Of a stretch of DNA of 64,000 nucleotides, positions 1 through 64,000 are shown in pieces. The notes under the pieces were generated by a model that made no database searches, had not been told where the DNA came from, and worked only from the letters and a program-made list of their open reading frames with translations. The number at the start of each line of letters is the position of its first letter. Position 1 is the stretch's first letter. A program made the position numbers and the translations under genes. The DNA is from an uncultured Gemmatimonadales bacterium (lineage in GTDB: Bacteria; Gemmatimonadota; Gemmatimonadetes; Gemmatimonadales; Gemmatimonadaceae). Where the stretch lies: the NCBI GenBank assembly GCA_963793305.1, contig CAWBZV010000012.1:224001-288000 (forward strand), read 5' to 3'.

Positions 1-292
1 ACGGCGAATCGGGATCAAGCGATTGCCGGATGAGCAGACACGCCTTCCGGTGCGGCTCCGGACTCGAGCCGACGAATTCCACTGTCGCCTCGAGCGAGAC
101 GTTGCCAGAGACTTTGATCCAGACGTAGTGAAAGTGGTCGGCGGTGCCCCACATATTTTCACCGCCGCCGGTGACCGTGTAGGTTCCGGTCGCGGCATCG
201 TATCTGACCGACCCCGGGCCGATCGTCGACGGCTTGCCGACATCGCCGTGATTCGCAAAGATGCCGACACTCAACATCACGAGGAGATGCAT
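1..292 (-). CDS. Secreted protein, N-terminal part (runs off the window); resembles the N-terminal beta-sandwich of TolB/PD40-type proteins
   Basis: Not in the ORF track. My translation from ATG 292 is MHLLVMLSVGIFANHGDVGKPSTIGPGSVRYDAATGTYTVTGGGENMWGTADHFHYVWIKVSGNVSLEATVEFVGSSPEPHRKACLLIRQSLDPDSP, with no stop. TAAGAT lies 6 nt before the ATG. Confidence 0.75.
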   Translation of the reverse strand, partial: MHLLVMLSVGIFANHGDVGKPSTIGPGSVRYDAATGTYTVTGGGENMWGTADHFHYVWIKVSGNVSLEATVEFVGSSPEPHRKACLLIRQSLDPDSP

Positions 293-647
293 GCTGTCAT
301 CTTACACGCGTTTGGCGCTCGCCGCGACGGCAGTTGTGTTTTCGCAACCGGGCACGACGCAACGGGTCCCGCAATTCGAGAACGACCAGGTAAAGGTCTG
401 GCGGTCGACGGTCATGCCGAACGCGCCGCTCCCGTTACATCGTCACGAGCATCCGCGCGTGATCATTGCGTTGACCGGTGGGACGATGAACATCGTCATT
501 CAAGGCGGCAAGACCGAGACTCATCAGTGGGAGACCGGAAAGGCCTATTGGCTTCCGGCGAATCCACCAGGCGAGATGCACACGGATGTCAACGCCGGTG
601 ACAAGCCCATCGAGGTCATGGTCGTCGAGCTCAAAACCGCGCGCTGA
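291..647 (+). CDS. Cupin-domain protein, probably exported
   Basis: PLHRHEHPRVIIAL and WLPANPPGEMHTDVN cupin motifs; GAGGAG at 281-286; start uncertain. Confidence 0.75.
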   Translation: MLSSYTRLALAATAVVFSQPGTTQRVPQFENDQVKVWRSTVMPNAPLPLHRHEHPRVIIALTGGTMNIVIQGGKTETHQWETGKAYWLPANPPGEMHTDVNAGDKPIEVMVVELKTAR

Positions 648-709
648 GCTTGTCTCACGCGATGTGCATTGGGTAGCTTCGCCGTCCTCTCTCCAGCACA
701 GGTGGGACG

Positions 710-1552
710 ATGAGTCACATGATGAAGATGCAGGACGGCACCCACATTTATTACAAAGATTGGGGCCAGGGACAGCCGGTCGTCTTTAGCCACGGCTGGC
801 CGCTCAACGCCGACGCGTGGGAAGACCAGATGAACTTCCTGGCGTCACACGGCTTCCGGTGTATCGCCCACGATCGCCGGGGCCACGGCCGGTCGTCGCA
901 GCCGTTTACCGGCAACGACATGGATACGTACGCCGACGACCTGAACACGGTCGTGCATGAGCTCGATCTGCACGACTGTATTCATGTCGGGCACTCGACC
1001 GGCGGCGGCGAGGTCGCCCGTTACATCGCGCGTCACGGCACCAACCGGGTCGCGAAGGCTGTGCTCGTCAGCTCGGTGCCGCCGCTCCTCGTCAAGACGC
1101 CTGACAATCCCAATGGCGTGCCGATTGAGGCCTTCGATCAGCTCCGCAACGCCATGATAACCGACCGTTCCCAGTTCTGGATCGATTACGCCGACACTTT
1201 CTACGGCGGCAATCGGCCGGGCTCCAAGGTCTCACAGGGCGTCAAGGACACGTTCTGGATGCAGGGCATGCTGGCCAGCCTGCCGGCGGTCTATCAGTGC
1301 ATCAAAGCGTTCTCGGAGACCGACCAGCACGAAGATCTCGAGAAGTTCGACGTGCCGACGTTGATCATCCAGGGCGACGACGATCAGGTCGTCCCGCCCG
1401 CGCTCGCCAGCAAAATCCAGGCAGAGATGATCAAAGGCGCCGTGCTCAAGATCTATAAGGGCGCGCCGCACGGGTTGCCGACCACGCACAAAGACATGCT
1501 GAACGCCGATCTCCTGGCGTTCATCGAACAGCCGGCAATGGCGGGAGTCTGA
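710..1552 (+). CDS. cpo: Non-heme chloroperoxidase/perhydrolase (alpha/beta hydrolase)
   Basis: [27 protein letters not shown] nucleophile, [13 protein letters not shown]. Confidence 0.92.
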
Positions 1553-1556
1553 CGAG

Positions 1557-1997
1557 CTAGGAGCCGTACCCTCGCGCCATCGCCGTAGCGGCAAGCACCA
1601 TGAGCACAACCAGGCCAGCTTGCACCCGACTGATCAGCGCGAAACGCGGGGCCAGATGCGTGTCCGGTTGCTCGCCACGAGCAACCTGGACACGCCAGCG
1701 GATGAGCGTGATCATGGGTGCGATTTCCAGCGCGAGAATGATGATCAGCAGCGTCATCTTCGCGCGAAAGAACGTATTGTGCAGATAGTACGCGCTGCCT
1801 TTCTCTAGTCCACCGAACGCGCGCATGAGCCCCGTTCCGATCCACAGGATCGCGGCGATCCCCCACCAGGTATCCGCATAAAAGGCCCGGCGAAGATCGG
1901 GAGGACTCGCGCCGAGCATCTGACCGCGTGCCCATACCGCGCCGAGGCCTAGCCCGAGCGCGAGGAGATGGATGGCGGCAAAGGCCCAGCGAGTCAT
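1557..1997 (-). CDS. DUF2214-like membrane protein
   Basis: Four hydrophobic segments; EKGSAYYLHN..F.AKM and C-terminal MARGYG. Confidence 0.8.
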   Translation of the reverse strand: MTRWAFAAIHLLALGLGLGAVWARGQMLGASPPDLRRAFYADTWWGIAAILWIGTGLMRAFGGLEKGSAYYLHNTFFRAKMTLLIIILALEIAPMITLIRWRVQVARGEQPDTHLAPRFALISRVQAGLVVLMVLAATAMARGYGS

Positions 1998-2764
1998 TGG
2001 GCGCCCTTCGCGAGAGCATCCGGGGCGCCCAGAACCGCGGCGAGCTCTGTCGGCAGGTTATGCCGCGCTTGGAGATACGCGGGCGCGTTGTAGGAGATCG
2101 AGACCTTGCCGTTCGCGTCCTCGGCAACGAGTAGCTTCATCGGCAGGTCGAGCGCGATGCTCGGGCTGGCGATCATGAGCGGCGTGCCGCCCTTGGGATT
2201 GCCAAAGATCAGCAACTTGGTGTTGGGCATCTTGAGCCCAGCCGCTTGTGCCTCGCCGCTGTGGTCGACCAGCGCGAAGAGCTTGATGCCTTTGGCTTGC
2301 AGCTCACGCTGGATGGTCGCGACGGTCTCGTCGACCGAATGCTGGCTTGGCAGCGTCACGATGCCATTGTCCGCGCTCATGTGTGCCTGTTCCCCGTTGG
2401 CGTGACTGAAGAAGAGCAACCCGACAACCATAGCGAATCCCAGCGCGGCGAGCAGCGCGGCCAGGCCGACGCCGAGGCGCGAGGCGCGGCCGAGGTCCGT
2501 GCCGCCCTGCTTCAACTCCCGCACCAGCCGCAGATAATTCCACGCACAGCCGATGTTGACGACCACGCCGAGGGCAACGAGCGCCGTACCGAACGGGACG
2601 GACAAGCCGTAGTTCTGGTCGCTCAGGTGGCCCGCGCCGGCGAGCGCTTGAATGTAGATCCCGAAGCGGGCGACCACGAAGCCGAAGCCCATGAGCGCGA
2701 GCCCCGTGCGAATCCAGGCCAGAAAAGTTCGCTCGGCTGCCAGGTAATCGCTCGGACCACTCAT
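1994..2764 (-). CDS. YidH/DUF202 membrane domain fused to a DUF302 domain
   Basis: N-terminal LAAERTFLAWIRTGLALMGFGF (DUF202); C-terminal SVDETV..FALVDHSGEA..LIFGNPKGGTPLM..ALDLP (DUF302). Confidence 0.85.
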   Translation of the reverse strand: MSGPSDYLAAERTFLAWIRTGLALMGFGFVVARFGIYIQALAGAGHLSDQNYGLSVPFGTALVALGVVVNIGCAWNYLRLVRELKQGGTDLGRASRLGVGLAALLAALGFAMVVGLLFFSHANGEQAHMSADNGIVTLPSQHSVDETVATIQRELQAKGIKLFALVDHSGEAQAAGLKMPNTKLLIFGNPKGGTPLMIASPSIALDLPMKLLVAEDANGKVSISYNAPAYLQARHNLPTELAAVLGAPDALAKGAQ

Positions 2765-3426
2765 CGGCCACCTCGGGCTACGCCAGTGATGGTCACGATT
2801 GTATCCGGGTCCCGCAGGTCGCGTCCACTGATGCGTAACGGCACGTCAGCCCCCTCAAATGGATCGGGCGTCACAAGCAGGTGTTGGCCGTAGAGTGCGA
2901 CCGCATAGTCAAACTCGCGAACCCGCATGTCGGTGCAAGTACAAAAAGTCAGCGACGCCAGATCGCCGATTCGCAAGAATGCATAGTCCCGCCAGAGCTC
3001 GAGCATCGATGCTTGGGCCGCCGCGAGATGTCGATCGCGCAACGCCTCCATCTCGGGAAAGAACGACGCCCATTCGGGATCCGCCCGATAACGCGAATAC
3101 ACGTACGCGGCGTGATGCGCGACGAGGGCGGCACAGTATGGGTTGGCGGCGAGACGAGCAATGGCGCGCGGCCAGACGCCACGTTTGATGTCGCCAGACA
3201 CTGTCATGAAATCGAGAACGGCGCCAGTGCCGGGATCGATGCGAAGCTCGGCGTCGATCTCACGCCACCCGTTGTCATGCTCAGCGACCGCCAGCAGGAT
3301 GTCGTCGCGCCGAGGCGAGGTCGGCAGACCATTGGCGCGCCAGGATCGCATGATCTGGGCGGCCAACGCGGCGTGGTCGGGCTGCGTGATGGCCACACGC
3401 GTCGACCCGTTAGGCCGAAGAATCAT
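2761..3426 (-). CDS. DUF3891-like protein
   Basis: ITQPDHAALA, AEHDNGW, D.ASL..C motifs; start re-called at ATG 3426 with TATATT 6 nt upstream. Confidence 0.75.
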   Translation of the reverse strand: MILRPNGSTRVAITQPDHAALAAQIMRSWRANGLPTSPRRDDILLAVAEHDNGWREIDAELRIDPGTGAVLDFMTVSGDIKRGVWPRAIARLAANPYCAALVAHHAAYVYSRYRADPEWASFFPEMEALRDRHLAAAQASMLELWRDYAFLRIGDLASLTFCTCTDMRVREFDYAVALYGQHLLVTPDPFEGADVPLRISGRDLRDPDTIVTITGVARGGR

Positions 3427-3445
3427 GGCCGGAATATAGCAACGC

Positions 3446-3474
3446 TTGACTTGTTGTCGCCTGTCGACAACAAT
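3446..3474 (+). promoter_or_regulatory. Sigma70-like promoter with palindromic operator (likely PadR autoregulation)
   Basis: TTGACT-17 nt-AACAAT; perfect 9-bp inverted repeat TTGTTGTCG-N5-CGACAACAA at 3451-3473. Confidence 0.65.
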
Positions 3475-3480
3475 AGGGGC

Positions 3481-3804
3481 ATGAGCCCTGACGATCGCCT
3501 GCAAGGCACCCTGGACCTGCTCGTCCTCCGTACGCTGGCCGACGCGCCGCTCCACGGCTGGGCGATATCGCGGCGTATCCGCGAGCGCTCCGGCGACGTG
3601 CTCCAGGTCAACCAAGGGTCGCTCTACCCCGCGCTCCATCGCCTGGAGAGCGAGGGCTGGCTCGCGTCGGAGTGGTCGGTCGTCGGAGGCCGGAGAGCGA
3701 AAGTGTATCGGCTGACCACGCAAGGACGGCGCGCATCCGAGCGGGAGGAGCGCGGCTGGCTCGCGTTCGTCGCCGCTGTCTCACAGGTGCTCAGTCCCGC
3801 ATGA
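3481..3804 (+). CDS. PadR-family transcriptional regulator
   Basis: LQGTLDLLVLRTL, HGWAISRRI, GSLYPALHRLE, RRAKVYRLT; stop overlaps the next ATG (ATGA). Confidence 0.92.
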   Translation: MSPDDRLQGTLDLLVLRTLADAPLHGWAISRRIRERSGDVLQVNQGSLYPALHRLESEGWLASEWSVVGGRRAKVYRLTTQGRRASEREERGWLAFVAAVSQVLSPA

Positions 3805-6365
3805 CAAAGATCCTGCAGCGCATCCGCGCAATTCTCTTCCGCCGCGCCGCCGAGCGCGACCTCGATGACGAGATCGGATTGCACTTGGCGCTGGAGGCCG
3901 AGCAGCTCGAGCAGCAGGGGCTCGACGCGCGCACCGCCGCCGCCACGGCCCGTCGCCGATTCGGACGGATCGACGGCGTGAAAGACGCGCTGCGCGGCCT
4001 CCGCGGAGTCGAGCCGATCGAGGACTTCCGCCGCGATCTGGTGTTCGCCGCACGGGCGTTACGACGGCGGCCTGGATTTGCCGCCGTCGTCGTGCTGACG
4101 CTCGTCATCGGTCTCACGAGCGCGACGACCATGTTCGCCGTCGTGTACGGCGTGTTGTGGGCGCCGCTTCCCTACGCCGATGCCGACCGCCTCGTGACGG
4201 TGTGGCAGACCGATATCCCCCACGGCATCGATCGCGCCCCGGTGTCGCTGCCAAATTTCCTCGACTGGCAGACCCGCAGCCACGCATTCAGCGCGTTGGC
4301 CGTCGCCGAACCGTTCGGCGTGCGCTACGCGGCGCCGGAAGGCCCGGAGCGATTCGCCGCCTGGCGCGTCACGCAAGGATTTTTCGAGGCGCTGCGCGCC
4401 ACGCCGTTGCTCGGGCGGACGTTCACGCCCGAAGAGTACGTGCGCGGCCGCGACGCGGAGGTCGTGCTCGACTACGATCTCTGGCACACGCGGTTCAATG
4501 CCGACTCGAGCCTCGTCGGCAAAACGCTGAAGCTGAACGACCGACCTGTCCTCGTGGTCGGCGTCATGCCACCAGGCGTTCGCTTTCCGCCGGGTTCTGG
4601 CCTCTGGATCCCGAAGATCCCGGATCCGAGCGAGCTGTTGCAGCGCAATGCCGCTTACCTTTTATGCATAGGCCGGCTCGCGCCGGGCGTGACGCTGGAT
4701 CAGGCGCGTGGCGATATGCGCCGCATCGCGGCCGCGCTGGCACAAGAGTATCCCAGTGTCGACCACGATGTCAGCGTCTCGCTGGTACCGGTGCGCGATC
4801 AGATCGTCGGCCACGTGCGAGGCCGGCTGCTGCTCCTCTTCGCGTCGGTCGGTCTGTTACTGCTGCTCACGGGCACGAACCTCACCACCTTGCTGCTCGC
4901 GCGCGCCGTGGAGCGCGAGGGCGAGGTCTCCATCCGTGTCGCGCTCGGCGCCGGGCGCTTCCGCATCGCGCGTCAGGTTCTGGTCGAGCACAGTGTGCTC
5001 TTTGGGGTCGGCTTGCTGTTCAGTATCGTCTTGACGTATTTCGCCCTCGGCTGGGCCCGCTCGCTCGGCGCTGGCCTGTTGCCGCGCGCGGATCAGCTGC
5101 ATCTCGGACTGCCGGTCGTGCTCTTCGCCGTTGCGATCATTGTCGCGCTGGCGTTCATGCCAACGCGAAGCCCGCGAAAGGGGCGGCGCGTCCATCGGGT
5201 CCTCGTCGTGAGCGAGGTCGCGCTGGCGCTGGTGCTCGTCGTCGGCGCGGGGCTCTTCGTGAAAAGCGTCCGCGCCCTCCTCGCGGTCGATCCCGGGTTC
5301 GCGCCCACGAACATCCTGGCCGCCATGTTTCAGACCGAGCACCTGTTCCCGGCGGATACGGCGCGCGTGGCGTTCCTCCGTACCCTCGAGGATCGCGTGG
5401 CAACGATCCCCGGCGTGCGGCACGTCGGCATCACCTCGCTCTTGCCATTCGCCGGCCCGATTGCCACCAATCACGCCGAGTTCGAGATCAAGGGGCGACC
5501 CGTTGGATCGGCGCGGGAGCGGCCCAGCGTCCTCGCCGCGGCGACGACGCCCGGGTATTTCGCCACACTGAACATCCCACTGCACCGTGGCCGGGCATTC
5601 GTCGCGACGGACGACGCCGCGCACCCTCCGGTCGCCATCGTGAGCGCCGCGTTCGCGCGCGAGTATTTCGGCACCGCCGACCCCATCGGGCAGCGGCTCG
5701 TGGTCTCATTCGACAGCAATCCCATCGAGCGGGAGATTGTTGGCGTCGTCGGCGATGTCCACGATGCGGGTCTCGACGAGCCGCCCAAGCCGGAGTTGTA
5801 CACGCCCTACGCCCAGTCGCCGATCGGCGGGGTCGAGCTCGTCGTGCAAACCGCCATCCCTCCAGGCGCCGTGCTCGGTTCCGTGCGTCGCGAGCTGGCG
5901 GCGGTGAACGCGTCCCAGCCTATCGCCTCGTCGGCCACGCTTGACGAGCTCCTCGCCACGTCCACGCGTCCGTCGCGGGTGGTCCTCACCGTGCTCGGCG
6001 TGTTCGCGGCGATTGCGTTGACGCTCGCCGGCGTGGGTATCTTCGGCATCATGAGCCACGTGACCCGCACGCGCACCCGAGAGGTGTCCATTCGGCTGGC
6101 ACTCGGCGCCACGTCGCATGGCATTCGGCGCCTCATCCTCGGCGAAGCTATCGCGCTCGCCGGAATCGGCTCTGGTATCGGCCTCATCGTTGCGCTCATC
6201 TCAGGGCGCTCGATTCGCGCGCTCCTCTACGCGGTGTCACCGATCGACCCCGTGACGCTCGCCATCGGTATCACGCTTCTGCTCGCCGTGGCAAGCCTCG
6301 CCGCGTACATCCCGGCTCGTCGCGCCGGGAGCGTCGACGCCGTGCGCGCGCTGCGAGAAAATTGA
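3801..6365 (+). CDS. ADOP-type duplicated ABC permease (MacB/FtsX-like)
   Basis: DLDDEI..HL prefix, two periplasmic/FtsX repeats, RTREVSIRLALGA, C-terminal ALRE. Confidence 0.9.
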   Translation: MTKILQRIRAILFRRAAERDLDDEIGLHLALEAEQLEQQGLDARTAAATARRRFGRIDGVKDALRGLRGVEPIEDFRRDLVFAARALRRRPGFAAVVVLTLVIGLTSATTMFAVVYGVLWAPLPYADADRLVTVWQTDIPHGIDRAPVSLPNFLDWQTRSHAFSALAVAEPFGVRYAAPEGPERFAAWRVTQGFFEALRATPLLGRTFTPEEYVRGRDAEVVLDYDLWHTRFNADSSLVGKTLKLNDRPVLVVGVMPPGVRFPPGSGLWIPKIPDPSELLQRNAAYLLCIGRLAPGVTLDQARGDMRRIAAALAQEYPSVDHDVSVSLVPVRDQIVGHVRGRLLLLFASVGLLLLLTGTNLTTLLLARAVEREGEVSIRVALGAGRFRIARQVLVEHSVLFGVGLLFSIVLTYFALGWARSLGAGLLPRADQLHLGLPVVLFAVAIIVALAFMPTRSPRKGRRVHRVLVVSEVALALVLVVGAGLFVKSVRALLAVDPGFAPTNILAAMFQTEHLFPADTARVAFLRTLEDRVATIPGVRHVGITSLLPFAGPIATNHAEFEIKGRPVGSARERPSVLAAATTPGYFATLNIPLHRGRAFVATDDAAHPPVAIVSAAFAREYFGTADPIGQRLVVSFDSNPIEREIVGVVGDVHDAGLDEPPKPELYTPYAQSPIGGVELVVQTAIPPGAVLGSVRRELAAVNASQPIASSATLDELLATSTRPSRVVLTVLGVFAAIALTLAGVGIFGIMSHVTRTRTREVSIRLALGATSHGIRRLILGEAIALAGIGSGIGLIVALISGRSIRALLYAVSPIDPVTLAIGITLLLAVASLAAYIPARRAGSVDAVRALREN

Positions 6366-6443
6366 AAAGATTGAAGTCCGAATACGACAAGCACGCGTCG
6401 CCGCGGACGTCCATTAATGGCGCTTCCCTAACAGGAGCGCGAC

Positions 6444-7616
6444 ATGTACCGAACGTGGTCCGTACTGGCGGTCGCCACGCTCGTCGGCTGTAGCAGCAGT
6501 CACGACGCCACCACGACGGCCCCAACACTACGCGCCGATCGTGAGCCCTCGGCCCCGCAATACAACATCGTCACCGTGCCGATGTCCTCCAGCAACGCGA
6601 TCAACAACGAGGGCGCGGTCGCCGGATTCATTCAGGCGAACAACATCCAGACGGCGACGTTCTTTCACGATGGCGTCGTCACATCACTCGGCACGCTCGG
6701 CGGTCCAAACAGCCAGGTGGGGTGGCCGGGGCTCAATGACGACAACACGGTCGTGGGCTTTGCCGAAACGGCCGAGTTGTCGCCACTTGGCGAGCACTGG
6801 AGCTGCTCGGCGTTCTTCCCGACGATCACGGGCCACATCTGCCGTGGTTTCGCCTGGCGCAACGGTAGGATGACGGCCATGCCGACGCTCGGCGGCGATA
6901 ACAGCTTCGGCACCGAGGTGAACAATCGTGGACACGTCGTCGGCTGGGCCGAGACCGCTGTCCACGATCCGACATGCCACGCGCCGCAAGTACTCGGATT
7001 CCGCGCCGTCGTCTGGCATCCCGAGAGCGGCCGAATTCACGAGCTGCGTCCGCTCCCTGGCGATTCGGCCAGCTCGGCGACGGCAATCAACGACCGCGAC
7101 CAGGTCGTCGGCATCTCCGGCGCGTGCGACACCGCTGTCGGTGGAATCAGCGCTCGCCGCGCGGTCATGTGGGATCACGGTCGGGTGATCGACATCGGCG
7201 GCTTGGGTGGCAGCGCATGGAATACCGCTATGGCGCTCAACAATGACGGCGTTGTCGTCGGGTTTGCCGACTTGACCGGCGACCAGAACGGCGCGGCGCC
7301 GAACTTTCACGCCTTCGTCTGGACGCGAGACGACGGGATCACGGACCTGAAGACGCTCTCGGGTGACGCGCTATCAGAAGCGCTCGACGTCAACAATCGC
7401 GGCCAGATAGTGGGCATCTCGATCGGCGCGACGGCTCGGGCGTTTTTGTATCAGGACCACCACATGATCAACCTGCAAGATCTCATGCCGAAGGGCTATC
7501 CGAATCTCCTGCAGAGCGCGCAGGGCATCAACGACGAGGGCCAGATCACGGGTTTCTTAGTCGTACCGAGCACGGGCGAACAGCTCGCGTTTATCGCGAC
7601 GCCGTCACACCGGTAA
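6444..7616 (+). CDS. Lipoprotein with HAF extracellular repeats
   Basis: Lipobox LVGC; repeated LGTLGG..S.A.AINN.G.VVG and FHAFVW units. Confidence 0.85.
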   Translation: MYRTWSVLAVATLVGCSSSHDATTTAPTLRADREPSAPQYNIVTVPMSSSNAINNEGAVAGFIQANNIQTATFFHDGVVTSLGTLGGPNSQVGWPGLNDDNTVVGFAETAELSPLGEHWSCSAFFPTITGHICRGFAWRNGRMTAMPTLGGDNSFGTEVNNRGHVVGWAETAVHDPTCHAPQVLGFRAVVWHPESGRIHELRPLPGDSASSATAINDRDQVVGISGACDTAVGGISARRAVMWDHGRVIDIGGLGGSAWNTAMALNNDGVVVGFADLTGDQNGAAPNFHAFVWTRDDGITDLKTLSGDALSEALDVNNRGQIVGISIGATARAFLYQDHHMINLQDLMPKGYPNLLQSAQGINDEGQITGFLVVPSTGEQLAFIATPSHR

Positions 7617-9629
7617 GAACGTCTTGAGCTCCTCCACGAGCGTCGTCGCCGGATTGCCGTTCTTGGCGACGACGCCTTGGGCGGACGCGCGCAGCCGGGT
7701 GAACTCGTCGACGCTCAAATCTTTCGCCGTCCAGACAATGACGGGAATGCGCCGGCATCGGGGCAGTTGCCGGAACTGTTCGAGGAACTGAAATCCGTCC
7801 ATCTCGGGCATCATGAGATCGAGCACGACCGCGTCCGGCGGGTGCTCGCGCGCGCGCTCCAGCCCGATCGCTCCGCTCGCCACGCAGTTGGCGACGTAGC
7901 CGAGCTGCCCGAGCGTCGCGGCCATGAGTTGTCGGGAGCCGGGGTCATCATCGACGACCAGCACGTTGCTGCCCACCGAGCCCACCCCGGCCCGTTCCAG
8001 CGAGCCGACGAGCGCCGATGGATCGAATGGTTTGGTGAGGAAGTCGTGGACCGCGAATCCCGCGACGGCGCCGTGCACGGCGACGACGGTGATCACGATG
8101 ATCGGCACGTCGCGATTGGCGACCTCCGATCGAATCGCCCGGAGCACATCGAGCCCATTCATGTCGGGCAGCAAGAGGTCGAGCGTGATCGCGTCGAACG
8201 TCTGCTGTCGCGCCTTGGCGAGCGCTTGCGCGCCGGTGGCCGCGGTTTCGACGGCGTACCCGGCCTTGGTCAGCGTGTCGACGAGCACGCCTTGGTCATT
8301 CGCGTCGTCCTCGACGACGAGGATTTTTCGCGCGACGGCGGTCGGCCCCGGAATCGAGAGTGCCGTGGCGCTGCTCGGAATGCCCTTGCTGTGACGCGGC
8401 AGCACGGCGTAGAAGGTCGTCCCGCGACCGAGCGTGCTCCGGACGCCAACCTCGCCGCCCTGGGCCTCGACGAGTCGCTTCGTGAGCGCGAGCCCGAGTC
8501 CCGTGCCAGGTTGTCGTCTGCCTTTGGTCTCGAGCTGCTCGAACCTCGTGAAGAGCCGGCCGACAAGCTCGTCGGGAATACCCGGCCCCGTGTCTTCGAC
8601 CTCCGTTTTGAACTCAGCACCCTGATCGAGTACCCGGATGGTGATCCGGCCGCCCTCCGGCGTGAACTTGAGCGCGTTCGACAAGTAATTGTAGAGCACC
8701 TGCTTGAACCGCCCGGCATCGAGCACGACGTCGGTGACGCGGGGATCGACGTGCGTCTCGACGCTCAAGTGCTTGGTCTCGATCGTGGTGCGCAGGATCC
8801 CGAGGACCTCGGCGATCAACGCCGACAGATCGACGGGCTCGACATGGAACTCCATTTTGCCGGCTTCGACCTTCGACAGATCGAGCACGTCGTTAATGAG
8901 CTGCAGCAGATGCCGGGCGCTGGTGAGCACGTCGCCCAAGTACTCCTTATGCTCGGGCGTCGCGGGATCGACCTTGCCGTCGTAGAGGATCTGCGTAAAT
9001 CCGATGATGGCGTTGAGCGGCGTCCGAAGCTCGTGCGACATCGCGGCCAAAAATTCGCTTTTGAGCCGCGTCGCTTCCTCGACGCGAATCTTCTCGACAT
9101 CCGCCAACCGCAGCTCTTCGACCAACGTCTCGGCCGCGAGCCGCGCTTCGTTCGCATCGGCCACGGCGCTGGCGCTCTCCATCGCATACCGCGCCACGAT
9201 CGCATTGACCAGGATGGCGAATACAGCGGCAATCGCGCCGCCGAGCACGACCACCCAGAGCGTGATGGCCCGCCACCGGGCGACGTCCGCCTCCCGCTCG
9301 CCTAAGAGCCGGCGCTCTTCCGTGTCGATGGCCGTGAGGATGGCGCGTGCGGAGTCCGGCGACGGCCGGGCCGCCAGCGCGTCCAGATTCCGCTGCTGCG
9401 CGATGTTGTCCGCCGTGAGCGGGCGCAGCGCCGCAAGCGCCGGCCCCGGGTCGGCGCCGGCATTGACGGCGGCGAGGGCGCGGGCCGCTGTCTCCCTCAC
9501 CTCGATCGTGTGGGCGACCCACCGATCGGCGTCCGCGGATTGCCGAACGTCCGCGACGGTCACAATGCCGACCGCGACAATGACCGCGGCCGGTCCGAAG
9601 ACAGCGGCTAAACGATAACGCCGGACCAC
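7605..9629 (-). CDS. Membrane hybrid histidine kinase (short CHASE3-like sensor, HisKA, HATPase, two receiver domains)
   Basis: SHELRTPLNAIIGF, NALKFT, DTGPG, GTGLGL; two REC domains (LDLLLPDM, LDLMMPEM). Confidence 0.92.
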   Translation of the reverse strand: MVRRYRLAAVFGPAAVIVAVGIVTVADVRQSADADRWVAHTIEVRETAARALAAVNAGADPGPALAALRPLTADNIAQQRNLDALAARPSPDSARAILTAIDTEERRLLGEREADVARWRAITLWVVVLGGAIAAVFAILVNAIVARYAMESASAVADANEARLAAETLVEELRLADVEKIRVEEATRLKSEFLAAMSHELRTPLNAIIGFTQILYDGKVDPATPEHKEYLGDVLTSARHLLQLINDVLDLSKVEAGKMEFHVEPVDLSALIAEVLGILRTTIETKHLSVETHVDPRVTDVVLDAGRFKQVLYNYLSNALKFTPEGGRITIRVLDQGAEFKTEVEDTGPGIPDELVGRLFTRFEQLETKGRRQPGTGLGLALTKRLVEAQGGEVGVRSTLGRGTTFYAVLPRHSKGIPSSATALSIPGPTAVARKILVVEDDANDQGVLVDTLTKAGYAVETAATGAQALAKARQQTFDAITLDLLLPDMNGLDVLRAIRSEVANRDVPIIVITVVAVHGAVAGFAVHDFLTKPFDPSALVGSLERAGVGSVGSNVLVVDDDPGSRQLMAATLGQLGYVANCVASGAIGLERAREHPPDAVVLDLMMPEMDGFQFLEQFRQLPRCRRIPVIVWTAKDLSVDEFTRLRASAQGVVAKNGNPATTLVEELKTFLPV

Positions 9630-9670
9630 GGACGGCGAGTTTACTCTAGGTCGCCCTCCGGATCAACAGT

Positions 9671-10429
9671 TTAAACGAGCATCTTCCGAATTTCGGCCTG
9701 ATGATACCGGCTGGAGATGAGTCGCGCGCCGCTCCGGAGGTGCAGCACGAACATCCCCTTTGCATACCGCTCGACCGTCACGATCGCCTGTGGGTTGACG
9801 AGCGCCGACCGGCGCACTCTCACAAACGTCCCGCCGACGCGCTCGGCCATGCGGTTCATCGTCGTCCGCAAGAGATAGTTCCGCGTTCCGGCGTGAACGC
9901 GGACGTAGTTGCCCGAGGCCTCGATCCACTCGACCGTACGCACGTCGACGAACGAGAGTCGATCGCCATCGTGCACGACCAGCCGATCAACGGGTTTGCG
10001 GGTGGCGGCTAGAGGCGCCAACGTCGCCAACAGCTGCTCCAACCGCTCGGCGAGCGACGCGCCTTGTTCCAGCGACCGCTGACGCGTGGCTTTCTCGAGC
10101 GCGTCGCGCAGACGGTCAGGGTCGACGGGCTTGAGGACAAAGTCGATGGCGTTGACCTCAAACGCGCGCAGTGCGTGTTGATCATAGGCCGTCACGAAGA
10201 TGACGAGTGGCATCGCCTCGACACCGATCTGCTCGATGACCTCGAACGCCGTCGCGCGGCCGAGTTGGACATCGAGCAAGACGACGTCGGGTTGCTGCTC
10301 GACGATGGCGGCGACTGCCTCATCGCGACCACTGGCCTCGCCCGCGCACGCGAATCCCGGCAGACGCTCGATCTCGCTCCTGAGCCCGCGTCTCGCCAAC
10401 GGCTCGTCATCGACAATCAGGACTCTCAT
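9671..10429 (-). CDS. LytTR-family response regulator
   Basis: VDDEPLAR, TAYDQHALRAFEVNAIDFVLKP, EWIEASGNYVRVH, FVRVRRS. Confidence 0.93.
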   Translation of the reverse strand: MRVLIVDDEPLARRGLRSEIERLPGFACAGEASGRDEAVAAIVEQQPDVVLLDVQLGRATAFEVIEQIGVEAMPLVIFVTAYDQHALRAFEVNAIDFVLKPVDPDRLRDALEKATRQRSLEQGASLAERLEQLLATLAPLAATRKPVDRLVVHDGDRLSFVDVRTVEWIEASGNYVRVHAGTRNYLLRTTMNRMAERVGGTFVRVRRSALVNPQAIVTVERYAKGMFVLHLRSGARLISSRYHQAEIRKMLV

Positions 10430-11442
10430 GTTGCGTACGGCATGCGGATATCGACGCGCGTGCCCGAGCCATCGGCGTGCCGCAGGTCCAGCGTGGCATC
10501 GCCATAGAGGGTGCGCAAACGCTGACGCGTGTTGCGCAACCCCACGCCTTCCGGCGCGTTGCTCGGCCCGGGACCTCGATCCTCCACGGTCAGACAGAGA
10601 CGGCCGTTGTCGCGCGCAGCGCGAACGAAAATAGTTGCCGTTCCGTTATCGTCCGACGCGCCGTGCTTGATGGCATTTTCGACGATGGGCTGCAGCAGCA
10701 AGACGGGGACTCGCGCGTTCACGACCTCCGGGTCGATCGCGAGTGTGACCGACAGGCGGTCGCCGAATCGCATGCGCTGGATGTCGAGATATTCGTTCAA
10801 GAAGGCGAGCTCTCGATGCAACGGGACTTCGTGATGCTCTTCGTCGAGACTCCGCCGCAGCAGCGAGCCGAGTCGCACGACCATGTGCCGCGCTTTGTCC
10901 GCGTCCTCGGCGGTCAGTACCGAGATGGCATTCAGCGTGTTGAACAGGAAGTGCGGCCGGAGTTGCGATCGCAGCGCGTCGAGTCGCGCCCGAGTCAGGT
11001 CGGCTTCGAGGGCGGTGCTGCGCGCCCGGTACTGGAGCGCGGTGTACACGCCAACCACCACCCAATAGAAGAACGCACCCATGAACGCGCCCCACACGAG
11101 GTTCGGCACGGTGCGCTGGATCCAAGCCCCAGGTTCCGGTGGTCGAACGAACACGAAGTGCAGCCCGAATGCGAGGATCGTCTCCAGGGGCGCGAGTACG
11201 GCGGCAACGCCAACGTGCGCGAGGATCGATGGATAGATCGGCTTGGCATCGAGCGGCCATCGCTTGAGCGCGGCCAGAACGACAGGCGACAGGGCGGCCC
11301 AGACAAACCAGAAGAGAAATTCTTGAACGACGTTCCACTCGACGTTGATGGGCTGACCGGCGCTCAACGTCATGAGGATCGTCTGCGCGGTGAAGAACGT
11401 GCCGACACCGAGTGACAGCGCGGCAATCCGCGACGTCCGCAT
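10426..11442 (-). CDS. LytS/YehU-type sensor histidine kinase
   Basis: Transmembrane N-terminus; QLRPHFLFNTLN, LQPIVENAIKHG, GVGLRN. Confidence 0.93.
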   Translation of the reverse strand: MRTSRIAALSLGVGTFFTAQTILMTLSAGQPINVEWNVVQEFLFWFVWAALSPVVLAALKRWPLDAKPIYPSILAHVGVAAVLAPLETILAFGLHFVFVRPPEPGAWIQRTVPNLVWGAFMGAFFYWVVVGVYTALQYRARSTALEADLTRARLDALRSQLRPHFLFNTLNAISVLTAEDADKARHMVVRLGSLLRRSLDEEHHEVPLHRELAFLNEYLDIQRMRFGDRLSVTLAIDPEVVNARVPVLLLQPIVENAIKHGASDDNGTATIFVRAARDNGRLCLTVEDRGPGPSNAPEGVGLRNTRQRLRTLYGDATLDLRHADGSGTRVDIRMPYAT

Positions 11443-11490
11443 GTCTCTATCATGCGTCCCGGGTGCGCGGACGGCAACAGCACGTTGGGC

Positions 11491-11520
11491 CCACTCATCA
11501 CGCCAGCGGAACCACTCGCG
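11491..11520 (+). promoter_or_regulatory. Putative LytTR binding site
   Basis: CCACTCATC-N12-CCACTCGCG direct repeat upstream of the gene divergent from the LytS/LytTR pair. Confidence 0.55.
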
Positions 11521-11565
11521 TCAGGCGCGTTGTTCGCGCCCGCCAATCGACGCTACGTGAGCGCC

Positions 11566-12399
11566 ATGCTCCTACAAGCACTCGCCGCCGGGGCGCTCCA
11601 CATCGCGCAATTCCCGGCCAACGACACGATGGCGTACAACGTCAACTCCGAGCTGATCGTCGGTCGCACCGAGGCGATCCTCGTCGATGCGGGTTTGCGG
11701 CGGAGCGACGCCGAGAAAGAAGCCGCGGCCGTCGCGGCCATGGGGACGCATCTCAAGGCGATCTTCATCACGCATCCCGACGAAGATCATTACTTCGGTG
11801 TCGCGTCGTTCGTGGAAAAATTTCCAGGCACACCGGTTTATATGACGGCCGCGGCGATCGAGGAGTTCAAGAAGAGCGGACCCAAGTTCTTCGCCGGCGC
11901 GAAGAAAGGGATGCCGCAGGAAGCGCCGGATAGCCTCGTGACGCCCTCGGTGTTGCCGAGCACGACGCTGACCGTCGACGGGCAGCGGATCGAGATCCAC
12001 CCGGATGAGCAAGGCGATGTGCTCCGACCCACCAACAGCTTTATTTGGATTCCATCGTTGCATACGGTTCTCGCCGGCGACATTGTCTTCAATCACGTTC
12101 ATCCGTGGCTGGCGGCGTCCGACGCCAAGTCACGCGTCCGCTGGCATCAATCACTCGCGCGCATCGCGGCGCTGCACCCAACGACCGTCATTGCCGGCCA
12201 CAAGAGTCCGGATGCGACAGACAGCCCGGATGTGGTCCAGACGATGGACCAATACCTGACCGATTTCGAGGCCGCCCGCGCGTCATCACCCGACGCCAAG
12301 GCGCTGGTCGCCTCGATGGAGCAGAAGTACCCAAATTGGACGGTGCCGCTGCTGCTCCGGTACTCGGCGCAGGTGTCCTACACGCCGTCTACCGACTGA
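11566..12399 (+). CDS. MBL-fold metallo-hydrolase
   Basis: ILVDA, ITHPDEDHYFG (HxHxDH variant), LAGDIVFN.VH, IAGH; start re-called at ATG 11566. Confidence 0.85.
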   Translation: MLLQALAAGALHIAQFPANDTMAYNVNSELIVGRTEAILVDAGLRRSDAEKEAAAVAAMGTHLKAIFITHPDEDHYFGVASFVEKFPGTPVYMTAAAIEEFKKSGPKFFAGAKKGMPQEAPDSLVTPSVLPSTTLTVDGQRIEIHPDEQGDVLRPTNSFIWIPSLHTVLAGDIVFNHVHPWLAASDAKSRVRWHQSLARIAALHPTTVIAGHKSPDATDSPDVVQTMDQYLTDFEAARASSPDAKALVASMEQKYPNWTVPLLLRYSAQVSYTPSTD

Positions 12400-13453
12400 G
12401 CGCCTCGAACCGGCCGCGGTGGGCTTTGAGAAACACGAAGCTGCGGCCGGTCGGATCTCCCGTCGCCGCAAACGCCACCGGGCCGGTCACGCCTTCGACG
12501 GCCCGTTGGACGGTCAAGCCGTGCAGATACTCGCGAATCGTGCCGCGGTTCGTGCCCACGGCGCGAATCGCGCGCACGACCAGCATGGTCGCATCGTAGG
12601 CGAGCGCCGCGTCGCCGTCGGGCGTGCGGTGAAATTTGGCCTGAAACGCTTGCACGAACGCTTGCACCTGGGGCCGATCGATCTTCGTATCGAAGGGTGT
12701 CCCGAGATAGATCCCCTCGGACAACGCGCTATCGGCCACGGCGCTCGACCACGAGCTCCCGCCGATGCTTAAGAATGTCAGCGGCACGCGCTGCCGCCGG
12801 ACCTCTTTGAGCAGTGCGATCGCCGGATCCTGCGTGGTCGCGGCGAACACCAGGTCGGCCGTGTTGCGCTTGAGGTAGGCCGTGTACGCCTCGAACAACG
12901 TCGCGCTGTCGCCGCTGATCGGCTCGAACGCCACCAGCGTCCCCGTGAACTGCCGGCGAAACGCGTTGGCGAGCCCGCGGCCGTAGGACGTGTTCTCATA
13001 GATCACCGCCGCCCGGCGAACACCCCGGGTCTCCGCGAACCGCGCGAAGTCCGCCCCATTCGTCGAGTCGCTGGAGATCACCCGGAAGACCCAGGGCGAC
13101 ACGCCCGTGAGCCACGGCGAGCTGGCGGTCGTCGCCACCGAGACCAGGTGTCCGTCGTACACATTGGCGGCCGCCAGCTGCGCGGCGGAGCTCATGTGCC
13201 CCACGACCGCGGCGACGGAGGGGTTGTCGACGAAACTCTGCGCGCAGGCGACCGCTTTGGCCTCTTCCCCATTCTCGTCACACGAAATAATGTGGACCGA
13301 GTCGCCGGCCGCGAGTTGAACCCCCTGGAGGTTCATGAGTCCGTACGGCTGGTATAACGGACCCGCAACGCCAATGGTGATCGCAGTATGACCGAACCGG
13401 TCACACCCCGATCCCAGAACGAGAGCCATGACCGCCAGAGAGCGTAGTGCCAC
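12389..13453 (-). CDS. LivK-like branched-chain amino acid ABC substrate-binding lipoprotein (orphan)
   Basis: Lipobox GSGC; IGVAGPL, VVGH.SS, FRV..SD, YGRGL, AALAYDA, GVTG.VAF; start is 13453 or 13429. Confidence 0.85.
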   Translation of the reverse strand: MALRSLAVMALVLGSGCDRFGHTAITIGVAGPLYQPYGLMNLQGVQLAAGDSVHIISCDENGEEAKAVACAQSFVDNPSVAAVVGHMSSAAQLAAANVYDGHLVSVATTASSPWLTGVSPWVFRVISSDSTNGADFARFAETRGVRRAAVIYENTSYGRGLANAFRRQFTGTLVAFEPISGDSATLFEAYTAYLKRNTADLVFAATTQDPAIALLKEVRRQRVPLTFLSIGGSSWSSAVADSALSEGIYLGTPFDTKIDRPQVQAFVQAFQAKFHRTPDGDAALAYDATMLVVRAIRAVGTNRGTIREYLHGLTVQRAVEGVTGPVAFAATGDPTGRSFVFLKAHRGRFEALSR

Positions 13454-14987
13454 GCGAACGAGTGACGAGCGCCTGTCAGTACGGTCACTCCTGCTCGTTA
13501 CAATCGGCCTCGCCGCATGCGCAGGCGGCAACGGCGTCGCGCCGCGCGGCCTGTCGATCGTGCTCGGAGCCGGCCAGACTGACACGGTCCTGTCCGTGCT
13601 GCCGGAGGAGCTCGTGGTGGCACTGCACGAGCCTGGGGCCGCTGGTCAGATCGTCCAGTTCCAGTCGACGACCGATACGGGGTCTGGCTGCTGTGAATAC
13701 TTTGCCTATCTGCAGCTGACCGACACGACAAGCCTGTCACAATACCCCGGCGGTCCGGCGCCGCAAGTCGCCGTTACGACCGACGCGAATGGGGCGGCCA
13801 GAGTGTACGTGCGGCTCAACCAGTTCGCCCAGCGAGGGGCGATCATCGTGCGCGTGCCCGTGTTCGGCATCGTGGACACCGTGCCCGAGACGGCGACTCC
13901 GGGTGCACCGATCCGCATACAAAAGCAAAATGACACCGCCGTGGTGGTGGGAGCGACCGATACGCTGCATGCGCTCGTGTACGACCAGTACGACAATCTG
14001 CGCCCCAACGACACGGTCACGTTTCACATGATCCGTGGACCGATCACGCTCTCGGGCGCCGCCGTGACCGGCACCGGGCTCGGCCTGGCGGCCGTCAGCG
14101 CCACGGCGCGTGGCGCGCCCCCCGACACCACGAAAATATCGGTCGTGCCTCAGGGCACGATTGCGTTTGGCAGCGACACCGGCATCGTGGTCTCGAACCT
14201 CGATGGCAGTCAGGCCCGCGTGTTGCCCGTCCAGAATGTCGGCAACGTCCGATGGTCGCCGGATGGAAAGACCATCGTCTACGATCAGGGCAGCCGCGGA
14301 TTCAGCACTGGCAGCGCCGCTTTGTACGCCGTCACCATCAGTGACGGGACCACGACGACGATCGATAGCGGTGCGATCGGCCACTACTGGCCGCAGTTCT
14401 CTCGCGATGGCACGTGGCTCTACTGGACGGATATCAGCGGTTACTCGTCGGTCCTTTGGCGCGCGCATCCCGATGGCACCATGAAGGACTCGATCGCGGG
14501 GACGGATGGGAGTTGGACTTCGAGTCCATCGAGCGATGGCTCGCAACTGGTATACTCGGATCTGGCCTATTCCGCGCTGCACGTTTTTACGTTGGCCACG
14601 AGCGCCGAGACCGCGTTTCCGGTGCACGGGTTTGCCCCACGATGGGCGCCGAACAGCGCCTCCATTGCGTACCTGGCGATCAGCCAGGGTGGTGGTGGCC
14701 CCATCGACATCATTCAGGCCGATGGCTCCGGCAATCGTGTCGTCAAAACCAACCAGTACGACTTTGGCCTCGATTGGTCGCCGGACGGGCAGTGGCTCAT
14801 CTCCCAGAGCGACTCGACGACCATGTTCGACATCATAAATGTCAATACGGGCATGACATTGCCCCTTCCGTTTACAAACAGCAACAACTGGAGCCCTTCC
14901 TGGGGACCGACGGGCGCGTATCCTATATCCCATGCTGATCCTATGGCCACTCGCGCTCGCCCTCGCGGCGCACCCCATCGGCGGTGA
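13428..14987 (+). CDS. Lipoprotein with Ig-like domains and a TolB/PD40 beta-propeller
   Basis: Lipobox LAAC; TTDANG and DQYDN Ig-like motifs; repeated WSPDG/FSRDG; start uncertain. Confidence 0.8.
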   Translation: MTARERSATRTSDERLSVRSLLLVTIGLAACAGGNGVAPRGLSIVLGAGQTDTVLSVLPEELVVALHEPGAAGQIVQFQSTTDTGSGCCEYFAYLQLTDTTSLSQYPGGPAPQVAVTTDANGAARVYVRLNQFAQRGAIIVRVPVFGIVDTVPETATPGAPIRIQKQNDTAVVVGATDTLHALVYDQYDNLRPNDTVTFHMIRGPITLSGAAVTGTGLGLAAVSATARGAPPDTTKISVVPQGTIAFGSDTGIVVSNLDGSQARVLPVQNVGNVRWSPDGKTIVYDQGSRGFSTGSAALYAVTISDGTTTTIDSGAIGHYWPQFSRDGTWLYWTDISGYSSVLWRAHPDGTMKDSIAGTDGSWTSSPSSDGSQLVYSDLAYSALHVFTLATSAETAFPVHGFAPRWAPNSASIAYLAISQGGGGPIDIIQADGSGNRVVKTNQYDFGLDWSPDGQWLISQSDSTTMFDIINVNTGMTLPLPFTNSNNWSPSWGPTGAYPISHADPMATRARPRGAPHRR

Positions 14988-17900
14988 TTCCACCAAGAAA
15001 ACCGCCCCGGAAACCAGCCTCCCGATCCTCCCGACCCGCCACACGAAATTCACGACCGACGAGGGAACGTGGATGTCCCTCGACGTGTCACCAGACGGGA
15101 AGTCGGTAGTATTCGACCTCGTCGGCGACCTGTACACGGTGCCGATCACGGGCGGCACGGCGACGCGCATCACGTCGGGCATGGGCTTCGACGGACAGCC
15201 CCGGTTCTCGCCCGATGGCAAGTCCGTCGTGTACGTCACGGATCGGACGGGCTATGAAAATCTGTGGCTCGTCGATGCTGACGGACACAATCCGCGCTCG
15301 CTCACGAGCGACAAAGACGCCCAGTACATCTCGCCCGCTTGGACGCCCGACGGCCAGTATCTCGTCGTCTCGCGCAACAAGACGGGCATTCTGGGCAGCA
15401 AATACGACCTCGTTCTGCTGAACGCCTCCGGCGGCAAGGGCATCGTGCTCACGACGCCACCAAAGGACGGCCCTCCGCCATCGCCGAACGCGCCGCCGCC
15501 CTACGATAACTACCTGGGCGCTGCCTTCGGCAAGGATCCGCGATACATCTACGCATCGGTCAAGCACGGACGATTCCAATACAACCAGATGCTGGCCGAT
15601 GCGTGGCAGGTCGCCGTCTATGACCGTGTCACCGGCAAGACGTTTGTCCGGACTACCAATATTGGCGGCGGGATACGACCCACGCTGTCACGCGATGGCC
15701 ACTGGCTCGCGTTCGCGTCCCGGCGTGACGGCGTCACGGGCCTCAAGCTGCGCGACCTCGAATCGGGCGACGAGATCTGGCTCGTCGATCATATCACGCG
15801 CGACGACATGGAGTCGCGCTACACGCGCGACATACTGCCCGGGTTTGCGTTCACGCCGGACTCGAAGGCCATCGTGATCTCGTACGGCGGCAAGATCTGG
15901 AAAGTCGATGTCGCGACGAAGGCGGCGACACCCGTCCCCTTCACCGCCGATGTCGATATCGAGATGGGGCCGCTCGTCAAGTTTGCGTATCCGATCGACG
16001 ACTCGGTGCTCACGGTTCGCCAGATCCGCGAGGCGCGACCCTCGCCTGATGGCAAGACGCTCGCGTTCACCGCGCTCGATCGGCTGTGGCTCACCGATCT
16101 CGGATGCACCACCTGCCGGCCACGCCGCGTGACCGATTTCGCGCTCGGCGAATACTCCCCGAGCTGGTCGCCCGACGGGAAATATCTGGCCTTTGTCACG
16201 TGGTCCGAAGACGGTGGAGATGTCTGGCGCATTCGCACCGACATCCCTAAGGCAAAGCCAGAGAAGCTGTCGCGTCATACCGCGTTCTATGAGAACCTGG
16301 CCTACGATCCCACCGGCCATCGCCTCGTCGTCGCCCGCGGTCCGCATCAGCAGCGCACCGAGCGCGAGAACGAGTTCTCGGGTCCTGGCCCCCAGGTCCT
16401 GGAGCTCGTGTGGCTCCCGGCGGCTGGCGGTGAGGCGACGGTGATCACGCCGTTGAATGCGTACGGCCAGCCACACTTTACTCGCGATACTACGCGCATC
16501 TTCTTCAACGATCCCAATGAGGGGCTCGTCTCCGTGCGGTGGGATGGCTCGGATCGCCGCGTGCATATCAAGGTCACGGGCTACGTCTCCAAGGGATTCG
16601 AGTTGGAGGACGAGCGCCAGCTCACCGAGCCGCAACCGCAGCCGGAACCGGCCGAAGACATCGTCATCTCGCCGGACTCGAGCCAGGCGATCGCGCTCGT
16701 GAATCGGAAGGTCTATCTCGTCGCCGTTCCTATCACGGGCGGCCAAACGCCTACGGTATCAGTCGAAAGCGCTGACGACGCTCCGGTCCCACTCCGGCGC
16801 CTCACGCGCGTGGGCGGTGACTTCCTCGGCTGGTCTCCCGATGGGAAATCGGTGTACTGGTCGCTGGGTCGGTCGTTTTTCACCTACGACCTCGCCGCCG
16901 CGACTGCCGCTGTCAACGATTCGACGACAAAGGCCAAGGGGGATACCAGCAAGAAGGCCGACACGGCCGCCATGCCGCACTACGCCTATACGGCCAAGCG
17001 GTTCGACATCACGATGGTCGCGCCGAAAGATCGCCCAAGTGGTTCCGTGGTATTGACCGGTGCCCGCATTGTCACGATGAAGGGCGACGAGATTATCCCG
17101 GAAGGCGACATCGTCGTCACAAATAATCGCATTGCCGCGATCGGCGCGTCCGGCAGCGTGACCGTGCCAGCCAACGCAAAGCGTATCGACGTGCACGGGA
17201 AGACGATCATTCCGGGCTACATCGACATTCACGCCCATATGTGGCCGACCTGGGGCGTCCACAAATCGCAGGTCTACGAATACCTCGCGAACCTGGCCTA
17301 TGGCGTGACGACCACGCGTGACCCGCAGACCAGCACGACGGATGTGCTCACGTATGGCGACCTCGTAGAGACGGGCGAGCTGATCGGCCCGCGGATCTTC
17401 ACGACGGGCCCTGGCGTGTTCTGGACAGACGAGGTGTCGAGCCAGGCCGACGCGCGCGAAGTGTTGACGCGCTACTCGGACTTCTACCAGACGCACACGC
17501 TCAAGCAGTACATGGTCGGCGACCGGATGCAACGCCAGTGGACGCTGATCGCCGCCAAGGAACAGGGCATTACCCCGACGCTCGAAGGTGGCCTCGACTT
17601 CCGGAAGAACATGACCGAGGCGATCGACGGCTACGCGGGCAGCGAGCACGCCTATGCGATCATGCCGTTGTACAAGGACATCGTCCAGCTCGTCGCGTCG
17701 AGCGGGATTACCTACACGCCGACGCTCCTTGTCGAGTACGGCGGGCCGTGGGCCGAGAACTATTGGTACGAGCACTACGACGTCCACGGTGACGCCAAGC
17801 TTCGGCGCTTCACGCCGCACGACGAGGTCGATCGTCGCACCTTGCGGCGATCAGGATGGTTCGCCGACAGCCAGTACAGTTTCCCCAATGTCGCCGCCCA

Positions 17901-18273
17901 AGCCGCGAAAATCGTCGCCGCCGGTGGCCGCGTCGGACTCGGCGGTCACGGTCAACTGCAGGGGCTCGGCGACCACTTCGAGCTCTGGTCGATCGCGAGC
18001 GGCGGCATGCCCCCGCACGACGTGCTGCGAGTCGGGACGATCTTCGGTGCTCAGGCGATCGGCATCGACAAAGACCTGGGATCCTTGGAGGTCGGGAAGC
18101 TGGCCGACCTGCAGGTGCTCGACAAGAATCCGCTCGACGACATCAAGAATACGAACACCATTCTCTACGTGATGAAGAATGGGCGCCTGTATGAGGGCGC
18201 GACGCTCAAGGAGATCTATCCGCGCGAGCGAGAGATTCCGCCCCTCTACTGGTGGAGGCCCGCCGAGCAGTAG
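14932..18273 (+). CDS. Secreted PD40/TolB-repeat amidohydrolase
   Basis: DEGTWMSLDVSPDG, many SPDG repeats, PGYIDIHAH, GVTTTRDP, GSLEVGKLADL. Confidence 0.9.
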   Translation: MLILWPLALALAAHPIGGDSTKKTAPETSLPILPTRHTKFTTDEGTWMSLDVSPDGKSVVFDLVGDLYTVPITGGTATRITSGMGFDGQPRFSPDGKSVVYVTDRTGYENLWLVDADGHNPRSLTSDKDAQYISPAWTPDGQYLVVSRNKTGILGSKYDLVLLNASGGKGIVLTTPPKDGPPPSPNAPPPYDNYLGAAFGKDPRYIYASVKHGRFQYNQMLADAWQVAVYDRVTGKTFVRTTNIGGGIRPTLSRDGHWLAFASRRDGVTGLKLRDLESGDEIWLVDHITRDDMESRYTRDILPGFAFTPDSKAIVISYGGKIWKVDVATKAATPVPFTADVDIEMGPLVKFAYPIDDSVLTVRQIREARPSPDGKTLAFTALDRLWLTDLGCTTCRPRRVTDFALGEYSPSWSPDGKYLAFVTWSEDGGDVWRIRTDIPKAKPEKLSRHTAFYENLAYDPTGHRLVVARGPHQQRTERENEFSGPGPQVLELVWLPAAGGEATVITPLNAYGQPHFTRDTTRIFFNDPNEGLVSVRWDGSDRRVHIKVTGYVSKGFELEDERQLTEPQPQPEPAEDIVISPDSSQAIALVNRKVYLVAVPITGGQTPTVSVESADDAPVPLRRLTRVGGDFLGWSPDGKSVYWSLGRSFFTYDLAAATAAVNDSTTKAKGDTSKKADTAAMPHYAYTAKRFDITMVAPKDRPSGSVVLTGARIVTMKGDEIIPEGDIVVTNNRIAAIGASGSVTVPANAKRIDVHGKTIIPGYIDIHAHMWPTWGVHKSQVYEYLANLAYGVTTTRDPQTSTTDVLTYGDLVETGELIGPRIFTTGPGVFWTDEVSSQADAREVLTRYSDFYQTHTLKQYMVGDRMQRQWTLIAAKEQGITPTLEGGLDFRKNMTEAIDGYAGSEHAYAIMPLYKDIVQLVASSGITYTPTLLVEYGGPWAENYWYEHYDVHGDAKLRRFTPHDEVDRRTLRRSGWFADSQYSFPNVAAQAAKIVAAGGRVGLGGHGQLQGLGDHFELWSIASGGMPPHDVLRVGTIFGAQAIGIDKDLGSLEVGKLADLQVLDKNPLDDIKNTNTILYVMKNGRLYEGATLKEIYPREREIPPLYWWRPAEQ

Positions 18274-18330
18274 AAGATGACGGGTCGGTGCATAGTGTAC
18301 GCACGCCATACACCGACCCCCGTCAAGCCA

Positions 18331-18828
18331 TCAACCCCGGGGCGATGCCAGCATCTCCTCGAGCTGATCGAAGGTCTCCCGCATGCCGTGCTCCATACCC
18401 GATCCGAGCATGCCGTCGCGCACCTGCTGCGACGGACACAGGCTGCGGGACACGAGGTGGGTCTTGCCATCGTGCTCGTCGAAGGTCACGGTGACGACCA
18501 CCGCACCGACGGCCTGCATCGGCTCGTACACCTGCGTGTACACGAGACGCGTCGGCGGGGTGACCTCGCTGTACGTGCCGGAGAACCCGATCTCGGGGCC
18601 CTCGTCCTTCTGCATGACATAGCGATACGCCCCGCCGACGCGCACGTCGGCATCGCAGCTCGCCATCCGCACGCCGTGCGACTTGGGCGCCCACCACCGC
18701 TTGACGAGCTCCGGCTTCGTCCAGGCATCGAACACGATGCGGGCGGGGGCGTTGAACGTCCGCGAGATGACGATCTCGCGATCGCCCTCGAGCCTCATCA
18801 CCGTGTCATGCATTGTCATCGCGACCAT
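18331..18828 (-). CDS. SRPBCC/AHSA1-domain protein
   Basis: REIVISRTFNAPARIVFDAWTKPE, DVRVGG, GMEHGM; AGGAGG 9 nt before ATG 18828. Confidence 0.9.
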   Translation of the reverse strand: MVAMTMHDTVMRLEGDREIVISRTFNAPARIVFDAWTKPELVKRWWAPKSHGVRMASCDADVRVGGAYRYVMQKDEGPEIGFSGTYSEVTPPTRLVYTQVYEPMQAVGAVVVTVTFDEHDGKTHLVSRSLCPSQQVRDGMLGSGMEHGMRETFDQLEEMLASPRG

Positions 18829-19147
18829 CAGAGGGTTCCTCCTGTGTGAGCTCTTCCAACAGCTCGTCCAATTCCTCGAACCGCGCATCCCAGATTTGCC
18901 GATAGCGTTCGAGCCACTCGTGGAGCCGCCGCAGCTCGGGGGCGCGCAGCTCGTACAGCCGCTGATTCGCCCGCGGCGTGACATCCACAAGCCCAGCCTC
19001 CTTCAACACGCGGAGGTGCTTTGACACCTGCGGCTGATTGAGCCGGAGCCGCTCGCCGATGTCGTTGACGGGCCGCGGCCCGCGCCTCAACAGCTCGACA
19101 ATGCGAAAGCGATTTGGCTCGGCCAGGGCAGCGAACGTGTCGAACAT
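18806..19147 (-). CDS. ArsR/SmtB-family regulator
   Basis: FAALAEPNRFRIVELL, QPQVSKHLRVLKEAGLV; paired with SRPBCC. Confidence 0.92.
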   Translation of the reverse strand: MFDTFAALAEPNRFRIVELLRRGPRPVNDIGERLRLNQPQVSKHLRVLKEAGLVDVTPRANQRLYELRAPELRRLHEWLERYRQIWDARFEELDELLEELTQEEPSDGRDDNA

Positions 19148-19152
19148 GATCT

Positions 19153-19189
19153 AATATGCCTATAGACGTATATGCTTGTCAAGGCATGT
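19153..19189 (-). promoter_or_regulatory. Sigma70 promoter for a leaderless arsR transcript, with operator-like repeats
   Basis: Minus strand TTGACA (19182-19177)-18 nt-CATATT-5 nt-ATG; repeated ATATGC half-sites. Confidence 0.6.
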
Positions 19190-19252
19190 ACTGTGTGTCA
19201 GATTTTGGTTAATCACCTTCCGCGCCGCGCGCACGCGTGCTAGCCTCGACGC

Positions 19253-20791
19253 GTGAAAATATTCTCTCTCGCCTCCGTCGCCCTTGCGACAGTCGCTGGC
19301 GCGCAATCAGACACCTTGCACTATGCCGTCACCCTCTCGGACACCGTCCATCACGTCTTCGCGGTGACGTTGACCGTTCCGTCACTCGCCGACTCGAACG
19401 CCGTGTTCGAGTTCGCGGCCACGGCGCCCGGCACGTACCAAACGATGGACATCGGCCGCTTCGTGCACGACTTCAGAGCGGTCGACGCACAGGGGACCAT
19501 CGTACCGGCCGAGCGCGTCAGTACGAACGAGTGGCGCGTGAGCCATCCGCGACAAGTCCATGTCATCACCTATCACGTGATCGCCACCCGCGACACCACG
19601 TACAAGAAAGATCCCATCTACCCGATGTGCGGTACGGTCCTGGAGTCGGGCTACGCCTTGATCAACGGACAGGGCGTGTTCGGCTTTCCACGCGGGATGC
19701 AGAGCGTGCCGCTGACGGTTCGCCTGACGTACCCGACCGGCTGGACCTACGGCACGCCGCTCACGAATCACAACGGCGTGTTCTTCGCCGACACGTACGA
19801 TCGCCTCGTCGACTCGCCGATTCTCCTCGGCCCCCACCTCACGTCGTCGACGCTCGACGTCACGGGCGTGCCGGTCACGATTGTTGTCCGCGCCCAGAAC
19901 CGGGATATCAGCGCCGACCAGGTGCGCGACGCGATGCGCGAGATGCTGACCGCCGCCGGCTCGTTCCTCGGCACACTGCCCGTCGATCGCTACACGTTCC
20001 TGTACGATTTCGGCCCGTACGGGCGAGGGACCATCACCGGCGCATGGGAGCACTCGTACGGCTCCGAGTACGTGCTCCCCGATGCGCCGTACACGCCCGC
20101 CTACGGCACGCAGATTCGCGACATTGCGGCGCACGAGTTCTTCCACGTCGTGACGCCGCTCAACATTCACTCCGAGATCATCGAGCACTTCAACTTCGCG
20201 ACGCCCGTCCCATTGCAACACCTGTGGCTCTACGAGGGCACCACCGAGTGGGCGTCCCACATGATGATGCTCCAGGGCGGCGTGACGACACGCAGCGAGT
20301 ACCTGGCGTTGGTCGTGCAGAAAGAGCAACTCGACCGCACGCAGTTCGACACCACGTGGTCCCTGCGCGAGATGTCGCTCGCGTCGTACAGCGACTCGGG
20401 CCAGAAGCAGTACCCGAACATCTATATGCGCGGGGCGATCGTCGCGGGACTGCTGGACATCAAGCTGCTCGAGGAGTCCGGCGGCGCGCACGGGCTCCGC
20501 GACCTGATCCTCGATCTCTCGAAGCAGTACGGGAAGCACCGCGCGTTCCCGGAGAACGGGCTGATCGACACGATCGTCGCGCGCACATCACCCGAAAGCC
20601 GAGACTTTTTCGAGCGCTACATCTTTGGCACCGAGCGACCGCCCCTCAAGGAGTACTACGCGAAGCTCGGCTTCACCTTGATCGAAGATGCCAAGGGGCT
20701 GCCCCAGCGATTCACGGTCGACTCCGCCCCGACACCCGAGCAGCTCAAGCTCAGAAAGGCGTGGATGGGACCCTCGCCAACCGGAGCGTAA
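19253..20791 (+). CDS. M61 glycyl aminopeptidase-family metallopeptidase
   Basis: Signal peptide; PGTY, LVDSPI, GAWEH, HEFFH, LWLYEGTTE, IY.RGA; no obvious C-terminal PDZ domain. Confidence 0.88.
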   Translation: MKIFSLASVALATVAGAQSDTLHYAVTLSDTVHHVFAVTLTVPSLADSNAVFEFAATAPGTYQTMDIGRFVHDFRAVDAQGTIVPAERVSTNEWRVSHPRQVHVITYHVIATRDTTYKKDPIYPMCGTVLESGYALINGQGVFGFPRGMQSVPLTVRLTYPTGWTYGTPLTNHNGVFFADTYDRLVDSPILLGPHLTSSTLDVTGVPVTIVVRAQNRDISADQVRDAMREMLTAAGSFLGTLPVDRYTFLYDFGPYGRGTITGAWEHSYGSEYVLPDAPYTPAYGTQIRDIAAHEFFHVVTPLNIHSEIIEHFNFATPVPLQHLWLYEGTTEWASHMMMLQGGVTTRSEYLALVVQKEQLDRTQFDTTWSLREMSLASYSDSGQKQYPNIYMRGAIVAGLLDIKLLEESGGAHGLRDLILDLSKQYGKHRAFPENGLIDTIVARTSPESRDFFERYIFGTERPPLKEYYAKLGFTLIEDAKGLPQRFTVDSAPTPEQLKLRKAWMGPSPTGA

Positions 20792-23695
20792 ACGTACTGC
20801 CTTTGCCCGGCGTGCTCTCGACCGTGAGGTCACCGCCCATGCCGCGCGCGAGATCGCGGCTGATCGCCAGGCCGAGGCCCACACCCTCGCGCGGACGCGT
20901 CAAGCGCTGATCGACCTGCACGAACGCGTCGAAAATCGCCGTGATCTTGTCGGACGAGATCCCGATGCCGGTGTCGGTGATGGAGACCCAGACGGAGTCC
21001 TCGTCCGCCGTGCAGGTCGTCCGAATCTCTCCACCCGGTTCGGTGAACTTGATCGCGTTGGTGAGCACGTTGAGCAGGATCTGCTGGACCTTCTCGCGAT
21101 CGGCGTGAACGCGGAGCGAGGCATTGCATTTGCCTGGCACATACGTCAGCCGTCGGGCAACCGCTTGCACCATCACCAGCGCTTCGGCGACGAGAATCGT
21201 CTCCTGGAGCGGCACCGCCGCCATCTCGTAGCGCGCCGTGCCGGCCCGACCGAGCGAGTACGTCAGCACCTGGTTGATCAGGCCGAGGAGGTGCCGCTGG
21301 CTCTGTTGGATGCGGGCCAGGTCCGACCGTTGGTCATTGGTCAGCGGCCCGTGGACCTCCATCTCCATTAAGCTCGCGTACCCACCGATCGCGTTGAGCG
21401 GCGTCCTCAGCTCATGGCTGATCATCGCCAGAAAATCGCTCTTGGCCCGGCTCGCCGCCTCGGACACCCGGAGCGCCCGCACCCGCTCCCGGGCGAGCGA
21501 GAGCTGCGCGCCGACTCGCGCGATGAGCTCATGGGCGCCGAATGGTTTGACCAGATAGTCATCCGCGCCCGCCTGCGCCCCTTCGATGCGCGCCTCCTCG
21601 CCGGCGCGGGCCGACAAGAGAACGACTGGAATCGTGGCGGTCGAGGAGTCGGCGCGGAGCTCGCGCAGCAACGCGAACCCATTGAGCCCCGGCATCATCA
21701 CGTCACTCAGGATGAGATCGGGCGGTCGCGCCTTGGCGGCCGCCAGGGCGGCGTGGCCATCGCCGACGGTTTCGACCGCCCATCCTCTCGTACAGGAGGC
21801 GCGCGAGATATTCGCGCATGTCCGCATTGTCATCGGCCAGGAGGATCCGGGCGGCGCCCTGGTTGCCGACGACCGTTATCGACCTCGCCAGGTCCGGAGG
21901 CGGCGGCAGCCACTTGAGCGCCTCTTCGACGTAGGTCATGGCACCGACGCGAGTCGACGCGAGCTGGCGACCAGCCGCACCGAGACGATCCGAGGGGAGA
22001 TGCGCCGCGCCGTACGGCATTGTGATCGTGAACGTCGTGCCCACGCCTTCCGTGCTGGCGACATCGATCCGGGCCCCGTGCCAGCGCACCAGCTCCTGCA
22101 CGAGCGCGAGGCCGATACCGGTCCCCTCGTGCGTTCGGCTCCGCGCGTTCGGCACGCGGTGAAATCGGTCGAAGATCTTCGGCAGCTGGTCGGCCGCAAT
22201 GCCGACGCCTGTGTCCGCGACGTTGACGATCGCCGCATTCCCGCCATCGCGCACGCGGATGGTGATGCCGCCGTCGAACGTGTGCTTGAAGGCGTTGGAC
22301 AGGAGATTGAGGACGATCTTCTCCCACATCTCCCGGTCGACGTAGACGCTGGCGGGCAGGAGCGGCGCGTCGACATCGAGCGCGAGCCCCGCGCGCTCGG
22401 TGGCCGAGCGGAAGGTGCTCGCCAGTTCCGCCGTGAAGGTGGCCAGATCGACCGGCTCGTAGGCGGCCGCGGCGCGTCCCGCCTCGATGCGCGAGAAGTC
22501 GAGCATCGAGTTGACGAGCTTCTGGAGGCGCAGCGTGTTGCGGTGGATCATCTCCAACGATCGATCGCGGTCGGCGCGCGGCGCGTCGGGATTCGCGAGC
22601 AGGTCCGCGGTCGGTCCGAGCATGAGCGTGAGCGGTGTCCGGAACTCGTGGCTGACGTTCGAGAAGAATTGCGTTTTGGCCCGGTCGAGCTCCGCGAGCA
22701 TCTCGGCGCGCTTCTTCTCCTGCTCATAGGCGCGGGCATTCGCGATACCCGTCGCGAGCTGCGCGGCGAGCATCTCGAAGAAGACCAGATGCTGCTCGTC
22801 GAGCGCGAGTCGGCAACTGACGCCGGCCACGAGGACCCCGGCGGGCTGCCCCGAGACGCTGGAGGGAATCGGCACGATCACCGCCGTGTGCGGTGGATCG
22901 GCCCAGGGCCCCGGCGGGACGCGGTCGAACCGGGCAGAAAGGTCGACGACCTGGATCGTCTCCGATGCCGGCACGTCAACCGCCAGAGGGCTCATGGGCT
23001 CGGCCGCCTCGACGCCGCACGTACCGGCGAGTATGGCGTGCTTGCCGTCCGGGTCGGTCAGGTAGATCGCGGCGAACGGGACGTTCGATGGCGTGCTTCG
23101 CCAGAATTCCGGCAGCGGTCGCGCACATGGCCTCGGCGGTCTGCGCTTCCGCGAGCGACCGGCGGCCGAGATCGCGCAAGGTGCCGACGCGCCGCTCGCC
23201 CACGACCTTTTGCGTGATCTCATGAACCGTCGCAATGACGCCGCCGATCCCGCTCGGCGCTGACTCGTCCGGGACCGGGCTGTAGGCGATGGTGAAGTGC
23301 GTCTCTTCGACGAACCCGTGGCGATTGATCTCGAGGAGGATGTCCTCCATCCACGTCGCGGGTCCCCCATTGAACGGGGTATCGATGAGCGGCCCGATCA
23401 CGTGCCAGATCTCTGACCAGCATTCTCGCGTGGGCTGCCCCATTGATGCCGGGTGCTTCGCACCGAGGATCGGCCGGTAGGCGTCGTTGTAGAGCTGGAT
23501 GTAGTCCGGTCCCCACCAGAGGAGGATGGGCATCCGGTTGGCGAGGACGAACCGCACCATCGTCCGGAGCGATTGGGGCCACAGCTCGATCGGGCCCAGG
23601 ATCGTTGCGCTCCAGTCGACGGAGCGCATGACCTGGCCCATCTCGCTATCGCCGAATAGCTCGGTCGCCGCGGCGTCCAGCGTGGTCGCCATCAT
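20751..23695 (-). CDS. Multi-domain hybrid kinase (PAS-like, GAF, HisKA-HATPase, REC, HisKA-HATPase); split by two single-base insertions near 23085 and 21785
   Basis: DWSAT.LGP..WPQSL N-terminus; SHEFRTPL and SHELRTPL H-boxes; LADDNADMR REC; three ORFs join into one canonical architecture. Confidence 0.85.
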
Positions 23696-23776
23696 CGCTT
23701 AAGGGTATTGCAGAGCCCGTGCCTTGGCTTCTGTTCAGGGCGAATTATGCCAGAGTTTGCTATATGTTCAGCACTT

Positions 23777-25418
23777 ATGCGTCGACTCCTGCCCCTCGCC
23801 GGCATCCTTGCCGCAAGCTGCGCGCCTCCTTCCGGTCGTGCCACACCTGCGTCACCCATCACCGCGGCCGAGCTCAAACACCGCGTCGAGATTATCGCCG
23901 ACGACTCCATGGGAGGCCGGCTCCCGGGATCGCGGGGCAACATTGAAGCTACGGACTACATCGCCGCCGAGTTCAAGCGCATGGGACTTCAACCGGCGGG
24001 GGACAGCGGCGGCTATCTGCAGTACGTACCCATGATATCGAGCCGCCTCGATACCACGCAGCATCTGACGGTCAATGGTGCGCCCCTGGCGTTCGGGACC
24101 GGCGTGATAGCGCAGAATCCGACCAACCTTCCGCTGACACTCGATGCGACTGGCGTCCCGGTCGTCTACGGCGGCCGACTTGGCGCTGACACCAAAGCGT
24201 TGATCAGTCCTGACTCGGGCGCCGGCCAGATCGTCGTGTTCGCGGTCGCGCTCTTTCCGGATGGGCGGCCCGACCCGCGCAGCGGGAGGTACCTGCCCGT
24301 GTTCCACAGGCCGCCACTCGGCATCGTGTTTGTCCTACCCGCGTTGCCACCGGTCACGATCTATTCGACCCTCAGACGGTTCTCGGTGCCTTCGTCGGCC
24401 CGTCCCGGGGCGTTGTCCTTCCAGATCAGCGCCGCGACCGCGCTCGCTCTGTTCGGCGACCCGGTCGAGCGTCTCACCGTCGGCGCCGTCGCCCGCGGCG
24501 TGCTCGGCGGACGCATCCGCTATCTCGCCCCGGAGACGATCCAAGCGCGCAACGTCGTCGCGATCCTGCCGGGCAGCGATCCGGCGCGCCGAGGCGAGTA
24601 CGTCGCCATGGGGGCGCACAACGACCATGTCGGCATTGGCGCGTTCGGCATCGATCACGACTCGGTGCGCGCCTACAACATCCTCTTGGCGCGTCAGCAC
24701 CTCGACGGCCCGGCCGCCGGGAATCCCGGCGCAACATCGCCGACGATCGTCGTCAACGTCGACAGTCTGCGCCGCCTTCGTCCTCCGCGGCGGGACTCGA
24801 TCTACAATGGCGCGGATGACGATGGCGCCGGCACCGCTTCTCTCTTGGCCATCGCGCAAGCACTTGCAAAACAGCACCCGGCCCGGTCTATCCTCTTCAT
24901 CTCGCACACCGGCGAAGAACAGGGCCTGCTCGGCTCCCGCTGGTACGCCGATCACACGACGGTGCCGCGCGATTCGATCGTCGCGTACCTCAACATGGAT
25001 TTGTTCGGACACGAGTACAACGCGGACTCGGCGCGATCGGGGCCGCGGTACTTGCAGTCCGGCGGCGCCCGTCGGCTATCCAAGGAGCTCGGCGCGTTGA
25101 TCGATTCGGTCAACGCTGGGCTTGGCCGAGCCAATGGCGATCGACTATTCGTGGGATGCGCCGGGGCATCCGTCGCAGAAGTACTGTCGGAGCGACCACG
25201 CGTCCTACGCGCGTTACGGGATTCCCGTCGCGTATTTCTCGACCGGCTATGGCGTCGACTATCACCAGGTGACCGACGAGCCACAGTATCTCGACTACGC
25301 GCACATGGCGCGTGCGGCGACGCTCGTGTACGCCGTTGCGCTGCGCGTCGCGAACCTCAGAACTCGGCCCCTCGTCGATCAACCCAAACCAGATCCCACC
25401 GCGCCCTGCCGACAGTGA
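23777..25418 (+). CDS. M28-family peptidase (lipoprotein); frameshift near 25118
   Basis: ADDSMGGR, NVVAILPG, GAHNDH, NGADDDG, HTGEE, LNMD; RSDH and DYHQ follow in the shifted frame. Confidence 0.88.
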
Positions 25419-26227
25419 TCATCGGTGATTGGGATGTGAATCCGACAACCGGACAGATCTCGCGGAATGGCGAGACCGTCCGGTTGGAGGCGCGCACGAT
25501 GCGACTGCTGGTCTATCTCGCCGAGCACGCCGGCGAGGTGGTCAGCATCGACGAATTGCTGAAAGAAGTCTGGGCGGGCGTGATCGTCACATCAGACTCC
25601 GTGTACCAGGCCGTGGCATCGCTCCGTCGTGAGCTCGGCGACGACACCAAGCAGCCGACGTACATCGCGACCGTCCCGCGGCTTGGCTATAAGATGGTCG
25701 CGAAAGTCAGCACGGCCCCTCAGGCCCCGGCGGCTCCGACCGTTCCGCGACGCGGTGGTCAGCTCATGGTGGCGATCGGCGTCGTGATCTGCCTCGCGCT
25801 CGCGGTCGCATACGGAATCCGCGGCGGCGGCCGCACCGCGAATTCGATCGCCGTGGTGCCGTTTCTCGATCTCACCGATGGTATGAGCCACGAGTATTTC
25901 GCCGATGGGATGACCGAGGAGGTCATCGACAAGCTGAGCAAAGAACCGGGGCTTCGCGTCGCGGCGCCGACGACGTCGTTTTACTTGAAGCGCAAGCCGA
26001 TCGCGATCGTGGATATCGCGAAGCAGCTCGGGGTGACGTACGTCCTCGATGGAAGCGTGCGCAAGTCCCACACGACGTACCGGGTCGCCGCGCGGCTCAG
26101 TCGCGGCGACAATGGTCTCGTCGTCTGGTCCGAGACGTACGACCGGCCCAGCGGTGATATGCTGTGGATTCAGGACGACATCGCGACTCAGGTCACGAAG
26201 GCGATCACCCAAACCGCCGCACGCTGA
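25415..26227 (+). CDS. CadC/ToxR-like winged-helix regulator with a TM segment and TolB-N-like domain
   Basis: GTG overlaps the M28 TGA; LEARTMRLLVYL, VYQAVASLRRELGD, YIATVPRLGY, TM segment, SIAVVPF, YFADGMTEE. Confidence 0.88.
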   Translation: MIIGDWDVNPTTGQISRNGETVRLEARTMRLLVYLAEHAGEVVSIDELLKEVWAGVIVTSDSVYQAVASLRRELGDDTKQPTYIATVPRLGYKMVAKVSTAPQAPAAPTVPRRGGQLMVAIGVVICLALAVAYGIRGGGRTANSIAVVPFLDLTDGMSHEYFADGMTEEVIDKLSKEPGLRVAAPTTSFYLKRKPIAIVDIAKQLGVTYVLDGSVRKSHTTYRVAARLSRGDNGLVVWSETYDRPSGDMLWIQDDIATQVTKAITQTAAR

Positions 26228-26645
26228 ACGCGATCGGGAGCCCGATCGAGAACATGTGCACGCCTATGCCTAAGAGCACGTCTTTGAGCTCGTACGGGCC
26301 CGTTGCGTGGAGGGCCGAGAGCGGCAGGACGACGTAGCTCATGCAGAGCTCGACGACGATGCCGTAGAGCAGGCCGCAGACGATCCAATGCTCCGTCATG
26401 AATGTCAGCCTGCGACTCGCCGCATAGTAGGCCGCGGTCCAGGTCGTGGCGATGCAATAGTGGAGCACGAGGCCGAGCACGTAGAACGGAGCGAACGGGC
26501 CGGCGCGCTCCGCCTGCTGCCCGATCAGCGCCGCCGTGATCCCGAGGGGTACGCGCCAGCCGAAGAGAATCATCGCCTGGGCGATATCAATTGTTCCGGC
26601 GATCAGGCCACCGGCCCCGATCGCCACGAGTGCTCGCTTTTTCAT
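26205..26645 (-). CDS. Hypothetical membrane protein (about four TM segments)
   Basis: GLIAGTIDI, GLVLHY, MSYVVLPLS, HMFSIGLPI; TACCGT 6 nt before the ATG. Confidence 0.75.
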   Translation of the reverse strand: MKKRALVAIGAGGLIAGTIDIAQAMILFGWRVPLGITAALIGQQAERAGPFAPFYVLGLVLHYCIATTWTAAYYAASRRLTFMTEHWIVCGLLYGIVVELCMSYVVLPLSALHATGPYELKDVLLGIGVHMFSIGLPIAFSVRRFG

Positions 26646-26679
26646 CCCGGCACGGTAGCCGGGCACGTGGCGCGAAGTC

Positions 26680-26715
26680 CTGAACTTCGCCTGAAATACT
26701 CTGAACTTCTCTGAA
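26680..26715. repeat. Four phased CTGAA direct repeats (putative winged-helix activator boxes)
   Basis: CTGAA at 26680, 26691, 26701 and 26711. Confidence 0.7.
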
Positions 26716-26716
26716 T

Positions 26717-27154
26717 TCAGGCCTTTCGCGCGGACCGGGCCGCATGGATGCGCGCCTGGAGGTCCTGTTCAAAGTCTCCCACGGGACTGAGTCCGGTCGA
26801 CGATGAACCTAACGGAACGAACCGCACTTTACTGATCCGGCCAACAGGGTGGTCCAAGCCCAGCACGAATACTCGGGCGCCCCTGCCCCAACGGCCCGTG
26901 TCGAGCAACAGCACGTCGGCGAGCGGCACGCGAAACGATCCTCCCGGGCCCTTGACCTGAAGTACGTCGCCGTCCAGCCACACTTCGCTCAATCGCCAGC
27001 CGTACCAGGTGATATACGCCACGACACCGAGCAGCATGAACGGGAGAACGGGCCCGATCTCTTGGGATGCGTTGACCAGCACGGCGGCGCCTATCACGTA
27101 GAGGCCCGGCATGCCGAACCGGTACCAGGTAATGCCAGACGACAGTCGCGTCAC
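26717..27154 (-). CDS. Hypothetical membrane protein (two TM segments plus a small soluble domain)
   Basis: GTG start overlaps the DUF885 stop; two hydrophobic helices. Confidence 0.65.
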   Translation of the reverse strand: MTRLSSGITWYRFGMPGLYVIGAAVLVNASQEIGPVLPFMLLGVVAYITWYGWRLSEVWLDGDVLQVKGPGGSFRVPLADVLLLDTGRWGRGARVFVLGLDHPVGRISKVRFVPLGSSSTGLSPVGDFEQDLQARIHAARSARKA

Positions 27155-28875
27155 AAGGCCGAGGCGGTGTCTCCGGGCAAGAGAATCCGCCGGATGATCG
27201 GGATCGGCACGCCGCCTTGCTTCACGAACTGATCGTGAAAATCCTTGAGCGAGTACGCGCTCCCCTTGGCGCGCTGATAATCCGCGCGAAGCTTGTAGAT
27301 CGCGAGCTTGCCGAGGGTATAGTAGAGATACGTGGGGTTATACGCCCCGCGTCGCGCCTCCTCGTAGCCGTTCGCCGGCTCCTGGAAGCACTTGTCGACG
27401 AAGTACTGCTTGGCGCCGTCCGCGACTGACATCCCTTGCGTATGCTCTTTGATGCCGACGACATACCGGCAGTCGCGGAGCAGCGCCTCCTCGAGCTGCG
27501 CCAGCTTTGTCTTGGGATCCCCATTGCCGAACCCCTGCTCGACCATCATCTGCTCACCGTAGTGCGCCCACCCTTCGACGTTCGACCCGGCGGCGAGGAG
27601 CTTCCGGGTCTTGGTCGGAAACTGCTTGACGTACAGAAACTGGATAAAGTGCCCGGGAAAGACCTCGTGCACGGTCACGATATTGAGCACCGCCGGGTTG
27701 AACTCGCGCAGGTGCTCTTCCACGTGCTCGGCGTCCCAGTCTTTCTCGGGCGGCGTGACGTAGTAGAACGCCTCGGTCGCCTTGGTCTCGAACGGACCGG
27801 GTGAGTCCATCGACGCATACGACCCGGTGCGGGCATAGGGCGGCGTCTCGGTCACGATCGGCATCGTGGTCGACGGTATGTCGACGATCTGGTGATCGAC
27901 GAGAAATTGCCGCGCGCCGGCCACGGTCGACTGCACGGATGGAATGAGCGTCGCAGCGGTCGGATGCGTCTTCTCGAGCGTCAGCATCGCCTCGTGCGGC
28001 GACTTCCCCGGCGCGACGAGCTTCGCGGTGGCGACGAAGTCCTTGTAGTCCTTGTCGAGATTGGCCTCGCCGATCGCCAGGATTCGATCGAGCGGCAGCG
28101 TGATCATCTCGTCGTACGCGAGCTTATCCGAGAAGTTCTTGGCGCCGATCGCGAACGACCCGTGCGATTTGGGCTTCAAGTCCGAGGTCAGCCACTTCGA
28201 GGCGTCCTTCAAGGCGGCGATCACCGAGTCGTTCGCCGCCGTGAACGCGCGCAGGGCGCCGGTGTCGGCGCCGGCCGCGGTCTTCGCCCAGCCGGCAACG
28301 TCGTGCTGGAAGAACCCGACCGAGCCTGACGCGACCCGGATCGCGAGATCGGTGAACTCGACCGGCGGGTTGTCCATGTTCGCTTTCATGGCCGCGAACA
28401 TCGCCGGCATCTGCCGGAGCCGCGCGGTCAGCGAGCGCAGTCGCTCGGCCGGCGGCGCGAAATTCCGCTTCATGAGCAGGTCGACGGCATTACCGGGAGA
28501 TCCGACATAGCCGATCGGGTTCTTTCGCCAGCTGGCGAGCGCGTCGAGATCCTGCAGCTCCGAGCGGATCGCGCCGTCGACGATCGCGGCATCGATCGAG
28601 TCGTCGGACGAGAGCTTGCCCGAGCGAACCGAGTCCAGTTGCGTGAGTTGCGCGCGCAAGGTGCTAAGCCGGCGCGTCACCGCCGCGGCCGACCGGTCCT
28701 CGAACAGCGTATCGTATTGGTGGAAACCCACGGCGGTACCGGCCGAGGGCGCGAACGCGAACGACGAGTCGAAGTACGCGTCGGCCAACTGGCTGAACGC
28801 TGACGGACCGGCGGCCGGCTGCTCGGTCGGACGGCACGCGACGACGAGGAGACCCAGCAGGAGATAAGGGCGCAT
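27151..28875 (-). CDS. DUF885-family lipoprotein (metallopeptidase-like)
   Basis: Lipobox VVAC; HEVFPGHFIQ, EGWAHYGE, YTLGKL, FHDQF. Confidence 0.9.
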   Translation of the reverse strand: MRPYLLLGLLVVACRPTEQPAAGPSAFSQLADAYFDSSFAFAPSAGTAVGFHQYDTLFEDRSAAAVTRRLSTLRAQLTQLDSVRSGKLSSDDSIDAAIVDGAIRSELQDLDALASWRKNPIGYVGSPGNAVDLLMKRNFAPPAERLRSLTARLRQMPAMFAAMKANMDNPPVEFTDLAIRVASGSVGFFQHDVAGWAKTAAGADTGALRAFTAANDSVIAALKDASKWLTSDLKPKSHGSFAIGAKNFSDKLAYDEMITLPLDRILAIGEANLDKDYKDFVATAKLVAPGKSPHEAMLTLEKTHPTAATLIPSVQSTVAGARQFLVDHQIVDIPSTTMPIVTETPPYARTGSYASMDSPGPFETKATEAFYYVTPPEKDWDAEHVEEHLREFNPAVLNIVTVHEVFPGHFIQFLYVKQFPTKTRKLLAAGSNVEGWAHYGEQMMVEQGFGNGDPKTKLAQLEEALLRDCRYVVGIKEHTQGMSVADGAKQYFVDKCFQEPANGYEEARRGAYNPTYLYYTLGKLAIYKLRADYQRAKGSAYSLKDFHDQFVKQGGVPIPIIRRILLPGDTASAL

Positions 28876-28975
28876 AGGGCCCAAGTATAGCAAAAGTCGT
28901 CGCTCGCGACAGAATACTGGCCGTTCCCGACATATCGTATGGCGCCGTCCGGCTCTGCGGAATGAGGCTTGGGCC

Positions 28976-29660
28976 ATGCGATACCTGCTGCTTCTCCTCC
29001 TCGCCACGCGGGCCTCGGCCCAGCATCTGGACACGCTGTACGTCGGCCACGCCCCGCTGTCGACCGCCTACATGCGGAACGACTCCAGCGAGTCGCTGGT
29101 GATGGTCCCGGACTCGAACGGCTCACGCGTTATTGGCAAGACCACGAGCCGTCAGCGGGTCGTCGACGGCAAGCTCTTTCGCGTCGCCCATTTCTCGAGC
29201 GCCCACGCCAACGTGACCGACAGCATCATGACGGGTGGCGCCGGTGTGCTGCCCATGTGGGAGATCTCGCACCAAACGTCGAAGGTCATGCACCTGCGCT
29301 GGGACGGTCATCGCGTGACCGGTGATGTGACGCCGACCGGAAAGCCGAAAGAGACCGTGGATCAACGCATGGCCGTCGCGGCGTTCAACTCGTCCGAACG
29401 TCGACCAGTTGATCCAGTCGCTTCCGCTCGCGCCCGGCTACACGGCACTGGTGGCGACGTACGAGTACGAGACCCCTGGCGGATTGCGCCTCGACACACT
29501 CGCCGTCACCGGACATGACCAGAACACCTGGGTCGTGCGCGTCTCTCGGGGGCAAACGTCGTCGATGACCGTGTGGCTCGATGATGCGACGAAGCGCGTG
29601 ACCAAGGAGGAGTTCGCCGAGAGCCCAACCGCGTGGCGGATGCGGATTGTCCGACAGTAG
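28976..29660 (+). CDS. Hypothetical secreted protein; frameshift near 29397
   Basis: Signal peptide; two ORFs join as FNSSDVDQLIQSLPL after removing one A. Confidence 0.65.
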
Positions 29661-29669
29661 CCGCTACCG

Positions 29670-31409
29670 CTAGTATCCCTCGGCCGCGCCGTGGAGGCGC
29701 GGATCGAACATCCCCGAGACACCGGTCGTCGTGCGCAGGATCGACGCGCCAATGCCGAGCGATCCGCGCCACGCCGAATCGACCGTGTAATGCATGGCGC
29801 GGAGCGCGGCGACCGTCGAGTCGGTGAGTCCGGAGCGCTCGTAGAGGAGCGTGTCGGGTAAATGCTGGTGGTGCACGCGCGGCGCGCTGACGGCCGCGGT
29901 GATTCCCATATCGTAGTCGATGACGTTGGAGATCACCTGGAACACCAACGTGATGATCCGGCCGCTGCCGCTGGCGCCGGTCACGATCATCGGCTTTCCG
30001 TCGTGGCCGAGCACGATGGTCGGCGTCATCGATGAGAGCATGCGCTTGCCCGGCGCGATGGCGTTCGCTTCGCCTTGCACGAGACCCGCGCCATTGGGAA
30101 CACCGGGCTGCGCGGTGAAGTCATCCATCTCGTCGTTGAGCACGAATCCCGCGCCACCGACGGTCGACGCCGATCCGAAGCCATAGTTGATCGTCGTCGT
30201 GAGCGCGACCGCATTGCCCTGGCCGTCGACGACCGAGAAGTGCGTCGTGTGCTTCCCTTCCACGCCCGCCCCGGTCGGGAACGAGACGGCCGCCGATGGC
30301 GTCGCGCTATCCGGGCGGATGTTCGCGTCGAGGCTGTCGGCGAAGGACTGGGACATGAGCCGGTCCGTCGGGATCGCGATGGCGTCCGGATCGCCCAGGA
30401 AGTGATTGCGAACGGCGAAGGCGCGCCGCATGGATTCGGCGAGCAGGTGGATCTCCTGCGGCGAGTGCCAGCCGAGTGCGCGTAGATCGCGGCCCGAGAG
30501 CATGTGCGCCATGAGCGCGAGCGTGATGCCACCCGACGATGGTGGCGGCATCGAGATGACCTGGTAGCCGCGATAATCGAACGTGATCGGCGTGCGCCAC
30601 TTCGCCTGGTACGCCGCGAGATCGGCGAGCGTCATGATGCCATGCCCGCGCTTCATCTCGGCCACAATCGCCGCCGCCGTCGGCCCCGCATAGAACCCCG
30701 CCGGCCCGTCCTTGGCGATGCGCCGCAGCACCGTCGCGAGCTCGGGATTCCGCCAGCGCGTTCCCGGCACGAGCGGATGGCCGTTCGGCAGAAACAGCGC
30801 GGCGCTCGCCGGGAATCTCGACAGCCTGGCGCTGTCGCCGATCGTGGTGCGGGCAAAGTCGGAATCGACCGTGAACCCGCTGTCCGCAAGCTGAATGGCC
30901 GGCGCCAGCACCTCGGCCCATGGGCGCGACCCGAAGCGATGGTGCGCTTCCCAGAGACCGGCCACCGAGCCGGGGACACCGGCCGCGAGATCACCAGTCG
31001 CCGCGCGATCGTCCGGTTTGCCGTTCGGCCCGATGTACATGTCGCGCGTGGCCGCCGCGGGCGCCATCTCGCGGAAGTCGAGCGCGACAGGCGGGCTGCC
31101 GGCCATCTGCGCGACAATGAACCCGCCGCCCCCAATATTGCCGGCCGCCGGCCACACGACCGACAGCGCAAACGCCGTCGCGACTGCCGCATCGATCGCA
31201 TTGCCACCGTGTCGCAGCATCTCGGCGCCGACATGCGTCGCGAGCGGCGCATCGGTCGCCACCATACCGTGCGCCGCGGTCACCGCCGGCGCGTCGAGAT
31301 GGTACGGCCAACTCGGTGGAACGGGAAACGCCTCACGGTGTTCCGCGGCGGATCCCGGTTGGCAGGCCGTGACAACGGCGAGCATGCAGATCGAACGGGC
31401 AATTTTCAT
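29670..31409 (-). CDS. ggt: Gamma-glutamyltransferase (lipoprotein)
   Basis: GGNAIDAAVA, GNIGGGGF, DFREMAP, PPPSSGG, catalytic TTHFSVVD, LNDEMDDF, PGKRMLSSMTP. Confidence 0.93.
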   Translation of the reverse strand: MKIARSICMLAVVTACQPGSAAEHREAFPVPPSWPYHLDAPAVTAAHGMVATDAPLATHVGAEMLRHGGNAIDAAVATAFALSVVWPAAGNIGGGGFIVAQMAGSPPVALDFREMAPAAATRDMYIGPNGKPDDRAATGDLAAGVPGSVAGLWEAHHRFGSRPWAEVLAPAIQLADSGFTVDSDFARTTIGDSARLSRFPASAALFLPNGHPLVPGTRWRNPELATVLRRIAKDGPAGFYAGPTAAAIVAEMKRGHGIMTLADLAAYQAKWRTPITFDYRGYQVISMPPPSSGGITLALMAHMLSGRDLRALGWHSPQEIHLLAESMRRAFAVRNHFLGDPDAIAIPTDRLMSQSFADSLDANIRPDSATPSAAVSFPTGAGVEGKHTTHFSVVDGQGNAVALTTTINYGFGSASTVGGAGFVLNDEMDDFTAQPGVPNGAGLVQGEANAIAPGKRMLSSMTPTIVLGHDGKPMIVTGASGSGRIITLVFQVISNVIDYDMGITAAVSAPRVHHQHLPDTLLYERSGLTDSTVAALRAMHYTVDSAWRGSLGIGASILRTTTGVSGMFDPRLHGAAEGY

Positions 31410-31445
31410 GTCGCGTACAATAGCATCCGTGACGTATAGTACACT

Positions 31446-32120
31446 ATGGCGATCGTCCGGCGGGCGGAGACCCGGGGGTTCCGCGTAGGTCTGGCCTACA
31501 GCAAGCTGCGCGAGATGATCGTGTGGGGGACGCTCGCGCCGGGGATGCGTCTGGTCGAGAGCGAGCTCATGACCCAGCTCGCGCTCGGCCGGACGCCGAT
31601 CCGCACCGCGCTGCATCGCTTGCAGTCGGAGGGCTTCATCGCCGGCACGGGCCGCGGCAAGGAGAGTCTGCGGGTCGCGCCGCTCTCGCAAGCGGATGCC
31701 GCGGACGTATTCGAGATCGTCGGCGCGCTCGAATCGATCGCCATTCGCCACGCGGCGACGCTGGACCGGACCTCGCGCGTGGCGCTCGCCGCGGCGCTGC
31801 GCGAAGAGAACGCCGCGCTGGCGCGCGCGGCACGAGGTCCGAAGCCCGACCAGCGCGAGATCTATGACCACGACACGGCGCTCCATCGCCTGTTCATCGA
31901 CGCCGGCGCCGGCCCACGCGTGGCCCGCGAGCTGGTGACAATGAAGCTGCAGGCCGAGCGGTACATGCGGCTCTATATCCGGGTCTTCGGCGACATGCGC
32001 CCGTCGATCGCGCAGCACGACCGGATGGCGCGGGCGATCCGCGCGGGGGACCCGGACGCGGCGGCGGCGGCGGTGCGCGAGCAATGGGAAGGCGCGGCCG
32101 CCCGGTTCGATCTGCGATAG
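31446..32120 (+). CDS. GntR-family regulator (FCD domain)
   Basis: LAPGMRLVESEL, GRTPIRTALHRL, D..LH, QH C-terminal motifs. Confidence 0.9.
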   Translation: MAIVRRAETRGFRVGLAYSKLREMIVWGTLAPGMRLVESELMTQLALGRTPIRTALHRLQSEGFIAGTGRGKESLRVAPLSQADAADVFEIVGALESIAIRHAATLDRTSRVALAAALREENAALARAARGPKPDQREIYDHDTALHRLFIDAGAGPRVARELVTMKLQAERYMRLYIRVFGDMRPSIAQHDRMARAIRAGDPDAAAAAVREQWEGAAARFDLR

Positions 32121-32200
32121 TATACTAAATAGTACATTATTTTGAAACCGGGCAGCCGGCGCGGTCGTAGGGCATCCTGAACACCAACCAGGACCGTCCC

Positions 32201-33087
32201 GTGGAGCTCGTGATCCGCAACCTCTCGAAAACGTACCCCAACGGCGTCCAGGCCCTCGCGGACGTTCTCGCTGACGATCCCCAACGGCATGTTCGGCCTC
32301 CTCGGGCCGAACGGCGCCGGAAAGTCGACGCTCATGCGCACGATCGCCACCCTGCAGCGGCCCGATGCCGGTACTATCCAGCTCGGCGCCATCAACGTCC
32401 TCGCCCAGCCGGACGAAGTCCGGAAGCAGCTCGGGTACTTGCCCCAGGAGTTCGGGCTCTACCCGAACCTCTCGGCCGAGATGATCCTGGACCACTTCGC
32501 CCAGCTCAAGGGCGTCAGCGTCCGCGGCGAACGCCGCGTGCTGGTCGATGCGCTGCTGCATCAGGTGAACCTCTCCGACGTCCGATCGAAACGCGTCGGA
32601 GGGTTTTCCGGCGGGATGAAGCAACGATTGGGCATCGCCATCGCGCTGGCGGGCCAACCGCGGCTCCTCATCGTCGATGAGCCGACCGCGGGCCTCGATC
32701 CCACCGAGCGCCGCCGGTTTCTCAACTTACTCTCGGAGATCAGCGAAGACGTGATCGTGATTCTGTCGACGCACATCGTCGACGACGTTCCGCGAGCTCT
32801 GCCACCGCATGGCGATCTTGAATCGCGGACAGGTCGTCTCGTCCGGCGATCCGCGCCAGATCATCGAGGGCATGCGCGGCCGCGTGTGGTCCCGCGCCGT
32901 GCCGCGAGCCGACCTGACGGCGTTCACCGCGCGCCACAACGTGATCTCGACCCGGTTGGTCGGCGGCACGCCGATCGTGCACGTGTACAGCGAGGCCGAC
33001 CCCGGCCAGGGGTTCGCCGCCGTAGAAGCCGGGCTCGAAGACGTGTACTTCTATCAACTCGCTCAGGGGGAGGCCGCGTGTTCCTGA
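32201..33087 (+). CDS. ABC transporter ATP-binding protein; frameshifts near 32267 and 32789
   Basis: Walker A GPNGAGKS, FSGGMKQR, IVDEPTAGLDP, STH; LEDVYF tail. Confidence 0.88.
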
Positions 33088-36000
33088 CCATCGCGCGGCT
33101 GGAGATCGCCAGCCAATTCCGCCGCGGCACGACGTATCTCTACTTCGCGGTCTTGTTCCTGCTCGGCGCCTTCGGGATGGCATCCGACGCGATCCAGTCG
33201 GACGTCGGCGGCGTGTCCCGCAACTCGCCTTGGGCCATCGCCCAGATCATGATCGGTCTCACCATCGTCGGCCAGGTCATCACGACCGCGGTCGTCGGCG
33301 CCGCGATCCTGCGCGATGTGCAGTACAAAGCGCACGAGCTCCTGTTCACGACTCGGGTCACGCGCCTCGGCTACCTCGGCGGCCGGTTCACCGGCTCCCT
33401 GATCGCGATGCTCGTGATTTACGCCGCGGTACCGCTCGGCGCGTTCGTGGGGACACTCATGCCATGGCTCGACCACGACGCGCTGCAAGCGTTCCACCTG
33501 TCGAGCTATACCCGCCCCTTCTGCCTGCTGGTCATCCCGAACATCGTGTTCGTGAGCGCGCTCATGTTCGCGGTCGGCGCGCTGACCCGCAATCTCTTCG
33601 CGATCTACACGCAAGGCATCGCGCTGCTCGCCGGCTACGCGATCGCGCAGATCATGCTCGTCAGTCTCGACCAGTTTCAACTCGCCGGGATGCTCGACCC
33701 GTTCGGCGACACGGCATTCGGTCTCCTGACCAGATACTGGACGATCAGCGAGCGCAACTCGCGACCGTTTACGCTGAGCGGGCCGCTGCTGACGAATCGC
33801 CTCATCTGGCTCGGCGTTGCCGCGGTGCTCGTCCTGGTCACGTTGGCGTTCGTGCGACTCGAGGCCAGCCCACGGTCAATTGGATGGCGGCGTCGGCCCT
33901 CGACTCCCGCATCCCCACCGCGCGCGCCACAGCCGGTGCGACTGCCGACCGTCTCGCTCGCGTTCGGCGTGCAGGCCAGGCTCCGCCAGCTCGCGAGCCA
34001 GACATGGTTCTTCTTCGTCGCCATCGTGCGCGAACCAGTCTTCCTGACGATCGCCTGCATCGGCCTGGTCTTCATGTCGCTCGGCGCCTGGTTCGCCGAC
34101 GTTCGCTATGGCACCTCGCTCTGGCCCGTCACCGGCGTGATGCTCGCCGCCATCATCCGACGGATGTACCTCTTCCTCGTCGTCCTCACCACGATCTACG
34201 CGGGTGAGCTCGTGTGGCGTGAGCGCCAACTCGGCGTCGCCGGGACGACGGATGCCCTGCCGGCGCCGACCGCCATCACCCTCGCGGGCAAGTTCATCGC
34301 CTTCCTCGGCGCGATGTTCGTCGTCGAACTGTGCGCCGTGCTGGCGACGCTGACCATGCAGACCGTCAAGGGGTATCACCATTACGAGCTCGGACTCTAC
34401 GCCCGCGGCATCCTCGGCATCGCCATGCCGACCGTACTGGCGATCGCGGCACTCGCGTTCGTCGTGCACGCGTTGGTCAATGAGAAGTTCGTCGGCCACG
34501 TGATCATGATCGTGTATTTCCTGGTCACGCTCGCGCTGAGCAATCTGGGATTCCAGCGGGTGATTTATCAGTACGGATTCACGCCCGAATATGTGTATTC
34601 GGACATGGATCATTTCCACCAGTATGCGGCTTCGCTGTCTGGATTGGCGCTGTATTTCAGTGCCGCGGCCATGGCGCTGCTTCTCGTCGCCTATCTCGTC
34701 TGGCCCCGCGGGGCCGATGAGACACGGCGCGCACGACTCGCCGCCGCTCTCGCCCGCCTACGGTCGCCCGTCACGCGCGTTCTGGGCGGCACGACCGCGT
34801 TCGCGACGGTCGTCGCCGGCGGTTTCGTGTGGCACAATACCGCGATGATCAATCACTTCACGAGTACCCGCGACATCCAACTGGAGCGCGCCGCGTACGA
34901 GCGCGACTTCCGTCGCTACCAATCACTCATCGGCCCGCGCATCGTCGCCATCCATGTTCGCGGCGACCTCGTCCCGGAGCAGCGGGCGATGGCGTTGTCC
35001 AGCGTGTACACGGTCGTCAACAAGCACACACAGCCCATCGACACGCTGTTCGTCAGTCTCGCCAGCAGCGCGTTCCATTTTACACTGCCGAACGGGCTGT
35101 CGGCCGAGCGCGACTATCACGTGGACTCGCTCGTCTGGAATCGGCCTACGCGACTCCTCTTCGCCGACTCGGCGCGCGGTGTGTACCTCTATGGCCTGGA
35201 GCAGTCCATTGCTCCGGGCGATTCGATGACACTCGCGTTCGGTGCGCACTATGCCGCGCATGGGTATCCCAACAACGACCCGAACAATGATGTGGTCGCG
35301 AACGGAACGTTTCTCAACTCGACGCTGCAGTACTTCCCGAGCCTCTGTTACGAAGATGATGTCGAGCTTTCCGGCGACGAGGAGCGCAAGCGCGCCCACC
35401 TCGCACCGAAGGCTGCCGCACCATCGCTGAATGACGAGTCGGCCCAGGCGAATAGCTTTGCGTGCGACGCTGATCAACTGACGTTCGACGCCGTCCTCAG
35501 CACGGCGCCAGATCAGATCGCGATCGCGCCCGGCTCTCTCCAGCGCGAGTGGATGGCGAATGGGCGTCGGTTCTTTGCCTACCATATGGATAGCCCGATT
35601 CACAAGTCCTATTCGATCCAATCGGGGAGATACGCGGTGCGGCACGACAGCGCGCCGGGCGTTGCGATCGATGTGTACTACCATCCCGGTCATGAGGTCG
35701 ATGTCGGCCGCATGATCGAAGGCACGAAGCGCGGCCTGGCGTACTACGGCACGCACTTCAGCCCGTACCAATTCCACCAGTTCCGCATCGTGGAATTTCC
35801 GCGCTACCAATCATTCGCGGAAGCCTTCCCAGGCACGGTGCCATTCTCCGAAGGCCTGGGCTTCATCTCCCGCGTGCGCGACTCCGAGAACGACCTCGAT
35901 TGGCCCTTGTTCGCGACCGCGCACGAGCTCGGCCACCAATGGTGGGGTCAGCAGATCACGCCGGCCAACCAGGAAGGCGCCGCGATGCTGGTCGAATCGC

Positions 36001-36695
36001 TGGCCGAGTACTCGGCGCTGACCGTGATGGAGCAGAAGTACGGGGTGGCGAGCCTGAGGAAGTTCCTGCGCCACGAGTTGGACCGCTACCTCAACGGTCG
36101 CGCGACCGAGCGCAAGCGGGAAGTGCCGCTCATGCGAGTTGGGGACTTGAGCCAACTCTATATCGCGTATTACAAAGGCTCATTGGCGTTTTACGCGCTG
36201 CGCGACTACATCGGCGAAGACTCGCTGAACGCGGCGCTGAGTCGATTCCTCCATGACAAGGCGTTTCAGCAGCCGCCGTACACGAACAGCGCCGAGCTGC
36301 TCCAGTACTTGCGGGCGGTCACGCCGGATTCGCTCCAGTACGTGATCCACGACCTCTTCGAGACGATCACGCTCTATGACAACCGGGCGACGGCGGCCAC
36401 CGCGACCCGACGCGCGGACGGGCGCTACGATGTCAGCCTCACGTTCGACGCCCGGAAGCTCCGCGCCGATAGCCTCGGGACGGAGCACGACATCCCGATC
36501 GACGACTATATAGACGTTGGGGTGTTCGCCGGGAACCGCCCGCTCGCGGTGCGCAAGATCCACGTGACGCAGCCGACGATGACGGTCACCTTCGTCGTCA
36601 ACGAGCGCCCCACCAAGGCTGGCGTGGACCCGTTCAACAAGTTGATTGATCGGGCGCCGGAGGATAACGTCATGGCATGCTCCATATCGCCTTAG
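33078..36695 (+). CDS. ABC-2 permease fused to an M1-family aminopeptidase domain
   Basis: GGAGG then GTG 33078; many TM segments followed by EFPRY, AHELGHQWWG, ESLAEY, YYKGSL. Confidence 0.9.
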   Translation: MFLTIARLEIASQFRRGTTYLYFAVLFLLGAFGMASDAIQSDVGGVSRNSPWAIAQIMIGLTIVGQVITTAVVGAAILRDVQYKAHELLFTTRVTRLGYLGGRFTGSLIAMLVIYAAVPLGAFVGTLMPWLDHDALQAFHLSSYTRPFCLLVIPNIVFVSALMFAVGALTRNLFAIYTQGIALLAGYAIAQIMLVSLDQFQLAGMLDPFGDTAFGLLTRYWTISERNSRPFTLSGPLLTNRLIWLGVAAVLVLVTLAFVRLEASPRSIGWRRRPSTPASPPRAPQPVRLPTVSLAFGVQARLRQLASQTWFFFVAIVREPVFLTIACIGLVFMSLGAWFADVRYGTSLWPVTGVMLAAIIRRMYLFLVVLTTIYAGELVWRERQLGVAGTTDALPAPTAITLAGKFIAFLGAMFVVELCAVLATLTMQTVKGYHHYELGLYARGILGIAMPTVLAIAALAFVVHALVNEKFVGHVIMIVYFLVTLALSNLGFQRVIYQYGFTPEYVYSDMDHFHQYAASLSGLALYFSAAAMALLLVAYLVWPRGADETRRARLAAALARLRSPVTRVLGGTTAFATVVAGGFVWHNTAMINHFTSTRDIQLERAAYERDFRRYQSLIGPRIVAIHVRGDLVPEQRAMALSSVYTVVNKHTQPIDTLFVSLASSAFHFTLPNGLSAERDYHVDSLVWNRPTRLLFADSARGVYLYGLEQSIAPGDSMTLAFGAHYAAHGYPNNDPNNDVVANGTFLNSTLQYFPSLCYEDDVELSGDEERKRAHLAPKAAAPSLNDESAQANSFACDADQLTFDAVLSTAPDQIAIAPGSLQREWMANGRRFFAYHMDSPIHKSYSIQSGRYAVRHDSAPGVAIDVYYHPGHEVDVGRMIEGTKRGLAYYGTHFSPYQFHQFRIVEFPRYQSFAEAFPGTVPFSEGLGFISRVRDSENDLDWPLFATAHELGHQWWGQQITPANQEGAAMLVESLAEYSALTVMEQKYGVASLRKFLRHELDRYLNGRATERKREVPLMRVGDLSQLYIAYYKGSLAFYALRDYIGEDSLNAALSRFLHDKAFQQPPYTNSAELLQYLRAVTPDSLQYVIHDLFETITLYDNRATAATATRRADGRYDVSLTFDARKLRADSLGTEHDIPIDDYIDVGVFAGNRPLAVRKIHVTQPTMTVTFVVNERPTKAGVDPFNKLIDRAPEDNVMACSISP

Positions 36696-37457
36696 CGTTT
36701 CTGGTGCTGCAGGGGCAACCCTCGCGCCCCGAGATTCTGGTCCTCGGGACCTATCACATGGCGAACCCCGGCCATGACATCCACAATATGAAAGCGGACA
36801 ACGTTCCTGGCGCCGAAGCGCCAGGGCGAGATCGCGCGGGTGATGGAGGTCCTCAAGAAATTCCATCCGACGAAAGTCGCGATCGAGGCCGAGGTCGGGA
36901 CCACGCGGGCCACGCAACAGTACGCGGACTATCTCGCGGGCAAGTTCACGCTGACCTCCAACGAGATCGACCAGATCGGGTATCGACTCGCCAAAGAGCT
37001 TGGGTCTCAGGCGATCTACCCAGTCGACGAGGAAAGTGACTTCCCGTACGAGCGTGTACTGAACTACGCCAAGGCCAACGGCCGCGCGGACGCGTTCAAT
37101 GCCACGGAGGCAACCTCGGGCGCCAGAGTGAAGGCTCAAGGCGACTACTTGGCATCGCACACGGTACTGGAGATGCTCGAGCTCATGAACGCCGACTCGT
37201 CGGTGGCGCAGGATGTGGCGGCATACTTCGCCTTCGTGCCATACGGCGATCCCAATGACTACGCCGGGCCAGACCTCGTGGCGACGTGGTATCAGCGAAA
37301 CATTCGCATCTACCATAACATCCACGAGCTGATCGAGTCGCCGAACGAGCGCATCCTCGTGATCTTCGGCGCCGGCCACTTGGGCTGGCTGCGGCAAGAC
37401 GCAGCGAATGACCCGACGGTGCGACTCCGGAAGCTCGCCGAGTTCACTGGGCAGTGA
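36677..37457 (+). CDS. DUF5694-like secreted protein; frameshift near 36804
   Basis: LGTYHMANPG, NEIDQIGYRLA, WYQRN..I, LVIFGAGH. Confidence 0.78.
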
Positions 37458-40072
37458 CCGATCCGCTGGCGCACGTCACGGCGGCGCTCGCCGGGCGCTA
37501 TCGGATCGAGCGCGAGATTGGACGCGGTGGGATGGCGACGGTCTATCTCGCCGAAGATGAGCGGCACCATCGAAGGGTCGCGATCAAGGTCCTGCATCCC
37601 GAGCTGTCCGCGATCCTGGGACCTGAGCGGTTTCTCAAGGAGATCGAGCTCACCGCGAACTTGCAGCATCCTCATATCCTCCCGCTCTTCGACAGCGGGA
37701 GCGCGGACGGGCACCTCTACTATGTCATGCCCTACGTCGCGGGCGAATCGCTGCGGGCGCGACTCGAGCGCGAGCGGCAGCTGCCGATCGCCGATGCGGT
37801 GGGCATCGCGACGGAGGTCGCCGACGCGCTGGCGTACGCGCATCAGCGCGGCGTGATCCATCGGGATATCAAGCCGGAGAACATCCTCCTCCACGGCGGC
37901 CACAGTCTCGTCGCCGACTTCGGGATCGCGCTCGCCGTCGAGCAAGCCAGCGGCCAGCGTCTCACGCAGACCGGGCTGTCGCTCGGCACGCCACAGTACA
38001 TGAGCCCCGAGCAGACGATGGGCGAGCGCGAGGTCGGCCCGCGCTCCGATATCTACTCGCTCGGCGTCGTGACGTACGAGATGCTCATTGGCGAGCCGCC
38101 GTTTATCGGCGCGACGGCGCAGGCGACCGTCGCCAAGATGATGACGGACGAGCCGCGTCGGCTCATCCCGCAGCGCCGGACCATCCCGCCAGCGGTCGAA
38201 GAGGCGGTGCTGACCGCGCTCGAGAAGCTCCCCGCTGACCGGTTCGTCGGCGCGACGGCATTCGCTCAGGCGCTCTCGCAGCCAACGGTCGCCCGCCCGC
38301 CTCGCTCGGCCCCAGCGTGGTCCGTCAGGTCCGTCATTGCCTACGCGGCGCCAACCCTCGCGCTCGTCGCGGTGGCGTTCGTCTTCGGCCGAGGGCTTGG
38401 CACGGTCCGCGCACCGATCGCGTCGTTCGGCCGGTCCACACAAGTCACGTGGGAGCGCGGACTCCACATCCTGCCGGCCATTTCCCCGGATGGACGATCC
38501 GTCGCCTATTCCGCCGGTAACGGCGCGAACGTGAAGGTCTACGTCCGACAGGTCGCTGGTGGCCGCGTGACCCAGATCGTCGACGACTCAACGTCGACCG
38601 AGGGCAACCCCTCATGGTCTCCCGACGGCTCGCGGCTGCTCTTTCTCTCGCAAGGCGGCGTGTGGAGCGCGCCGTCCTCGGGCGGCACCGCGCGTCCCGA
38701 AGTGCCGCGCGTGCCCCAAGGCGCGGTCACCACGGCCGTTTGGGCGCCCAATGGCCAGACGATCGCCTACGCCGTGGTGGATTCGCTCTACATCAGAAAT
38801 CCGGCCGGACAGGTCCGCCGGCTGGCCACGATCCACGACCCCTCGCTGTGTCAGTGGTCTCCCGACGCGACGCGCATCGCGTGCGTCGCCGAGAACTCGT
38901 TTTACTCGCGGGTAGGGATACTGTTCGACAACCGGTCGCCCAGCCACATCGTGGTCATCCGCGTCAGCAATGGCGCGATCGCTGCCGCGACCGACAGCGT
39001 CTCGACCAATCAGAGTCCGGTCTGGTCGCGAGACGGACGGTGGCTCTGCTTCGTGTCCGACCGATTCGGTCCGCGCGACATTTATGCCGTTCGCATTACG
39101 CGCTCCGGCGGCGCCGATGGCACGCCGGTTCGCCTGACCACCGGGCTCAATGTGCACACGTTCTCGATCTCGGCCACGGGCAATCGATTCGCGTACGATG
39201 TCTACGCCTCGACGGCGAACGTCTGGTCGCTTCCGTTTCCACCGAACGGTGTCACGCAAGCATCGGCGGTCCAAGTCACCCACGGCGTGCAGATCGTCGA
39301 GGAAGAGACGGCGTCGGACAATGGGAAGTGGTTATTCTACGACTCGAACGTGAGTGGCAACTCGCTGCTCTATCGCATGCGACTGCCGAACGGAGACCCG
39401 GAGCAGCTAACGTCGGGAACTGGCGAGGATTTCTTCCCCGTGCTGTCGCCCGACCGACGCGAGGTCGCGTTTCATTCGTTTCGCTCCGGCAATCGTGACA
39501 TCTACGTGATGCCGCTCGATGGCGGCCCGACGCAACACGTGACCACATCGCCGATGCAGGAGGCAGCGCCGAGCTGGTCTCCGGATGGCCGGGCCCTCAC
39601 GTATGGGATCTTCGGGCCCCCCGGCGCCGTCTACGTCGTGCACCGGAATCCGGATCGGACATGGGGGAACCCGGTCGAGCGCGCCCCGATCGGATCGTTC
39701 CCCATTTGGTCACCGGACGGGCGCTGGATCGCGTACGCGACCTACGTATTCGGAGGATCGCTGGCGATCGTCAGTCCCGATTCCGGCTCGCCTCGCATCG
39801 TGCTCGATTCGGCGGCAAGCGGTATCCTGGTCGAGGCGCCGTTGTGGAGTCGCGACAGTCGCACGCTCTACGTCAAGAGTCACAACGCGCATGGCAATGC
39901 ACAATTCTGGTCGGTGCCTGTGACCGGCGGTCGGCCAACGTTGCTCCTCCAACTCACCGACCCCCTGCGCCCGTCGCTTCGTAACGCCTGGGGATTGGGG
40001 CCCGGTCGCATGTACTTCACCGTGGAAGAGCAGCAGAGCGAAGTCTGGGTGATGGACGCGACGCTGCCCTAG
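37454..40072 (+). CDS. Hanks-type Ser/Thr kinase with a TM segment and PD40/TolB repeats
   Basis: GRGGMATVY, VAIK, HRDIKPEN, DFG, GTPQYMSPE; repeated WSPDG. Confidence 0.95.
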   Translation: MTDPLAHVTAALAGRYRIEREIGRGGMATVYLAEDERHHRRVAIKVLHPELSAILGPERFLKEIELTANLQHPHILPLFDSGSADGHLYYVMPYVAGESLRARLERERQLPIADAVGIATEVADALAYAHQRGVIHRDIKPENILLHGGHSLVADFGIALAVEQASGQRLTQTGLSLGTPQYMSPEQTMGEREVGPRSDIYSLGVVTYEMLIGEPPFIGATAQATVAKMMTDEPRRLIPQRRTIPPAVEEAVLTALEKLPADRFVGATAFAQALSQPTVARPPRSAPAWSVRSVIAYAAPTLALVAVAFVFGRGLGTVRAPIASFGRSTQVTWERGLHILPAISPDGRSVAYSAGNGANVKVYVRQVAGGRVTQIVDDSTSTEGNPSWSPDGSRLLFLSQGGVWSAPSSGGTARPEVPRVPQGAVTTAVWAPNGQTIAYAVVDSLYIRNPAGQVRRLATIHDPSLCQWSPDATRIACVAENSFYSRVGILFDNRSPSHIVVIRVSNGAIAAATDSVSTNQSPVWSRDGRWLCFVSDRFGPRDIYAVRITRSGGADGTPVRLTTGLNVHTFSISATGNRFAYDVYASTANVWSLPFPPNGVTQASAVQVTHGVQIVEEETASDNGKWLFYDSNVSGNSLLYRMRLPNGDPEQLTSGTGEDFFPVLSPDRREVAFHSFRSGNRDIYVMPLDGGPTQHVTTSPMQEAAPSWSPDGRALTYGIFGPPGAVYVVHRNPDRTWGNPVERAPIGSFPIWSPDGRWIAYATYVFGGSLAIVSPDSGSPRIVLDSAASGILVEAPLWSRDSRTLYVKSHNAHGNAQFWSVPVTGGRPTLLLQLTDPLRPSLRNAWGLGPGRMYFTVEEQQSEVWVMDATLP

Positions 40073-40110
40073 TGGGTGATCCCACCCAGCGCGCTGGGTG
40101 AAATGCCCAC
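40072..40110. terminator. Stem-loop after the kinase stop
   Basis: CACCCAGC/GCTGGGTG inverted repeat flanked by GTGGGT/GCCCAC; no U-tract. Confidence 0.45.
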
Positions 40111-40177
40111 ACGCCATGCAGTCGGCTTCGTTATTCCGCCCGTAGTGCTCGGCATAGCAGGTGCAGTATGCCGTCGC

Positions 40178-40710
40178 ATGCGAATCGTTCTCGGCGCGAG
40201 CACTTATCGTCAGCGTATTGGGCCTGAGCGCGCAGCGCGAAGGACCAGTTTTCGCGGTCGCCCCGACGGGCCTCAACAACTCTGTCTCCAAACCCCGACA
40301 CGCGTGGCGACATGGCGGTGATTCCGGTCATGACGCGCGAGGCAGCCGATCGGCTGACCGCGTGCGGATATGCAGTCGTCGGCCCGGAGACAGCGCCCAG
40401 TTCCCCCGACTACCTCTTCGAGCACGGCGACGTCGCCGCGTCGTGGGGCGCCGAGCATCACGCGGACTGGGTGCTGGTCGGTCGCTTGAATCGCATCGGC
40501 CGCTGGGAAGCCGACTGGGAAATCCAAGTCGTCTCAGTCTCTCAGCAACGCGTGATCGACACGCGCGTCGTCGAGCTCAAAGGCTTCGGCACGGACTCGG
40601 CCCTCACCGCCCGCCTCGCCAATCGCGGCGCCGCGTGGCTCATGGACCAAGTGACGCAGTCCGTCGCGCACGCGAGCAGCTCGAGCAACCCACGACCCTG
40701 TCACGCTTAA
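40178..40710 (+). CDS. Hypothetical secreted protein (DUF2380/DUF3280-like); frameshifts near 40199 and 40295
   Basis: Joins as MRIVLGA-ALIVSVLGLSAQ...SKP-DTRGDMAVIP...ADWVLVGRL. Confidence 0.55.
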
Positions 40711-40862
40711 CGACAACCGAACTCGGATCCCGAGTCGGCGGAATCTGACTCTTCACGGGTGGCAACGCTCGTCGCGCGGTTTGACCGCGACCACTATGTT
40801 GAATCCGTGCGCCGCTTTTTGTTGCGCCGCAACCAGGTCATCGCGCGCTTGGCCGAATCCCC

Positions 40863-41720
40863 GTGATCCCGCTACTCACCGCCCTGATCGATAGCACGAT
40901 CGTCGTGCTCCTCGGCACCGGCACGCCTTTCCCGGATCCAGCGGCGAGCGGCCCGGCGACCGCGATCGTCGTCGGCCCGCGCGTGTTCCTCGTCGACGCC
41001 GGCCCGGGCGTCGAGCGGCAGTTGTCGGCCGCGCGTCTCACGATCTCCGGGCCGGAAGCCACGTTCATCACGCACCTGCACAGCGATCACACGCTCGGCT
41101 ACCCCGATCTCATCCTCACGTCGTGGGTGATGGGCAGACGGCAGCCGCTCGTCGTGTTCGGTCCGCCGGGGCTGCAGCACATGACGGACGAGTTACTCGC
41201 GGCCTATGCGGAGGATATCCAGATCCGCACCGAAGGACTCGAACATGAGACCCGCGATGGCTATCGGGTGAACGTTCACGAGATCCGCCCGGGTGTCGTA
41301 TACGACAGCGCGGGCGTGCGCGTGACCGCGATCGCCGTCCCGCACGGCAGTTGGCGCTGGGCGTTCGGGTATCGCTTCGATACGCCAGGCCGCACGGTCG
41401 TCGTCTCGGGCGATACGCGCCCATCGGAGGCGCTGACCGAAGCGGCCCGCGGCGTGGACGTGCTGGTCCACGAAGTGTATCCCGCATCCACCGTACGCCC
41501 CGAATCGCGCCCCGGCGGGCAGGATTGGCCGCGCTACATGCGCGCGTTTCACACCTCGGACTCCGAGCTCGGCGCACTCGCCGCGCGCGCCAAGCCCAAG
41601 CTGCTGGTTCTGAGTCACATCGTCCGCGCCGGCGCCTCCGACAGCACGCTCATCGCCGGCGTGCGGCTCGGCGGATACACCGGACCTCTCGCCGTCGGGC
41701 ACGACCTCCAGCGGTATTGA
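40863..41720 (+). CDS. RNase Z/AtsA-like MBL-fold hydrolase
   Basis: LLGTGTP, LVDAGPG, THLHSDH, SGDT, LVHE, HT, LSH. Confidence 0.88.
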   Translation: MIPLLTALIDSTIVVLLGTGTPFPDPAASGPATAIVVGPRVFLVDAGPGVERQLSAARLTISGPEATFITHLHSDHTLGYPDLILTSWVMGRRQPLVVFGPPGLQHMTDELLAAYAEDIQIRTEGLEHETRDGYRVNVHEIRPGVVYDSAGVRVTAIAVPHGSWRWAFGYRFDTPGRTVVVSGDTRPSEALTEAARGVDVLVHEVYPASTVRPESRPGGQDWPRYMRAFHTSDSELGALAARAKPKLLVLSHIVRAGASDSTLIAGVRLGGYTGPLAVGHDLQRY

Positions 41721-41725
41721 TAAAT

Positions 41726-41766
41726 CGCGAGGGGTCGAAGCGGTTATTAACCACCGACCCCCCGCG
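41726..41766 (-). terminator. Strong hairpin, probable terminator
   Basis: 12-bp stem that pairs fully on the minus strand with one G-U, followed by ATTTA. Confidence 0.55.
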
Positions 41767-42042
41767 CACAACATGCCTGCCTAAACCAGACCTGTCAGAA
41801 CTAGACTCGACCGGACTGCCGCACCGAACCACGCACTGCGCGAGACGGCCCAAAGCGATCTAGCGGCTCGGCATCGGTTGGACCTTAACCACTGACGAAC
41901 AAGCATGCAATGCTCCCCAGGTCCGATTCCGGATACCGTTGAGTCGGCGTTACGGATTCCGAGCGTTTCGTGCGGTTAGTACTCTGCCCCACCCCAGTGT
42001 TCCACCGACCGCGCATCGTAGACAAATTGCGACGCCCCGAAC

Positions 42043-42474
42043 CTAGCGCAGTCTTTTGAGAAAGGCGGATGGCGGTTCGATGACCATCCCGCGAAACGGC
42101 GACAGGGGCAAGAGATGCTTGCGGTCGCCGCTGACGAGCACGGTGCAGGACCCGCTCAGTGCTACCTCTAATACAAGATTGTCTTTCGCGTGCGCGATGT
42201 ATCCGTGCCCGCCGCTCGGAACATACATGGACGATATTGCTCGGATATCTTCGAGGACCGCATCGACCTGACGCGGAGCCAGCCGCAGCTTTCCGACCGC
42301 GTTCCGTCGAACCTCGGTCAGGATATTCTCGCCTGTCACATGGCTAAACTGGCCGGCGAGGAGTCGATCAATGACCTGCTGCGGAACGCCATTGAACGCG
42401 AGCGCCGAGACAAAGACGTTCGCGTCTACACACGCGATCAGCGCAGCGTCGGCGTTCCGTTGATCATTCGGCAA
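42043..42474 (-). CDS. PIN-domain toxin (PIN_3 type)
   Basis: VDANVFVSAL, ILTE, KDNLVLEVA, VSGDRKHLL. Confidence 0.9.
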   Translation of the reverse strand: MPNDQRNADAALIACVDANVFVSALAFNGVPQQVIDRLLAGQFSHVTGENILTEVRRNAVGKLRLAPRQVDAVLEDIRAISSMYVPSGGHGYIAHAKDNLVLEVALSGSCTVLVSGDRKHLLPLSPFRGMVIEPPSAFLKRLR

Positions 42475-42706
42475 ATGGGCCGCCGAAATCCTCGGGCTTC
42501 AGTCCCAAGCGTCGTGCCTGGCGCTGCCCTCGGGTGGCGAGCGCGCGGAACCGCCTTCTCGACTGATATTGGCGAAATGTCTCCCGGAGCAACTCGCTGA
42601 CCGTGCGCCCTTCGGCGGACGCGACGCGTTGAATCTCGCGTCCCATGGTCGCCGGCAATGATATGGTGATCGTCTTGGTGCGGCCGGTTTTTTTCGCGGT
42701 GGGCAT
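42464..42706 (-). CDS. Ribbon-helix-helix (CopG-like) antitoxin
   Basis: RTKTITISLP, EGRTVSELLRE; overlaps the PIN gene start. Confidence 0.88.
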   Translation of the reverse strand: MPTAKKTGRTKTITISLPATMGREIQRVASAEGRTVSELLRETFRQYQSRRRFRALATRGQRQARRLGLKPEDFGGPFAE

Positions 42707-42712
42707 TGCGCC

Positions 42713-42735
42713 TCGATAAGATAAATTCTTATCGA
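42713..42735. promoter_or_regulatory. Operator palindrome of the toxin-antitoxin operon
   Basis: Perfect TCGATAAGA-N5-TCTTATCGA just upstream of the antitoxin ATG. Confidence 0.7.
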
Positions 42736-42874
42736 ACGGTAATCGGTTCGCCGTTGGCATGGAAGTCCGGGGACGTTCAGGTCAAGTATCCCGTCGCCCT
42801 CAGATGTCAACAATGCCGGACAGGGCCTTGACTGTCGCGCCACGTCATCGATCGAGTAGGGGCTAGACGACTCC

Positions 42875-42899
42875 GGTGCAGTACGCTATGTACTGCACC
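42875..42899. promoter_or_regulatory. Perfect 10-bp inverted repeat at the M28 gene start
   Basis: GGTGCAGTAC-N5-GTACTGCACC ending just before ATG 42902. Confidence 0.55.
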
Positions 42900-42901
42900 A
42901 C

Positions 42902-44546
42902 ATGAGCAGACTCTTTCTGTTGGTCGCGGTTCTCGCGACCGAAGCCTTGGGTGCACAGGCCACGACGCCCGATATCACGACGAAGGACCTCGAATATCGC
43001 CTGAAGATCATCGCCGATGACTCGATGATGGGCCGCGAGTCGGGCAGCAAAGGCGACTATATGGCGGCCGACTACGTCGCGTCGGAGTTCAAGCGATTGG
43101 GATTGGAGCCCGCCGGCGAAAGCGGCACGTACTTCCAGACCGTGCCGTTCTGGAAGGCGGCGATCGACTCGACATCGCGGCTCGTCGTGCAGGGCACGGT
43201 GCTCGAGGTGCCAGGCGATCTCCTCCCGACGAACATCGGGGCGCCGGTTCGCACGCTCGACGGCGTGCCCGTGATCTATGGAGGCGACGCCACCGATAGC
43301 GCACATTGGATCGCGCCGTCCCAGGCGGCCGGCAAACTCGTGGTGCTCGATGTCCCGGCGAACGCAATGTTGCGCGGGTTCGGACGCTCGCTGCCCCGGT
43401 GGCGACCGTCCGTCGCCGTCGCCATCGTCATGCTCGACGGCCTCGGAAGCGAGATCGTGGCGCGGCTGCGCGAAGGGGTGCCGATCACGGACACGACGCG
43501 CGACACCTCGACCGTGGCGGTGCTCAGGATCTCACGACACGCGGCCACGGTCTTGCTCGGCGCGGCGCCATCGACGCTTACGCCAGGAGCTACCGGCGCG
43601 ACCGTCAGCGGCCATTTCGATTTCGCGCGGTCGCCGGTGCCATTCCCCGCGCGCAACGTGGTCGCCGTGCTGCGCGGGAGCGACCCGCGGCTCCGTGGCG
43701 AGTACGTCTCGCTGACAGCGCACAATGACCACGTGGGGTTCGACCACAATCCGGTCGATCACGACTCGCTGCGCGCCTTCAATCGCGTGATCCGCCCAAT
43801 GGGCGCCGACTCGCCGGTGCGCGACCCAACGCCGGCGGAGTGGACGCGCATTCATGCGATCCTCGACAGCGTCCGGCGCGTGCGCCCGCCGCGGCGCGAC
43901 TCGATCCGCAACGGCGCGGACGACGACGGCTCCGGCACCGTCGCGATTCTCGAAATCGCCGAGAAGATGGCGCGCGGCGGCGCGCACCCCAAACGCTCGA
44001 TTCTGTTCGTCAGTCATACCGGCGAGGAAGCAGGCTTGCTCGGCTCGCGCTGGTATACGGATCATCCGACGGTCGCCGCTCGACTCGATCGTCGGGGAGA
44101 TCGATCAGGACATGGTCGGGCGTGGCACCGCGACAGACTATCCGCGCGGCGGCACGGGGGCCGGGGATCCGACGTATCTGGAAGTGGTCGGCGCCAAGCG
44201 ACTCTCGAGCCAGTTCGGCGCCATCATCGAGGCGGCGAACGCCAAACAGCCGGTCCCGTTCGTGTTCGACTACGAGTACGACGTGCCCGGACATCCGCTG
44301 CAGTACTACTGCCGGGCGGACCACTATAGTTATGCGCGCTACGGCATTCCATCAGTCGCGCTCTCGCGCGGCGAGCACTTGGACTATCACCAGGTCACGG
44401 ATGAGGTGCAGTACATCGACTTCACCGATTTGGCCCGGGTGACGCGCATGGTGTACGACGCCGCTCTGGCGCTGGCGAATACGCCGACGCGCCCCGCGCT
44501 CAATGCGCCCAAGCAGAAGGACCCACACGCGCCATGCGTGCAATAG
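42902..44546 (+). CDS. M28-family peptidase (paralog of 23777-25418); frameshift near 44075
   Basis: ADDSMMGR, AHNDH, NGADDDGSG, HTGEE; DMVG, RADH and DYHQ follow in the shifted frame. Confidence 0.88.
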
Positions 44547-45682
44547 TCTCGATCGCGCTCCTCCTCTCAGCACGGCTGAGCGCACAGACGGCGTGCCCTG
44601 CCGGCACGACCGAAGTTCGTCCCGGTAATTGCGAAACCCCGCACGATCCGGCGCCGAGCATTCTCGACTATCGGCCGAAGTCAACGCTGGTCGCGCCCGC
44701 GCATGTCGTGAAGGCGGCAAAATATCCAGCGATCGATTTTCATGGCCACCCGAACGAGCTCATTACGTCCGAGCAAGGCTTGGAGACGCTGCATAAGGCG
44801 ATGGACGGGTTGAACGTTCGCGTGATGGTCGCCGCCGACAACCTGTCCGGCGGCGAGCTACGCGATGCGGTGGCGGCGATCCGCGCGTCGAACGCCATGA
44901 GAGACCGCGTGCGCGTGCTCGCCGGGATCGACTTCAACGATGTCGGACCGGGATGGGCCGAGCGGGCCGTGAAGCAATTGGATGCCGACGTTGCGGCTGG
45001 CGCGGTGGGCGTGGGCGAGATCTCGAAGAGTCTCGGGCTCTCGATACGAAAACGCGACGGTTCGCGACTCAAGATCGACGATCCGGCGCTCGATCCCATC
45101 TGGGATGAATGCACCCGCCTGGGGATTCCGGTGTTCATTCACACAGCGGACCCGTGGGAGTTCTTTCAACCCGTTGACTACACCAACGAGCGCTGGCTGG
45201 AGCTGGAACTGTTCCCGGGACGCCGCTACCCGAAAGACCGCTTCCCGAGCTTCGAGGAGCTCATGACGGAGCGGGACAACATGTTCCGCACGCATCCGCG
45301 GACCACGTTCGTCGCCGCGCACATGGGGTGGCACGCGAATGATCTCGCGTCCTTGGCCGCGATGCTCGATGCCATGCCGAACGTCTATACGGAGGTCGGA
45401 GCGGTCCTCTACGACATCGGCCGACAGCCGCGCGCGTCGCACGATTTCTTCATCAAGTACCAGGACCGCATTCTCTTCGGGAAGGACTCGTTTCAACCGA
45501 GCGAGTATCCGTACTACTTTCGCGTGTTCGAGACGGCGGATGAGTACTTCGATTACTACCGGCCGTACCACGCATTCTGGAAATTGTACGGCATCGCTCT
45601 TCCCGACAGCGTGCTCAAGAAGGTCTACTTCGCGAATGCGCTCAAGATCACGAAGGGATTGCCCCGGCCAGCAACGCCGTGA
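44534..45682 (+). CDS. Amidohydrolase_2-family protein, exported
   Basis: IDFHGH, VFIHTADP, AAHMG, DRILFGKD. Confidence 0.88.
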   Translation: MRAIVSIALLLSARLSAQTACPAGTTEVRPGNCETPHDPAPSILDYRPKSTLVAPAHVVKAAKYPAIDFHGHPNELITSEQGLETLHKAMDGLNVRVMVAADNLSGGELRDAVAAIRASNAMRDRVRVLAGIDFNDVGPGWAERAVKQLDADVAAGAVGVGEISKSLGLSIRKRDGSRLKIDDPALDPIWDECTRLGIPVFIHTADPWEFFQPVDYTNERWLELELFPGRRYPKDRFPSFEELMTERDNMFRTHPRTTFVAAHMGWHANDLASLAAMLDAMPNVYTEVGAVLYDIGRQPRASHDFFIKYQDRILFGKDSFQPSEYPYYFRVFETADEYFDYYRPYHAFWKLYGIALPDSVLKKVYFANALKITKGLPRPATP

Positions 45683-45845
45683 CCGGCCGGTACGCAAAGT
45701 GCTGCGAGTGCTTTCACGGTGACGTCCGCATATCTGGTAACAGATAGCGGCATTCGAAGTCATCGGCCACTGCGCGATCGAGTAGCAACGTAGGTTGTTG
45801 GCCCAGGGGTATTCTCCCGTCTGAACTCTTAAGCCGGAGACCCGC

Positions 45846-47123
45846 GTGGCCACCGACATCACTCGTCGTCATTTTCTGGAGGCTGCCGCAATGACTTTCG
45901 CCGCTGCACAGCTCGGCACCGCGGGCACCGCGCTCGCCAATGCCCCCACCGACATCCGTCCGTTTCATGTTCACTTTTCTGACGAGGCGCTGGCCGATCT
46001 CCGCCGGCGCGTCGCGGCCGTTCGATGGCCGGACAAGGAAACGGTCGCCAACCAGACGCAAGGCGTGCAGCTCGCGACGATCCAAGCCCTCGCGGAGTAT
46101 TGGTCAACCAAGCACGACTGGCGTAAGGTCGAGGCGCGGCTCAATGCGCTGCCGATGTTCATCACCGAGATCGACGGCCTCGACATTCACTTCATTCACG
46201 TGAAGTCGAAGCACGAGAATGCGATGCCGTTGATCGTTACGCACGGCTGGCCGGGCTCGGTGATCGAGCAGCTCAAGATCATCGATCCGTTGACGAATCC
46301 CGAGGCCAACGGCGGGACCGCATCCGACGCGTTCCATCTGGTGATTCCATCGTTGCCGGGCTACGGATTTTCCGCCAAGCCGACTGGTACCGGCTGGGAC
46401 ACCACCCGTATCGCGAAGGCGTGGGACGTCCTAATGAAACGCCTCGGCTACACGCAATACCTGGCGGCGGGCGGCGATTGGGGTGCGGCCGTTACGCAAA
46501 TTATGGGAGCACTGGCGCCTCAGGGCCTGCTGGGCATTCACACCAACATGCCGGGCACTCTGCCGCCCGAGGTGTCCAAGGCACTGGCGATCAATGCCCC
46601 GGCGCCCGCCGGTCTCGCGCCCGATGAGCAAAAGGCGTTCGACGAGCTCAAGGATTTTTATGGCCACCACGTCGGGTACGCGGGCGAGATGGCAAACCGC
46701 CCGCAGACGTTGGTTGCCCTCGCCGATTCGCCCATCGGACTGGCGTCCTGGATTCTCGATCACGATGGCGCCAGCTTGGCGCTCATCTCGCGCGCGTTTG
46801 CGGGACAGAAAGAAGGCCTATCGCGCGACAATGTGCTCGACAACATCACGCTCTACTGGTTGACGAACACGGGCGTCTCGTCGGCTCGCCTCTACTGGGA
46901 GAACAAGCTGCCCTTCTTCGACATCTACGGCGTCACCGTGCCGGCGGCCATCAGCGTGTTCCCCGACGAACTCTATGAAGCCCCGCGCAGCTGGACCGAG
47001 AAGGCGTACCCCAAGCTGCTCCGCTACAACCGGCTGGGCGTCGGTGGCCACTTCGCGGCCTGGGAACAGCCGAAACTCTACGTAGACGAAATTCGCGCGG
47101 GCTTCGCATCACTGCGTAAATAA
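45846..47123 (+). CDS. Epoxide hydrolase with a Tat signal peptide
   Basis: TRRHFL; IRPF EH N-terminal domain, HGWPGS, GGDWG, GGHFAAWEQP. Confidence 0.92.
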   Translation: MATDITRRHFLEAAAMTFAAAQLGTAGTALANAPTDIRPFHVHFSDEALADLRRRVAAVRWPDKETVANQTQGVQLATIQALAEYWSTKHDWRKVEARLNALPMFITEIDGLDIHFIHVKSKHENAMPLIVTHGWPGSVIEQLKIIDPLTNPEANGGTASDAFHLVIPSLPGYGFSAKPTGTGWDTTRIAKAWDVLMKRLGYTQYLAAGGDWGAAVTQIMGALAPQGLLGIHTNMPGTLPPEVSKALAINAPAPAGLAPDEQKAFDELKDFYGHHVGYAGEMANRPQTLVALADSPIGLASWILDHDGASLALISRAFAGQKEGLSRDNVLDNITLYWLTNTGVSSARLYWENKLPFFDIYGVTVPAAISVFPDELYEAPRSWTEKAYPKLLRYNRLGVGGHFAAWEQPKLYVDEIRAGFASLRK

Positions 47124-47143
47124 TTGCCCACGAGCGGCAGACG

Positions 47144-47175
47144 GCGCCCCACGTCACTTGGTTGACGTGGGGCGC
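47144..47175. terminator. 13-bp perfect hairpin
   Basis: GCGCCCCACGTCA-N6-TGACGTGGGGCGC. Confidence 0.6.
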
Positions 47176-47177
47176 TC

Positions 47178-48102
47178 GTGTATCATGCGCGGCGCATCAT
47201 AAAATCTCTGACGATCCCGTGCGTTGCCGTGGCCCTCTCGCCGCTGGTGTGCGGCGGTGTGTTAGCTCAGAATGCCGACTCCATCGCGGCACGCATCACG
47301 GGTCGCGAATATCCCTCGATATTCGCGGCTTGGAATCTCGCGGAGAATCTGCGGCAGACCGATGGACGCACCGTTCCGCTAGCGGCCAGCGAGAGCCCCA
47401 ACGACATTCGCGCCCGGCACGATTTGTTCTTCTCGACCTACGAGCGGTTGGGGCTCAGGCTCGCGGCCGGCCGGCAATATGTCGTGCTGACGCCGGAGTT
47501 CACGGACGAGAGCATTCAGGCGGCGCTCGCCAACCGGGCGAAGCTCCTGGCGGCGAATCCCCACATGCTCATCATGACGGACCTGCATTACTTCTCCGCG
47601 AGGCACGACTATCTGCCCGCCGCCTCCCCCTGGTGGCTGCACAATGCGAAGAACACCAGGTTCGAAGGCAACAACACAGAATACAAGTCGTCGCGCCTGG
47701 ACTTCTCCAACCCTCAGTTCCAGGACAAAGTCGCGGCCTTGTGCGCGGCGCTGCTCAAGACCGGCGTATACGACGGATGCATGATGGATTGGTGGCACGA
47801 CGACGATGAGATGGGCGGCGACCGGCTGGCACACCGCGGCCGCGAACCTCTTGGGGGGGGAAAGCCACCTGCACAAGCCCGCGTTCACGGCGTTGGAGGG
47901 TTGGTGGCAACCCGACGCCAGACCATCTGCACGACTGGTATCCCTTCTGGGACAAGTCGTTGGGCCACCCCGTCGGTCCGCTCGCGACCCTCGACCACCC
48001 CGATCTCAACGGCGCGTACACGCGGCAGTTCGAAAAGGGCAAGGTGGTCTTCAACCCGACACGGTGGCGCCCGGCGACGGCGACCTGTTTCTTTCACAGT
48101 AG
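47178..48102 (+). pseudogene. Secreted glycoside-hydrolase-like protein, disrupted at the 3' end
   Basis: Signal peptide, YPSIFAAW, ARHDL, YDGCMMDWW; then three frame changes within about 230 bp (WHTAAAN / PTPDHLHDWYPFWDKSLG / GDGDLF). Confidence 0.55.
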
Positions 48103-48132
48103 CTCGACCACCCCCAACGACGGAGAAGGCGA

Positions 48133-48684
48133 ATGGATTTTCGCGGAGTAGGAGCACTCCTGGCCGCGGCCTGCATGCTCGCGCCAAGTGCGAGAGCCCA
48201 GGGTCCCGCGGTCGGCGACGCGGCACCCGATTTCTCGCTGCCGGGCGGCACGCGATACGGCGTGCTCAAAGGCCCCGTACACCTCGCCGACTATCGCGGG
48301 CAGACGGTCGTGTTAGCCTTCTTCTATCAGGCGCGGACCAAAGGCTGAACGGTCCAAATGGAGGCGTACCGTGATCAGTACGCCAAGCTGTTCCACAATG
48401 GCCGCAAAGTGACGGTCATTGGCATCAGCGTCGACCCAGACACGATGCAAGCAAATTGGGCGCACGAATCGGACTTTCCGATCGTCTTCGCCAGTGATAG
48501 TGGCAGCGTCGTCGGCAAGATGTACGGCGCCTACGATGCCCAGAACAAAGTCGACAATCGATCGCTGTTCGTCGTCGGTCCCGACGGGCGGATCGCCTAC
48601 GTGACGAAGCCGTTCAAGGTGCTGGCACCGGCATCATATACCGATCTGGCGGCGGCGATCGACAAGGTCACGCCGGCGAGTTAG
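48133..48684 (+). CDS. Selenocysteine-containing peroxiredoxin-like (BCP/PrxQ, AhpC/TSA fold) exported protein, 183 aa, Sec72
   Basis: In-frame TGA 48346-48348 joins two ORFs: VGDAAPDFSL...VVLAFFYQARTKG-U-TVQM...VIGISVD...ASD...NRSLFVVGPDG; SECIS-like hairpin directly downstream. Confidence 0.88.
48347..48393 (+). promoter_or_regulatory. Bacterial SECIS element
   Basis: Upper stem GGCGTAC (48363-69)/GTACGCC (48378-84); loop CGTGATCA starting 21 nt after UGA; lower stem GAACGGT/GCTGTTC. Confidence 0.8.
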
Positions 48685-49163
48685 AGCGCTTTCCGGATCG
48701 CGGCGTCGATGTCCTGGGTGCCGCCGACACCGGTATAGACCACCTTCCCCGTGTGGTCAATGACGACGACGTACGACGTCGCGGGAGCATCGTAGGCTCC
48801 CGCGGCGTTGCCGTCGGCGTCATAGACGACGGTGCCCGGCAGGGGGTGCACGGCGACGTGCTTTTGTACGCGCTCGAAGGACTCGTTGATCGCGACCGCG
48901 ACCGTGACGAACCGCACGCGTCCGGCATACTTCGTCTGTGCCGCGGTCAGCGCTGGCTCGAGCTCCTTGCAGTTCGGGCACCACGTTGCCCAGAACTCGA
49001 TGACCGTCGGCTCGGGGCCAACGAGATGCGAGAGATTCACCACTTTCCCATCCAGCGATCGCACGACCGCTGATGGGGGCTTCGCACCGAGCGCAATGCC
49101 GCCATCCTGTGCGTACACTGGCGCGGCGACCATGAGCGCCATGAAGATCGACTTGAGCATCAT
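48681..49163 (-). CDS. TlpA-like exported thiol-disulfide reductase
   Basis: Signal peptide ending VYA-Q; EFWATWCPNC; VVIDHTGKV; ATG overlaps the upstream TGA. Confidence 0.9.
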   Translation of the reverse strand: MMLKSIFMALMVAAPVYAQDGGIALGAKPPSAVVRSLDGKVVNLSHLVGPEPTVIEFWATWCPNCKELEPALTAAQTKYAGRVRFVTVAVAINESFERVQKHVAVHPLPGTVVYDADGNAAGAYDAPATSYVVVIDHTGKVVYTGVGGTQDIDAAIRKAL

Positions 49164-49882
49164 CAGATGAGTTGCTGCCCCATGAGAACCAGGTAGTACT
49201 CGGCTGCGCCAAGCATGATCAAGGCAAAGGCGCGCTTGACCCACGTCATCCACGCCCCGGCGCGCGGCAGACGAGCGAGGGCGCCGGTCGAGAGACCAGC
49301 GAGCACGAGAAACGTGCACATCCCGAGGGAGAATACGAACAGGTAAATGAAGCCCAGCACGGCGCTCCGGGTCGTGCCCACCCACGTCAGGACGGCCGCC
49401 ATCACGGGCGCCGAGCACGGCGCGGCGACCAACCCCGATGCCGCACCCATAATGAATGCGCCGGCCGCGGCCCCCCCGTTCCCGGCTCGTGCAGCTCGCG
49501 CGATGAGCGCCGACGGAATCGGGACGGGCATAACGTCTAACATCACCAGGGCGAACAGGATGAGGAGGTTCGCCATCGCGAAATAGGCCCAAGGGTTCGA
49601 GCTCACCGAGCCGAACAGTGTGCCCGTAAGACCAGCCAAGAGACCCAACGTGGCATACACGAGGGCGAGACCCAGGACGTAGCTCAACGTGAGCACTATG
49701 GGCCGCACCCGCGAGGCGCCGGTGTCTCCACCGACACTCTTTCCGCCGACTATCGCCGCCGTGATCGGAATCATCGGATAAATGCATGGCGTGAGGCTCG
49801 TGAGCACGCCGGCGACGAACAGGAAGGGAACCGCCGTCCACGGGTGGGACGACAGCTGAGCAGCGAGGGACGTATGGTCCAT
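49163..49882 (-). CDS. ccdA: CcdA/DsbD-beta transmembrane electron transporter
   Basis: AGVLTSLTPCIYPMIP, AAPCSAP, GAWM; about six TM segments. Confidence 0.88.
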   Translation of the reverse strand: MDHTSLAAQLSSHPWTAVPFLFVAGVLTSLTPCIYPMIPITAAIVGGKSVGGDTGASRVRPIVLTLSYVLGLALVYATLGLLAGLTGTLFGSVSSNPWAYFAMANLLILFALVMLDVMPVPIPSALIARAARAGNGGAAAGAFIMGAASGLVAAPCSAPVMAAVLTWVGTTRSAVLGFIYLFVFSLGMCTFLVLAGLSTGALARLPRAGAWMTWVKRAFALIMLGAAEYYLVLMGQQLI

Positions 49883-49971
49883 TGGGCTGTAACCTAAGCT
49901 ATCCCACGTCAAGAAGTTGTCAGGGTCCAGTGAGTTCTGGCGTCACCCCATATGGCCCAATATTATGGCGA

Positions 49972-50472
49972 ATGTTTCGCGCTCTGGCCTGGCTCATAGC
50001 GATCGTTCCCGTCGCGGTCCGCGCGCAGGACGCCTCGCTCAACCTCGCTGATCCCGATGTCGCGGCCATCGCGAAGCTCGCCGATGACTTCGCGCACGCG
50101 GTTGACGCCGGCGATGTCAATCGTATCGTGGACTTCTACAGTCCCGCGGCGATCTACTTCGCGGACGGCGAGCCGGTGATCGATCGCAACGTCGGCAAGG
50201 CGATCGCGAATCGCTGGCGCAAGACCATCGGCTCCAATCGCGCGCACATGGCGATTCGCGTCGAGGAGATCGACGTGTCCGGCGACCTTGCGTACGATCG
50301 CATCAGCTACACCGTCACGATCATGCCGAGGATCGTGAATCTCGTCCCAGGACAAACGGGAACACCGAGCCAGGTGCAGCGCATCGGACGCGCCCTCGAG
50401 ATCCTCCGCAAAGAGGACGGCGTCTGGAAGTACTACCGCGTCATGACCAACAGTTCGTCCGGCGACGAATAG
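49972..50472 (+). CDS. Secreted SnoaL/NTF2-like (DUF4440) protein
   Basis: Signal peptide; AGD..IV.FY..AI, SGDLAY, ILRKEDGVWK. Confidence 0.8.
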   Translation: MFRALAWLIAIVPVAVRAQDASLNLADPDVAAIAKLADDFAHAVDAGDVNRIVDFYSPAAIYFADGEPVIDRNVGKAIANRWRKTIGSNRAHMAIRVEEIDVSGDLAYDRISYTVTIMPRIVNLVPGQTGTPSQVQRIGRALEILRKEDGVWKYYRVMTNSSSGDE

Positions 50473-50520
50473 CGCGTCCGTCCCACAGCGATTCAGATGA
50501 TGGGTCGCATTGACCGCTCG

Positions 50521-50549
50521 TTGACACATTAGAAATTTTCTGTTATCGC
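50521..50549 (+). promoter_or_regulatory. Candidate promoter of the susC operon
   Basis: TTGACA-17 nt-TATCGC; AGAAA-T-TTTCT palindrome in the spacer. Confidence 0.45.
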
Positions 50550-50659
50550 TGCGCAACAGTACAGTACTGAGCGTAGCGCCGCCCGCGCGCATTGCCGTCG
50601 GGGGTATTTGTCGTGTCTGAAGACCGCGCTCAGTCACAATCCGAGGTGGAGCATTCGCC

Positions 50660-53638
50660 ATGCGACTGTCTCGTGCGATGGCGCTCTTGGTCTGTTCCTC
50701 CCTGATTGCCACTGCGGCGCATGCTCAGTCGCGGACGATCAGCGGAACGGTCACGGACGCCGAAAGTAGTCAGCCCCTCTCCGACGTCCAGATCGTCATC
50801 AAGGGCACGTTGCGGGGAACGCACACAAAGGACGATGGGACCTACACGTTGCCGGTGCCCGACAACGGCGCGCTGACACTGAGCTTCCGGCGCATCGGCT
50901 ACATCCAAGTGGAGAAAGCCGTCCCCGCTGGAGAGCTCAAGATGGACGTCGCGCTCGCCCGCGATGTGCTCAAGCTCGAAGAAACGATCATCACCGGACA
51001 GGCGACCAGCGAGAGCCGCCGCAACGTCGCCAACGCCATTTCTACCGTGTCGGCGGACCAGCTGACCGCCGTGCAGTCCCAGACCCTCGACCAGGCGCTC
51101 CAGGGCAAGGTCGCGGGCGCCGACATTCAGGCCAACTCCGGTGCGCCTGGCGGCGGGATGCAAGTGCGGCTGCGCGGCATCTCGTCGATCATCGGCACTT
51201 CCGATCCGCTGTTCGTGGTCGACGGCGTGATCATCAGCAACGCATCGATCCCGGCCGGCACCAATTCCATCACCAAAGCGACGTCCGGCGCCGCGGGCGG
51301 CAGCGGGATCTCCTCGAATGAGGACAATCCATCGAACCGCCTCGCGGACCTCGACCCCAACGACATCGAGAGCATCGAGGTGCTCAAGGGCGCCTCGGCC
51401 TCCGCGATCTACGGATCGAAAGCGTCGCAGGGCGTCATCCTGATCACCACGAAGCGTGGACACGCCGGCAAGCCGAAGTTCAACGCCACGCAGCGTCTGG
51501 GCTTCAGCGAGGACTCGAAGGAGCTCGGGTCGCGGACCTTCCCGACGCTGGCGGCGGCCGAATCCGCGTTCGGGGGAACCGCCGCGACGTACTACAAGCC
51601 GGGCGTCACCTACGACCACGAAGCGGAGCTGGCCGGTAACAAGCCGCTGTCCTGGCAGACCACGATGAACTTGAGCGGCGGCAACGAAGCCACAACGTAC
51701 TACACGTCCGGCATCCTGGAACACGACGGCGGCATCATCGACAACACGTATTTCGACAAGCAGTCCGTCGCCCTGAACCTCAATCAGCAAGTCGGAACGC
51801 GCATGGACTTGGGGCTGCAGACGACATTCGCTCATACAGCCGATGGACGCGGGCTCACCAACAACGACAACACGAGCACCAGCTTCTACGCGACCCTGCC
51901 GGGCGTGCCGAACTTCGTGAACTTGCAGGCGCTCCCGAACGGCAGCTACCCGAACAATCCGTTCGCGCCGAGCAACCCGCTCCAGACCGCCGCGCTGCTG
52001 CACAACGACGAGAGCATCTATCGGTTCATCGGCTCCGGCCACGGCAGCCTGCATCTGCTCAGCACCTCCAGCAACATCCTCAACCTCGTGTTCACCGGCG
52101 GCCTGGATTTCTTCCAGCAGCAGAACTCCCTCTATTCGCCGCCGGATCTGCAGTATGAGATCCTGTACGGCAATCCGGGCACGAGCGTGCTCTCGAACAC
52201 AAACAACCTGTTCACCAACGTCAACCTCAATCTCGTCCACGTTTTCACGCCGAGCGGCGGCGCGTTCCGCGCCACGACCTCGATCGGCGCGCAGGAGGAG
52301 ACACGCTATCAGAGCTTGGATCGCACGGAAGCCAAGAACTTGGCCGGCGCTCTCCAGAATATCAATCGCGGGACATTCGTGACGGTGGACGAAGAGCGGC
52401 AGAATACCGTCGACCAGGGACTCTTCGCCCAAGAGGAATTCCTGACCCTCTCGGACCGCCTGCTGCTGACCATCGGCGTGCGCGCTGACCGCAGCAGCAA
52501 CAACGCCAACACGGACCATCTCTTTTGGTACCCGAAGGGGTCGGCGTCGTATCGACTGAATGTCGGAAAGTCGTTCCTCGACGAGATCAAGTTCCGCGCG
52601 GCCATCGGCGAGTCCGGTAACGAGCCACTCTACAGCCAGAAATTCGGCGAGCTCGTCGCCGGCAACTATGTCGGCATCCCGACGTCCCAGGTGCTCGGAA
52701 CGATCGCGTCGCCCGACCTCCAGCCGGAGCAGCAGCTCGAGGTCGAGGGCGGGTTCGATGCGACGCTGTTCGGCAGCCGCGCCACTCTGAGCGTCACCGG
52801 CTACCAGAAAACCATCAACAGTCTCCTGCTGCAACGCACGCTCGCCGGCGCCACGGGCTTCCAGAGCGAGTTCTTCAACGGCGGAACCCTGCGCGACCGC
52901 GGCCTCGAGATCGAGGGGACCGCGGCGGTCCTCCAGGGTCGGAACACGCAAGTGACGTTGAACGCGAACTTCTCGAAGGATGCGAGCCTCATCACGTCAC
53001 TCCCGGTCCCGCCCTTCATTCCCGCGAACCAAGGGTTCAGTACGACCTATGGGACGGCGTACATCGAGCAAGGCCATTCCGCGTCGGAGATCGAGGGCAA
53101 CGTCGTGAAGAACGGCCAGGTCACGACCGGCGCCATCGGCGATGCGAACCCGAACTTCCGCTTGGGCTGGGGCGGGTCGGCCACCTATCACGGCCTGCAC
53201 CTGTCGGTGCTCTTCAACTGGGTCCAGGGACAGAGCATCGTCAACCTGACGGAGTTATTGTACGACTTCGGCCAGAACAGCGTAGACTACGCGACGCCGA
53301 TCACCATCGACGGCAAGCAGACGACGATGGGTCAGTATCGCATCGCGCACTGGGAGGCGGGATACGGCAACACGTACGTGCAGGATGGCTCGTTCGTGAA
53401 GCTGCGCGAGTTGACGCTGTCCTACGATCTGCCGCTGCAATGGTTCCGGTTCGCCGGGCCGGGTCTCTCCAGCGCGACCTTGAGCATCAGCGGCCGCAAC
53501 CTCGTCACGTGGACCAAGTACCCCGGCCTCGATCCCGAAGTCTCCAACTTCGGCAATCAGAACGTCGGCCGTAACGTCGATGTCGGCCCATTCCCACCGA
53601 GCCGTACGTTCTGGTTCGGCCTCAGCCTGGGGTTCTGA
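50660..53638 (+). CDS. SusC/RagA-family TonB-dependent outer membrane receptor
   Basis: ISGTVTDAE, LQGKVAG, PLFVVDGV, DIESIEVLKGASASAIYGS.A..GVILITTKRG; C-terminal Phe. Confidence 0.95.
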   Translation: MRLSRAMALLVCSSLIATAAHAQSRTISGTVTDAESSQPLSDVQIVIKGTLRGTHTKDDGTYTLPVPDNGALTLSFRRIGYIQVEKAVPAGELKMDVALARDVLKLEETIITGQATSESRRNVANAISTVSADQLTAVQSQTLDQALQGKVAGADIQANSGAPGGGMQVRLRGISSIIGTSDPLFVVDGVIISNASIPAGTNSITKATSGAAGGSGISSNEDNPSNRLADLDPNDIESIEVLKGASASAIYGSKASQGVILITTKRGHAGKPKFNATQRLGFSEDSKELGSRTFPTLAAAESAFGGTAATYYKPGVTYDHEAELAGNKPLSWQTTMNLSGGNEATTYYTSGILEHDGGIIDNTYFDKQSVALNLNQQVGTRMDLGLQTTFAHTADGRGLTNNDNTSTSFYATLPGVPNFVNLQALPNGSYPNNPFAPSNPLQTAALLHNDESIYRFIGSGHGSLHLLSTSSNILNLVFTGGLDFFQQQNSLYSPPDLQYEILYGNPGTSVLSNTNNLFTNVNLNLVHVFTPSGGAFRATTSIGAQEETRYQSLDRTEAKNLAGALQNINRGTFVTVDEERQNTVDQGLFAQEEFLTLSDRLLLTIGVRADRSSNNANTDHLFWYPKGSASYRLNVGKSFLDEIKFRAAIGESGNEPLYSQKFGELVAGNYVGIPTSQVLGTIASPDLQPEQQLEVEGGFDATLFGSRATLSVTGYQKTINSLLLQRTLAGATGFQSEFFNGGTLRDRGLEIEGTAAVLQGRNTQVTLNANFSKDASLITSLPVPPFIPANQGFSTTYGTAYIEQGHSASEIEGNVVKNGQVTTGAIGDANPNFRLGWGGSATYHGLHLSVLFNWVQGQSIVNLTELLYDFGQNSVDYATPITIDGKQTTMGQYRIAHWEAGYGNTYVQDGSFVKLRELTLSYDLPLQWFRFAGPGLSSATLSISGRNLVTWTKYPGLDPEVSNFGNQNVGRNVDVGPFPPSRTFWFGLSLGF

Positions 53639-53640
53639 CC

Positions 53641-55011
53641 ATGACTACTCGTCTACTTCGCGCCGCAGCCTCCGCAGTCCTGGGCCTCGCGGCGTCGCTC
53701 ATGGGATGCGCCAACCTGACGGTGCCCGATCTCAACAACTCGAGCATCAGCGACTTTCAATCGCATCCATCGGGCGCCGGGGCCGACGCCATCGCCGTGG
53801 GGCTCCTCCGCGGCGCGCGGGACGGCACTTGGTTCCTGATCCGGACGCTCGGTGTTTTCGGCCGCGAAGGGTATTCGCTCAACGTCGCGCAAGGAGATCT
53901 GCCGACGTACTTGGTCGGCCCCTTGAGTCCGGGCGACTTCCTCGTGTCGGGCACCTGGAATCAACAGTACGCCGATCTTCGGGCGGCCAACATTATGCTC
54001 GACGGCCTCCCGAACGTGACTGACCTCACGTCGGCGCAGAAAGAGGCGATCACCGGTTTCGCCCAGACGATGGAAGCCTTCGACCTGTCGCAGCTCGCCG
54101 CGACGCGGGACACGTTCGGCATTCCGATCACGGTCGATATCAACCCGACGGGTGCGCTCGCGCCGATCGCGACGAAGGCCCAAGTCTATCAGCATATCTA
54201 TAACCTGCTCGACTCGGCGCAGACGCACCTCCAGAATGGCGGCGGCGTCTTTTCGTTCCCGATGCCCCAAGGCTTCTCCGGGTTCAACACGCCGACCACG
54301 TTCATCCTGTTCAACCGCGCTCTGCGCGCGCGGGTCGACATCACGCTCAGCAACTACACGCAGGCGCTGACCGATCTCTCGGCATCGTTCCTGTCCACGT
54401 CCGCTCCACTGTCGCTCGGCCCGGTGTTCGAGTTTTCGACCAACGCAGGGGACGAGGTCAACCCGCTCTTCGTGCCCTTCCTGTACGCGCATCCGCGGCT
54501 CGTCAGCGAGGCGCAGCTGCGGCCAAATGACTCGTTGGATCTTCGCGTGCAGGAGAAGCTCGTCACCGTGCCCTCGTTCACGTTGGAGGGCGTCACCACC
54601 AACGTGCAGTTCACGCTCTATAACTCGAGCGCCTCGCCGATCCCCGTCATTCGCAACGAAGAGCTCATTCTGATGCGGGCCGAGGCGAACTTCGGGCTCG
54701 GAAACAAGACCACGGCGCTCTCGGACATCAACCTTATCCGCACCAGCTCGGGAGGTTTGGCCGCCCTGCCCGGCTCGTTCGCGACCGGGCCTGACAGCGC
54801 GATGCTCAATGAGATCCTCTACGAAAAACGATACTCGTTGGTCTGGGAAGGCGGTCACACCTGGCTCGACATGCGGCACTACGGGTTGCTGCAGACGCTG
54901 CCGAAGGCACAACCGACCCATCACATCTTCGAGATCATGCCGTACCCGCTCGCCGATTGCCAGGGTCGGACTCCCAAGCCGGAAGGGTGTAACTTCGTCG
55001 TCGGATATTAG
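53641..55011 (+). CDS. SusD/RagB-family lipoprotein
   Basis: Lipobox LMGC; IRNEELILMRAEA, IN.IR, EKRYSL.WEGG..WLD.R. Confidence 0.9.
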   Translation: MTTRLLRAAASAVLGLAASLMGCANLTVPDLNNSSISDFQSHPSGAGADAIAVGLLRGARDGTWFLIRTLGVFGREGYSLNVAQGDLPTYLVGPLSPGDFLVSGTWNQQYADLRAANIMLDGLPNVTDLTSAQKEAITGFAQTMEAFDLSQLAATRDTFGIPITVDINPTGALAPIATKAQVYQHIYNLLDSAQTHLQNGGGVFSFPMPQGFSGFNTPTTFILFNRALRARVDITLSNYTQALTDLSASFLSTSAPLSLGPVFEFSTNAGDEVNPLFVPFLYAHPRLVSEAQLRPNDSLDLRVQEKLVTVPSFTLEGVTTNVQFTLYNSSASPIPVIRNEELILMRAEANFGLGNKTTALSDINLIRTSSGGLAALPGSFATGPDSAMLNEILYEKRYSLVWEGGHTWLDMRHYGLLQTLPKAQPTHHIFEIMPYPLADCQGRTPKPEGCNFVVGY

Positions 55012-55014
55012 GCG

Positions 55015-55497
55015 TTGCGCGGTCGGCAGCTCTTCGTAGTGGCCGGGTTGTCGGTGCTGGCGGGCGGCAGGCCCGCCATGTACCGCATTCCGCTCGACGC
55101 GACCACGACGGGCCGTGGCGCGTCGGGCGTGGCGACGCTGTCGCGCCCAGCTTCGCCGTTTTCCATGCCCGTCACGCGGGACGGTCACATCGTCTACGAT
55201 GTCGGTGTGACCGTCGCCGGCCTGCCGACTCCCGACACGTTCAACGGCGCGACGACCTACGTGGCATGGGCTACTGTGCCGGATCTGTCGCTCGCGGTGT
55301 CACTCGGCAAGCTGGCGAGCGACGGCACGACGCATGGCCAGGTGGCGTGGAACAAATTCATCCTGCTCGTGACCGCCGAGCGAACCGTCGGGGCCAAGTG
55401 GAGCGGGCCGATATTGCTCAAAGGCTCGTCGCCGAGCACGTGGATGCAGCGGTTTCAAGCGCACGTCACGGGTAACGGCGGCAACCCCGACTTCTGA
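55015..55497 (+). CDS. Hypothetical exported protein
   Basis: In-operon position, stop overlaps the next ATG; YVAW and FILLVTAE beta-rich motifs. Confidence 0.65.
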   Translation: MRGRQLFVVAGLSVLAGGRPAMYRIPLDATTTGRGASGVATLSRPASPFSMPVTRDGHIVYDVGVTVAGLPTPDTFNGATTYVAWATVPDLSLAVSLGKLASDGTTHGQVAWNKFILLVTAERTVGAKWSGPILLKGSSPSTWMQRFQAHVTGNGGNPDF

Positions 55498-57146
55498 TGC
55501 GCGCGGTGGTACTCGGCTTGGCGCTCTTCGGTCTGCCAGTGAGAGCGCAGGATACATCGATGGCCGGTATGCACATGGCCATGCCCATGGGCGATGGCCA
55601 TGGTCATCGTATGCCGCCCATGCCGGCTGGCATGCTGATGATGCCGGGGCTCGATAGCGTGTCGCCGCAGGTCGCCGCGTTTCTTCCGTCGGGGTCAGCC
55701 ATACCCGCCGTCCCGGGGACCGTGATCGAGGTCAAAGACGGCGACACGTTGACGCTCGACGCACGTCTGGTCGCCCGGACGATCAACGGGGCGACCTACA
55801 CGACGTACGCGTACAACGGACAGATCCCCGGGCCGCTTATTCGAGTCAAGCAAAATACGACGTTCGTCGTCCGGTTCACGAACCATATCGACCTGCCATC
55901 GTCGATCCACTGGCATGGCGTGCGGCTCGACAACCAATATGACGGCATTGATGGCGTAGGATCCGGCGCGTCGTTCATCTATAAAGTGCACGTTCCCGAC
56001 GCGGGGCTCTTCTGGTACCACCCGCATATCCGCGAGGACATCGAACAGGGTCTTGGCCTCTTCGGGAATCTGCGTGTCGACTCGCCGGATCCCGCGTACT
56101 ACAACCCAGTCAATGCCGAAGCCACGCTCATCCTCGACGACCTGCTCGTCGATAAGAACGGCTTGATCCCCTACGGAAAAGAGGGCGCCAATTTCGCCAT
56201 CATGGGACGGTTCGGCAACGTCCTGCTGGTGAACGGGCAGCCGCGGTATCATCTCAACGTCCACCGTGGGGACGTGGTGCGATTCTTTCTCACGAACGCG
56301 TCGAATGCCCGGAGTTATAACATTGACTTGGCTGGCGCGAAGCTCAAACTGATCGCCACCGACGAGAGCCGATACGAGCGCGAGATGCCGGTGACGAGCG
56401 TCGTGATCGCACCCGCGCAGCGATTTATCGTCGAGGGGCGCTATGATAGCGCCGGCACGTTTCCAATCGCGAATCGGGTTCAGGCAGTGTCGAACTTCGC
56501 GGCCGAGTACTCGGTCGAAGCGGACACGCTCGGCGCGGTGACGGTGTCGCCGGAGCGAACGACGGCCGATCACGCCAAAGAGTTCGCGGCGCTGCGATCA
56601 GTGAGTGACGTGTCCAAGGACATCGATCGATTCCGGCCTCAGTTCGACCGACCACCGGATCATACCCTGATATTGACCGTCAACATTCAGGGGCTGCCAC
56701 GGAGTCTCGTGCAGTTCATGGCGATCGACACGATGTACTTCAATCCGGTCGAGTGGAACGACGGGATGCCGGACATGAACTGGGTGTCGACGAGCCGCGA
56801 AGTGCGGTGGATCATGCGGGACAGCGCGACCGGCAAAGAGAACATGGACATCGACTGGCCACACGTGCACGCCGGCCAGATGATCAAGATTCGCATTCAC
56901 AACGACGAGCGGTCGATGCATCCGATGGCGCATCCCATTCACTTTCACGGGCAACGGTTTCTCGTCATCGACCGGGACGGCGTGCGCAATGCCGACCTGG
57001 CCTGGCAGGACACGGAGCTCGTTCCGGTGGGAACGACCGAAGACCTGTTGCTCGATGCCTCCAATCCCGGCGTCTGGATGGCTCACTGTCATATCGCCGA
57101 GCATCTCGACGCCGGCATGATGATGCGGTTCACCGTCGATCCATAG
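55497..57146 (+). CDS. Multicopper oxidase (three-domain, laccase/CueO-like)
   Basis: HWHG, WYHPH, HPIHFHG, HCHIAEHLDAGM; Met/His-rich N-terminus. Confidence 0.93.
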   Translation: MRAVVLGLALFGLPVRAQDTSMAGMHMAMPMGDGHGHRMPPMPAGMLMMPGLDSVSPQVAAFLPSGSAIPAVPGTVIEVKDGDTLTLDARLVARTINGATYTTYAYNGQIPGPLIRVKQNTTFVVRFTNHIDLPSSIHWHGVRLDNQYDGIDGVGSGASFIYKVHVPDAGLFWYHPHIREDIEQGLGLFGNLRVDSPDPAYYNPVNAEATLILDDLLVDKNGLIPYGKEGANFAIMGRFGNVLLVNGQPRYHLNVHRGDVVRFFLTNASNARSYNIDLAGAKLKLIATDESRYEREMPVTSVVIAPAQRFIVEGRYDSAGTFPIANRVQAVSNFAAEYSVEADTLGAVTVSPERTTADHAKEFAALRSVSDVSKDIDRFRPQFDRPPDHTLILTVNIQGLPRSLVQFMAIDTMYFNPVEWNDGMPDMNWVSTSREVRWIMRDSATGKENMDIDWPHVHAGQMIKIRIHNDERSMHPMAHPIHFHGQRFLVIDRDGVRNADLAWQDTELVPVGTTEDLLLDASNPGVWMAHCHIAEHLDAGMMMRFTVDP

Positions 57147-57155
57147 GAGCGTGAC

Positions 57156-58544
57156 ATGATTCGGGTCGGTACACTCGCTTTTGTATTGAGCGCCATCGCA
57201 ATCCAGGCGCAGGATCCGCCAAAGCTCGAAAAGGTTGGCGGGAGCAACAATGTGCACTTGTTGTCCCATGTCCCGCTCGGCGGCTATTTCCGGGTCGCCG
57301 ACGCGGACCTGGAGCAGGAGATGTCCCGCCCGTATGCGTACGTCGGCCAGATCCGCGACCGCGCTGGCTTCACGATCATCGACATCAAGGATCCGTCGAA
57401 TCCCAAGGTGCTGTATCGATGGCGGATCGAGAACTATGAGTTGCATCAGGGTGATGGCGGCCTGCGGGCGAAGTACTTCAAGCTGCACGGCCGGTACTAC
57501 GTGGCCGTCTGCTATCAGTTCCTGCAAGGCTCGCCCGACGCCGACCTCGGCGCGATCATCTACGACGTCACGAGCCTGCCGGACACGACCAAGATCAAAG
57601 TCGTCGCCCGGATCACCGCTCCGTCGTTGCCCGGCGGATTCCACAACCTGTTCGTGTACAAGCACTCGGACGGCCGTGTGCTGCTCTTCACGACGACCAC
57701 CTCCAACGTCGCCAACATCTACGACATGGAGAAGACAATCGCCGGCGACAAGGACTTCGGCCTCGTCGGCACGGTGCCGATCCCCCAAGGCTCAGCCCAC
57801 AAGGAAGTGCTGCCGGGATTCGACCAAGGCCAGATCGCGATCTCGGGCTATCACGACTTCGCGGTGCAGTACGATCCCGCCACGCATCAGGACAAGTTCT
57901 ACGGCGGCGGCGCGGGTGGGTACTACGTGTACGACGTGACGCACATTGACCAGATCAAGCTCGTGACGTCGATCGTCGGCTCGGCCGGCGTGGGTTGGGG
58001 TCACACGTTCACGCCGACGCCGGACGGGGCGTTCGCCGTGACCGAGACCGAGTATCAGTGGGCACCGCTCCGCATCTACGATCTGCGACCCGGGCTCGAG
58101 GGCAAAGTGCAGGCGGTGACGCAGCCCGTCTCGGTGTGGAATTCCGACTGGAACGACCTCGCGCACAACCACGAGATCCGCTGGCCGTATGTGTTCGTCT
58201 CGGCCTACGAGGACGGCCTCCAGATCTTCAACATGCAGGACGCGGCGCATCCCAAGACCATCGGCTGGTACTACACCTGCGAGTGCCAGCACGCGACCGG
58301 GTTCGGCGGTCTGCCGCAGTGGACCGGGCACAGCATCTATAACGGCGCGTTCGGCATCATGGTGCGGAACGCCAATGGGCTCATCATGATCACCGACTCG
58401 AACACCGGGGCGTGGTTCTTCAAGCTCGATGGGTTCAGCGGGTGGAATGGCGAGGACTGGGGCATGCCGAACATCTCCAGCGCCCAGGACTGGGATCATG
58501 GACCGCCCGGCGCGCCGGCGCCGCACAAGGTGGCGTCGAAATGA
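57156..58544 (+). CDS. LVIVD-repeat-like secreted beta-propeller
   Basis: IIDIKDPSNP, IYDVT, GLQIFN...P repeats; FHN, YHD, GHT and AHN His motifs. Confidence 0.75.
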   Translation: MIRVGTLAFVLSAIAIQAQDPPKLEKVGGSNNVHLLSHVPLGGYFRVADADLEQEMSRPYAYVGQIRDRAGFTIIDIKDPSNPKVLYRWRIENYELHQGDGGLRAKYFKLHGRYYVAVCYQFLQGSPDADLGAIIYDVTSLPDTTKIKVVARITAPSLPGGFHNLFVYKHSDGRVLLFTTTTSNVANIYDMEKTIAGDKDFGLVGTVPIPQGSAHKEVLPGFDQGQIAISGYHDFAVQYDPATHQDKFYGGGAGGYYVYDVTHIDQIKLVTSIVGSAGVGWGHTFTPTPDGAFAVTETEYQWAPLRIYDLRPGLEGKVQAVTQPVSVWNSDWNDLAHNHEIRWPYVFVSAYEDGLQIFNMQDAAHPKTIGWYYTCECQHATGFGGLPQWTGHSIYNGAFGIMVRNANGLIMITDSNTGAWFFKLDGFSGWNGEDWGMPNISSAQDWDHGPPGAPAPHKVASK

Positions 58545-60262
58545 GATCTCTGATCGCGCTAATGTTGGCGGCGACACTCGGCGCGCAACAACCGCGTTTC
58601 GAGGTGACGTTCCCGGCATCGCTCAATACCGGCCCGATCACGGGCCGGGTCTTCGTCACGCTCTTTCAGCGCGCGGACATTGAGCCGAGGATCGCCGCGT
58701 ATCAATCGGCGCGATTTCGGACTGGCCGCGTGCCGATCTTCGCCATCGATGTCGATCAGCTCGCACCTGGTCAGTCGGCGGTCGTCGATGCGAAAGCCGT
58801 TGGCTATCCGTTGGCCCACATGCGTGATCTGCCCGCGGGCGATTACTACGCGCAGGCGGTGCTCAACGTGTACACGCAGTACCATAGGTCGGACGGCCAC
58901 ACGATCTGGGCCCATCAAGATCATTGGGAAGGCCAACGATGGGCGTATGCGCCGGGCAATCTCCTCTCGACACCGGTGAAGGTCCATCTGGACCCGGCGA
59001 AGGGGTTCAACGTGCAGCTGGCGTTCGATCACAAGATTCCAGCGCTCGAACCGCCCCACGACACGAAGTGGGTCAAGTGGGTCCGGATCAAGAGCGATCT
59101 GCTCACGAAGTTCTGGGGTGTGCCGCAGGAGCTCGGCGCGACAGTGTTGCTTCCCAAAGGATATGACGAGCACCCGGATACGTACTATCCGGTCGTCTAC
59201 ATCCAGACGCACTTCTCGCTGGACGCGCCGTTCGGGTTCACGGAAGACCCCGCGCCACCACCGCCACCGATACAACTCGCGCCGCCGAGCACGCGCTCGA
59301 ACGTCGAGTCGTCACGTCCGTTCGGAGGCGGCGGCAAGAAGGAGACAGGCTACGAATTCTACCAGTCATGGAACTCCGACGCCCTGCCACGAATGATCCT
59401 CGTGACGTTCCAGCACGTCACCCCGTACTTCGACGACTCGTATGCCGTGAACTCGGCCAACAACGGCCCGTACGGCGACGCACTCATGCAGGAGCTGATC
59501 CCGTACGTCGAGTCACACTTCCGGGTCATTCGCCAGCCATACGCGCGCGTACTCACCGGTGGCTCGACCGGCGGCTGGGAGTCGCTCGCGCTGCAACTCT
59601 ACCACCCGGATTTCTTCGGGGGGACGTGGACGTTCTATCCGGATCCGATCGACTTCCGGCGCTGGCAGTTGGTCGACATTTATTCGGACTCGAACGCGTT
59701 CGTGGTCCCGAACGCGGCGCCGGGCGCTCCAGAGCGGATGATGCAACAGTCGCCGGAAGGGCAACCCGTCGCGTCGTTCCGCGCCATCAGTCAGATGGAG
59801 GATGTCTCGGGAACGCACGGCCGGTCGTGCGCCCAGTTCGATATCTGGAACGCGGCGTATGGTCCCGTGGGCGCCGATGGGTATCCGCGGCAGCTGTTCG
59901 ACTTCCATACCGGCGTGATCGATCACGAGGTCGCGCAGTACATGCGCGATCATGGGTACGATCTCCGGTACTACGCCGAGGAAAACTGGTCGAAGATCGG
60001 CCCATCGCTCGTGGGCAAGATTCACATGCTGACCGGCGACATGGACGATTTCTACCTCGCGCCGGCGGTGTATCTCATGGAGGACTTTTTGGAGAGCACG
60101 AAGAATCCCTACTACGCGGGCGATTTTCGCTATGGGCGGCCGAACAAGGGACATGGCTGGCAGCCGATGACGAACGCCGATCTCCTGCGGGAGATGGCCG
60201 CGCAGATCGCCAAGAACGCCCCAACTGGAGCCAATACGTCATCATGGCGCGATTCCCGATAG
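58541..60262 (+). CDS. Secreted putative esterase (alpha/beta hydrolase, Fes-like C-terminal domain)
   Basis: LLPKGY...YPVVY, ELIPYVE..FR, GGSTGG, GDMDD, GHGW. Confidence 0.8.
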   Translation: MRSLIALMLAATLGAQQPRFEVTFPASLNTGPITGRVFVTLFQRADIEPRIAAYQSARFRTGRVPIFAIDVDQLAPGQSAVVDAKAVGYPLAHMRDLPAGDYYAQAVLNVYTQYHRSDGHTIWAHQDHWEGQRWAYAPGNLLSTPVKVHLDPAKGFNVQLAFDHKIPALEPPHDTKWVKWVRIKSDLLTKFWGVPQELGATVLLPKGYDEHPDTYYPVVYIQTHFSLDAPFGFTEDPAPPPPPIQLAPPSTRSNVESSRPFGGGGKKETGYEFYQSWNSDALPRMILVTFQHVTPYFDDSYAVNSANNGPYGDALMQELIPYVESHFRVIRQPYARVLTGGSTGGWESLALQLYHPDFFGGTWTFYPDPIDFRRWQLVDIYSDSNAFVVPNAAPGAPERMMQQSPEGQPVASFRAISQMEDVSGTHGRSCAQFDIWNAAYGPVGADGYPRQLFDFHTGVIDHEVAQYMRDHGYDLRYYAEENWSKIGPSLVGKIHMLTGDMDDFYLAPAVYLMEDFLESTKNPYYAGDFRYGRPNKGHGWQPMTNADLLREMAAQIAKNAPTGANTSSWRDSR

Positions 60263-62136
60263 CTGCGCTCGCTCTCGTGGCCGTGCGTGCCGCATCCGCA
60301 CAGGTCACGCCGTTGAGCCCCGAAGATCTGACGGCGATACACTCGGTGGTGGGGACGGCGACGCCGCAATGGTCGCCCGACGGCGCGCGCATCATGTTCG
60401 CGTCGTCGCTCGGCGGCTCGGATCTGTGGACGGTGAACGCGAACGGCGGATTTCCGACGCCGCTCAACGTCGACATGGGAGACATCCCATTCCTGCAGCC
60501 CCACCAGCCGACCTTTTCGCCGGACGGGAAGTGGCTCGCCTACATCTCGAGTAGGCGGGGCGAGGGCGCATCCGAGATGTACGTGACGTCGCTCGAGGAC
60601 GGGAGAACGGTGCCGCTCACCCACCTCGGGTCGCACGTCAACTCGTATTCGTGGTCGCCGGACAGCCGCTCGATCGCCGTCGCCGATGACCGATCCGGCG
60701 GTTACGACATATACGTCGTCAGCGTACCGGGTGCCAGCATCACGCGGATCACGAGCGATCCGCGCTACGAGGTGTTCCCGTCGTGGACGCCCGATGGCAA
60801 ACGCCTCGTGTACGTGCGACTCGACGACCGGTGGCAAGACCACGACGTGTTGATCGCCAATGCGGCCGGCGGCGGCGACGCGCGGACCGTCGTCAAGGAC
60901 ACCAATTTCTTCGACTACGGGGCTGGCGCGACGTTCGGCTATCCGCTCATCTCGCCCGACGGGTCGACGATGCTGTTTCGGTCGCAGCGGAGTGGGTGGA
61001 TCAACTACTGGGTCGTGCCGCTCGCGGGCGGCGCGCCGCACCAGCTGGCTCCCGAGACCGCCAATCAAAATGGCGCGCATTGGGCGCCGGATGGGAAATC
61101 GATCCTCTATGTGTCACTGCGGAATGGCACGCAGGATCTCCGTGTCGTGCCGGCCAGCGGCGGCGGCCCGGCTCGCGTGTTGGTTCAACCCGACGGCCAG
61201 GGGTTCATCAACAATGCGACATGGTCGCCCGATGGATCGCGTATCTCCTTTACCATGGAAAGTCCGACCGCGCCGGCCGATTTGTACACCGTGCCGAGTG
61301 CCGGTGGCACGCCGACGCGGCTGACGGTGTCGGTCGCCCCATCGTGGCGCGATGCCGTGCTCATTCACCCCAAGAAAATTCAATTCCGGGCAACTGACGG
61401 CGTCCCGACCTCGGCGTATCTCTACGAGCCGAGATTGGACGCTGGCAAGAAGGCGCCTGGTATTTTGCTCATTCACGGCGGCCCGACGTCGTCGTTCAAT
61501 GATACGTATCAGGTCCAGGCACAGTTCTTCACGCAGCATGGGTACGCCGTGTTGCTGCCGAATATTCGTGGCAGCTCGGGGTACGGCAAAGCATTCGAGG
61601 ATGCGAACAACGGGTGTTGGGGGCGGTGCGATCTCAAAGACGTTATCGCCGGCGTCGCGTACCTCAAGACGCTGCCTTACATCGATTCCACGCACATGGG
61701 GATCACCGGCACGAGCTATGGCGGCTGCATGACGCTCGCCGCGTCGGCCTTCGCGCCCGGGCTCTTCCAGGCCGGGATCGCCGCGTCGGGCTACGGCGAC
61801 TGGCTCGCGTTCACCGACGAGCAGGAGATGCGGCACATCAAGCTGCTGCACTACGAGCTGGGCTACCTGCCGCAGGCGACGGCGCTCTACCGCAGTCTCT
61901 CGCCGGTCTATTACCTCGACTCGGTCAAGACGCCGCTGTTCCTGATCCACGGCGAGGGCAAGCCGTTTCCCCGCTCCGACGCGTCGAAGATCTTCGTCGA
62001 CCGGTTGGAGGTGAAGTACAAGCCGGTCAAGTACAAGACGTATCCGAACGAGAATTATTACATCCAAAACCCGGCGAACGTCCGGACGATGCTTGGCGAT
62101 ATGCTGGCCTACTTCGACCAGTATCTCAGGGATTGA
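60244..62136 (+). CDS. S9 prolyl oligopeptidase-like protein with a PD40 propeller and atypical catalytic residues
   Basis: IHGGP, PNIRGSSGYG, GTSYGG; HGEGK and YPNENYY at the Asp and His positions. Confidence 0.85.
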   Translation: MARFPIAALALVAVRAASAQVTPLSPEDLTAIHSVVGTATPQWSPDGARIMFASSLGGSDLWTVNANGGFPTPLNVDMGDIPFLQPHQPTFSPDGKWLAYISSRRGEGASEMYVTSLEDGRTVPLTHLGSHVNSYSWSPDSRSIAVADDRSGGYDIYVVSVPGASITRITSDPRYEVFPSWTPDGKRLVYVRLDDRWQDHDVLIANAAGGGDARTVVKDTNFFDYGAGATFGYPLISPDGSTMLFRSQRSGWINYWVVPLAGGAPHQLAPETANQNGAHWAPDGKSILYVSLRNGTQDLRVVPASGGGPARVLVQPDGQGFINNATWSPDGSRISFTMESPTAPADLYTVPSAGGTPTRLTVSVAPSWRDAVLIHPKKIQFRATDGVPTSAYLYEPRLDAGKKAPGILLIHGGPTSSFNDTYQVQAQFFTQHGYAVLLPNIRGSSGYGKAFEDANNGCWGRCDLKDVIAGVAYLKTLPYIDSTHMGITGTSYGGCMTLAASAFAPGLFQAGIAASGYGDWLAFTDEQEMRHIKLLHYELGYLPQATALYRSLSPVYYLDSVKTPLFLIHGEGKPFPRSDASKIFVDRLEVKYKPVKYKTYPNENYYIQNPANVRTMLGDMLAYFDQYLRD

Positions 62137-62207
62137 GCGGGACGGGTCGTCCCGAGCAGCACCAATGCTACTTGCCCGCCGCACAATGCGCGCTATCGTC
62201 TGGCGCC

Positions 62208-62842
62208 ATGAACACATTCGAACGCCTCTGGCGCACGGCCGGCATTCAATTCGTCGGGCTCACCATCCTCGCGTATCTCATCTACGGCGATCTACCCGGG
62301 ATCGGCGCGCCCGACGCCCTCTCGTTCTACCACGGCGATCGCATGCGTATCCTGATCGCTTCGGTATTCTCGGGTCTCGCCGTCCTCAACCTCATGTGGT
62401 TCGCGGCGGCGCTCAGAACCACTTTGGCGATGCAGGCTACGACGGCTGGGGCGCGGCGGCCACCGCGTCCAGCGCAGCGGTCGGAGCGCTGGCCTTCGTA
62501 CTCATTGCGGTGGCCGCGGCGCTCGCGTACTCGAACGCCGACTTTCTGAACAATTTCGCGTGGACTTGCGGCGTGCTCTCGTCGTTCCCGCGCGCAATGC
62601 TGATCATGTCCTCGGCGTTCGGCTTCTGGCGAGCCAAGCTGATCTCGAACGCGCTCTTCACGGCGGGAGTCGCCGTCGTCATACTCGGCGTCCTCGGTGG
62701 CACCACGTGGGTGAGCGGCGGATTCTGGGCGCCCGACGGCGCCTACTCGCGATTCATTTTGCCCGTTATCAGCCTCGTGTGGGTACTGGTCGTGAGTCGC
62801 GTGCTGTTGACCCGAGCTCCCGCTACGCGTGCTGGATGGTGA
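62208..62842 (+). CDS. Hypothetical multi-pass membrane protein; frameshift near 62430
   Basis: Two overlapping hydrophobic ORF halves; TATCGT 8 nt before the ATG. Confidence 0.65.
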
Positions 62843-62845
62843 CGC

Positions 62846-64000
62846 CTACCAGCCGCGCACCTCGCCATCGCGCCGCGGATCCGCGGCCCCGACCCATCGG
62901 TCCCCGATGCGGGTGATGACGGTCACGCCCCCAAACGTGGGATCGTTAGCCGGCGACACAGCGACCTGATAGCCGAGTCGCCGCGCCTCGGCGTACACGG
63001 AATCGGCGAATCCACTCTCGATGCCCAGTTGTGCTCCGGGCTGAGGAATGAGCCGCGGCATACGCAACGCTTGCATCGGATCGAGGCCGAAGTCGAGTTG
63101 GTAGATGATCGTCTCGACGATTGCGGGCGGAATGGCCAGCGAGCCCGGGCACCCCACGACCATCTGTAAAGACCCGTGGCGCAAGACGATCGTCGGCGCG
63201 ATGGTCGACGCAGCCATGCGCCACGAACCGATCGCGTTGGGAGACGCCGGATCGCGGGAGAAGTTGAAGAGCCCACTATTGAGGAACACGCCATCCACCC
63301 ACGTGCCAGTCCCGAACACGAGACCGAGCGTATTGGTGAGGGACACGCCATTGCCCTCGGCGTCGACAACCGAGATATGGGTCGTCTCAGCCTCCGACCC
63401 CTCGGCCGGCCTGCCGAGTGCGGCGGCGTGAGCGCGCTCGCGCGACGGCGGCGCGGCGCCGAGCGCGGCGCAAATGCCATCGGGCGGAGCGTCGTACGGC
63501 CACGGATCGCCAGGCGCCAATCGCCCCGCGACGGCGGAATCGACAACCGTCGCGCGGGTGGACGCGAATGCTCTGCTCGTCACACCGGCCATTGGCACGG
63601 CGGCGTGATCAGGATCGCCGACGAAGGCATCACGATCCGTCACCGCCGCGCGCAGCGCACCCGCAAGCACACGAAACGCATCCGGCGCGCGATTGGGCGG
63701 GCCGAGTGCAGTGAGATGGCGCGGCTCGAGCAAGTTGAGCGCTTCGAGCACTTCCATCCCGGACTGCGGCGCGGCCGCCGACAGCACGACGTCGCCGTGG
63801 TACGTGGCGCAGACGGGACGCGTCCACCGCGGCTGGTAGGACGCAAAATCTTCTCGCGTGATCGTCGAGCCAGCAGCACGCATCGCTTCGACGATGTGAC
63901 CACCGATCTCGCCCGTATAGAATTCGTCCGGCCCTTGATCCGCGATGCGCCTCAGCGTCGCGGCGAGCTCCGGCTGCGTCAATCGGTCGCCAGCGCGCAG
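62846..64000 (-). CDS. ggt: Gamma-glutamyltransferase-family protein (5' end beyond the window)
   Basis: QPELAATL, FYTG, ETTHISVVD.EGN, ADPRRDG. Confidence 0.88.
   Translation of the reverse strand: MRAGDRLTQPELAATLRRIADQGPDEFYTGEIGGHIVEAMRAAGSTITREDFASYQPRWTRPVCATYHGDVVLSAAAPQSGMEVLEALNLLEPRHLTALGPPNRAPDAFRVLAGALRAAVTDRDAFVGDPDHAAVPMAGVTSRAFASTRATVVDSAVAGRLAPGDPWPYDAPPDGICAALGAAPPSRERAHAAALGRPAEGSEAETTHISVVDAEGNGVSLTNTLGLVFGTGTWVDGVFLNSGLFNFSRDPASPNAIGSWRMAASTIAPTIVLRHGSLQMVVGCPGSLAIPPAIVETIIYQLDFGLDPMQALRMPRLIPQPGAQLGIESGFADSVYAEARRLGYQVAVSPANDPTFGGVTVITRIGDRWVGAADPRRDGEVRGW

Follow-up and report, generated by a model that had tools for sequence, protein, structure and literature searches.

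A probable selenocysteine codon in a predicted exported peroxiredoxin gene of the Gemmatimonadota

On the forward strand of a 64,000-nucleotide stretch of DNA from an uncultured member of the Gemmatimonadaceae (hereafter the window), an open reading frame of 71 amino acids (48133-48348) and another of 108 amino acids (48358-48684) lie in a common frame, with the TGA at 48346-48348 and the codons ACG GTC CAA between them, just as an earlier note on this DNA had described. The question posed by this arrangement is whether the TGA ends a gene, is read as an ordinary amino acid or encodes selenocysteine (Sec). Our analysis makes it likely, at a probability of roughly 0.8, that 48133-48684 is a single gene with an in-frame TGA decoded as selenocysteine, and that its product is a predicted exported 1-Sec peroxiredoxin (Table 1).

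Table 1. Features of the peroxiredoxin (prx) locus, in window coordinates
Feature	Position	Strand	Basis
Shine-Dalgarno-like GGAGAAGG, 4 nt 5' of the ATG	48122..48129	+	Sequence; putative function
AhpC/TSA peroxiredoxin gene, 183 codons, single in-frame TGA, stop TAG 48682-48684	48133..48684	+	Read-through, Pfam
Predicted Sec-type signal peptide, residues 1-22, MDFRGVGALLAAACMLAPSARA before QGP	48133..48198	+	Heuristic pattern
Tyr65 codon, site of the canonical Pro in PxxxTxxC	48325..48327	+	2ywn alignment, orthologs
Thr69 codon of the T-x-x-U motif	48337..48339	+	T in 104/106, S in 2/106 orthologs
UGA, very likely selenocysteine codon U72, peroxidatic position	48346..48348	+	Conservation across loci
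bSECIS apical hairpin, stem 48363-48369 / 48378-48384, loop 48370-48377 (CGUGAUCA)	48363..48384	+	Folding, conservation
Arg143 codon, catalytic Arg	48559..48561	+	R in 106/106 orthologs
TlpA/ResA-like exported thioredoxin, 160 aa, WCPNC, own signal peptide; proposed reductant	48681..49163	-	Pfam Redoxin/Thioredoxin
CcdA-type membrane thiol-disulfide electron transporter (DsbD_TM), upstream of tlpA, same strand	49163..49912	-	PF02683, 6.3e-50

The reading frame across the TGA

Read-through of the TGA yields a protein of 183 amino acids that contains FFYQARTKG-U-TVQM and NRSLFVVGPDG, and its match to the Pfam AhpC-TSA profile (PF00578; 95.2 bits against a gathering cut-off of 26) runs across the TGA, from residue 27 to residue 156 and from profile position 1 to 123 of 124. 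U72 aligns with the peroxidatic Cys of the solved BCP 2ywn and of 1xvw, which agrees with the earlier placement of the TGA at the catalytic Cys site. The catalytic Arg motif is intact, as had also been claimed, with R143 present in every one of 106 orthologs, among which T69, G71 and T73 are likewise invariant or nearly so. That the TGA is a real stop, leaving a pseudogene or two small genes of 71 and 108 amino acids beside an incidental hairpin, is hardly credible, even though TGA normally serves as a stop in the host genome, the gene directly upstream appears disrupted and gene callers do split the locus in this way, 28 of the best 120 database matches being truncated fragments of 107-121 amino acids, as the earlier note had foreseen. 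A single Pfam domain crosses the supposed stop, the N-terminal piece by itself would be without the catalytic Arg, and both halves are under purifying selection, with a median dN/dS of 0.13 before the TGA and 0.22 after it.

The codon itself, like the hairpin 3' of it, is conserved throughout the class. In a survey of loci drawn from 404 genome matches, all but about 320 of them covered, the aligned codon was TGA in 27 of 30 order-level loci (TGC or TGT in the other three) and in 80/80 named Gemmatimonadota loci, giving 107 TGA and 3 TGC/TGT codons over the 110 loci combined, and this recurrence of TGA at one exact codon, with Cys codons in its place elsewhere, argues further against a stop. 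Within a phylum sample, an ortholog was present in 233 of 301 genomes, and one TGA was found in 137 of the 150 matches listed. An independent DNA contig covers the full stretch without a difference at the TGA, and contigs from RNA libraries of two studies bridge the codon with no difference listed there; both uphold the base call, the RNA-library contigs attesting the presence of the sequence only, since they cannot prove transcription, strand or level. These contigs commonly start near 48105-48128. Four loci within one genus (L137-L140) carry tandem Sec and Cys copies of the gene, and some relatives possess a canonical cytoplasmic-type Sec-BCP (FYPKDDTPG-U-T) as a separate gene.

The host, a Gemmatimonadaceae metagenome-assembled genome, possesses the machinery for selenocysteine that the note had proposed to look for: a tRNA-Sec (65.7 bits; called SeC by ARAGORN, anticodon TCA), selA (543 bits), selB (292 bits) and a Sec-type selD (374 bits) with a TGA of its own, all four over their curated cut-offs, together with a Sec-type fdhA (1016 bits) containing one TGA. 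Across genomes, selA turned up in 42 of the 43 that carry the TGA form versus 0/8 with a stop-free ortholog; the single TGA-form genome in which it was not found (G054) is 85% complete. This co-occurrence of the TGA form with selA is again at odds with a true stop, and it also bears on whether near-cognate reading or local recoding puts an ordinary amino acid, Trp or Cys, at the TGA, a possibility to which we give very little credence. Among 92 full-length database homologs, W or L stands at the peroxidatic position in 6, that is, in the translation of some pipelines, and Cys in 86, whereas all 89 stop-free homologs have the peroxidatic Cys and Trp would be incapable of peroxidatic chemistry. 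Moreover, TGA is the commonest terminator of the host genome, ending 801 of 1424 long open frames, and the host has the full Sec machinery, whose presence follows the TGA form. By sequence evidence, the gene very likely encodes a real selenoprotein.

The hairpin downstream of the TGA

A 7-bp stem (GGCGUAC/GUACGCC) begins 14 nt after the TGA and encloses an 8-nt loop, which begins 21 nt after the UGA. The bSECIS model set out in the legend to Fig 2 of PMC13188914 has a stem of 4-16 bp, a loop of 3-9 nt with a G among its first two positions, a distance of 16-37 nt from the UGA and a minimum free energy of -7.5 kcal/mol or lower; with its loop, stem and spacing the hairpin lies within all of the published constraints, as the earlier note had maintained, and the folding term of its consensus is -11.0 kcal/mol. 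This agreement likewise disfavors an ordinary amino acid at the TGA. By itself the fold is only modestly above chance (z -2.1, with 3 of 200 shuffles folding equally well), so that the significance of the hairpin derives from its conservation in relatives.

The 20-nt hairpin core is identical in 26 of 27 order-level and 74 of 80 named TGA loci. Over 26 distinct alignment rows the closing pair is G-C in 13, C-G in 10 and U-A in 3, with 100% of cells paired, and its covariation score was matched in 0 of 500 shuffles; in 4 of 80 loci its two bases do not pair, being A-A in three and A-C in one. The other six stem pairs are invariable and thus uninformative either way, the covariation being that of a single pair. 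The nucleotide conservation is partly at the protein level, since the peptide YRDQY is also kept in Cys forms. Ala78, whose GCG codon lies inside the stem, is invariant in 109/109 Sec forms and variable in Cys forms. The Cys forms use other synonymous codons and have lost the stem, as has the Cys copy in all four of the tandem Sec/Cys pairs. Conservation of TGA and hairpin among relatives, with Cys alternating at the codon, is what the earlier note's reading would have led one to expect, and a hairpin that covaries and disappears along with the TGA is hard to square with a real stop. Similar hairpins are located 3' of the TGAs in selD and in two fdhA-type genes of the same genome. A lower stem, which the note had included in the element, is predicted in the window sequence, yet it is absent from the single folds of relatives and from the consensus fold, and we rejected it as part of the element.

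Active site and subfamily

Y65 aligns with the motif Pro of 2ywn, and the conserved Pro of PxxxTxxC is accordingly absent from the window protein, an unusual feature that had been noticed from the sequence and that proves to be widespread, with Y or F at residue 65 in 97 of the 103 Sec forms and P there in all 89 Cys forms. A strict coupling of Sec to a residue other than Pro was considered and rejected, as L039 and the Sec copies of L137-L140 combine Sec with Pro. Among the 183 amino acids there is a single Cys, C14, within the N-terminal hydrophobic stretch, and the mature part has none; a second Cys is missing from the mature protein in 106/106 aligned orthologs, in keeping with the 1-Sec design, without a resolving Cys, that had been suggested.

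A clear assignment to BCP/PrxQ, whose motif the earlier note had aligned, is not supported: the BCP/PrxQ models score below their cut-offs (NF006960, 55.3 versus 140 bits; NF053650, 43.6 versus 260), as does the PrxU equivalog NF040737 (64.8 versus 270), and no NCBIfam model reaches its cut-off for the window protein. The best sequence matches among solved structures are archaeal BCPs (2ywn, 3hjp) and Mycobacterium tuberculosis AhpE (1xxu, 1xvw), with E-values of 5.6e-11 for 2ywn and 1.9e-10 for 1xvw. A Foldseek search, for which a naturally occurring Cys-form relative was modelled in place of the window protein, put AhpE 1xxu first (E 9.4e-13; TM 0.83 by target length; 32% identity), the BCPs coming within a factor of about 2 in E-value. 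These margins between AhpE and BCP are too small for a subfamily to be assigned, and the protein is AhpE/BCP-like, not clearly BCP/PrxQ. Like the window protein, M. tuberculosis AhpE functions without a resolving Cys; it differs in being a cytoplasmic, Cys-using enzyme that has kept the motif Pro and whose reductant is the mycothiol/mycoredoxin system.

A Sec-containing family of bacterial peroxiredoxins (PF00578, TxxU) has been described with PrxU of Eubacterium acidaminophilum as its prototype (PMC13188914, PMC1794560, PMC1088965). The window protein shares with this family the AhpC/TSA fold, Sec at the peroxidatic position of T-x-x-U and the conserved Arg; as in the family, a bSECIS follows immediately and homologs with Cys are widespread. 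It falls outside the PrxU equivalog, however, lacks a second Cys and has a predicted export signal. PMC13188914, in its account of Sec-peroxiredoxins, gives PxxxTxxU as the conserved motif, whereas Tyr or Phe takes the place of the Pro in nearly all Sec forms found here. The peroxiredoxin-like thiol:disulfide oxidoreductase selenoproteins (UxxC) are also thioredoxin-fold selenoproteins that match PF00578; the T-x-x-U motif and the lack of any Cys after the Sec put the window protein outside that group.

Export, the TlpA/CcdA neighborhood and biological meaning

The N-terminus combines a basic residue with a hydrophobic stretch, A-x-A precedes the Q, and a signal-peptide-like pattern of this kind occurs in 100 of 110 orthologous loci according to our own heuristic, which took the best-scoring start codon per locus. 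The signal peptide of the earlier note is to this extent upheld as a pattern, its export being a heuristic reading, and we regard an exported peroxidase as a likely prediction. The neighboring tlpA-like gene is convergent with prx, their stop codons overlapping, and W61, C62 and C65 of its product are invariant in 46 orthologs. A convergent tlpA-like gene adjoins prx in 56/76 loci, and tlpA and ccdA both do so in 48/69; among order-level loci, tlpA adjoins prx in 13/29 and the pair lies within 1.5 kb in 3 more. The synteny of prx and tlpA spans three families and holds where TlpA identity has fallen to about 46%. The host genome holds further CcdA-like and TlpA-like genes elsewhere, and the pair adjoining prx could therefore be dedicated to it. 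Being convergent, prx and tlpA/ccdA are not co-transcribed. A scan of 47000-50600 for promoters and terminators gave one promoter-like and two terminator-like sites, at or below shuffle level and none usefully placed. The gene directly upstream of prx looks disrupted.

In the mechanism that we propose, SelB and Sec-tRNASec would bind the hairpin, leading to the insertion of Sec at codon 72, and the product would be exported by the Sec translocon, with cleavage of its signal peptide after Ala22. The U72 selenolate, placed by Thr69 and Arg143, would then attack peroxide to form a selenenic acid. With no other Cys in the mature protein, resolution of the selenenic acid would have to come from an external thiol, the likeliest donor being the CxxC of the adjoining exported TlpA-like thioredoxin, which the adjoining CcdA may re-reduce with electrons of cytoplasmic thioredoxin. 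A comparable envelope system for peroxide reduction, ScsB to TlpA to PprX, has been shown experimentally in Caulobacter crescentus (Cho et al., 2012; PMC3322552), where a peroxiredoxin with a signal peptide likewise has as neighbors a TlpA-type thioredoxin, also exported, and a membrane electron transporter of the DsbD family. As described there, PprX is a Cys enzyme of the PrxQ type with canonical PXXXTXXC and a resolving Cys, unlike the window protein, and the transporter is ScsB in Caulobacter versus CcdA here, where synteny is what suggests the relay.

From gene order, we give TlpA/CcdA about an even chance of being the reductant of the peroxiredoxin. It is rather unlikely, in our estimation, that the protein is a genuine exported selenoprotein with a different reductant or a main role other than scavenging peroxide, in which case it could be served by another envelope thiol system, act as a redox relay or sensor, or reduce another oxidized substrate. 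The convergent tlpA-ccdA pair is not beside prx in 20/76 loci and 16/29 order-level loci, nor in any of the three Cys-form or the four tandem loci, and TlpA-type proteins also act in cytochrome oxidase maturation (PMC3322552); the conservation of the synteny over three families nevertheless favors a link, and the host has other CcdA and TlpA paralogs for other tasks. With regard to scavenging, the canonical active-site Pro is missing and deletion of pprX in Caulobacter did not raise peroxide sensitivity, according to the same source (PMC3322552), whereas there is little or no variation at Thr69, Sec72 and Arg143.

Sec-peroxiredoxins, exported peroxiredoxins and 1-Cys peroxiredoxins are each already known, and there is no new mechanism here. 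Our literature searches (selenoproteins of the clade, PrxU, periplasmic Sec-peroxiredoxins) found no relevant paper on this clade, and none of the database names that we saw for prx homologs says selenoprotein. Reading the locus as a selenoprotein gene corrects a systematic annotation error, public collections carrying the gene as fragments or as Trp/Leu mistranslations. In an abundant, largely aerobic soil phylum, the Sec machinery serves a predicted envelope peroxidase besides SelD and FdhA. More tentatively, and with the odds against it, the gene may represent a phylum-wide envelope selenoenzyme of the Gemmatimonadota in which Sec made dispensable the active-site Pro that is otherwise universal in peroxiredoxins ([Y/F]xxxTxxU), in which every return to Cys restores the Pro and which is served by a dedicated relay from CcdA to TlpA. 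If true, this would be the first case of a bacterial cell envelope defended against peroxide by means of selenium, and nature would have tested repeatedly how Sec rewires the active site of a thiol peroxidase. The repeated Sec/Cys switches, with the matching switch between Tyr/Phe and Pro, and the tandem copies make the family tractable for asking what Sec gives a peroxiredoxin.

A single reading frame across an in-frame TGA

Our sequence analysis of prx, the candidate selenocysteine peroxiredoxin gene, supports the earlier note's reading of two open reading frames as one frame split by a TGA, since only this codon (48346-48348) and nine further bases part them. Reading the TGA as U renders 183 residues, including AFFYQARTKG-U-TVQMEAYRDQY, and a single Pfam AhpC-TSA match covers residues 27-156 across the TGA (95.2 bits, cut-off 26); among 15 such matches in the source genome (G000), prx alone carries a stop inside the match. 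The sequence GGAGAAGG lies 4 nt upstream of the ATG. Median dN/dS was 0.13 before the TGA (41 codons, n = 96) and 0.22 after it (60 codons, n = 109) in comparisons with up to 109 orthologs, rough figures because dS is near saturation. From these data prx reads as a single gene with both sides of the TGA apparently under selection. The residue at the TGA (U72) aligns with the peroxidatic Cys of the archaeal BCP 2ywn and Mycobacterium tuberculosis AhpE 1xvw, the best sequence matches among solved structures (5.6e-11 and 1.9e-10, respectively), which places the TGA at the peroxidatic site, as had been proposed.

The base call itself also stands. A 2740-nt contig from DNA run X1, which may be the source sample, covers 48000-48800 with seven substitutions and an extra C behind 48110 but leaves the TGA unchanged. 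RNA-library contigs of close relatives from two studies bridge it with at least 31 nt on either side (X16, 48211-48800; X17, 48105-48462), and two more (X15 and X18) contain it and end 15-20 nt beyond, all of these being evidence of presence and not of transcription. Among the differences listed for the DNA and RNA-library contigs, beyond which there are eight more, none falls at 48346-48348.

Features of the prx locus, the selenocysteine machinery and related loci (window coordinates unless a contig or locus is named)
Feature	Location	Strand	Remarks
Epoxide hydrolase gene	45846-47123	+	Tat-like N-terminus; upstream of prx
Gene upstream of prx	47178-48151	+	weak GHL15-like Pfam match
prx, N-terminal ORF	48133-48348	+	71 aa; ORF reading
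prx, C-terminal ORF	48358-48684	+	108 aa; same frame as the 71-aa ORF
prx hairpin	48363-48369 / 48378-48384		7-bp stem, loop CGUGAUCA; RNAfold; loop begins 21 nt past UGA
tlpA-like gene	48681-49163	-	Redoxin/Thioredoxin, 160 aa, WCPNC, signal-peptide-like N-terminus; convergent on prx
ccdA	49163-49912	-	DsbD_TM/CcdA, 6.3e-50
SusC-like TonB-dependent receptor and SusD-like genes	50660-55011	+	downstream of prx
tRNA-Sec	G000 C11:60848-60940		65.7 bits; ARAGORN SeC, anticodon TCA
selD	G000 C11:59733-60940, region with tRNA-Sec (L019, L001)		one in-frame TGA; 374 bits
Formate-dehydrogenase-type gene	G000 C5:1224539-1227577		one in-frame TGA, GGUCU-loop hairpin after it
Formate-dehydrogenase-type gene	G000 C3:1272728-1273891		one in-frame TGA, GGUCU-loop hairpin after it
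Counterpart of the canonical BCP-type peroxiredoxin	G000 C5:949386-949766		without stop
Tandem exported-peroxiredoxin copies	L137-L140 (G238, G319, G264, G128; one genus)		TGA copy and TGC/TGT copy, ~40-50 nt apart
TGA-form canonical BCP-type peroxiredoxin	L141, L142, L144 (G009, G034, G028)		~30-34% identical; hairpin differs from prx hairpin

Probable selenocysteine insertion in the source genome and its relatives

The window occupies C12:224001-288000 of the source assembly (5.72 Mb, 26 contigs, 92% complete), which holds all the selenocysteine (Sec) machinery that was sought, namely tRNA-Sec, selA (543 bits), selB (292 bits) and selD, which has the tRNA-Sec gene 186 nt downstream of it and itself contains a TGA in the context ARCAG-U-ASKMGPGDL. 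The formate dehydrogenase alpha subunit gene (1016 bits) and a second fdhA-type gene also carry one TGA each, which would bring the predicted selenoproteome to at least four members. GC-rich hairpins follow the TGAs of selD and both fdhA-type genes, with loops CGGGU, GGUCU and GGUCU starting 16-18 nt downstream, 16 nt being the distance for selD. Of 1424 open frames of at least 1500 nt, 801 end in TGA, 384 in TAG and 239 in TAA, which makes TGA the most frequent stop of long frames, and it also ends both ccdA and the SusC-like gene near prx; the codon is therefore not reassigned genome-wide.

The hairpin proposed downstream of the UGA as a bacterial Sec insertion element (bSECIS) was borne out in its 7-bp stem; the lower stem was not, as the RNAalifold consensus predicts the 7-bp stem alone. 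The RNAfold energy around the UGA (-20.8 kcal/mol, z -2.1, 3 of 200 shuffles as good) is by itself a weak result. Across relatives, 26 of 27 order-level TGA loci and 74 of 80 named loci share the 20-nt core GCGTACCGTGATCAGTACGC exactly, and the one exception among the 27 differs in the loop. Columns 18 and 39, which form the closing pair, hold GC in 13, CG in 10 and UA in 3 of 26 distinct rows, so that 100% of cells pair, and the stem covariation score was 0.175 versus 0.034 +/- 0.015 in shuffles, with 0/500 reaching the observed value and all slid registers collapsing. This double-sided change affects one of the seven stem pairs, the other six being uninformative because they are invariant, and 4/80 named loci have A-A or A-C in place of the closing pair. 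The published bSECIS model, as set out in a figure legend of a 2026 review (Fig 2, PMC13188914), has a 3-9 nt loop with G among its first two positions and often G or U next, a 4-16 bp stem, 16-37 nt spacing and a minimum free energy of -7.5 kcal/mol or lower. The prx hairpin fits this model (loop 8 nt beginning C-G-U, stem 7 bp, spacing 21 nt, -11.0 kcal/mol).

Both the TGA and the hairpin are conserved among relatives, and Cys codons alternate at the same position. Every one of the best 80 of 404 genome matches is a MAG that carries the label Gemmatimonadota, Gemmatimonadales or Gemmatimonadaceae. At the position aligned with U72, 27 of 30 order-level loci have TGA, 2 have TGC and 1 has TGT, while 80/80 named loci have TGA. 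Three Cys-form loci keep the YRD peptide through other synonymous codons (CGC GAC) and lack the stem; residue 78, encoded by a GCG codon inside the stem, is Ala in 109/109 Sec forms, whereas Cys forms have T, K or S there. In the tandem pairs of four genomes of one genus, the exact core is present in the TGA copy and missing from the Cys copy (4/4); these copies may be selenium-dependent and selenium-independent isoenzymes.

Across 61 genomes from three families of the order, the best match has one TGA in 43 (E <= 4.9e-44) and a stop-free ortholog occurs in 8 (E <= 4.4e-33). The selA gene, present in 49 of the 61, was found in 42/43 genomes carrying the TGA form (all but G054, which is 85% complete), whereas none of the eight with a stop-free ortholog yielded it (0/8), so the presence of selA matches the TGA form. 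One unpublished genome (G012) counts as one unit in this and the phylum tally, and its locus is absent from the 110 aligned loci; without it, 43 becomes 42 and 42 becomes 41. In a phylum-wide sample, 233/301 genomes have an ortholog (E <= 1e-40), distributed by family as 62/69 (f1), 98/125 (f2), 2/3 (f3), 4/6 (f4), 1/1 (f5), 21/23 (f6), 44/47 (f7) and 0/26 (f8-f12). One TGA occurs in 137 and none in 13 of the 150 matches listed, with 98 matches beyond these; the sample gives a TGA count per match, and the position relative to U72 was established in the 110 loci (30 order-level and 80 named).

Protein features and the Sec/Cys switch

Apart from the active-site position, the mature protein is free of Cys across 106 aligned orthologs (the 110 loci minus four in which the APDF motif expression gave no match), in agreement with the lack of a resolving Cys noted earlier. 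Invariant or nearly so in these are R68, T69 (104 T, 2 S), G71, T73, Q75, Y79, R80, D81, W109, S121, D122 and R143. Export is predicted: 100/110 loci have a signal-peptide-like N-terminus (a basic residue, a hydrophobic 9-residue window at Kyte-Doolittle >= 1.8 and mostly A-x-A before Q), a generous count because the same score chose the start codon, and three have a lipoprotein-like one. All NCBIfam models scored below cut-off (PrxU 64.8 of 270; BCP 55.3 of 140). A model of the natural Cys-form relative P0004 (67% identical; 60 database proteins aligned; mean pLDDT 87.1, N-terminal 25 residues disordered) retrieved M. tuberculosis AhpE first in Foldseek (1xxu, E 9.4e-13, 32% identity). BCPs and typical 2-Cys peroxiredoxins followed close behind, and the clade is best described as AhpE/BCP-like, the AhpE, BCP and 2-Cys matches lying close together.

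Tyr65 does replace the Pro of the PxxxTxxC motif, as previously claimed, aligning with that Pro in 2ywn and 1xvw. Of 103 Sec forms, 54 have Y at residue 65 and 43 have F; the rest have I (2), V (2), A (1) or P (1), and 3/3 Cys forms among the loci have P. On trees built without columns 65 and 72, FastTree (198 rows) gave at least eight Sec/Cys and at least eight Pro/non-Pro changes, with Cys clades of 62, 13, 7, 2, 2, 2, 1, 1 and 1 rows scattered among Sec clades and four independent pairs on supported branches, identical in direction (sign test p 0.125). A quick IQ-TREE run (LG+G4; 92 rows, at most five kept per pure clade) gave seven changes of each kind and five independent pairs on supported branches, four to five in the same direction and 0 opposite (p 0.0625). 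The coupling is one-sided, Cys always occurring with Pro and Sec sometimes with Pro, as seen at locus L039 and in the Sec copy of each of the four tandem pairs, in which both copies keep Pro65. Some relatives also have a canonical BCP paralog with TGA at the peroxidatic position and Pro kept (FYPKDDTPG-U-T; 3/4 loci examined), the fourth copy (L143) having Cys.

Gene neighbourhood, annotation and prior knowledge

The minus-strand neighbours of prx are a tlpA-like gene, whose product has W61, C62 and C65 invariant in 46 orthologs, and ccdA. Of the 80 named loci, 76 have enough sequence for comparison, and in 56 of these the tlpA-like gene runs towards prx and has its end under 700 nt from the Sec codon; both genes adjoin prx in 48/69 named loci, with tlpA farther off in two more. 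At order level tlpA adjoins prx in 13/29 loci and the pair lies within 1.5 kb in three more; the tlpA neighbour is absent from 3/3 Cys-form and all four tandem loci. Elsewhere the source genome has two further CcdA-like genes and one TlpA paralog. In Caulobacter, ScsB reduces TlpA, which in turn reduces PprX, an exported peroxiredoxin of PrxQ type (PMC3322552); with this precedent, synteny suggests that the pair would form a reductant relay for Prx. The prx TAG (+) and the tlpA-like TAA (-) overlap at 48681-48684, leaving no intergenic room for terminators, so transcripts would overlap in antisense. The gene immediately upstream of prx changes frame near 47830-47900, and its nucleotide homology to the upstream gene of the closest relative (L025) ends at 47830; the extra C of the X1 contig behind 48110 also falls within it. 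It is probably disrupted or rearranged, or an assembly error. The SusC/SusD-like and epoxide hydrolase genes are ordinary neighbours without evident link to prx.

The best 120 of 1462 database homologs include 92 full-length proteins, of which 86 have Cys72, all with Pro65; the remaining six have W or L at 72 and Y, F, V or P at 65 (P0002, P0016, P0036, P0071, P0072 and one more), as would be expected if certain pipelines had used a genetic code in which TGA specifies a residue when translating the contig. The other 28 are fragments of 107-121 aa, and each of the 12 examined starts MEAYRDQY, the ORF after the TGA, bearing out the expectation that standard annotation would split the gene. Names seen on homologs are 'peroxiredoxin Q/BCP', 'thioredoxin-dependent peroxiredoxin' and 'redoxin domain-containing protein', and never selenoprotein.

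Sec-peroxiredoxins are a known class, to which prx adds a member. The portions available of earlier work report 12 Sec-Prx with 5 Cys-to-Sec events (2006 survey, PMC1794560) and 43 Prx with TXXU (2005 Sargasso survey, PMC1088965), and those of the 2026 review (PMC13188914) count 'Peroxiredoxin (Prx), PF00578, TxxU' as a characterised prokaryotic selenoprotein and call PxxxTxxU conserved, the words Gemmatimon-, periplasm- and signal peptide all being absent from that text. Our literature searches returned nothing on the Gemmatimonadota clade, of which the surveys' supplementary tables may list related entries. Taken as sequence evidence, the data indicate that prx is very likely a phylum-wide selenoprotein gene that is routinely mis-annotated, and it goes beyond a routine member of the class in having a 1-Sec design, predicted export, Tyr/Phe where the motif has Pro, tlpA and ccdA as neighbours, and a TGA form that matches the presence of selA.
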